NCBI GenBank assembly: GCA_050506795.1
Contig: JBJHCF010000050.1
Location: 1 to 33,479 of the forward strand
Direction of reading: 5' to 3'
Source of the DNA: Opitutia bacterium
Lineage (GTDB): Bacteria > Verrucomicrobiota > Verrucomicrobiia > Opitutales > T3Sed10-336
DNA length: 33,479 bases
How positions within the stretch are numbered: position 1 is the stretch's first letter; each line of letters opens with the position of its first letter. Shown piece after piece: positions 1 through 33,479 of this stretch. The notes beneath the pieces are model-generated. The model made no database searches. It saw only the letters and a program-made list of their open reading frames with translations, and was not told the DNA's origin. Position numbers and translations under genes: made by a program.

Positions 1-52
1 ATTCCTTCTTCAGCTTGGCATCGACTCGCGCTCGTACTGTTTCAACCTTCAT
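1..52 (-). CDS. RelB/DinJ-family type II antitoxin, N-terminal fragment (runs off window); first integron cassette gene
   Basis: Minus-strand ATG at 52-50 reads MKVETVRARVDAKLKKE, matching the VRARID-x-x-LK ribbon-helix-helix start of DinJ/RelB proteins. Only 17 codons are visible. Confidence 0.7.
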   Translation of the reverse strand, partial: MKVETVRARVDAKLKKE

Positions 53-58
53 AGCCCA

Positions 59-87
59 ATATTGCCTCATTGCGGCCACAAAGTCAA
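59..87 (-). promoter_or_regulatory. Sigma70-type promoter of the antitoxin cassette with a palindromic operator in the spacer
   Basis: Minus strand TTGACT (87-82), 17 nt, CAATAT (64-59). Imperfect palindrome TTGCGGCCACAA at 70-81 lies between the boxes. The ATG is 6 nt after the -10 box. Confidence 0.65.
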
Positions 88-109
88 GGGTCGTCCTCCA
101 TTTCTGTCT

Positions 110-188
110 GCACAACAGTATTAATAGAACAAAGAATCTTTAGGATATGACGGGAGATTTTTCGGTCATATGACAAAGAATCTTTAGG
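110..188 (-). other. Putative integron attI site
   Basis: Minus-strand GTTGTGC (116-110) core-like site upstream of and divergent from intI. Perfect 16-bp direct repeat ACAAAGAATCTTTAGG at 129-144 and 173-188. Inverted repeat ATATGAC (145-151)/GTCATAT (165-171). Confidence 0.6.
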
Positions 189-308
189 TTTCGCAGGTGG
201 CGGTTTTCGAGGTGGTGGGTTTGTAATGGATGAAAATCACGGGTGTCGGTTTTTTTGGGTTGACGTGTGGGTTTTCGACCTTTTTAGGTTTTGTCGAAAA
301 TACCCTTT

Positions 309-1626
309 ATGTCAAAAGATAAAAGCACCCGAGTGGTGCGTTTTCCCGATTGGGGGGGACGTGCTAAGAGATGAAATTGACGATCCGCGCAAGCGGGAGT
401 CCTGGCGAATTACGATTCGCTGGTATCTGGGATGGTGCCGGCGTCGTCAGTGTTCGGCGACCACGGAAACGGTGGTCGTCTTTCTGGCGGAGGTCGCCGA
501 AGCAAAGAAGCCCAAGGAGAGTGTTCTGGAGGCGTGGCGGGAGGCCTTGCGTTGGTTTTTCCGACGCGGCTGGGCGCGGGAAAAGGCCGGGGGGGCTATG
601 GAGTCGAGGCCGTCGGAAGAGCAGGTCGATTGGGAGAGTCTTCGTCGCGAGGCTCTTTCCGATATCGCGGATCCCCTGGAGCGAAAGGTGGCCCGGCGGA
701 TGCGCGATAAGAATATGATGTTGCGTACCGAGCAGACCTATCGGGGCTGGATTCGGCGTTTCGTGAGATTCATTGGGAAGCAGTCGCCGGAAAAGGCGGG
801 GCCTGCCGAGATTCGCGCTTTCTTGTCGCACCTTGCCAGCGACTGCGAGGTGGCGGTCGCCACCCAAAAACAGGCGCTCAATGCGGTGGTCTTCTTTTTC
901 AGGGAGGTTCTGGGCCGCGATCCCGGCGAAATCGGGGAGTTCATCAAAGCGAAAGCCCGAAAACGTTTGCCGGTCGTTTTGACCCGCGACGAGGTCAATG
1001 GCTTGTTCGGGGAAATGAGCGGGAGGGGGAGATTCATGGCTCAGGTGGCTTATGGCAGCGGCTTGCGTTTGACCGAGTTGATTCGCCTGCGCGTGAAGGA
1101 TGTCGATCCGGACCGAGGGTTGATCACGGTACGAGGGGGCAAGGGCGATAAGGACCGGGCGGTGCCTCTGGCGGATGCCTTGAGGTCAACGATGCATGCG
1201 CATGTGCGCCGGTTGCGGGAGATTTTCGAGGAGGATCGCAATGCGGGTCTGCCGGGGGTTTTCCTGCCGGATGCCCTGGAGCGAAAGTATCGCAACGCGG
1301 GAACTCGATTCGAGTGGCAGTGGTTTTTCCCGGGGGAGAAACCGGTTCGCGACCCGCGAACCGGGGTGCTTCGTCGGCATCATGTTCTTGACGCGACGTT
1401 TCAGGCGGCGATCCGTGCGGCGGCGAATCGGGCGCGGATTCCAAAGAGGGTCACGCCGCACATCCTGCGGCACACCTTTGCCACCCATCTGCTTGAGAGC
1501 GGCGTGGATATAAGGACGGTGCAGGATTTTCTGGGCCATTCGAGTGTCGAGACGACCCAGATTTACCTTCATGTCATGCGAAAACCCGGCGCGGGAGCGA
1601 GGAGTCCGCTGGATGGGATGGGGTAG
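309..1626 (+). CDS. intI: Integron integrase, long form with extra N-terminal SAM-like domain; start uncertain (ATG309 needs a +1 shift at G7 352-358; in-frame GTG at 361; ORF finder start 226)
   Basis: Tyrosine recombinase motifs GLRLTE, GKGDKDR, HILRH, LGH and TQIY. Integron-specific insert LPDALERKYRNAG...WQWFFP. IntI-typical segments RTEQTYRGWIRRF and TQKQALNAVVFFFREVL. Confidence 0.93.
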
Positions 1627-1629
1627 GGG

Positions 1630-1655
1630 AGGGCTTCGCCCTGTTCTTGGTTCTT
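1630..1655 (+). terminator. Hairpin plus pyrimidine tract just after the intI stop; duplicated at 2088-2113
   Basis: AGGGC-TTC-GCCCT followed by GTTCTTGGTTCTT. An identical 26-mer occurs at 2088-2113. Confidence 0.4.
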
Positions 1656-1690
1656 CGTGCTTGGTTCTATGTTGAAAACGATGGGGTGAG

Positions 1691-2164
1691 CCCTTCGACA
1701 AGCTCAGGGGGGAGGGGAGTTGTGGAGTGGACCCTTCGACAGGCTCAGGGCAGGGGGGGGCGAGTCGGCGACCGGGCGAATGGGCGAGATGGCGAGGGAC
1801 GGGGACGTGGGGCGTGGGACGGGAGCGGGAATATTGGAGAGTTGGGAGGGGGGAGGCTTCCGCTGAAGCAGGAAGCTACGGGGGCGAGAGGGCGATCCTG
1901 ATGGGGGAACTTGAACGAGCTTCGCCCCGTCACTTCTTTTTTTCAATCAGCAACTTAGGAGATACTTCAGAAGGCTGGGAGCGCCCGGCGAGAGGCGCGG
2001 GGTGTTGGACTAAGATGTTGGCGGGGATAGGGTTGCGGGGCAAGTTTTTTTGTGGGAGTGGGCGATGCCTTTCGACGGGCTCAGGGTAGGGCTTCGCCCT
2101 GTTCTTGGTTCTTTGTACTTGGTTATTCCGGAACGTGGAGGCGAGCCCTTCGACGGGCTCAGGG
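1691..2164 (+). repeat. Four copies of the short palindromic repeat CC(C/T)TTCGAC(A/G)(A/G)GCTCAGGG
   Basis: Copies at 1691-1709, 1732-1750, 2068-2086 and 2146-2164, all in the same orientation. Confidence 0.85.
1856..1879 (-). repeat. GTAG-type REP, single copy
   Basis: Reverse complement is GTAGCTTCCTGCTTCAGCGGAAGC, related to the copies at 8613-8767 and 17110-17191. Confidence 0.7.
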
Positions 2165-2191
2165 CAGGGGGGGGGAGCAATGGAGTAGTTG

Positions 2192-2429
2192 GAATGGCAC
2201 TCGGTTAGGGCGGGTGGTCGTGAAAAATTTCCACCACTCTTGTTCGGCTCGACGCGTGTAAGGGAAGCACGGAATGGTGGAGGGCGCGGCTCCGCCCGCG
2301 CCGCCGGAAGGCGTTATAATGGGAAATAGAGGAACGACTTAACCGGAATACGGCACGGACGGAGCCGTGCCCTCCAGGATAGGCTTTTTCTGTCAACTCC
2401 GCCAGGTTGGCCTTAACCGAGTGCCATTC
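2192..2429. mobile_element. 238-bp non-autonomous MITE, IS4-family-like
   Basis: TIRs GAATGGCACTCGGTTA(G/A)GG at 2192-2210 and 2411-2429 (18/19 match). Perfect 10-bp flanking duplication GGAGTAGTTG at 2182-2191 and 2430-2439. No transposase inside. Confidence 0.88.
2278..2376. repeat. Inverted pair of GGAG-type REPs (REPIN-like) nested in the MITE
   Basis: TGGAGGGCGCGGCTCCGCCCGCGCCG (2278-2303) and CGGCACGGACGGAGCCGTGCCCTCCA (2351-2376) are reverse complements with 3 mismatches. Confidence 0.8.
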
Positions 2430-2596
2430 GGAGTAGTTGGCGATGACATTTTTTTGACATGGATTTGACGGTGGGCTGACAACGGGTGGGTTGAAAAGGG
2501 TATCCTGATTTCACGTTGGACAGCCGCGAAATTGGGCGGGATAATTCTTTTGGTTTAGAGGGGTTAAAATTTTGGGGTCGGGCGGAGGAAATCCTA

Positions 2597-5500
2597 ATGA
2601 AAAAGTCTTTTTTGCCGGTACTTCTGTTGGTTGGTTGGGCGTGCTTTGCGAGCACGGAGTCGAGGGCTGAATCGTGGGAGAGGGTGAATGAGGCGTTGGC
2701 CGCGGGCCTGCCGCGCACTGCCCTCGAACGCCTGGAGCCGATTCTCAATGCGGCGATCGAAGCGGGTGATCACGCGGAGGCGGTGCGGGCGGTGGGCACG
2801 GCGGTGGCGCTGGAGGGACGGGTGCAGGGGCACCGTCCCGAGGAGCGAATCGTGCGGCTGGAGGCGCGCATGGAGGATCTGCCCGGGGAGATGTACCCTT
2901 TGCTGAACGCCATCCTGGGACATTGGTACTGGGACTACTTTCAACAGAACCGTTGGCGGTTTATGCAGCGCACGCGCACGGCGGAGCCGCCGGGGGAGGA
3001 TTTCACCACCTGGGACCTGCCGCGAATCCTGGGCGAAATCGATCGCCGGTTTTCAGCGGCGCTGGAAGACCGCGAGCGTCTGAGGGCGATCCCGGTGGGC
3101 GATTTCGACGCCGTGCTGGAGAAGGGGACCGTGCCGGACAACTACCGGCCAACGTTGTATGACTTTCTCGTCCACGAGGCGCTGTCCTTTTACGCCGCCG
3201 GGGAGCAGGGCGTCATGCAGGTGGAGGATGCCTTTGTCCTGACGGCGGAAAGCCCCGTGTTTGATCCGATCGACGCGTTCCTGGACTGGGAGCGGGAAAC
3301 GGCGGACACCGATTCTCCGACCTACAAAGCGATCCGCCTTTACCAGGAACTGCTGGCGTTTCACCAGGCCGAAGGCAACCGGGACGCGCTTCTCGACGCG
3401 GACCTTGGACGTTTTCGTTTCGGGTACAACACGGCGGTGGGACCGGAGAAGGATGCGCGTTATGGCGATGCGCTTGAGCGATTCGCCGACGAGCATTCGG
3501 ACCACGAAATCTTCGCCCGGGCGTTGTTCCATCTGGCGGGGCTTCATCGTGACCGGGACAATCCGGCCGAGGCTCACCGTCTGGCCAGTCGCGGGGCGGA
3601 GGCTTTTCCGGACAGTGTGGGGGGCGCCTGGTGCCTCAATCTGCTGGCGGAGATCGAGAGGAAGTCGGCTTCGCTCGTGACGGAGCGGGTCTGGAATCGG
3701 CCCTGGCCGGACATTCGCGTCACTTACCGGAACGTGGACCGGGTCTATTTCCGGGCGGTTCCTTATGACTTTGAAAACTTGATACAGCATCCGTTGCACC
3801 ACGACAGGGAGGCGTTTTTGTCACGGTTGGTTTCGAGAGAACCGGCGAAAGCCTGGCGGGAAACGCTGCCGCCGACCGAAGATTACCGCGAGCGGACGGA
3901 ACTCCTGCCGGCGCCCGAGGATTTGGAGCCTGGTTTTTATATCCTCCTGGCGAGCCACGATCCGGAGTTCGGCGCGGGGGACAATCAGATTACCTTTGTG
4001 CCGGTCTGGGTGAGCGACCTGGCGGTGGTTACGCGGCACACGATTTCGAGGAACCTGATGCAAGGACTTGTCGTCGAGGCGAGGACCGGCGATCCGGTGG
4101 CTGGCGCCACCGTCCGCGCGGCGTACCTGAGACAGCGTCAGATACGCTGGAGCGATCCGGTGGAAACGGATCGCTCGGGGATGTTTGCGCTTCAACCGGA
4201 AACGGGCGGTCACTTTTTTGTGGTCGAGCACGGCGGCCAGCGGGTGGCTACCGATCATGAGTATTGGTATTCGCAGCAGTCCTGGGTTCCGGACCCGGAA
4301 AGCACGGTGTTCTTTTCCGACCGCGCGCTTTATCGTCCGGGCCAGACCATCCAGTACAAGGGCATCAGCTTGCGCCGGGATTCGGCAGCCAACGATTACC
4401 GGGCTCTGGACGGACGAAACGTGACGGTGGCGTTGATCGATCCCAACGGCCGCGAGGTGGCGCGCCGTTCTCACCGCACCAACGATTACGGCTCGTTCAG
4501 CGGGAGTTTTCCGGCGCCGGACGGCGGTCTGACCGGCGCCCTGGCGTTGCGTGTGGTGGACGGTCCCCGGGGAGGGACGTCGGTGCGGGTGGAGGAGTAT
4601 AAGCGTCCGAGGTTCCGAGTGGAACTCGAAGCTCCCGAGGAGGCGCCGCGGTTGGACGATGTGGTGACTCTCGGCGGCCGTGCTTCCGCCTACACGGGGG
4701 CCGCGGTCGGCGATGCCGTGATCCGCTGGCGGGTGGAACGCGAGGTTCGGTTTCCGCCCTGGTGTTGGTGGGGACCGTGGCGCTGGGGACCGGGAGGCGG
4801 CGAAAGCCAGGCCATCGCGCACGGTTCCGCGCGTACCGGTCCGGACGGACGCTTCGAAGTGACGTTTTCCGCGCGACCGGACCCCAGCGTGCCGGCGTCC
4901 GATGAGCCGACGTTTTGGTTCCGAGTTCACGTCGACATTACCGACGCGGCCGGGGAAACCCGGTCGGCCTCGCGCAGTGTGCCCGCGGGGTACACCGCCC
5001 TGAAAGCCACCCTGGTGGCCGAGGATTGGCAAACGCCGGAGAAGCCGGTCGTGTTGACGGTGACCACGGCTTCGCTGGAGGATGTACCCCAACCGGCCGC
5101 GGGCACGGTTTCGGTGTATACCTTGCGCCAGCCGGAGCGGCCGGCCCGCCGGGAGCTCGATCCAGTTCGACCCTTGCGATGGCCGACGCCAAACGGGGAG
5201 GGACCCGCTTATGACGCGGCCAACCCGGACACCTGGGAGAACGCGGAGCGGGTGGTGGAAATGGCGTTTCGCACCGGTCCGGCCGGAGCGGAGAAACTGG
5301 AGTTTAATCTTCCCGCCGGGATTTACCGGGCTTCCCTGGAGGCGACCGACCGCTTTGGCAATCCCGTGACCGCGCGCCGGACGATCCTGGTGGCCGATCC
5401 GGACGCGGCGACCTTCCCGGTGGCGGTGGCCAGCCATTTCTCGGCCCCGTATTGGTCGCTCGAACCGGGCGAAACTTTTCAAGCCCTCTGGGCGACCGGG

Positions 5501-8500
5501 TACGAGTCCGGGCGGGCGCTGGTGGAGGTCGAGCATAACGGCGAACGGTTGCAGCGGTACTGGAGCGATCCGGAACGTACCCAGACGCTTATCGAGCAGA
5601 CGGTGACGGAGGAAATGCGCGGCGGCTTCACGGTACGGGTCACCCAGGTCAGCGAAAACCGGCTTTACGTTAACGAGCGCGTGGTCGCGGTGCCCTGGAG
5701 CGATCGAAAACTCTCGGTGCGGTGGGAACGTTTTCGCTCCAACCTGGAGCCGGGACAGCGGGAAACCTGGACGGCCGTTATCGAAGGGCCGGACGCGGAA
5801 AAAGCGGCGGCGGAAATGGTGGCGACACTGTACGACGCCTCGCTTGACCAGTACCTGCCGCACCGGTGGAACGTCCCGCTTGGCGGTTTCCGAACGGAAT
5901 ATTCCCGAACGCGGACGACCTTTCACAACCGGGCCGATATGTTCGTCCATCTGGCCCACTGGATGCACTCTTATCCGGGCGAGCCGGAGTTCAGCTACCG
6001 CCGGTTTCCGCAGGAAATCGTCGGTCGGAGCTTTTTCTTTGGGGGTCGGAGCGATTTTGGGTTTGTGGACGGCGAAGTGTTGGCACGCACGGCGGCTCCT
6101 GTCGCCGAGGCTATGGCCGTGCCGGCGCGGGAGATGGCCGTTGATGACCTCGTAATGGAGCAGGCGGACGCCCTGCCGGGGACCGACGGCCCGCGTGCGC
6201 CCGACCTCGATTCGGTTCCGCTTAGGGAGAACCTGAACGAAACCGCGTTTTTCTTTCCGCACCTGACCGCGAATGAGGACGGCGTGGTGCGGATGGAGTT
6301 CACCATGCCGGAGGCCCTGACGGAATGGCGGTTCATCGGTTTCGCGCACGACTCGGCTCTGCGCAACGGGGTTCTGGAGGACAAGGTGGTCACCTCCAAG
6401 GAGCTCATGGTCCAGCCGTTGGCGCCGCGGTTTGTGCGGGAAGGGGACGTGATCGAATTTCCGGTGACGGTGAGCAACGAGTCGGCGGCGCGTCAAAGCG
6501 GGCGCGTCAGGCTCACGTTGCACGACGCTCGCACGCTGGATTCGCGTGACGCGGAACTGGGAAATGTCGACAACGTGCTGGAATTTGATATTCCCAGCAA
6601 GGAGTCCCGCACCTTTTTCTGGCGCATCGCGGTACCGGACGGCATGGATTTCCTGATCTATCGCGCGTCCGCGGCGACCACGCGACTCTCCGACGGGGAG
6701 GAGGGGTATCTTCCGGTATTGAGTCGACGAATACTGGTCACGGAATCACTGCCGTTGCCCATTCGCGGGCGGCAGACGCGGGAGTTTACCTTCGACAAGC
6801 TGCTGGCGTCGGGCGATTCCGCCACCCTGCGCAACGAATTTCTTACCGTGCAGATGGCGTCACAGCCGGCCTGGTACGCGGTGATGGCGTTGCCGTATCT
6901 CATGGAGTCCCGGCACGAGAGCAGCGATCAGGTTTTCAATCGCATCTACGCCAACTCTTTGGCACGTCACATCGCCAACGCCGACCCGGCGATCCGGCGG
7001 GTTTTCCATCTCTGGCGTAACACCCCGGCGCTGGACAGTCCCCTGGAGAAAAACGAAGACCTCAAGGCGCTGGCGCTGGAGGAAACCCCGTGGCTGCGCC
7101 AGGCGCGAAACGAGAGCGAGGCCCGGCGTCAGGTGGGGGTGCTTTTCGAGGACAACCGGCTCGACGACGAACTGACTCGCGCGTTTCGCCGGCTGGCCGA
7201 AGCCCAGCGATCCGACGGCTTCTGGCCCTGGTTTTCGGGGGGGCAGGGGAATCCGTACATCACCCTTTACATCACCACGGGTTTCGCCCGTCTGCGGCAC
7301 CTGGGTGCGACGGTGGATCTTTCCCTGGCCGAGCGTTCGCTGGAAGCGCTCGATGGTTGGATGCAGGAGCGTTACGAGCAACTGCGGCGGGAGGAGAACA
7401 CCGATGGCAACCGAATCACGCCCTTGATGGCCTTTTACCTCTACGGCCGGAGTTATTTTCTGCCCACGCATCCGATACGCCCGGAGCACCGGGAGGCATT
7501 GGATTTCTGGCAGCGGCAGGGGCGGGAGCACTGGACCGGAATGGGGCGTCAATCCCAGGCGCACCTGGCGCTCGGGCTGCATCGATTCGGCGACCGCGAA
7601 ACGCCGGTCGCTATCATGAACTCGATCCGGGAGCACGCGGTGTTCGACGAGGAAATGGGGATGCACTGGCGCGATCTCGAGCGTAACTGGTGGTGGTACC
7701 GGGCGCCGATCGAGACGCAGGCACTGATGATCGAGGCTTTCGATGAAATCATGGGCGATGCCGAGGCGGTGGAGGAGGCCAAGGTGTGGCTTTTGAAACA
7801 AAAGCAGACCCAGGACTGGAAAACCACCAAAGCCACGGCCGATGCCGTTTACGCTATTCTCCTGCGCGGGACCGACCTGCTTGGGTCCGATGCGCTGGTC
7901 GAAGTGACGCTCGGCGGCGAGCGGGTGGAACCCGGCGAGGTTGAGCCGGGCACGGGGTTTTACGAGGCGCGTTATGTCCGGGCCGAGATCCGTCCGGAAA
8001 TGGGCGAAATCAAGGTCACCAAGCCCGACGACGGCGTGAGTTGGGGAAGCATTCACTGGCAATACCTGGAGGACATCGGCAACATCACGCCCCACGAGGA
8101 AACGCCGCTGCAACTGCGCAAGCGGCTTTTCCTCAAGGAAACCACCGCGCGCGGGCCGGAACTGCGGCCCGCGGAGGGAATGCTCGCCGTGGGCGACGAA
8201 CTCGTGGTGCGGGTCGAACTGCGTGTGGATCGGGACATGGAGTATGTGCATCTCAAGGATCAGCGCGGAAGCGGTACTGAACCGGTGAACGTGCTGAGCG
8301 GTCACCGATTCCAGGACGGCCTGCGTTATTATGAAAGCACCCGCGACACCGCCGGCCATTTCTTTATCGAATACCTGCCGCGAGGCGTTTACGTATTCGA
8401 ATACAGCGTACATATTCGCCACCGGGGAACCTATCAAAGCGGCATAGCCACCGTTCAGTCCATGTACGCCCCCGAGTTCAACAGCCATTCGGAAAGTTTC

Positions 8501-8518
8501 GAACTGACGGTGGAGTGA
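2597..8518 (+). CDS. Bacterial alpha-2-macroglobulin family protein (MG2/A2M domains), secreted, lacking the CxEQ thioester
   Basis: GGAGG before ATG2597. Signal peptide MKKSFLPVLLLVGWACFA. MG2 motif FSDRALYRPGQTI and VEEYKRPRF. Post-bait segment RENLNETAFFFP...MPEALTEW and PRFVREGD. C-terminal YLPRGVYVFEY...QSMYAPEF. Confidence 0.92.
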   Translation: MKKSFLPVLLLVGWACFASTESRAESWERVNEALAAGLPRTALERLEPILNAAIEAGDHAEAVRAVGTAVALEGRVQGHRPEERIVRLEARMEDLPGEMYPLLNAILGHWYWDYFQQNRWRFMQRTRTAEPPGEDFTTWDLPRILGEIDRRFSAALEDRERLRAIPVGDFDAVLEKGTVPDNYRPTLYDFLVHEALSFYAAGEQGVMQVEDAFVLTAESPVFDPIDAFLDWERETADTDSPTYKAIRLYQELLAFHQAEGNRDALLDADLGRFRFGYNTAVGPEKDARYGDALERFADEHSDHEIFARALFHLAGLHRDRDNPAEAHRLASRGAEAFPDSVGGAWCLNLLAEIERKSASLVTERVWNRPWPDIRVTYRNVDRVYFRAVPYDFENLIQHPLHHDREAFLSRLVSREPAKAWRETLPPTEDYRERTELLPAPEDLEPGFYILLASHDPEFGAGDNQITFVPVWVSDLAVVTRHTISRNLMQGLVVEARTGDPVAGATVRAAYLRQRQIRWSDPVETDRSGMFALQPETGGHFFVVEHGGQRVATDHEYWYSQQSWVPDPESTVFFSDRALYRPGQTIQYKGISLRRDSAANDYRALDGRNVTVALIDPNGREVARRSHRTNDYGSFSGSFPAPDGGLTGALALRVVDGPRGGTSVRVEEYKRPRFRVELEAPEEAPRLDDVVTLGGRASAYTGAAVGDAVIRWRVEREVRFPPWCWWGPWRWGPGGGESQAIAHGSARTGPDGRFEVTFSARPDPSVPASDEPTFWFRVHVDITDAAGETRSASRSVPAGYTALKATLVAEDWQTPEKPVVLTVTTASLEDVPQPAAGTVSVYTLRQPERPARRELDPVRPLRWPTPNGEGPAYDAANPDTWENAERVVEMAFRTGPAGAEKLEFNLPAGIYRASLEATDRFGNPVTARRTILVADPDAATFPVAVASHFSAPYWSLEPGETFQALWATGYESGRALVEVEHNGERLQRYWSDPERTQTLIEQTVTEEMRGGFTVRVTQVSENRLYVNERVVAVPWSDRKLSVRWERFRSNLEPGQRETWTAVIEGPDAEKAAAEMVATLYDASLDQYLPHRWNVPLGGFRTEYSRTRTTFHNRADMFVHLAHWMHSYPGEPEFSYRRFPQEIVGRSFFFGGRSDFGFVDGEVLARTAAPVAEAMAVPAREMAVDDLVMEQADALPGTDGPRAPDLDSVPLRENLNETAFFFPHLTANEDGVVRMEFTMPEALTEWRFIGFAHDSALRNGVLEDKVVTSKELMVQPLAPRFVREGDVIEFPVTVSNESAARQSGRVRLTLHDARTLDSRDAELGNVDNVLEFDIPSKESRTFFWRIAVPDGMDFLIYRASAATTRLSDGEEGYLPVLSRRILVTESLPLPIRGRQTREFTFDKLLASGDSATLRNEFLTVQMASQPAWYAVMALPYLMESRHESSDQVFNRIYANSLARHIANADPAIRRVFHLWRNTPALDSPLEKNEDLKALALEETPWLRQARNESEARRQVGVLFEDNRLDDELTRAFRRLAEAQRSDGFWPWFSGGQGNPYITLYITTGFARLRHLGATVDLSLAERSLEALDGWMQERYEQLRREENTDGNRITPLMAFYLYGRSYFLPTHPIRPEHREALDFWQRQGREHWTGMGRQSQAHLALGLHRFGDRETPVAIMNSIREHAVFDEEMGMHWRDLERNWWWYRAPIETQALMIEAFDEIMGDAEAVEEAKVWLLKQKQTQDWKTTKATADAVYAILLRGTDLLGSDALVEVTLGGERVEPGEVEPGTGFYEARYVRAEIRPEMGEIKVTKPDDGVSWGSIHWQYLEDIGNITPHEETPLQLRKRLFLKETTARGPELRPAEGMLAVGDELVVRVELRVDRDMEYVHLKDQRGSGTEPVNVLSGHRFQDGLRYYESTRDTAGHFFIEYLPRGVYVFEYSVHIRHRGTYQSGIATVQSMYAPEFNSHSESFELTVE

Positions 8519-8612
8519 TTATGATAGGACGTGGATTAATGGGTTTAAGGATCTTCGCTATTTGAGGTGGGCTCCGAATCAGTCATTTCCGGGAACTTGC
8601 GCCCCCGGAAAT

Positions 8613-8767
8613 GTCCCGCTGAAGCGCGGAGCTACGGGAGGAATCGTAGCGCCCAGCTTCAGCGGGCGTCTGTGGGGCGTGGGGAGGGCGGTTCCCGGGA
8701 AAGAAGACTCCGGCTGTCTGAAGCGCGGAGCTACGGGCGGAATTCGTAGCGCCCTGCTTCAGCGGGC
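8613..8767. repeat. Cluster of four GTAG-type REPs in alternating orientation (BIME/REPIN-like)
   Basis: CTGAAGCGCGGAGCTAC units end at 8635 and 8734. GTAGCGCCC(A/T)GCTTCAGCGGGC units start at 8646 and 8746. Period about 100 bp. Confidence 0.85.
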
Positions 8768-8855
8768 CTGCGGAACCCACAGCAAACGGCGCCAGGGTTT
8801 GACACCGGTAGGCGCCGATGGATAGGATTTTCGTCCACTGATCTTTGCCTGGCCT

Positions 8856-9632
8856 ATGCACTCGAAAACCACACACTACGCCGTTCGCTTTGCTTTGATT
8901 TTTTTCTTCAGCGTGTTCACGCTGGCTGCCTTGAAGGCACGGACTATGGAATACGAGATTGGCGAAATCCTCTACGAGAATCCGTTATCGGGGCCGGAGG
9001 ACATCGCGGCGTGGGTGACGGAATCCAGTCGCGAGGGGCATCCGGCGGTGACCTTTCCGCACGGTCGTATGCGGCTGGAGTCCGACGTTCATTTCCTGCT
9101 CTGGTGTCCGGAGGAGTTTCCTGACAACATCGCGGTATCTTGGGATTTTCAGCCGCGCAGCGACGACGGCCTGGCCATGTTCTGGATCGCGGCGCGGGGG
9201 CGCGAAGGTGAGGACCTGTTTGATCCTTCCCTGGCGGAACGGACTGGCGCCTACCCGCAGTACAACTCGGGAGATATCGATGCGTTGCATATCGCCTATT
9301 TCCGGCGCAATTTCCACGGGGAGCCCTTGGAAGAGCGTTCCTTTCAGACCGTTCATCTGCGCAAGAGTTACGGGTTCCATTTTGTGGCCGCCGCCGGGGA
9401 TCCCATTCCTTCGGTACGCGACGTTGTCGGGCCTTACCGGATACAGGTGATCAAGTACGGTCCGCATTTCCGTTTTTCGATCAACGATCTGGTCGTGCTT
9501 GAATGGTACGACGACGGCGAGGAAACCGGCCCCGTGTTGGAAGGCGGCAAGATCGGGTTTCGTCAGATGGCCGGCCTGATCGCCGATTACGCGAACCTCC
9601 GGGTGAACCGGGTCACCGTCGAGGCGGAATAA
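8856..9632 (+). CDS. DUF1961 (YesU-like) family protein, probably exported
   Basis: Motifs LWCPEEFPDNIAVSWDF, AARGREGEDLFDPSLAERTGAYPQY, LHIAYFRR, HLRKSYGF and GGKIGFRQMA. Hydrophobic N-terminus. Alternative start at MEYEIG. Confidence 0.8.
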   Translation: MHSKTTHYAVRFALIFFFSVFTLAALKARTMEYEIGEILYENPLSGPEDIAAWVTESSREGHPAVTFPHGRMRLESDVHFLLWCPEEFPDNIAVSWDFQPRSDDGLAMFWIAARGREGEDLFDPSLAERTGAYPQYNSGDIDALHIAYFRRNFHGEPLEERSFQTVHLRKSYGFHFVAAAGDPIPSVRDVVGPYRIQVIKYGPHFRFSINDLVVLEWYDDGEETGPVLEGGKIGFRQMAGLIADYANLRVNRVTVEAE

Positions 9633-9633
9633 G

Positions 9634-12573
9634 TTGAAAACAAAAGCCGGACTTTATCCATTCTGGTTTTGGAACAGCCGTCTGACGAAGGACGAAATTC
9701 GCCGTCAAATCGGCGAAATGGCGGCTCAAGGTGTGAAGGGTTTTTACATCCACCCGCGGCAGGGGTTGGCGCAGCCGTATCTGTCGGACAGCTTTTTCTC
9801 CATGGTTGATGTCGCTATCGACGAAGCGGAGAAACTGGGACTGGAAGTAAACCTTTACGACGAGTACCCGTACCCCAGCGGCATTGCCGGGGGAGAGGTG
9901 GTTATCGGCCGTCCGGCGCACGCCGCCACTCGGCTGGTGCTGGTCAACGAACGAATCAGTGGCGGACCGATTCGTCACGGCCTGCCGCGAGGCCGGGTTT
10001 GGTCATGCTTCCTGTATCCGGAGACCGATGACGGTATTGTCTGGCGCGATGGCAGGGACTTCCTCTCGGCGGTCGGATTCCATTTGTCCACCGAATCCTA
10101 TCACGATACCGGTCTCACCGCCTACAATCGCAAGCGCTATTTCGCCGATGTGCCGACCCCGGTGCTGGAGACGGAGGCGCCGGCGGGGAGTTATCGGCTG
10201 CTGGCCGCCGTCCAGGTTGAAGTGGAAGATTTCAAGTACTGGGGGCGCTACGTCGACGTCTTGAACCCGGAGGCGATGAAGGCGTTTATTGAAATGACCC
10301 ACGAACGTTACCGGCAGCGGTATGGCGACCGGTTTGGGAAAGGGATCGCTTCGATTTTCGCCGATGAGACGCAGGCGGGCTGGTCGGAACGTCTGCCCGA
10401 GGCCTTCCTCAGTGAGTACGGCCGTGAGCTGGACTTTTCCGCGCTGGCGGAAAAGGATCATCCGGATCATCTGCGGACGTCCGCCGATCTCGAGGGATTG
10501 AAGTACCGGCTTTTCCTGGAGACCTTTGAAAAACCTATCGCCGACTGGTGCAGGCGTCACGGGATCGCTTACGCGGGCGAAAAGCCCTGCGCCCGGCTTT
10601 CGCAGTTCTCGTTTATGGACGTGCCGGGCATCGACAGCGGTCACGCGAAAACGGGCGGCGACCTCGAGTTGTTGCACCCGGCGTTGCGAAACAACGCCCG
10701 CGCGGTAGCGTCCGCCGCCTGGTTTTATGGAAAAGAAGAATGCCTCTGTGAGTGTTATCACAGCCTCGGCTGGAGCGCCACTTTGAACGATGCCCGTTGG
10801 ATTGCCGACGGGTTGATGCTCATGGGGATTACACGACTGGTGCCGCATGGATTCTTTTACAGCACCCACGGACTAAAAAAACACGACGCGCCGCCGTCGT
10901 TTTTCTTCCAGATGCCGTATTGGCGGCATTTCGGACATTTGAGCCAGCGGGTGGAACGTATCGGCGAGGCCTTTGAAGGCACCCATATCGAAGCACGTAT
11001 CCTGGTTGTGGATCCGAACAGCGGCCTTCCCTCACGGGACGACCTCGTGTTCTACCGGGGCATCCTGGAAAAGCTCAGCGCCCAACACCTCGGTTTTCAC
11101 CTCGTCGATACCGATATTCTGGAAAGTGCCCGCATCGAAGACGGACGGGCGTGCTTGCGAGAGATCGAAGCGGATTGGGTTATCGTGCCGCCGATGCCGG
11201 TTGTGGAGGGGCCGCTCGGCGAATGGTTGGGTGAATTCGAATCCCGGGGCGGCAAGGTGATTCGCTGGAATGCGGACAACGGCGATCAGGTCGAAGCCAG
11301 ACTATTCCGGGAAGTAAAACGCGAATTGCGAATTCAAAAAGGTGGCGTCGAGGCGGGCGCGATCTATTCCGTGAGGCGTGTCGGGAAAGGAAAAAAGCTC
11401 TGGTTTTTGCTCAATCTCTCCGGCGAGTCGCACGAGGTCATACTTTCCGCCGACACGCCCCTGCGCGAGGTCCCGTTGGAGCCAGGTGGCGTTTCGTTAC
11501 TGAAACCTGAGGAAGGCGGCGTGTGCCGGCGTTTGATAGAGCCGTTTGAGGCGGTCATGCTGGAAGCCGCGGGGGCGGAGTCATTCGAGGAGAGGTTGGA
11601 TTCCCCTGTTCAGGTGCCAACGCCCGATGAGTTCGTCCGGGTCGAGGTTCCCTCCGAGGCGGCGGTTCGCCGCTTGACCCCGAATCTGGTGCGCCTCGGT
11701 GAGTGGGAGATGTGTTTGCTCGATGCGGATGGCCGGGCGGGCGTCGCGGCGAGAGTTCCGGCGGTGCCGTTGGCCAACCAGCTGGAGAAGGGAGAATTTG
11801 CCTTTCGTCCGGAATTCATCCGGGCTTTCGGCATGGCCCCAAAACTGGAACTGCCGTCAATGCGGATGCGGTACGAGGCTGGCTTTGACATGGAAGGCGA
11901 GTTCCCTGTAACGCTGGTAGTTGAGCCGGAATCGTTGGCCGGGGAGTGGGTGTTGTACGTGAATGAGGACGGTCCTTTCACCGAAGCCGACCTGGGTTCG
12001 GTCGAGGTTCATGTTCGCGGAAGCCTGGGATTGGACGTCACCTCCATGCTGAAACCGGGTACGAACCGCTTGCGTATCGACCTATCCACCGCGCTGGGCG
12101 ACGCCGGCCTGCGCAATCCCCTCTACCTGGCGGGTGACTTCGCCGTATCCCTGGCGCCCGCCGGTTCGTCGGTGCGAATGGTTCTGAGCCGCGAATCCGC
12201 GGCCGATTTGGACGCGACGGGTTTCCGGGGGCTATTCGAAAACTACGAAAAGAATGGGCTACCGTTCTTTTCCGGAACGGTGGAATACATGTCCGCCTTT
12301 ACCCTGGAGAAGACGCCCGAAGGTGAGAACGTGGCCCTCGAATTGGCCTATCCGGGGGAATTCGAGGAGGCGGCCGAGGTTTCCATCAACGGCGGCCCTT
12401 TTATTCCCTCGCCCTGGCCGCCCCGCCGATTCCTGGTTCCCGGTTCCTGCTTTAAGCCCGGCCGTAACGAATTGATCACGCGGGTGGATACCGGACTCTG
12501 CCGGAGCTTCGAAGGTCAATGGTTCGATGCCCGAACCCACCGCTACCGGGATGCCGGCGATTCGGGCTCGTGA
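9634..12573 (+). CDS. Glycoside hydrolase, GH106-like (alpha-L-rhamnosidase-related), no signal peptide
   Basis: Motifs PFWFWN, GFYIHPRQGL..YLS, LYDEYPYPSGIAGG, IFADE, PGID, ASAA..YGK...LCECY and KHDAPPS. C-terminal beta-sandwich GLPFFSGTVEY. Confidence 0.72.
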   Translation: MKTKAGLYPFWFWNSRLTKDEIRRQIGEMAAQGVKGFYIHPRQGLAQPYLSDSFFSMVDVAIDEAEKLGLEVNLYDEYPYPSGIAGGEVVIGRPAHAATRLVLVNERISGGPIRHGLPRGRVWSCFLYPETDDGIVWRDGRDFLSAVGFHLSTESYHDTGLTAYNRKRYFADVPTPVLETEAPAGSYRLLAAVQVEVEDFKYWGRYVDVLNPEAMKAFIEMTHERYRQRYGDRFGKGIASIFADETQAGWSERLPEAFLSEYGRELDFSALAEKDHPDHLRTSADLEGLKYRLFLETFEKPIADWCRRHGIAYAGEKPCARLSQFSFMDVPGIDSGHAKTGGDLELLHPALRNNARAVASAAWFYGKEECLCECYHSLGWSATLNDARWIADGLMLMGITRLVPHGFFYSTHGLKKHDAPPSFFFQMPYWRHFGHLSQRVERIGEAFEGTHIEARILVVDPNSGLPSRDDLVFYRGILEKLSAQHLGFHLVDTDILESARIEDGRACLREIEADWVIVPPMPVVEGPLGEWLGEFESRGGKVIRWNADNGDQVEARLFREVKRELRIQKGGVEAGAIYSVRRVGKGKKLWFLLNLSGESHEVILSADTPLREVPLEPGGVSLLKPEEGGVCRRLIEPFEAVMLEAAGAESFEERLDSPVQVPTPDEFVRVEVPSEAAVRRLTPNLVRLGEWEMCLLDADGRAGVAARVPAVPLANQLEKGEFAFRPEFIRAFGMAPKLELPSMRMRYEAGFDMEGEFPVTLVVEPESLAGEWVLYVNEDGPFTEADLGSVEVHVRGSLGLDVTSMLKPGTNRLRIDLSTALGDAGLRNPLYLAGDFAVSLAPAGSSVRMVLSRESAADLDATGFRGLFENYEKNGLPFFSGTVEYMSAFTLEKTPEGENVALELAYPGEFEEAAEVSINGGPFIPSPWPPRRFLVPGSCFKPGRNELITRVDTGLCRSFEGQWFDARTHRYRDAGDSGS

Positions 12574-12593
12574 AGCCAGCGGATGGAACCGCT

Positions 12594-12864
12594 GCTGCGC
12601 GGGAGCGCAGCCCTCGATGGGTGGAGCCCGGTTGATTGAGTCCGGTTGATTTCTGGAGGGCCATGCTCCCGCATGGCCGCCGGTTCGGGAGCGCGGGCCA
12701 TTGTGCCCGCAGCGGCTGCGCGGGAGCGCAGCTCTCCAGGGGTGGAGCAGCCTTCCATGGGGCGGGGTATCGTGCATCGGCGAATGGCAATTGGATGAGA
12801 GATTCTCGACCACGAATTACGCGAAATGCACGAGATTATGGCGGGCAGGATGCTCGCGTTCCCA
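12594..12864. repeat. GGAG-type REP cluster between convergent genes, including a composite element at 12654-12738
   Basis: Hairpin units at 12594-12615, 12654-12679 and 12713-12738. GCGGGC-N-GCCCGC type units at about 12687-12710 and 12841-12864. Confidence 0.8.
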
Positions 12865-12883
12865 GGGCGGTGCCTCCGCCGGA

Positions 12884-14584
<1,701 letters not shown>

Positions 14585-14607
14585 AAAACGGATAGGTACC
14601 GCCGGCC

Positions 14608-15747
14608 TCAGGAGAGACGGGTTTTATAGTCTTCGTATCCGAATTTTCGGACAATTTCGGTGTGTCCGGTTTCCGGGCGGTAGATTCCGATGGACGGGAG
14701 GGGGACTCCGTTGAAGGTGGTGTTCTTCACCATGGTGTAGTGGGCCATGTCCAGAAACACCAGGCGGTCTCCAGTCTTTAGGGGTTCCGGAAAGGCGTAT
14801 TCGCCGATCACATCGCCGGCCAGGCAGGTCGGGCCGCCGAGGCGGTAGCAGTGCGGGTGGTCGCCGCGCTTGCCGGCGCCGAAGATCTCGGGGCGGTAGG
14901 GCATTTCCAGGACGTCCGGCATGTGGGCAGTGGCGGAGGCGTCGAGGATGGCGCAGGGGCCGTCGTTTTCCACGATATCCAGGACGGTGGTCACCAGGAA
15001 CCCGGTGTTGAGCGCGATGGCTTCGCCGGGTTCCAAATACACCTGGACGCCGTATTTTTCCCGGAAGCGGGTGACCGTCTCGCACAGGCGATCGAGGTCG
15101 TAGTCGTCGCGCGTGATGTGGTGCCCGCCGCCGAAATTCACCCAGATCATGCCGTCGAGGTAACGGGCGAAATGTTTTTCGAAGACCAAGACCGTGCGCT
15201 CCAGGGTGTCGCTGTTCTGCTCACACATGGTGTGAAAGTGCAGGCCCTCGATCCCGGTCAGCTCGCGGCCTTCGAAGGCATTCGGAAGAATGCCCAGCCG
15301 GGAGCCGGGGGCGCACGGGTCGTAGAGCGGGACTTCGACCTCGGAGTGTTGCGGATTGACCCGCAGTCCGCAGGAAATAGAGCGGGGCGCTTTATCGATC
15401 AACGGGCGAAACGTCTCCCACTGGGCGAACGAGTTGAAGCTGATGTGGTCGGCGTATTTGACCAGTTCCGTCATCTCCTCCCGCGTGAAAGCCGGCGAGT
15501 AGGCATGGACTTCGCCGCCGAATTCCTCGAAACCGAGCCGCGCCTCGTGGATGCCGCTCGCGGTGGTGCCTTTCAGATAGCGCCGGATCTCCGGGAAGAG
15601 GCTGAACATGGCGAACCCCTTCAGCGCAAGGATGATCGTTGCGCCGGAGTGCCGTTGGGCCTCGTCCAGAATTTTCAGATTTCTTTCCAGAAGGCCCGCG
15701 TGCACCACGTAGCAGGGAGTGGGAATTGTGTCGAAGTCCAGGTTCAT
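14608..15747 (-). CDS. nspC: Carboxynorspermidine/carboxyspermidine decarboxylase
   Basis: Motifs PTPCYV, LALKGF (PLP lysine), GLRVNP, LYDPCAPGSRLG, HFHTMCE, GGGHHIT, HMPDVLEMPY, CLAGD and HYTMVKNTTFNG. Start placed at MNLDF. Confidence 0.95.
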   Translation of the reverse strand: MNLDFDTIPTPCYVVHAGLLERNLKILDEAQRHSGATIILALKGFAMFSLFPEIRRYLKGTTASGIHEARLGFEEFGGEVHAYSPAFTREEMTELVKYADHISFNSFAQWETFRPLIDKAPRSISCGLRVNPQHSEVEVPLYDPCAPGSRLGILPNAFEGRELTGIEGLHFHTMCEQNSDTLERTVLVFEKHFARYLDGMIWVNFGGGHHITRDDYDLDRLCETVTRFREKYGVQVYLEPGEAIALNTGFLVTTVLDIVENDGPCAILDASATAHMPDVLEMPYRPEIFGAGKRGDHPHCYRLGGPTCLAGDVIGEYAFPEPLKTGDRLVFLDMAHYTMVKNTTFNGVPLPSIGIYRPETGHTEIVRKFGYEDYKTRLS

Positions 15748-15760
15748 ACGTGGCAATACC

Positions 15761-16945
15761 TCAGTCGATCGGGAGTTCACGCTGCTGCCAGGGTAGACCG
15801 TGACGATTCAACGCCTCCATAAAAGGATCCGGGTCCAGTTGCTCCATATTGAACACGCCTTTCTCCATCCAGACACCCTGCACCATCAGCATAGCGCCGA
15901 TCATGGCCGGAACTCCGGTGGTGTAGGAGACGGCCTGGGACTTCACTTCGCGGTAGCATTCCTCGTGGTCGCAGACGGAGTAGATGTAGATTTTCTTGCG
16001 TTTGCCGTCTTTGACGCCGTCGAAGACGCAACCGATGTTGGCCTTGCCCTTCGTGCGCGGCCCCAGGCTGCCGGGATCGGGCAGCACCGCCTTGAGGAAC
16101 TGCAAGGGGATGATGTCGCGCCCCTCGTAGCGAATCGGCTCGATGCTCGTCATGCCCACGTTCTGCAAAACGTTGAGGTGGGTCAGGTATTTCTCGGAAA
16201 ATGTCATCCAGAATCGGATACGCTTAAGACCCTTGATGTGTTTGACCAGGGATTCCATTTCCTCGTGGTAGAGGAGGTAGATGTCCTTGGGGCCGATTTC
16301 GGGGAAATCATAGACGTCCTTGACCGCCAGCGGTTCGGTTTCCACCCATTCGCCGTTCTCCCAGTAGCGGCCCTTGGCGGTGATTTCCCGGATATTGATC
16401 TCGGGGTTGAAGTTGGTGGCAAAGGGATATCCGTGGTCGCCCGCGTTGGCGTCGAGGATATCGACGTAATGGATCTCGTCGAAGAGGTGCTTTTGGGCGT
16501 AGGCGCAGAACACGTTGGTCACCCCCGGGTCGAACCCGGAGCCGAGCAGGCCCATGATACCGGCCTTTTTGTAGGGCTCGTCGTAGGGCCACTGCCATTC
16601 GTAGGTGAACTTCGGCGTGTCGGGCGGCTCGTAGCTGGCGGTGTCGAGGTAATGGACCTTGGTTTCCAGGCAGGCGTCCATGATGGCCAAATCCTGGTAG
16701 GGCAGGGCGACGTTGACCACGACGTCGGGTTTAAACTGCCGGATCAGGGCGACGACCTCGTCCTTGTTGTCGGCATCGACCCGGGCGGTTTCGATGGGAT
16801 GCTCCATATCGTCCCGGATGGCGTCGCACTTTTCCAACGTGCGGCTCGCCAGGCAGATCGCGGAAAAAACATCCGGATTCTGGGCGCATTTGCGAACGAC
16901 AACGTTTCCGACGCCTCCGGCGCCGATAATCAATACTCTGGCCAT
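15761..16945 (-). CDS. Saccharopine dehydrogenase family protein, probable carboxy(nor)spermidine synthase/dehydrogenase
   Basis: Motifs IIGAGGVG, NVALPYQD, YLDTA, GSGFDPG, FATNFNPEINIRE, YHEE and QAVSYTTGVPA. Lies directly upstream of nspC. Confidence 0.92.
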   Translation of the reverse strand: MARVLIIGAGGVGNVVVRKCAQNPDVFSAICLASRTLEKCDAIRDDMEHPIETARVDADNKDEVVALIRQFKPDVVVNVALPYQDLAIMDACLETKVHYLDTASYEPPDTPKFTYEWQWPYDEPYKKAGIMGLLGSGFDPGVTNVFCAYAQKHLFDEIHYVDILDANAGDHGYPFATNFNPEINIREITAKGRYWENGEWVETEPLAVKDVYDFPEIGPKDIYLLYHEEMESLVKHIKGLKRIRFWMTFSEKYLTHLNVLQNVGMTSIEPIRYEGRDIIPLQFLKAVLPDPGSLGPRTKGKANIGCVFDGVKDGKRKKIYIYSVCDHEECYREVKSQAVSYTTGVPAMIGAMLMVQGVWMEKGVFNMEQLDPDPFMEALNRHGLPWQQRELPID

Positions 16946-17097
16946 GGTTTACTGTGGTAAAGTCACGTAAGGTTAAAAACAGTCGGACCCTAGGCTGTTC
17001 CGCCACCCCTCTACGGTCAAGCGGGAATACGGTGGCCGGGTGGACCGAAACGACCGCTCGATAACGGGAAACTGGCGAAATTCTGTACGGTGTCGAA

Positions 17098-17194
17098 GGG
17101 GCGGAATTCGTAGCGCCCTGCTTCAGCGGGCGTCTGTTGGCTGTGTGTGGGGTGGTTCCGGTGAAAAGAACTGTCTGAAGCACGGAGCTACGGG
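17098..17194. repeat. Inverted GTAG-type REP pair (REPIN-like)
   Basis: GGGCGGAATTCGTAGCGCCCTGCTTCAGCGGGC is identical to 8735-8767. CTGTCTGAAGCACGGAGCTAC lies at 17171-17191. The spacer resembles 8669-8717. Confidence 0.85.
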
Positions 17195-17249
17195 GGTGCG
17201 GGACAGAGAGCCGGTCAACGAAGGCCGGCGTTACAACTTCGACCCAGTC

Positions 17250-19979
17250 TCACTTCGCTGTATTCACCAGTTCCAGGTTATCGAGGTAATAGACGGTCGA
17301 TGCGTTCGCGTTGCTGACAAATCCGAACCAGTCGAGGGTTTTCCAACCCGCATGACCGTTGGGCAAACCCTCAAAGCGACGCGGCGGTTGACCGGGTAAA
17401 TGGACTTCCAGATTCCAAGTTCCGGTTGATTGGTCGCCCAGAGTGGTGCTGATTTCGAATCGCGCCCATTCCCCGGGGGGAATTTCGAGCAAATCCCTTC
17501 CATTCGCACGCAAGGTCCCTCTGTAGATAGAGAAGCTTGGCCCCACCCGGTACGGACTCGTGTTGTCTCGCCATTCGTGAATGAACTCGACTCCCGGCTC
17601 AACCCGCAGGTCGAAGGCCGCCCGGGTCAGGCCTTCCCGATGATCCGGCCGGTAATAAAAATGCGGATTGAACCGCGCGCGCAATCCGGGAGCATCGGTT
17701 ACTTTCAAACTCCGTTCGCCGCCAGCCGCTTCTTCATCGGTGACCGCAATTCCGTCACCCCGGCCTTCAGTTTGCACCTGTGCTCGCCGGGGCGCGCTGC
17801 CGATAACAGCGTTTTCAAAATCCTCTTTCAATTGAAGAGGGGGAGCGGGTGGGGGTTCCGGGGCAGCCTCCATGGGCGGATACGAGACCTCGGCGGCTTT
17901 CGCCTTCCAGGCGGAATCGCCGTAGACACCGGCCTGGGTTGGATCGAATGGCCGGAATCCAATTCCGGCCAAACGCGAAGTATCTCGAAGTCGGAAATCC
18001 AAACGGTTCGGCGCGACAAAAAGGGGATCCGCAATCAACGACTCGGTATCACGTCCAAGCTCCCGCCACGCCTCCAGTGTCGTGCCGGCGAAATCGATCG
18101 GAGCCAACGATGTTTTATAGTAGAGGTTGTTTTCAACCTCCAGGTTGGCTTCCCTCCAATTTCCGCGCATCAAGGGACCGTCGTTCCAATACACGATGTT
18201 GTTGGTGAAACTGAAGGAGAGGTGGGGTTCGACGCGGGTGAACTGCAACTGCTGCTCGAATCCAAAGGCAAAAATATTATTACGGATGATATTCTCCCGC
18301 CCATAATGCTGATGGTATCCGCCGCTTTTGGTGCGGTAGACCAGATTATTCTCCATCAGGATCCCGGTGCTCCCTTCATCGTTATACAGGCCCCATCCGC
18401 CGTAGTCCCAGGAATAGACATCGTGGATCACGTTGTTGTTTACGGTCGTTCCTTCCGAGGGTCCGAGGGTATAAACCCCACCCATATCACTGAGGAGTCC
18501 CCACCCAAGGTGATGAATCCGGTTGAAATCGATCCGATTGCGGACCGCCAGACTTCTGTCATACCCCCAACGCCAGCCCACGGAAACTCCGGTGTAATAG
18601 AGATCGCTGATATCGTTGTGCGTCACTTGATTGTCACCGCTTTGCCCGATCCAGACACCGACCGCGCAGGGAAATACACGTCCGCCATGCCGGATGATGT
18701 TGTTGTCGACCTTGATCCGGCTTGTTCGCTCCGACTCGTTGGCGGCAATGCCGGTTTCCCCGATCCGGACTCCCCCGGCTCCGAAATCATGGATAAAAGA
18801 ACGCCGGATCACACTGTCGCGGCAGCCTTTGCGGAACCAAATGGCATAGGTGCCGATGTGCCCGATTTCGCAATCCTCAAAGGTCAGGTGCCGGGCGCCG
18901 TCGGCCATGATTACCGCATCGATCGGAGCGGCGGCCTGTGCGGCCTCAAAGCCTTCCGGGGGGGTGAGCCACTGCGCGTGATGAAAGGTCAGCCCGCGAA
19001 ACGTCAAGTGCTCCACGTATTCCGCCGCCGCCGGATCGCCCTCTATCAAAATGAATTTTTCCGCCACCGGCGCAACCACGTAGGCTGTTCTCATCTCCTC
19101 TCCCGGAAGCGGCATATAAAACAGCGTCCCGTCCCGATCCAGGAACCATTCCCCCGGCGTATCCAGCGCCGCCAGATAGTTCTCGAGGACGAATCCGGTG
19201 TTTCGCCGCATCGGATTCCACGGCTTCATTCCTTCTCCTGTGGTGACCAGGATGCCGGCGTCCGTATCCACCGAATCCAGAAAGCGACGGGTGTTGTCCC
19301 AGTTGTGATAGGCCAGAAGGTTCACATCCTGCAATTCCCGTGCGGTCAGACCGGCCAGCGATTGAATGTCCCGCGGGCGAACGGAAATGGTTTGCCGGGC
19401 GCGTACCGGCCGGGAGCCGCCCTCCTCGAAGACTTCCTCGTCAACATCGATCATATAGGAAAAGAACCTGTTCGGGGTGCGGGCGCGTGTCGCGCGCCGC
19501 CCGTTGACCCAAAGTTGCTCGAAATACCAGTCGCCGTCCTGGACATCGGGAACACGGGCGGTCCAAATGCCATCAGGGTTTGGGCTAAACGTGCCGATGC
19601 GCCGGCCCCCGCTGAAAACCGGTCTGGCCCCCGGAGCCGCCTCGTACGCGATGGGCGCTACTTCGGTGCCGCTGTCCTCCGGCGTGAAGACAACAGGCTC
19701 GCGCAAAAGATACTCTCCGGCGGCGATGATCACGCGAATCTCCCCGGACAGTTCGCCCGCCGATCTAAGTTCGCGAATCGCGTTCCGCGCACCAGCCAAA
19801 GAAGCGAGCGGCCCGTCGCGATTGTCCGGATCAGGTTGCTCCAGGGTACCGGACCATTCATCACTGCCATCGGGCGACACATAAAAAGTGTTACCGTTCG
19901 CGTTCCCAATCGAGGAAAGCAGGTGAAGAAGGAGAGCGAATAGGCCAAGAAGCGCAGGGTAAAAGGTACGATGTTTCAT
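17250..19979 (-). CDS. Secreted right-handed parallel beta-helix protein, GH141-like, with C-terminal beta-sandwich domain
   Basis: Signal peptide [18 protein letters not shown]. Motifs [27 protein letters not shown], beta-helix repeats, [10 protein letters not shown] and GLYNDEGS. Confidence 0.78.
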
Positions 19980-20131
19980 AGGACTCTGGAAATGAGAATA
20001 GGGGAGTCCCCGGCAACGGTCAAAGAAAGAAGTGCCCCGCCGGGTTGGATGAGGAGGACGGCGCCGGTTTCGACGCGAGAATAGCCTTGCCAATCAGAGG
20101 TTTGGAGGCGTTTGATTAGGTTGGCGTTACC

Positions 20132-23100
20132 ATGGGCACGGAACAAAAGAGGAAAGCGGGTTGGAAACGGTGGACGTTGAGGATATTCGTCGGCATAGCG
20201 TTTCTCTATCTGCTTTGCGGATTCGTATTGGTTCCTTTGGCGGTCTGGTTCGCGGCGCCCCGGGTGGCGGGCGGGATTATTGAAGGAAGCCTCGAACTGG
20301 GTGCGGTGCGCATGAACCCGCTGACGTTCACCGTGACCGTGCGCGAAGCGTTGCTGCGCGATCCGGATGGAGAAGTCGCGCTGAGCATCGACCGCTTTCA
20401 CGCCAACGCCGATCCGGTTGGCTCGCTTTTCCGCCGCGAACTGTCGGCCTCGGAGTTGTCCCTGGCCGGGTTGCGGCTGAACGTGTTAATCGAGGAGAAC
20501 GGGGAGTTGAACCTGGTCCGGGCGACCGCCTTGCGCGACCCGCCGCCGCCGCCGGACGAGCCGGCGGAACCGTTCGAGATTCCCGCAGCGTTTCTGGGGA
20601 GGTTTGCGTTGGAGGACGCTGAGATCCATTTCGAGGATCGTTCGGGCTCGGCCCCCTTCCAGTACACGATCACCTCGCTGAACGTTCTCCTCGAGGACAT
20701 TCGCACGAGCGTCGAGCACGGCAACACCTACGAGATTGTGGCGACGGGTGAATCCGACGAGCGCGTGACAGTGGAGGGCGAGTTTCAACTCAATCCGCTG
20801 AGCTTTTGGGGCCAAGTGAACGTGGACGGTTTCCGGGCGCCGGTTTACGCCCCATTGTACGCGGAGCTGCTCCCGGTCCATTTGGCCGACGGCCGTTTCC
20901 GCGGATCGTTGGAGTACCGATTTGATCCGCTGGCGGAAACGCCGCGCCTCGGGATCGCCGACGGTTCCTTCGAAATCGATTCGGTGGAACTGCGTCCCGG
21001 AGAAGACGAGCCGGCGTTCTTCGGCCTGGATCGCCTCGCTGTGACGGGGATCGCGGCCGACTTGTTCGAGCAGAGGGCGAGCGTCGGGTCCGTGGAGATC
21101 GGGCCGGGCTTCCTAAAAGTCGTGCGCGAGGCCGACGGTTCGATCGATCTGCTCGCCCTGTTGCCGGCGCCGGCGCCGGACTACGCGCTGGTTGAGACGG
21201 ATCCGGCCGTGCCGGCGGAGCGGTCCCCGATCGAATTCGGGGTGCTCTCGGGCGGCCAGGATTTGGGGAAACCGGTGGATGCGGCGCTCAGTCGCGTCGG
21301 GGAATTGACGGATGCGGACTGGATTTTCGAACTGACCTCGTTCGATTTTTCCGGATTTGTCGTCGAACTTGAGGATCGCACCGGCCCGGAGCCGGTGCTG
21401 TTGCGGGCCCACGATATTGCCCTGGGCATTTCGAACCTGACGAACGCTCCGGAAGAAGCGGCCGATGTTCAGTTTTCCCTTTCTCTCAACGACGCCGGCT
21501 CAGTCGGCGTGAACGGATCGGTCGTGCCGAACCCCGCGACCGCGGACTTGGCGTTCGAGCTAACCGGGCTGGATCTCGCGCCGTTCGCGCCACTGGCGGA
21601 GGGCTTCGTTCCCCTGCGGCTCGATTCCGCCGTGGTCGAGGTCTCGGGCGACGCGCGCGCGGGCCTGGGGCCGGAAGGCGACCCGTTCGCGGATGTTCGG
21701 ACAAGCGTTGCAGTACGGGATTTTTCGATACGGCTTTCCGGTGACGAGCACGCCTTGGCCGCGTTCCGGGAATTGACGATTACGGACGTCAAGGCCGCCA
21801 TGGAACCGCTGAGCGTCGACGTCGCGGAGATCCGCATGGTGGGACCTCGTGCCCGGGTGGAGCGTCTGCAGGATGGCTCCCTCGCGGTGCTGCGATTGGT
21901 GCCGGAAGGTGTGCCGGCTGACGAAGCGTTGGCGGTCGAAGACACTTCGCCGCCGCTGGACGACCTTGGGCCGCTTCCGGAGGTGGAGGCTGCGCCGCCA
22001 GCCATCCCGCCGCTGCCGGTGCGCCTGGGGCGTTTCGTTTTGGAGGACGGGGATATCGAATTTTTGGATGCATCGGTTCAGCCCGCCGGGCGAATTGAGT
22101 TGAAGCCGTTCCAAATTTTGATCGAGGACATCTCGCTGGAGGAAGGCACCGAAACGAAGGCCGAGTTTTCCGGAACGCTCGCCGAAGCGGGGACCATCGA
22201 GTGGAACGCGAGCACGGGTCTTGCCGATTTCCGGGAACGCACTCGACTGGAAATGGCGATTCGCGAGATCCCGCTGGCGGTTTTTTCGCCGTATGCGATC
22301 GACGGCGTCGGGCGACCGATCGACAGCGGTTCCTTTTCCGGCGATTTCAATATCGCGATCGACGCAAACGATTTGGACGCCACCAACCAGTTGCGCGTTC
22401 AATCTCTGCGCTTCGGGCGGGGCGACTCCGCCATGGGTGGTCCGCCGGTCGGCGTGGCCGTCGCCGCGCTCGAGAACCGAAACAGCTTGATCACGCTGGA
22501 TGTCCCCATCAGCGGAAGTCTCGACGATCCAGACTTCCATCCGGCGCAGCTCTTCGCGAGGATTTTGCGGACGACGGCGACCCGGGCGCTAACCGCGCCC
22601 TTGAGCATTGCGGGCTCCCTCGTCGGAGGAACTCTTTCCGGGATCTCTGTGCTTCGGTCGGCGGAGGAGGACGACGGCGGGTTCGATCACATTGCTTTTA
22701 CCGAGGGAAGTTTCGAACTCGACGGGGAAGGGCGGGAGATACTCGAGACCTTGCGGAGTTTTCTCGCCGAGAGGCCCCAGGCGCAACTGGTCGTGATTCC
22801 TGCGGTCAATCCGGAGGCGGATTTCCAGGCGATGGTACGGGCCGAGCTCGATGGCCGGCTTGCTGCCACCGGAGCGTCCTCGCGCTCCGGCGCTGTCCGG
22901 CAGCTCTATGAGGAAACGTTCGGGGATCCTCAACCCGCGGATAACACGGTGGATACACTCCCGGATACCATTGAGGATACCGTTGTGGATCCGGAGGAAA
23001 CTGAAGAAACGCATGCGCGCCGCACGGTACGCATGGCGGGCTTTTACCTTTCCGGGCCGGTTCGGCGCGGTCGTGTGGAGGCTGCGCCTCCGGAATCGGA

Positions 23101-23368
23101 AGAGATCGAATCGGAAGATTTCGAACCGGAAGAGATCGAATCGGAACCGGCGACATCCGTGCTCAGCGTGGCGGAGATGGAACGGCGACTCCTCGATGAG
23201 ATTGAACTCGATGAAGGGTCGTTGGACGATCTGGCAAACGCCCGCTTCGAAACGGTCCGAGAGTTTATAACCGCGTCCGGCGATGTTTCCAGTGAGCAAG
23301 TGTCCGCGACTCCCCACGAGGAAGGGGAGCCGGGCGCGCGGTTTGCGTTTGACACCGATCTCGAATAA
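20132..23368 (+). CDS. DUF748 domain membrane-anchored protein (AsmA-like repeats), acidic
   Basis: N-terminal TM segment LYLLCGFVLVP, then VRMNPLTF, repeated DG..DL/F.D motifs, and ITLDVPISGSLDDPDF plus FLAERPQ C-terminal pattern. Confidence 0.8.
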   Translation: MGTEQKRKAGWKRWTLRIFVGIAFLYLLCGFVLVPLAVWFAAPRVAGGIIEGSLELGAVRMNPLTFTVTVREALLRDPDGEVALSIDRFHANADPVGSLFRRELSASELSLAGLRLNVLIEENGELNLVRATALRDPPPPPDEPAEPFEIPAAFLGRFALEDAEIHFEDRSGSAPFQYTITSLNVLLEDIRTSVEHGNTYEIVATGESDERVTVEGEFQLNPLSFWGQVNVDGFRAPVYAPLYAELLPVHLADGRFRGSLEYRFDPLAETPRLGIADGSFEIDSVELRPGEDEPAFFGLDRLAVTGIAADLFEQRASVGSVEIGPGFLKVVREADGSIDLLALLPAPAPDYALVETDPAVPAERSPIEFGVLSGGQDLGKPVDAALSRVGELTDADWIFELTSFDFSGFVVELEDRTGPEPVLLRAHDIALGISNLTNAPEEAADVQFSLSLNDAGSVGVNGSVVPNPATADLAFELTGLDLAPFAPLAEGFVPLRLDSAVVEVSGDARAGLGPEGDPFADVRTSVAVRDFSIRLSGDEHALAAFRELTITDVKAAMEPLSVDVAEIRMVGPRARVERLQDGSLAVLRLVPEGVPADEALAVEDTSPPLDDLGPLPEVEAAPPAIPPLPVRLGRFVLEDGDIEFLDASVQPAGRIELKPFQILIEDISLEEGTETKAEFSGTLAEAGTIEWNASTGLADFRERTRLEMAIREIPLAVFSPYAIDGVGRPIDSGSFSGDFNIAIDANDLDATNQLRVQSLRFGRGDSAMGGPPVGVAVAALENRNSLITLDVPISGSLDDPDFHPAQLFARILRTTATRALTAPLSIAGSLVGGTLSGISVLRSAEEDDGGFDHIAFTEGSFELDGEGREILETLRSFLAERPQAQLVVIPAVNPEADFQAMVRAELDGRLAATGASSRSGAVRQLYEETFGDPQPADNTVDTLPDTIEDTVVDPEETEETHARRTVRMAGFYLSGPVRRGRVEAAPPESEEIESEDFEPEEIESEPATSVLSVAEMERRLLDEIELDEGSLDDLANARFETVREFITASGDVSSEQVSATPHEEGEPGARFAFDTDLE
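23093..23146 (+). repeat. In-frame 15-bp tandem repeat (about 3.6 copies)
   Basis: GAATCGGAAGAGATC/GAATCGGAAGATTTC/GAACCGGAAGAGATC/GAATCGGAA encoding ESEEI-ESEDF-EPEEI-ESE. Confidence 0.8.
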
Positions 23369-23446
23369 TACCCTCGATTTTAAATCGTGAATTTCCGATC
23401 GCGCGTTTTCCCGGCCGGGTCGGAGATGCCTTGCACTCCAAAATCG

Positions 23447-23481
23447 ATGGCCCGGCCATGCCGAAGGATGACCGGGCCATT
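23447..23481. terminator. Hairpin between convergent genes, possible terminator
   Basis: ATGGCCCGG...CCGGGCCAT inverted repeat, no clear U-tract. Confidence 0.4.
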
Positions 23482-23575
23482 GAGTAGCCGGTGGGATTCG
23501 ATCTAGCAGGAGCTATTTCGATTTGGCGGCGTCATCAAGGAATTCAGGATCGTTGGAATCCGATAACGAATCCCG

Positions 23576-24949
23576 TCAGCGGGTGAACTGCCACCAGTTA
23601 AAATTGAAGAGGTCACTGTCATCCTGGCCTTCGAAAATGAAGTATAGATCGTGAACCCCTTCAACCTCGGAGACCTCAATCTCCACGGTTTCCCATTCAT
23701 CCCATCCGCCGGTGTCGGGCACTTCGCAGGTGCCGATCACGCGACCGTCCGCCGCACCCAGACGAATCTCGATTCGGCCGCCTTCCGAACCGGAAGCGAC
23801 ACGGGCCTGGAAGCTTTCGGCACCGGATTCAAAATCGACACCGGCCACTCGGATCCAGTCGCCGTGATTGATGGAGGTCACCATGGTTCCGCCTTCACTG
23901 CAGTCTTTGACGGCGATTCCCTCCTGTCTGTTTATGGTCGCTGCTTTCACCGTCTGGAACGGATTGAAGTTTCGGATCTGCGGGACACCATCGTGGGTGA
24001 CAACGACCGGTTCGATCGAACCGTCTTCGTTGTGAATCAGCCGCTCCACGGAAATATTTCTGAAAAACGTCTGACCTGAAAGCCTGCGGTCGTGGTAGAA
24101 AATGTACCATTCCCCTTCATACTCGATGATTCCCTGGTGATTGTTGTTGTGGTTGTTGATGTTTTGACCGTCAAGGGTCGGGTTCTCGAGCACGATCCCC
24201 TGGTAGGTGAATCCGGTTACCGGGTTGTCACTGGTGAGATAGTCGATTCTCGCCGCACCCTCCGCGAAATTGGTCGAATAGGTGAAGTAATAGATGTCGT
24301 TGTGCTTGTGAACGAAAGCCGCTTCGAACGAATTTCTCGCTTCGATGGTGATCGCCGGGCCATCGACTGAAATCATGTCCTCGTTAAGTTTGATCACCCG
24401 CAGATTTTCACCATAGCCGAACTCGTTGTTCGCGCCTCCTCCGAAGTAAAGGTAGGCTTGGCCGTCGTCGTCGATAAACACTCCCGGATCGAAGACCCAG
24501 GCGACATTCGCATTGGGAATTCCCCTGTGGATCAGCGGCCCGCCGAGCGGATCGACGAAAGGTCCTTCCGGGCGATCGGCAACCGCGACGCCAGTGTTGG
24601 ATCCGCCGTTCGGAAAATAAAGGTAAACCTTGCCGTTACGCTCGATGGCGCCGGGGGCGAATGCCCGTCCGGCCCACGAGGCGTCCCTGGGGACCTCGAA
24701 CACCACTCCGTGGTCGAGCCAGTTGACCATGTCGTCGGTCGAGACCAGGTTATAACTGACGATATCGTAACCGTTCCGGTTGTGCTCGTCGTTCGAGCCG
24801 TAGACGTAAAGCCGCCCTTCGAAGATCATTGGCTCGGGGTCGGCCGAGTAGCGCTGCGTGAAAATCGGATTCGCGTGAAGCGAGTTCGAAAAGGCGAGAC
24901 CGGCACCCAGAGTTGCCAGTGCGATTAGTGTGGAGAATGCTTTTGTCAT
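23576..24949 (-). CDS. Secreted GH43 (arabinofuranosidase/xylosidase, XynD-like) with C-terminal CBM6
   Basis: Signal peptide. GH43 motifs SADP, FDPGVFIDDDGQAYLYFGG, FEA and NNHQGI. CBM6 segment GDWI..VDF...TGGW..W...GVHDLYFIF. Confidence 0.9.
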   Translation of the reverse strand: MTKAFSTLIALATLGAGLAFSNSLHANPIFTQRYSADPEPMIFEGRLYVYGSNDEHNRNGYDIVSYNLVSTDDMVNWLDHGVVFEVPRDASWAGRAFAPGAIERNGKVYLYFPNGGSNTGVAVADRPEGPFVDPLGGPLIHRGIPNANVAWVFDPGVFIDDDGQAYLYFGGGANNEFGYGENLRVIKLNEDMISVDGPAITIEARNSFEAAFVHKHNDIYYFTYSTNFAEGAARIDYLTSDNPVTGFTYQGIVLENPTLDGQNINNHNNNHQGIIEYEGEWYIFYHDRRLSGQTFFRNISVERLIHNEDGSIEPVVVTHDGVPQIRNFNPFQTVKAATINRQEGIAVKDCSEGGTMVTSINHGDWIRVAGVDFESGAESFQARVASGSEGGRIEIRLGAADGRVIGTCEVPDTGGWDEWETVEIEVSEVEGVHDLYFIFEGQDDSDLFNFNWWQFTR

Positions 24950-25128
24950 TATTAGGCCTTGCGTTAGTGATCTACAGCCAAGTCGGGTTTGGGTGTTGGA
25001 TAAACAATATCGGGCACTCCTCGCAATTGAGGGTGTGTGCTAACAATAGACTAAGCTGGATGGCGTTCGGTTAATCCGGTTGATCGTTAGATGAAACCGA
25101 ACTGAGATGGGATCGCGCTTCCCTTTCC

Positions 25129-25176
25129 TGGAGGGCGGCGCTCCCGCGCCGCCGGTGTGCGGGCAAGATGCCCGCG
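25129..25176. repeat. GGAG-type REP plus GCGGGC hairpin, partial copy of the composite element
   Basis: AGGGCGGCGCTCCCGCGCCGCCGGTG is shared with 33191-33216 and is followed by GCGGGCAAGATGCCCGCG. Confidence 0.8.
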
Positions 25177-25214
25177 GGAGCGGCTCCCCTGCGGAAGTGC
25201 CAATGAGATTCGGT

Positions 25215-25895
25215 TTACCTATCCAACCGGCGAAAACGGAGGTTGCGCAGAGCGGCGGTCGTGTTCCATGACGCGATGCCCAATGGGCGCGAGAGGCCGA
25301 TATCCGGGCGAACGTCGAGTTGGCGGCCGAAAGTGTCGAGGTCGACGATCAATTCCTCGTCGATCCATGCCCGAAACCGATCATCGGTCACGCGGACGCG
25401 AATCGTATACCACCGATCCGTTTCGAAGCTCATGAAGACCGTGGTTTCGTTCTCGGAGGCATCGGCGGAATCCACGTTGGATAGGCCGACCACCGTGCCG
25501 CCCCAGCCTCCGATGATCAACGACACATGACTGTCGTTGACCGGAAGGGTCAGGCCGCAAAAAATATCGATCCCGTCGAGCCTGCTCGCCTCCAGCGAGA
25601 TTTCGTAGTTGTTCGTTGGAAGGGTTTCCTCGCCCGTCCAGGTGATCCCGGTAAGGCCATCGCCTCGGCCGAGAATGATCGTGTCACCGTCGACCGATAC
25701 CGGCCCGGGCAGGAGGAAGCCGGTCGGACGCCATGCGCCCAGGGTCTCCCCGTCGAAGAGCGGGGTCCACTCGGTGTGAGGCGCGGCCGTTGGTGGGGCG
25801 GCGGTCTGGTGTGCGGAAACACACCCGATCAGGAAAACCGCCGGCAGGAACGTTGAGACGAACGCGGCGAGTTGTGAGATCCGACCCTCGTGCAT
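25215..25895 (-). CDS. DUF1080 (3-keto-disaccharide hydrolase-like) lipoprotein
   Basis: Lipobox-like LIGC. Motifs WTPLFDGETLGAW, NYEISLEA, FCGLTLPV and GGWGGTVVGLS. Confidence 0.8.
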   Translation of the reverse strand: MHEGRISQLAAFVSTFLPAVFLIGCVSAHQTAAPPTAAPHTEWTPLFDGETLGAWRPTGFLLPGPVSVDGDTIILGRGDGLTGITWTGEETLPTNNYEISLEASRLDGIDIFCGLTLPVNDSHVSLIIGGWGGTVVGLSNVDSADASENETTVFMSFETDRWYTIRVRVTDDRFRAWIDEELIVDLDTFGRQLDVRPDIGLSRPLGIASWNTTAALRNLRFRRLDR

Positions 25896-26382
25896 AACGA
25901 TTTATGGTGCGGTCGTGAATGGCGAAGCAAGCCAAATATGAGGCACACGATCTTGCGCGGTTGCACGCCCGCCACGCTCAAGCGTGCGAAACCGCCAAGG
26001 TATGGAAAAGGAGTGACGGATATTCTGGCGGGGAAATAAAAACGCGTGAGAATGGTTTACAGATAACACGGAGGTTCGTATGGAAACTGAACACTGATTG
26101 CGATGATGCGGCCGAACGAAGGGGACTTTGTTAAGTGTCCGCAAGGCACGGTTCTTTCGCCCTCTAAGCATATGCCAACCTACCGATTCTTTTCCGGCCT
26201 TCGAATCACGGATACCGGGGGCTGTGGTCACAATGTCGGCATTGCTGGCGCAAAGTAGTCAAATGCGAATTGTCACGGAATCGTCGCCGAATCAAACACC
26301 GGCGTAAGTATTTGAGGTGAAACTATTCGACTTTTACGGTTTTTACTCAAAAGATGAAGCAATCCCACGAACACACTGAGAA

Positions 26383-27531
26383 ATGAAACACCTACTAAAA
26401 CCACTAAGAACGTTAGGCCTTGTTACCTCGATACTTATGATTCCGCTGACATCCGGATTGAGCGATGACGAAGGGGAGCAATCCCCGGCGAAAGCGTTGA
26501 AAGATGCCTATAAAGACGTTTTCTTCATTGGAACCGCCCTGAACAACGGGCATATCACGGAGCGGGATACGGCGTCTGTTGAGATCATCAAGAGACACTT
26601 CAACTCCATCACGGCCGAAAACGTAATGAAACCCGGGCCGCTGAATCCGGAACGAGGGGTTTACAATTTCGGCCCCGCCGATCAATTCATCGCCTTCGGT
26701 GAGGCCAATGACATGTTCATCGTCGGCCATACCTTGGTCTGGCACAGCCAAACTCCGAACTGGTTCTACCAGGATGAGGAGGGGAATCGGAATAGCAGAG
26801 AAGCTCAAATAGAACGGATGCGCAGCCACATTGAAACCGTGGCCGGTCGATATGCCGGGCGGGTTCACGGCTGGGATGTCCTCAATGAGGCGCTAAATGA
26901 GGACGGGTCCTTGCGGAATTCGCTTTGGCGTCAGATTATCGGTGACGACTACATCCGTCTGGCTTTCCAGTTTGCCGCTGAATACGCGCCTGATACGGAA
27001 CTCTATTACAATGACTACAACATGTGGCGGCCTTCCAAACGGGACGGCGCTGTCGCCATTGTGAAAGACCTTCAGGAACACGGAATCCGTATCGACGGAG
27101 TGGGTATGCAAGGTCATTGGGGAATCGATTACCCGGATCTTCAGGATATAAAGGATAGTATCGACGCGTTTGCCGCACTTGGGGTCAAGGTTCATATTAC
27201 CGAGCTGGATGTTGACGTCCTTCCTCGCGAAGGAGGCCCAACGGCGGATATCGGTGCAACCCAGGAAATGGGAGAGGCGATGAATCCATGGCCTGACGGG
27301 CTTCCCGACGAAATGGAGGAGGCGCTGGCGGAACGATGGGTTGAGTTCTTTCAAATCCTCTACGACCGGCGCGATGTAATTGACCGGGTGACGTTGTGGG
27401 GTGTCCATGACGGCCAGTCATGGAAGAACAATTTTCCGATACGGGGAAGAACCAACTACCCGCTGCTTTTTACACGTCAACATGAACCAAGGCCGGCATT
27501 TGACGCCGTTATTGCGATTCCACAGCAGTAG
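26383..27531 (+). CDS. GH10 endo-1,4-beta-xylanase, secreted
   Basis: Motifs TAENVMK, GHTLVWHSQ, WDVLNE (acid/base), YYNDY, GMQGH, ITELDV (nucleophile) and GRTNYPLLF. Confidence 0.96.
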   Translation: MKHLLKPLRTLGLVTSILMIPLTSGLSDDEGEQSPAKALKDAYKDVFFIGTALNNGHITERDTASVEIIKRHFNSITAENVMKPGPLNPERGVYNFGPADQFIAFGEANDMFIVGHTLVWHSQTPNWFYQDEEGNRNSREAQIERMRSHIETVAGRYAGRVHGWDVLNEALNEDGSLRNSLWRQIIGDDYIRLAFQFAAEYAPDTELYYNDYNMWRPSKRDGAVAIVKDLQEHGIRIDGVGMQGHWGIDYPDLQDIKDSIDAFAALGVKVHITELDVDVLPREGGPTADIGATQEMGEAMNPWPDGLPDEMEEALAERWVEFFQILYDRRDVIDRVTLWGVHDGQSWKNNFPIRGRTNYPLLFTRQHEPRPAFDAVIAIPQQ

Positions 27532-27612
27532 GTTCGATGAGCCAAACAAGTGGATACGGCTCACTCCGGCTTGAGGAGTTGGAGCGCTGATTGAATTTGC
27601 GCGATTCGATAG

Positions 27613-27644
27613 GCCCTCCCGGATTTTAACCGGGAGGGCTTTCT
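27613..27644 (+). terminator. Rho-independent terminator after the GH10 gene
   Basis: GCCCTCCCGG-ATTTTAA-CCGGGAGGGC followed by TTTCT. Confidence 0.7.
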
Positions 27645-27876
27645 GCAGCCGGTGAGCGGTGTCGATTTGGGAGGATGAGTTGTATGCGTTTCTGATTGCT
27701 CCTGAACGTGACGAACCCTGAAAAGCCAGTCCCGGGCAAAGTAGGCTTGTCTTTTGATTCAAGTCCTCCCAATACTCCGCCACCCAATAATTGGATCTTA
27801 GGAACCGCTATTCATTTTTGGCGTTTTGTGCGGATAATTTGAGCAGCTTTCAACTACAGTTTGAACAGGGAAGATA

Positions 27877-29259
27877 ATGGCAAAACAGAACCTGACCCTC
27901 AAAGAGAAACTCGGCTACGGCCTCGGTGATACCGCCAGCAATATCGTCTATCAGGCCGTCATCAATGTCCTGCTGTATTTTTACACGGACGTCTATGGCA
28001 TCACGGCGGCGGCGGCGGGGACCCTGATGCTGGTTGTCCGGTTGTTCGATGCGGTGACCGACCCGGTCATGGGGGCCGTGGCGGACCGGACACGGTCCAA
28101 ACACGGTCGTTACCGACCCTGGATGCTCTGGGTGGCGATTCCCTATGGAGGCCTCGCAGTCGCCGCGTTCATTACGCCCGGTCCTGACATGGGCACGAAA
28201 CTGGTTTATGCCTACATCAGTTACTCGTTACTAATGGCTGCCTACACGGCGGTGAACATCCCGTATTCGGCGCTGGGTGGTGTGATGACGGGTGACAGCG
28301 AAGAGCGCGGCAATCTCCAGACCTGGCGCTTTGGGATGGCGATGGTCGGGGGGTTCCTGGTGACAACTTCGATTTTCCCGCTCGCGAAGTTGTTGGGCGG
28401 TGGCAGCACGCCGGAGGATTTCCAAATTGGCTTCCCACTGGCGATGGCCGTCATGGCGGTGATCGCCGTGCTGTGCTTCATCGGCTGTTTCGCGTTCACC
28501 AAAGAACATGTTTACCATGATGACAACCTGACCAAAGGAAACGCGGCGTACGATCTGAAGGCCATGTTCACCAATTCGCAATGGCTGATCATTGCCCTGG
28601 CTACACTCATCATCATGACCCGTGGGGCCATGCAAAGCGCCGCCAAACCTTATTTTGTCGATTACTACCTGATCAACACGATGACGGGGATCTTCGGCGA
28701 TACGAGTAACCTGATTTCCATGTTTATGGGGCTGACCATGCTCGCCGGTGTAGCGGGAGCGGTGGCGGCGAATTGGCTGATTCGCTATCGCTGCAAAATA
28801 AAAGTCATGAAGCTCGCTCTCTGCGGGACGATTATTTTGAACGCGGCGCTGTTCTTCGTGCCGCGCGAATGGATCTTTCCCGCGCTGACCCTGACGATGA
28901 TGTCCAACTTCTTTCACATGATGTTCGTGCCGCTCCTGTTTTCCACCGTGCCCGATACCGTAGACTACGGCGTCCGGACCATGGGCAAAGGGGCGATGGC
29001 GATGTTCTGTGGCGGCCACCTGTTCGCGTTGAAAGCGGGCAACGCCGTGGGCGGCAGCCTGACGGGTTGGCTCCTTGGGTTTTTCGGATATGAGGCGCAT
29101 GTCGAGCAAACCGACCGCGCGCTCTTCGGTATCGTGTTCGTCTTTGCCGGCACCACGGTTATTGCCGCGACCCTTGTGATTATCTGTCTTCAGTTCTACA
29201 AATTGACCAGGGGATGGCAGGACCGCATCCAGTGGCCTCCGAGCCCTTCTGGAAACTGA
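27877..29259 (+). CDS. MFS glycoside-pentoside-hexuronide symporter (XynT/YagG-like, probable xyloside uptake)
   Basis: Motifs EKLGYGLGD, FYTDVYG, DAVTDPVMG..ADRTRSKHGRYRPW, NIPYSAL and PDTVDYG. Multiple TM helices. Confidence 0.93.
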   Translation: MAKQNLTLKEKLGYGLGDTASNIVYQAVINVLLYFYTDVYGITAAAAGTLMLVVRLFDAVTDPVMGAVADRTRSKHGRYRPWMLWVAIPYGGLAVAAFITPGPDMGTKLVYAYISYSLLMAAYTAVNIPYSALGGVMTGDSEERGNLQTWRFGMAMVGGFLVTTSIFPLAKLLGGGSTPEDFQIGFPLAMAVMAVIAVLCFIGCFAFTKEHVYHDDNLTKGNAAYDLKAMFTNSQWLIIALATLIIMTRGAMQSAAKPYFVDYYLINTMTGIFGDTSNLISMFMGLTMLAGVAGAVAANWLIRYRCKIKVMKLALCGTIILNAALFFVPREWIFPALTLTMMSNFFHMMFVPLLFSTVPDTVDYGVRTMGKGAMAMFCGGHLFALKAGNAVGGSLTGWLLGFFGYEAHVEQTDRALFGIVFVFAGTTVIAATLVIICLQFYKLTRGWQDRIQWPPSPSGN

Positions 29260-29283
29260 CGCATCAGTCGTAAAAGTTTGTCT

Positions 29284-30951
29284 ATGGCCAACATAAAAAA
29301 CCCGATTCTTCCCGGCTTCAATCCCGACCCCTCCATCGTGCGGGTCGGTGATGATTACTATGTGGCCACCTCAACCTTCGAATGGTTTCCAGGCGTGCAG
29401 ATTCATCACTCACGCGATCTCGTCCACTGGCGATTGCTCACGCGGCCGCTCCGTCGGGCGGCCCAGCTCAACATGCTCGGCGATCCGGACTCGTGCGGGG
29501 TATGGGCGCCGTGTCTGACGTATGCGGACAATCGGTTCTGGTTGATTTACACCGACGTGAAACGCTTCGGACGATCGAGCATGGGTGGCACCGGCGGAGC
29601 GTCGATGCGGGATTTTCACAATTATCTCGTCACCTGCCCGACCATTGATGGTGAATGGTCCGACCCGGTTTACCTGAACAGCAGCGGGTTCGATCCTTCG
29701 TTGTTTCATGACGACGACGGAAAGAAGTATCTATTGAACATGCTTTGGGACTACCGCCCGGCAAAGAACCGGTTCGCGGGAATCGTCCTGCAGGAATATT
29801 CCGTCGAGGAAAAGAGGATGGTCGGCGAGCGCGTGAACATTTTCCAGGGAACATCGCTTCGCTTGACTGAAGCACCACACCTTTACAAGCGCGACGGGTG
29901 GTATTATCTCCTGACGGCGGAAGGTGGGACGAACTGGGACCATGCGGTGACGATGGCCCGATCCCGAACTCTCACCGGCCCGTACGAACTTCATCCCGAC
30001 TGCCACATCCTGACCGCGCGAAATCGTCCCGACTCGGAATTGCAACGCGCGGGCCACGCGGACCTTGTTGAAACGCAAAACGGCGAGACCTACATGGTCT
30101 ATTTGGCGGGGCGTCCGATTCCCAATCGCGGTCGATGTGTACTCGGACGCGAAACGGCGATTCAAAAAATGACCTGGGGCGAGGACGGATGGCTAAGGAC
30201 CCTGGATGGACAAGGGGTTCCCTCGATTGAGACGCCCGCGCCGAGCTTGCCTCCCGTGGCAGCGGACGCGGGTCAGCTCCAATCAACGGAGCAAAACGCC
30301 TGCCGCGACGACTTTGATGAACCGGAACTGCCGATCGACTTTCAATGGCTGCGCACACCGTATCCCGAGGAAATCTTCAGCCTCACCGCGCGGCCCGGTC
30401 ATCTTCGGCTTTTTGGCCGCGAATCGATCGGATGTCTGTTCAGGCAGGCGCTGATTGCACGGCGACAACAGGCTTTTTGCTACAGCGCGGAGACGGTCGT
30501 GGAGTTCGAACCGGAGCATTTTCAACAATTGGCCGGCCTGACCTGTTATTACAACTCGTCGAAATTCCATTACCTCTATATTTCCCACGACGAAAAGATC
30601 GGGAAATTTCTCGCGGTGATGTCGAGTATTCCAGACGCCGCGCAGGCCGATTCTTTCACTCCTCCGATCGCGCTCCCGGCCGGCAAACCCATACACCTGC
30701 GCGTCGAAGTGGACTACGAACGGCTCTACTTCGCCTACCGCGTCGAAGGCGTGGACAGCAACTGGCAAAGGATCCCAGAGCAGTTTGACGCCAGCATCCT
30801 CTCCGACGAAGCGACCGCTATCGGGCAACCCAACTTCACCGGAGCGTTCGTCGGCATGGCGTGTCAGGACATGGCGGGCACGGCTCGTCCGGCGGACTTT
30901 GACTTCTTCCGGTACCAGGAGCGGGAGTACCGTTCAAACCCCTTCGAATAA
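29284..30951 (+). CDS. xynB: GH43 beta-xylosidase, cytoplasmic (XynB/YagH-like)
   Basis: Motifs NPILPGFNPDPS, STFEWFPG, GVWAP, GFDPSLF, TEAPH, AEGGT, LGRET and FTGAFVG. Confidence 0.93.
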   Translation: MANIKNPILPGFNPDPSIVRVGDDYYVATSTFEWFPGVQIHHSRDLVHWRLLTRPLRRAAQLNMLGDPDSCGVWAPCLTYADNRFWLIYTDVKRFGRSSMGGTGGASMRDFHNYLVTCPTIDGEWSDPVYLNSSGFDPSLFHDDDGKKYLLNMLWDYRPAKNRFAGIVLQEYSVEEKRMVGERVNIFQGTSLRLTEAPHLYKRDGWYYLLTAEGGTNWDHAVTMARSRTLTGPYELHPDCHILTARNRPDSELQRAGHADLVETQNGETYMVYLAGRPIPNRGRCVLGRETAIQKMTWGEDGWLRTLDGQGVPSIETPAPSLPPVAADAGQLQSTEQNACRDDFDEPELPIDFQWLRTPYPEEIFSLTARPGHLRLFGRESIGCLFRQALIARRQQAFCYSAETVVEFEPEHFQQLAGLTCYYNSSKFHYLYISHDEKIGKFLAVMSSIPDAAQADSFTPPIALPAGKPIHLRVEVDYERLYFAYRVEGVDSNWQRIPEQFDASILSDEATAIGQPNFTGAFVGMACQDMAGTARPADFDFFRYQEREYRSNPFE

Positions 30952-31022
30952 ATTGCCGGGTGACTGTGACGAGCGTCGGCATTAAGCCGAGGCGAGACAC
31001 ACTCATGCAGCATCGTTTCTCG

Positions 31023-31237
31023 TTATCGGGCGCGGTAGCCAATTCCGTCGGGATCGGCGCCGGTTTCGATGGTGTGGAGGATTTCCAGGCTGTCGAGATC
31101 GACGACCGAGACCGTATTCGAACGGGCGTTGGATATGAACGCTCGTTCTCCGGGGGATCGATGACGAGTCCTTCGGGGAAGTCTCCGGTCGGAAGGCGGT
31201 GGATCTCGCGCATCTCTTCGAGATCGAGGATGGAAAA
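31023..31237 (-). pseudogene. Truncated, frameshifted YVTN/YncE beta-propeller remnant
   Basis: One frame gives SILDLEEMREIHRLPTGDFPEGLVIDP. After a shift at about 31151-31156 another frame continues GERAFISNARSNTVSVVDLDSLEILHTIETGADPDGIGY. No N-terminal part is visible. Confidence 0.75.
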
Positions 31238-31452
31238 AATGGTGCTGATAAACAGACAACGAATGACAATGTTCATCAAGCGATCGCAACACCCTCAGCA
31301 CTGTCTGTTGTCAACCATCAGCAACGAAACTGTCAGATTGTTGTCATGCATCAGCAGTCAGGCAATACCGTCCCCTTGCCGCTGATAACTCAAACCTTCC
31401 CGACTTGCCGGGGATCCGGGTATACCCAAAATCAGCGGCGGCGCCTAACAGA

Positions 31453-31481
31453 TTGACGCGGGGGGTCGCGCGGACTATATA
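31453..31481 (+). promoter_or_regulatory. Candidate sigma70 promoter for the 31551 gene
   Basis: TTGACG (31453-31458), 17 nt, TATATA (31476-31481). Confidence 0.35.
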
Positions 31482-31550
31482 AAAACCTCCTTCCTCTGTC
31501 CAAGGGACGGAGAGCACATCAGATGCAAAAGCCATCAAATCCCAAAAACC

Positions 31551-33089
31551 ATGAAAGACGCGGTTTACTTCAGTATCTCTACATCTCCCATTTCGCGCTG
31601 GTTCGCGAGGATCAACAAGCGGCACGCTCGGCAATGTCCAGGTCACTTCCTCTGGATTTGCCTGTTTATATTCGGCACCTCCGTTACGGCGGCCAATGAG
31701 AATCGTATCCGGCCTTACGAGGCGAACCCGTTTTTCTGGCAATATCAGGGTGAGCCGGTATTGCTGCTGGGAGGGAGCCGGGAGGACAACTTGTTCAATC
31801 ATCCCGAAGGACTGGAGGATCATCTTGATGAAATCGCCGAGGCAGGTGGCAATTACGTGCGCAACACGATGTCCGACAGGAACCCGGAGAACCGCTACGC
31901 ATTCGCGCAGACGGATGACGGACTTTTCGACCTGACCGAATGGGACGCCGAGTATTGGGAGCGCTTCGACGGCTTCCTGAACATGTGTCATGAACGTAAC
32001 ATAATCGTGCAGATCGAGATCTGGGACCCCTGGGACTTATTCGCCTCGGAAGCACCCCTCGGATTCGGTCCGGAGAACAGGGGCTGGGAAGTTCACCCAT
32101 TTAACCCGCGGAATAATATTAACTACACAGCGGAAGAGTCAGGCCTGGCCGAAGTGATCGACTACTATTCCGGCTCAGGACCGAGTGATCATGCCTTCTT
32201 TCATACCGTGCCGGCCATGGAGGACAATGAAGTGGTCCGGCAATACCAGGAAGCCTTCGTCAACCGTCTACTGGACTTCAGCCTGAAGTATCCCAATGTG
32301 CTCTACTGCATGAATAATGAGATCGGTGAGGACCCTGAATGGGGGCGACACTGGGCCCGGTTCATCCGGGAACGGGCCGATGCGGAAGGTGTGGACGTTT
32401 ACCTCGCCGACATGCGGCGAAACGTCAACTTCAATTCAGCAGAACAGATCGCGTTGCTTCACGACGATGCGCACTATGACTATTTTGAGATATCGCAAAA
32501 CAACGTCAACACCGGCCAGAACCACTTCGACCAGATCCAGAGCATTCGGAGCCGTGTGCTGGAAAACCCCAAACCGCTGAACAATGTCAAGATCTACGGC
32601 GGCGAAGGCCACGCTTGGACCGGCGGTGAACTCGAAGCGACACGACGGATGTGGCGAAATGTCATTGGCGGCCTGGCCAGTTCACGGTTCCATCGGCCCG
32701 GCCCGGAGCACCAACCTTTTGGCATCGGCGCCAACGAGCTTGCCCTGGCCCACATCCGCAATGTCCGAACGGTCATGGAGGAAGTAGGCTGGCCGGGCAT
32801 CGAACCAAACCTCGACTTTGTTGAACATGTTTCCGATACGACGGATGCCGTGCAGACACCAACCGATGCAGAGGTCTCCATCGCGGCCGCCAAAGCACCG
32901 GATGGCCGAAGCGCCGTGATATTCGTAACTCATGGAGGCCATTTCCGTGTAGACCTCGACCATCTTCAGGAAGGTATACAAGCGGAATGGTTTAACCCCT
33001 TGACAGCTGAGCGCCGGGCAGCCGAAACCGGCAGCAGTGGAAATTTTCATCCCCCGTCTCAGGAAAACTGGGTACTCATTCTGAAATAG
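31551..33089 (+). CDS. Exported uncharacterised protein, probable clan GH-A-like TIM barrel with C-terminal putative collagen-binding-type domain
   Basis: Hydrophobic leader. Motifs RPYEANPFFWQYQGEPVLLLGG, GGNYVR, FDL..W...YWERF, IVQIEIWD, YPNVLYCMNNE and C-terminal AEWFNP. Start uncertain. Confidence 0.6.
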   Translation: MKDAVYFSISTSPISRWFARINKRHARQCPGHFLWICLFIFGTSVTAANENRIRPYEANPFFWQYQGEPVLLLGGSREDNLFNHPEGLEDHLDEIAEAGGNYVRNTMSDRNPENRYAFAQTDDGLFDLTEWDAEYWERFDGFLNMCHERNIIVQIEIWDPWDLFASEAPLGFGPENRGWEVHPFNPRNNINYTAEESGLAEVIDYYSGSGPSDHAFFHTVPAMEDNEVVRQYQEAFVNRLLDFSLKYPNVLYCMNNEIGEDPEWGRHWARFIRERADAEGVDVYLADMRRNVNFNSAEQIALLHDDAHYDYFEISQNNVNTGQNHFDQIQSIRSRVLENPKPLNNVKIYGGEGHAWTGGELEATRRMWRNVIGGLASSRFHRPGPEHQPFGIGANELALAHIRNVRTVMEEVGWPGIEPNLDFVEHVSDTTDAVQTPTDAEVSIAAAKAPDGRSAVIFVTHGGHFRVDLDHLQEGIQAEWFNPLTAERRAAETGSSGNFHPPSQENWVLILK

Positions 33090-33190
33090 ATTTTCGGCTC
33101 CAGAGTTTTCAGGCGACGGTGTGGTTCCAGAAGACCACGTTGCCATAGCGGTTTGCGGTGATGCGAAGCTGGCTGTCCTGAGAGATCACC

Positions 33191-33262
33191 AGGGCGGCGC
33201 TCCCGCGCCGCCGGTGCGGGCAGGATGGCCGCGCCCCCCGGCCATGCGGGAGCATGACCCTC
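33191..33262. repeat. Composite REP element, the insertion target of the intron
   Basis: Colinear with the reverse complement of 12654-12738. Ends GGCCATGC-GGGA-GCATGACC-CTC directly before the intron start. Confidence 0.8.
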
Positions 33263-33479
33263 GTGTGCCCGGCATGGGCATGAACTAGTCATATGAAAAG
33301 AAATGATCGGGAAAAGTGGCAACAACCGTAGTGAAAGACAAGGCGGGTACCGTGAGGGACTCAGCGTGAAAGAAGTCTGTAGCAAAGGCACGACCGTAGG
33401 AACACGAACAGGCAGAGAGGCCGTGTGTGGGCGATGAGAGTACGAGAAGCTACGAAATCCAACCGCCACCGAAAGCCAC
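33263..33479 (+). mobile_element. Group II intron, class IIC, 5' part of domain I (truncated by window end)
   Basis: Starts GTGTGCCCGGCATGGG (GUGYG boundary, IIC-type). CC-GTGA-GG GNRA stem at 33350-33357, AGGAACACGAAC at 33398-33409, GAGGC at 33417-33421 and the GATGAG...AAATC segment follow the order of the Oceanobacillus iheyensis IIC intron as I recall it. Located immediately after a DNA hairpin. Confidence 0.88.

Follow-up and report, generated by a model that had tools for sequence, protein, structure and literature searches.

Class C (IIC) group II introns choose their targets by a DNA hairpin together with short base pairings, as passages of three papers describe (PMC12584367, PMC4424553, PMC1702495). 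An excerpt of a 2025 paper has these introns recognizing DNA hairpins and inserting downstream of rho-independent terminators (PMC12584367), and an excerpt of the 2006 paper on B.h.I1 gives the targets as “terminator motifs ... or other inverted repeats” (PMC1702495). A section of a 2015 review names three target habits of bacterial group II introns: homing sites, terminators, and attC sites (PMC4424553). The IIC-attC introns, S.ma.I2 and relatives, appear in that section as a class C sublineage that traded terminators for another repeated imperfect hairpin. High-copy repetitive extragenic palindromes (REPs) also serve as harmless landing sites for the mobile elements ISPpu9, ISPpu10, and IS1397. 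As for group II introns, a table of Tobes and Pareja (2006) scores them as REP-associated in P. putida KT2440, with the entry “Group II intron 2/9” (PMC1525189).

How does the locus studied here compare with these systems? The window, meaning the whole stretch of DNA that was analyzed, is 33,479 nucleotides long and is the complete contig C50 of a draft Opitutia genome (G000; 82 contigs, 4.94 Mb). We consider it very probable (roughly 85%) that it ends in the 5' part of a recently active, multi-copy class C retroelement that follows a rule of hairpin, IBS1, and C, and that accumulates in repeats. This family resembles the terminator-seeking IIC introns (B.h.I1, GsI-IIC, and E. rectale IIC) in its endonuclease-less reverse transcriptase (RT) with domain X, its length of ~1.9 kb, its 5' GUGUG, the CGC of its domain V, its 3-base EBS1/IBS1 pairing, a stem directly before the site, and its sense orientation downstream of a gene. 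It differs from them in that the stems are not terminators (the repeat continues CTCCAGGGGAA) and come in high-copy families. The IIC-attC introns offer a likeness of another kind, in that a class C lineage uses a repeated hairpin other than a terminator, but the targets here are dispersed intergenic palindromes and not cassette arrays; no integron signal was seen, and the flanks of the intron are a composite repeat. The family also shares with ISPpu9, ISPpu10, and IS1397 the use of high-copy extragenic palindromes as harmless landing sites, but those elements are DNA transposons. Compared with the P. putida table entry, which gives a 22% association and no mechanism, the present data add an exact position, an EBS1 pairing, and replication across genomes. 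The sequence-only reading of this DNA had left open whether such targeting had been described. That table already records an association of a group II intron with REPs, and a full-text literature search of incomplete coverage returned no description of IIC introns targeting REPs. The machinery is that of an ordinary IIC intron; as far as we have seen, the kind of target, the guides matched from host to host, and the footprints described below are apparently undescribed. Table 1 gives the layout of the locus.

Table 1. Coordinates, strand, and basis of the features at the intron junction and at the empty repeat copy in the window
Feature	Position	Strand	Basis or remark
512-aa ORF, upstream gene	31551..33089	+	ORF list
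Repeat unit A hairpin GGCGGCGC-TCCC-GCGCCGCC	33193..33212	+	CAGG before hairpin, variant of usual CTGGAG
Repeat unit M, degenerate copy of GCGGGCA-GGA-TGCCCGC	33216..33233	+	Sequence read and genome count
Repeat unit B hairpin GGCCATGC-GGGA-GCATGACC	33240..33259	+	Stem directly 5' of insertion site
IBS1 CTC, final three 5' exon bases	33260..33262	+	Covaries with EBS1 loop in relatives
Group II intron, probably class C, first 217 bases (GTGTG, part of domain I)	33263..33479	+	Ends at contig end
EBS1 GAG, loop of domain I hairpin, complementary to CTC	33444..33446	+	Covariation
Uninterrupted composite repeat (empty site)	12653..12738	-	CTC = 12658-12656, CAG = 12655-12653

The window from 33263 onward reads GTGTGCCCGG, with the 5' end GTGTG, and the Rfam model group-II-D1D4-3 (RF02001) matches 33346-33479 with 44.8 bits (gathering score 32, E 4.3e-06), a match that covers model positions 1-130 of 170 and is truncated by the end of the window. 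A search of the whole genome with this model gave no match, probably a loss at the first filter. The 5' end agrees with the sequence-only reading, which had placed a IIC-type 5' end at 33263, three bases past a hairpin. The uninterrupted homolog that it had named, 12654-12738 on the minus strand, likewise reads ...GGCCATGCGGGAGCATGGCC CTC CAG AAATC (3' part ...GCATGGCC CTC CAG), and the insertion point is CTC^C as claimed. The composite repeat in front of the intron starts at about 33191, and its copy of unit B has one C/A mismatch in the stem. A U-tract after the hairpin had been reported absent, and there is indeed no run of T; the commonest continuation is CTCCAGGG, found in 35 of the 100 copies of unit B in the genome. 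The intron starts 173 bases 3' of the 512-aa ORF's stop codon and has the same orientation, so read-through transcription could express it.

The contig ends at base 217 of the intron, and its end has no k-mer overlap (20 to 127 bases) with any other contig. The rest of the intron, including domains V and VI and the 3' end, is therefore described from other members of the family. Contig C62 opens, on the opposite strand, with a 99% identical copy of the 5' end; the flanks of C50 and C62 are 93.7% alike over 189 bases, including 72 bases of exon. The corresponding 3' parts are found where C3 begins and where C8 ends, and a third lies at C10:53968-54129. The C3 part holds 295 codons of an open RT/maturase frame up to the stop, with a GIIM domain, followed by domains V and VI at 905-981. 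The assembly lacks the ~0.7 kb of intron that would separate the 217 bases on C50 from the 981 on C3. The 5' part on C50 presumably continues into one of the 3' parts seen on C3 or C8, since the two halves have the same best relatives and the element on C10 has both ends, 1920 bases apart. The RT/maturase and domains V and VI for which the sequence-only reading had proposed to look downstream lie at the contig ends of C3 and C8; C50 itself stops too early to display them.

The 3' ends on C3 and C8 read ...CCCCATCCGAT and that on C10 reads CCCAATCCGAT; CAG comes next in all three, as had been predicted for the 3' exon, and the sequences then diverge. An intron remnant in genome G026 ends ...CCATCCGAT|CTATTCC, and the 3' exons of 40 loci vary after their first C, so CAG belongs to the exon and not to the intron. 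The 3' exon on C8, CAGGGAAGAGCCGATGCGATT, is the usual continuation of the repeat, and the 3' exon on C3 likewise continues the repeat flank. On C8 and C3, the flank thus resumes the repeat on the far side of the intron, which was one of the checks that the sequence-only reading had set.

Two other copies were set aside. The best relative of the 5' part (94%), on contig C179 of genome G002, proved to be an internally deleted copy that runs into a transporter gene, and the copy on contig C32 of G026 is a 385-base remnant. The 5' end of the C10 element, at C10:52212, has diverged (86% identical to that of C50). The element as a whole (C10:52210-54129, locus L003/L142) spans 1920 bases, as a complete intron would, but is an intron “shell”: of the 5' end it retains ~90 bases and of the 3' end ~162, including the last 25 codons of the intron-encoded protein (IEP). 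Its interior is AT-richer DNA that carries, on the other strand, a gene for a 422-aa ferric-reductase-like protein (Ferric_reduct, FAD_binding_8, NAD_binding_1); the best match to this protein in 14 related genomes is 46% identical.

Which class of intron is this? A comparison of the C3 protein with one genome per species gave 128 relatives, of which the best 80 were taken on; these come mostly from Verrucomicrobiota, Kiritimatiellia, Lentisphaerae, and Acidobacteriota metagenome-assembled genomes (MAGs). Both intron ends were found at 30 of the 80 loci, 1879-1946 bases apart, which gives a full length of 1.88-1.95 kb. The closest full-length relative (locus L062) matches RF02001 over the whole model with 97.6 bits and RF01998 with 40.8. 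Its IEP has 422 aa, with RVT_1 at 74-280, GIIM at 296-373, and no endonuclease domain, and it scores 387.6 bits as a group II intron RT/maturase in NCBIfam. The partial IEP on C3 (295 aa) also has RVT_1 and GIIM and ends 50 residues past GIIM. Among solved structures, the L062 protein is closest to the GsI-IIC RT (6ar1, 1.3e-115) and the IIC maturase 7uim (7.5e-90), then 5hhl and 5hhj; LtrA (IIA, 9.6e-37) and 6me0 (IIB, 6.2e-28) come far behind the IIC enzymes. The domain V model RF00029 matches C3:905-981 and C8:130644-130720 with 40.9 bits (cut-off 40).

An alignment of 26 3' ends supports 29 base pairs, 11 of them with compensatory changes. Domain V, with 14 pairs, contains a bulge of two bases and an invariant CGC, a triplet typical of IIC introns. 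In domain VI there are 11 pairs, with compensatory changes, and the unpaired A lies seven bases short of the end. The intron ends ...CCGAT on C3, C8, and C10, and GAT or AAT closes all 26 aligned relatives. The assignment to group IIC made in the sequence-only reading thus fits the endonuclease-less RT with domain X, the 3-base EBS1, and the stem before IBS1; membership of the clade is supported, not proven, as it depends on the best matches to solved proteins and on this anatomy.

The guide of the intron was located by covariation. The first 420 bases of 38 related introns were aligned with the copies in G000, G002, and G009, and the columns were screened for complementarity to the exon. Three consecutive columns are complementary to exon positions -1, -2, and -3 in 87, 92, and 90% of 39 sequences; the next best columns reach 61-88% and are simply invariant. 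The three columns form the loop of a small hairpin, GCGTGC-xxx-AGAACGC, which reads GAG in the window. Pairing over all three positions is found in 32 of the 40 listed sequences, with five types of pair (CTC/GAG, CTA/TAG, CCA/TGG, TTA/TAA, and TGC/GCA), and is incomplete in the other eight (L071, L073, L079, L080, L086, L096, L117, and a degenerate G002 copy). Exon position -4 has no covarying column (best 0.63). The three covarying positions are the short EBS1/IBS1 of IIC introns.

The 3' exon begins with C, the IBS3 position, at 39 of 40 loci. A stem of at least six pairs ends 0-2 bases before IBS1 at 30 of the 37 loci with 45 upstream bases (at least seven pairs in 26), directly at IBS1 in 23 of the 30; by this simple test, the remaining seven loci have no stem of six pairs. 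The stems of the 37 loci are unrelated in sequence and have several loop sequences, many of them GGA, GGGA, or GGAG. At least four T occur in the nine bases past the stem at only 5 of 26 reconstituted sites, so most of these stems are not intrinsic terminators. This also answers a check named beforehand, namely whether other copies would sit mostly behind ordinary terminators; they do not.

In genome G000, the hairpin before the intron belongs to a composite palindromic repeat. The unit B hairpin has 100 copies genome-wide (at most three substitutions); CTC comes next in 84 of them and CTCCAG in 66, so the position CTC^CAG is conserved within the repeat and is no flank met by chance. The continuation CTCCAGGG often extends as CAGGGGAAnnGCCGATGCGATT, and copies with CTCCAG often go on GGGAAnnGCCGATGCGATT. 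Unit A has 85 copies (at most two substitutions, both strands), and reverse unit A has 103 at up to three substitutions, with CTC after 77 of them. The unit M consensus has 67 copies at up to two substitutions and 98 at up to three. Units A, M, and B form ~200 clusters genome-wide. Units A and B are inverted relatives, and the composite is bracketed by CTGGAG...CTCCAG. The two units can pair as one long REPIN-like hairpin (-27.7 kcal/mol, z -1.95), although GC-rich shuffles also fold well.

Is this repeat a REP? The sequence-only reading had called the hairpin the last unit of a composite REP. The repeat does have the habit of REPs and BIMEs, with short high-copy palindromes in composite arrays of alternating orientation, and the high-copy composite palindrome stands; membership of the REP family in the strict sense finds no support. 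None of the 16 Y1_Tnp matches in the genome convincingly links a RAYT to the repeat. The only one adjoining it is a 151-aa IS200-type gene (NF033573, 77.5 bits) between the halves of a unit A, and the other 15 have no clear repeat copy within 1.5 kb; a weak match to unit M that fits both strands lies ~650 bases from the Y1_Tnp match at C35:43344. A 318-aa RAYT-like protein scores 66.4 against an NCBIfam cut-off of 80. The conserved repeat end is CTGGAG/CTCCAG, and the GTAG or CGTC tag, which part of one paper names for REPs (PMC3733652), is absent from it. With no RAYT tied to the repeat and an end that is CTGGAG in place of GTAG or CGTC, “REP-like” is the safer term.

Two further features of these repeats were seen. 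At C36:49756-50508 (locus L030), an insert of ~750 bases that carries the 151-aa IS200-type transposase gene splits a unit A hairpin; it is bordered by inverted GTCCC..GGGAC and CCCGGCGTT..AACGCCGGG hairpins. A second hairpin repeat, GGCAACG-GCGGAG-CGTTGCC followed by CTCC, has at least 16 copies (for example, C74:640-666) and is built like unit B.

Where in the genome does the intron reside? The 5' junctions on C50 and C62 lie behind unit B and that on C10 lies behind unit M. A genome-wide search with CTCGTGTGCC, which joins CTC to the first seven intron bases, gave seven matches, where ~9 would be expected by chance for a 10-mer. Five of the seven (C50, C62, C3:177719, C37, and C74) have a hairpin in front of them, in every case a repeated palindrome. 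The junctions at C3:177719 and C37 follow unit M. The one on C74 follows a hairpin from a different repeat-like family, the consensus form of which is present 16 times; this hairpin is closely similar to the GGCAACG-GCGGAG-CGTTGCC repeat and carries a 10-base remnant of the intron 5' end. Together with C10, six of six 5' junctions in this genome lie behind repeated palindromes.

Three of these sites (C3:177719, C37, and C74) keep only 7-10 intron bases and then pass into the repeat, its flank, or the 3' region of the intron. The opposite end of the intron has left similar traces. Its last ten bases, CCCATCCGAT, occur 20 times in the genome; two occurrences are the intron ends on C3 and C8, two lie exactly at CTC^CAG of a unit B (C7) and of a reverse unit A (C34), and the other 16 are in unrelated sequence. 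The occurrences on C7 and C34 came from the genome-wide search and are called footprints because they lie inside repeats. The short remnants probably arose by deletions between short repeated bases, a judgment made by eye and not computed.

The same habit, with other repeats, is seen in four more genomes. In G002, from the same genus, reverse unit A with CTC has 28 copies, and two abut intron 5' ends. In G009, from another genus, four of five intron 5' ends follow an unrelated 43-base double hairpin that ends in CTA and has 15 copies. A complete Luteolibacter chromosome has 46 copies of a 25-base motif ending in CTC, which precedes two of three introns; the third copy (L081) is behind a different hairpin with a run of A before it. 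In a Verrucomicrobiae MAG, all three introns, with EBS1 TAA, follow a hairpin plus TTA that has 65 copies, often in inverted pairs. Controls with the reversed pattern gave 0 in every one of the four genomes. With G000 included, at least five genomes have their stems in repeat families that number 15 to 100 copies. Collecting copies and their 5' exons had been put forward as a check, and this is its outcome.

Does the intron prefer these repeats, or does it merely find most of its sites there? We counted as a compatible site any perfect GC-rich stem of at least seven pairs with a loop of 3-8 bases that ends 0-1 bases before CTCC. Genome G000 has 214 such sites: 58 in unit B, 43 in unit A, 15 in unit M, and 98 elsewhere. 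The repeat family thus holds 116 of 214 (~54%), and with further repeat families among the other 98 the share of repeats is well over half. With ~54% of hairpin-plus-CTCC sites in the repeat family, the ordinary IIC rule may be all that the intron obeys. By our own arithmetic, a plain hairpin + CTC|C rule would place all six junctions in repeats in roughly 3 to 15% of cases. What the data establish is the residence of the intron; they stop short of showing that it reads any feature special to the repeat beyond hairpin, IBS1, and IBS3. Of the earlier proposal that this lineage uses abundant intergenic REPs as safe landing sites, residence in repeats is upheld, and a preference beyond availability is not.

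The anatomy of the intron, the covariation of EBS1, the distribution of copies, and the footprints are observations; the mechanism that would connect them is drawn from homology to studied IIC introns. Together with its RT/maturase, the intron RNA would reverse-splice into DNA at a site set by a GC-rich stem-loop, by the three bases that follow (IBS1, which pairs with the EBS1 loop of three bases), and by a C that opens the 3' exon. The composite repeat, made of units A, M, and B and ending CTC^CAG, would supply most such sites in G000, and for that reason the intron would accumulate in intergenic repeats, where insertion is likely to be harmless. Old copies would later be lost by deletions, with short footprints left behind.

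A stronger form of target choice is that the lineage is specialized on REP-like repeats, reading the GGGA loop, the 3' CAG, or a REPIN-type hairpin, with EBS1 tuned to the repeat of each host. In its favor, EBS1 in five genomes matches the three bases after the local high-copy hairpin, as GAG/CTC in G000 and Luteolibacter and as TAA/TTA in the Verrucomicrobiae MAG (the evidence from G009 is the exon, CTA, by itself); many target loops are GGA, GGGA, or GGAG; and a second intron family, 33% identical, occupies the same CTC^CAG site. We nevertheless regard specialization as unlikely, if a serious contender, because the stems at 37 loci are unrelated and have several loop sequences, because availability alone predicts a majority of repeat sites, and because no column covaries with exon position -4. 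Two further explanations concern the junction itself. If the repeat traveled with the intron, by co-mobilization of the 5' exon or duplication of a larger unit, the shared flank would say nothing about target choice, and the likeness of the C50 and C62 flanks, which extends over 72 bases of exon, fits this. That likeness stops at the outer edge of the repeat, however, and the two flanks differ by indels, as independent copies do. Different units (B, M, reverse A, and another family) precede different copies, ~100 repeat copies are empty and only a handful occupied, and the 3' flanks also continue the repeat, all of which makes joint travel very improbable.

The assembly could also have wrongly joined a repeat to an intron fragment at the contig end, and two facts lend themselves to this: the contig ends in repeated DNA, and no listed Logan contig of the run most like the source spans 33220-33258, so the connection between gene, repeat, and intron depends on the assembly of the window itself. 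The run in question, probably the source, is a metagenome that holds 0.93 of the sampled words (in contigs, not reads); four of its contigs leave the repeat at 33262 and go on CAG..., like empty copies. Among RNA runs, none has more than 0.05 of the sampled words. Against an artifact, the same junction occurs on C62, equivalent junctions lie inside long contigs of other genomes, and a full-length second intron has both of its repeat junctions inside a single contig, C9. In the salt-lake and soda-lake runs, moreover, contigs match only the intron part, beginning at 33260 with other sequence before it, so homology breaks at the intron boundary. An artifact is therefore the least probable of these readings, slightly behind even joint travel. 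The reading that remains by far the best is an ordinary IIC intron that accumulates where compatible hairpins are most abundant.

What would such a habit mean? Landing in dispersed REP-like repeats, if true, adds a fourth habit to homing sites, terminators, and attC, and it would account for the many copies that a retroelement without an endonuclease can attain while leaving its host unharmed. We tentatively suggest, with rather less than even confidence, that palindromic repeats of high copy number form a third major kind of landing site, so far unlisted, for group II introns that seek hairpins; that a retunable 3-base guide matches the repeat of each host to the introns resident there; that at least two lineages share one site in G000; and that the footprints of insertion and deletion diversify the repeats. 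The footprints show that such introns may also reshape the repeats in which they reside, which bears on how REP-like families diversify. The five EBS1/IBS1 combinations are natural pairs of guide and target that could be tested in mobility assays. There is also a practical consequence, in that such introns break short-read assemblies exactly at repeats, as in C50.

The second full-length group II intron in G000 (C9:55762-57637, minus strand, locus L014) occupies the same repeat site within one contig. Its junctions read reverse unit A + CTC | GTGCGAAT ... CCCCTAT | CAGGGGAACGGCCGATGCGATT. It is 1876 bases long and encodes a 449-aa endonuclease-less IEP that is 33% identical to that of the first family; its domain V has AGC, no Rfam D1-D4 model matches it, and the best solved relative of its protein is the GsI-IIC RT (3.1e-72). 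The genome also holds pieces of other group II families, namely a 3' fragment at C14:87842-88223, an RT in two frames at C31:2522-3476, and identical 3' ends at C7:1-125 and C79:1-125; the 3' exons on C14, C7, and C79 do not continue the composite repeat. Contig C18 has three copies of unit B, one on the plus strand at 67363 and two at reverse-complement coordinates 61023 and 11758. Two of these three repeats read CTC GTGCGAA CGG(C/T)CGATGCG, in which the first seven bases of a C9-type intron are fused to the 3' flank of the repeat, and each looks like a deletion footprint. The third reads CTC GTG GGGAACGG and may be a footprint of either family or the result of two substitutions.

Follow-up and report, generated by a model that had tools for sequence, protein, structure and literature searches.

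Class C group II introns are taught to land after terminators, with a minority that targets attC sites. The window analysed here is the whole 33,479-nucleotide contig C50 (JBJHCF010000050.1) of the 4.94-Mb Opitutia bacterium assembly G000 (GCA_050506795.1), and it ends in the 5′ part of such an intron, just behind a short hairpin that occurs in many copies in the same genome. This raises the question of what the intron reads at its insertion site, and whether the repeat itself is the target.

A class C intron is cut off by the end of the window

A group II intron begins with GTGTG at 33263, directly after the exon end CCTC (33259–33262), and its 5′ part makes up the last 217 nt of the window (33263–33479, plus strand), where the contig end cuts it within domain I. 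Rfam model RF02001 matches 33346–33479 with 44.8 bits (gathering threshold 32), the match being cut at its 3′ end, and gives 83.7–97.6 bits on three full relatives of this intron. The window intron thus has the GUGYG start and the IIC-type domain I. A search of its own genome with RF02001 gave no matches, although cmscan of the window detects the cut copy, and free folding of the 217-nt part was uninformative (z 0.36). The upstream gene (31551–33089, plus strand, as the intron) encodes 512 aa with a weak Collagen_bind_2 match and ends 173 nt before the intron.

Elsewhere in the window there are two further repeat families unrelated to the intron target (1625–2172, 8619–8767 and 17099–17200), one of which is also found at many contig ends. 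There is also a 15-nt tandem repeat (23093–23146) within a 1078-aa open reading frame (20132–23368).

Other parts of this intron family are scattered through the assembly. A second 5′ end on C62 differs from the window copy at 1 of 115 nt, two 3′ ends on C3 and C8 differ from each other at 1 of 124 nt, and C10 carries an 86% remnant. Both intact 3′ ends are followed by C and have the domain V CGC triad; their tie to the window 5′ part comes from a contig of run X4 and not from the assembly. This X4 contig (1933 nt, depth 11), which was matched between the two comparisons by its length and depth, covers the window 5′ part with 3 differences and C3:1–925 with 48 differences, so the two halves belong to one family. 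The start of C3 encodes the last 295 aa of a reverse transcriptase/maturase with RVT_1 and GIIM domains, a YADD motif and, in this C-terminal part, no endonuclease domain. Among solved structures, its best matches are the IIC proteins GsI-IIC (E = 7.5e-67) and 7uim (2.3e-51), as compared with 1.1e-11 for 6me0 and 4.1e-17 for LtrA. The protein class is taken from these matches, the tree described below having no named class references.

Near-identical 5′ parts were found at four different repeat flanks (the window, C62 and contigs from runs X1 and X4), the C62 contig stopping before the d3 hairpin. These copies at different flanks only suggest recent movement. The X1 flank motif was not found in G000, hence X1 gives no empty/filled pair. 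In 60 related genomes the protein half had no match at E 1e-40, and the intron 5′ DNA matched 10 of 400 genomes of the same order. The 5′ DNA had no match in plasmids, nor did the d3 motif in viral contigs.

We also noted other intron material. Locus L200 (G026:C32) is short owing to an internal deletion, so that the middle of the reverse transcriptase comes soon after the intron 5′ end; both its ends are intact and its flank is repeat-like. In G000, further group II intron 3′ ends and a reverse transcriptase in two pieces are present at C14:87842–87939, C7/C79:51–125 and C31:2489–3476. These belong to other families and, where read, are not at the repeat of the window intron.

The GAGA loop occupies the EBS1 position on a weak d3 hairpin

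The initial annotation had placed EBS1 at GAGA (33444–33447) in a 27-nt segment (33433–33459) by comparison with an O. iheyensis segment, which presumably reads GAUGAG-UUUG-C-AUAA-CA-AAAC-AAAGUC. Both the segment and the tetranucleotide are present at these positions. RF02001 aligns the segment without gaps and puts GAGA at positions 3–6 of the 8-nt d3 loop. The same segment aligns gap-free to 14 relatives, and C33443, the base just 5′ of GAGA, is invariant in all 15 aligned copies; it is the likely delta nucleotide. In the sections available to us, the E. rectale IIC structure has delta at C183 followed by EBS1 at 184–187 (PMC10190682), and the O. iheyensis EBS1 AUAA is described as pairing with exon UUAU (PMC3669008). 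In the local fold GAGA is unpaired (P 0.91–1.00) and does not lie in a stem. By position, and by the covariation described below, the GAGA loop is EBS1 of a class C intron.

The hairpin that presents it (33438–33453, plus strand) is not the normal d3 hairpin that the annotation implied. In the standard register its stem forms 2 of the 4 pairs, and the predicted energy of 0.0 kcal/mol means that the fold is not stable, whereas 50 relatives range from −2.0 to −7.2 kcal/mol. There are two alternative registers, with 3–4 bp, at a cost of 0.1–0.9 kcal/mol; across the ensemble GAG is left unpaired. The weak stem is not a read error because it is shared by a fragment in the same-genus genome G002 (L203), where the hairpin is identical, and by a contig of run X2 with no differences over 33386–33479. 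As the sequences stand, it is an unusual variant shared within the genus. In the 15 aligned copies the d3 stem covaries, with 95% of cells paired, a result reached in none of 500 shuffles.

The intron follows a REP-like hairpin without a U-rich tail

The target hairpin (33240–33259, plus strand), in which a 4-nt loop closes an 8-bp stem that contains one mismatch, ends 3 nt before the intron. It is the last of a cluster of three REP-like hairpins (33191–33262). Empty arms of the same family occur elsewhere in the window: one at 12655–12678 (plus strand) consists of a GGAG tag (12655–12658) and the hairpin, its minus strand being the uninterrupted target, and another GGAG-tagged arm lies at 25130–25155 (plus strand). 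The complement of this GGAG tag begins with CTC, and this CTC (33260–33262, plus strand) is IBS1, as read from the exon, the repeat arms and the junction words. By loose counts (up to 3 mismatches) the genome holds about 245 A-type and 54 B-type arms, and 158 of the 245 A-type arms end in CCTC. Among strong arms with CTC^C (the caret marking the junction), 115 of 146 are outside a crude open reading frame mask.

We found no terminator-like site at 33050–33479, in line with the earlier claim that the target is not a U-rich terminator. The last 8 exon bases have a mean of 1.4 T in 34 relatives, so these exon ends do not have a U-rich tail either. Nor does the site resemble attC, the flank being a short repeated hairpin of which 158 arms genome-wide have a CCTC end. 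The family has the high copy number and extragenic location of REPs. GTAG or GTGG at 0–2 nt from the stem is given as defining REPs in the passages available of PMC6006769. The tag here is at the same distance, but the word is GGAG, which is not among the REP tags in the available text of two REP papers searched for it, one of them PMC6006769.

There are 16 Y1_Tnp matches in the genome. The best one, and the only one read, lies within a cluster of the window repeat with other palindromes adjoining. It is a 151-aa IS200-like Y1 transposase (L094:1405–1860, on G000:C36) with its own flanking palindromes, inside a GGAG-tagged repeat cluster.

Relatives of the intron share this target geometry, lying about 3 nt behind GC-rich hairpins. 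A hairpin of at least 6 bp ending within 6 nt of the junction was found at 39 of 45 loci; the controls gave 119 among 1500 random 34-mers and 91 among 900 shuffled sequences. When strict pairing is required, such a stem is present at 38 of 44 loci, and 22 of these stems end 3 nt before the junction (range 0–5). Read on the other strand, the four bases at the junction were GGAG in 11, GTAG in 11, GTGG in 3 and another word in 5 of 30 loci. The flank was multicopy in all six hosts tested, which were hand-picked and not a random draw (94, 111, 171, 60, 11 and 35 matches, the host with 171 having a palindrome that was counted on both strands); reversed controls gave 0 matches.

Three loop bases change with the exon end

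At the window site EBS1 and IBS1 form 3 bp, GAG with CTC, and the fourth loop base, A33447, is unpaired. A three-base match has a chance of 1/64 at a fixed place and of about 9% anywhere in the loop, so that three matching bases by themselves are weak evidence and the support comes from the relatives. The initial annotation had pointed out that GAGA pairs 3/4 with CCTC and 4/4 with a repeat end TCTC. Both ends are where it located them, the TCTC at 12733–12736 in an empty arm (12713–12737, plus strand). This arm carries no intron and is the only one of the 245 A-type arms to end in TCTC. Among ten relatives with a GAGA loop the fourth base pairs in one. Because of this, and because TCTC is found in a single arm, the guide here is GAG and the 4/4 match carries no weight.

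Relatives were retrieved with the C3 protein, which gave 80 loci, mostly from Verrucomicrobiota but also from Kiritimatiellota, Acidobacteriota, Gammaproteobacteria and others. A 5′ match was found at 59, a clear boundary at 52 and a d3 hairpin at 50 of these; one exon was too short, and 35 loci were kept at less than 95% identity. In these 35 relatives, 94 of the 105 base combinations between loop positions 3–5 and the three terminal bases of the exon are Watson-Crick pairs. Placing EBS1 elsewhere in the loop was rejected, six shifted registers giving only 6–38 of 105. The first EBS1 position is paired in 30 of 35 (17 T-A and 12 G-C; shuffle mean 16.7), the second in 32 (23.7), the third in 32 (28.4) and the fourth in 19 (12.3), where the shuffles ignore kinship. 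The loop and the exon end switch together between GAG/CTC, TAG/CTA and TGG/CCA, and other branches use a fourth pair (GAGC/GCTC, GAGG/CCTC and TAAG/CTTA). On a protein tree of 41 rows both traits change seven times. Corrected for kinship, there are four independent contrasts on well-supported branches, with 3.3 concordant and 0.1 discordant (sign test, p = 0.25).

In L023, L025, L031, L032, L038, L048 and L069 at least one of the first three positions is mismatched, and further mismatched copies are L191 and L197. In one Kiritimatiellia genome L025, L027 and L031 have the EBS1 GCAA on the unlike exon ends TTGC, CAGC and CGGA; judged by their loops and exon ends, these three are a retargeted or relaxed branch inside the clade. 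We found no fifth pair of the kind seen in the E. rectale structure (12 of 34 and 3 of 34, as compared with shuffle means of 11.4 and 6.5). Loss of the fourth pair through burial of exon position −4 in the stem was not supported either, this pair being present at 12 of 20 loci with a distance of up to 3 nt and at 3 of 7 loci with 4 nt or more.

The EBS3 and open reading frame of the window copy lie beyond the contig. EBS3 is G in L191, its closest relative (94% identical, same genus). Among the loci with a 3′ exon, an EBS3 G faces C as the first 3′ exon base in 42 of 46, and four further loci have G with the 3′ exon out of view.

Junctions in the genome lean toward the repeat

Under a generic rule, any strong hairpin followed by CTC^C could be used. 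In this genome, outside the crude open reading frame mask, the repeat supplies 115 of 259 such sites with stems of at least 7 bp and 85 of 146 with at least 8 bp. Since repeats make up 44–58% of these candidate sites, a generic rule would often reach them. A further search was blind to the repeat. Of 56 occurrences of the intron-start 9-mer in the genome, four follow CTC and all four are at hairpins of the family; these are C50, C62 and two scars of 9–11 nt on C37 and C74, the C74 site being in a diverged family member. Four of six 3′-end 11-mers were also in repeat context. With C10 included, five of five 5′ junctions are in the family, for which the site shares give a probability of 0.02–0.07 under a generic rule. 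This leans toward a preference for the repeat without being proof, and retention bias would look identical.

Several repeat arms carry 7–11 nt of an intron 5′ or 3′ end and then continue into normal flank: C37:14726 (minus), C74:670 (plus), C3:177722 (plus), C7:138881 (minus), C34:20742 (plus) and two sites on C18. These pieces are likely scars of intron loss by deletion, in both of the intron lineages found at this repeat. Because such short scars remain in repeats, the intron may explain some REP decay.

The other lineage is represented by a complete and different group II intron on C9 (G000:C9:55,7xx–57,6xx, minus strand; loci L001 and L007). It is 1876 nt long with an AGC triad and a 449-aa protein, and is inserted at the same base of the repeat, where its GAGGG loop faces CCCTC. 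In many of its relatives the exon end is also a hairpin plus CTC, CTA or CCA, as read by eye and uncounted. In the 1933-nt X4 contig, a single repeat cluster seems to have both lineages, with the IIC intron at one edge and the opening bases of the second-lineage intron at the opposite edge.

How the intron may find its site

Taken together, GAG at 33444–33446 is at EBS1 of a class C intron, and we consider it probable that its lineage finds a DNA hairpin plus the four-base complement of a REP tag, and so lands in REP-like repeats and not behind terminators. The guide changes with the repeat of each host, and for this reason the lineage likely lands on repeats. The earlier reading that EBS1 fits a REP end and not a terminator tail is thus upheld for the repeat target and the loop register. 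It loses the TCTC argument, and the base match alone cannot separate a rule specific for repeats from a generic one of hairpin plus CTC^C.

The DNA itself shows where the copies lie, which loop register is EBS1, that EBS1 switches together with the exon end, and that stem and junction are 3 nt apart; the steps proposed here are borrowed from work on class C introns. Single-stranded DNA at the replication fork would be the substrate for reverse splicing by the intron RNA and its reverse transcriptase, which has no endonuclease. The folded DNA hairpin would be held by the protein together with domain I, pairing of EBS1 GAG with CTC and of EBS3 G with the next C would fix the position, and the fork would supply the primer (for fork, hairpin grip and primer, the sections available of PMC4424553, PMC8919778 and PMC10190682). 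The invaded strand would be the complement of the repeat, with the hairpin first and the tag complement after it.

A bolder form of this explanation is that a class C lineage found across phyla is a dedicated REP parasite. EBS1 and EBS3 would read the complement of the RAYT guide tetranucleotide and be rewritten with the host tag (GTAG, GGAG or GTGG), the ribonucleoprotein would, relative to the solved IIC complex, bring the stem nearer to the active site by about five bases, and a second, unrelated lineage would have converged on the same base. We hold this only tentatively, at a little under even confidence. Somewhat doubtful in our view is that this is an ordinary IIC intron that uses any strong intergenic hairpin with matching bases, such as U-less 'I-shaped' terminators, with repeats being simply the commonest or best-tolerated sites and the resemblance to REP tags arising from this without special tuning. 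The parts of the literature available place IIC introns behind terminators 'or other inverted repeats' (PMC1702495) and give them no preference for L- over I-shaped terminators (PMC8919778). The large share of repeats among candidate sites and the use of different hairpins within one host (L063–L067) fit this as well. However, one of three tag-like words is present in 25 of 30 junctions from several phyla, the five repeat-blind junctions would be improbable, and the distance from stem to junction is about 3 nt, as compared with 8 nt in the solved IIC complex. In mechanism this reading overlaps with the one that we prefer, and the two differ on whether the match is an adaptation.

The weak d3 stem raises the possibility that the window copy is a decayed passenger whose EBS1 hairpin no longer works, its site having been chosen by an ancestor or copied by recombination. 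L191, from the same genus, has a similar stem and is otherwise damaged (a changed 5′ motif and EBS1 GAAA), and B.h.I1(X), which has 3 bp and a stem that is mispaired, failed to yield ligated exons in vitro according to the portion available of PMC1702495. This is unlikely, as the same hairpin persists in another species and, unchanged, in another sample, near-identical 5′ parts are found at four repeat flanks (although C62 ends before d3), the 5′ and 3′ ends each differ at a single base, and the alternative registers leave GAG unpaired. Help from a RAYT/TnpA-REP transposase, through a nick or exposed single-stranded DNA near the REP that gives access or a primer, is very improbable. The junction does lie within the complement of the tag that TnpA-REP reads, GTAG and GTGG account for 14 of 30 junctions, Y1_Tnp matches are present in the genome and a second intron lineage uses the same base. 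But according to the sections available of PMC8266576, recognition by TnpA-REP is confined to the REP strand, and since the invaded strand is the complement, such help is unlikely; EBS1 and EBS3 already account for the position, and a cognate RAYT for this repeat is hypothetical. A chance match of three bases beside an abundant repeat has a probability of about 9% in one loop, yet the fixed register, the covariation, the hairpin geometry and the repeat status of flanks in relatives argue against it, and the register test (94 as compared with 6–38 of 105) reduces its probability to practically nothing.

Comparison with known systems

REP-like repeats would, on these comparisons, be a third type of class C target beside terminators and attC, with 'other inverted repeats' already in print. 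The literature that we searched, as far as its text was available, contains no REP-targeting class C lineage and no EBS1 that tracks REP tags; the supplements of PMC8919778 and PMC7306698, Robart 2007, Michel 2007, Dai and Zimmerly 2002 and Mohr 2018 may cover such sites. The available parts of PMC10011109, PMC3753933, PMC4748821 and PMC7306698 had nothing further on REPs. With a third target class, one selfish element would be seen to follow the signature of another, and three RNA bases would be enough to read the change. The natural compensatory pairs GAG/CTC, TAG/CTA and TGG/CCA offer a test of EBS1 versus protein in IIC specificity, and a stem that abuts IBS1 is a target geometry outside the existing structure. 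The chemistry itself is standard.

The terminator-targeting IIC introns (O.i.I1, B.h.I1, GsI-IIC and the E. rectale intron, 7uim) share with this lineage the RF02001 domain I, the 8-nt d3 loop, the C before an EBS1 of 3–4 nt, the single-base EBS3, the domain V CGC triad, a reverse transcriptase and maturase with YADD and without endonuclease, and insertion just behind a DNA hairpin. By contrast, the window lineage has no U tail at its target, the target is a multicopy repeat, and EBS1 is GAG, TAG or TGG and not AUAA or AAAG. In the sections available, the E. rectale structure has a 4-nt spacer and a 4-nt IBS1 (PMC10190682), as compared with about 3 nt between stem and junction here (22 of 38, range 0–5). 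The stem is 6 nt from the junction in L208, as compared with about 3 nt here; L208 is the sole terminator-type comparator, the 5′ boundaries of most outgroup loci not having been found.

The IIC-attC introns (S.ma.I2 type) are also a class C subgroup on a repeated site of another mobile system that folds as a single strand, as described in the part available of PMC4424553. Their target is attC, whereas the window lineage inserts at a short and perfect hairpin tagged by four bases, and proteins of the attC type are outside the tree. Insertion sequences that target REPs (ISPpu9, ISPpu10, ISPa11, ISPsy8 and IS1397) use REP repeats as landing sites as well, but these are DNA transposons targeted by protein, whereas in the window lineage the position would be set by pairing between RNA and DNA, with bases that switch as the tag does. 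In the table that lists these elements, two of nine copies of a P. putida group II intron are at REPs (PMC1525189, from the section available). The REPs of the GTAG family and their RAYT/TnpA-REP, reported as abundant in a verrucomicrobium in the passages available, resemble the window repeat in being short, GC-rich, clustered hairpins with a tetranucleotide 0–2 nt 5′ of the stem. The window repeat differs from them in its tag, GGAG, which is absent from the REP passages available, and a cognate transposase for it is hypothetical.
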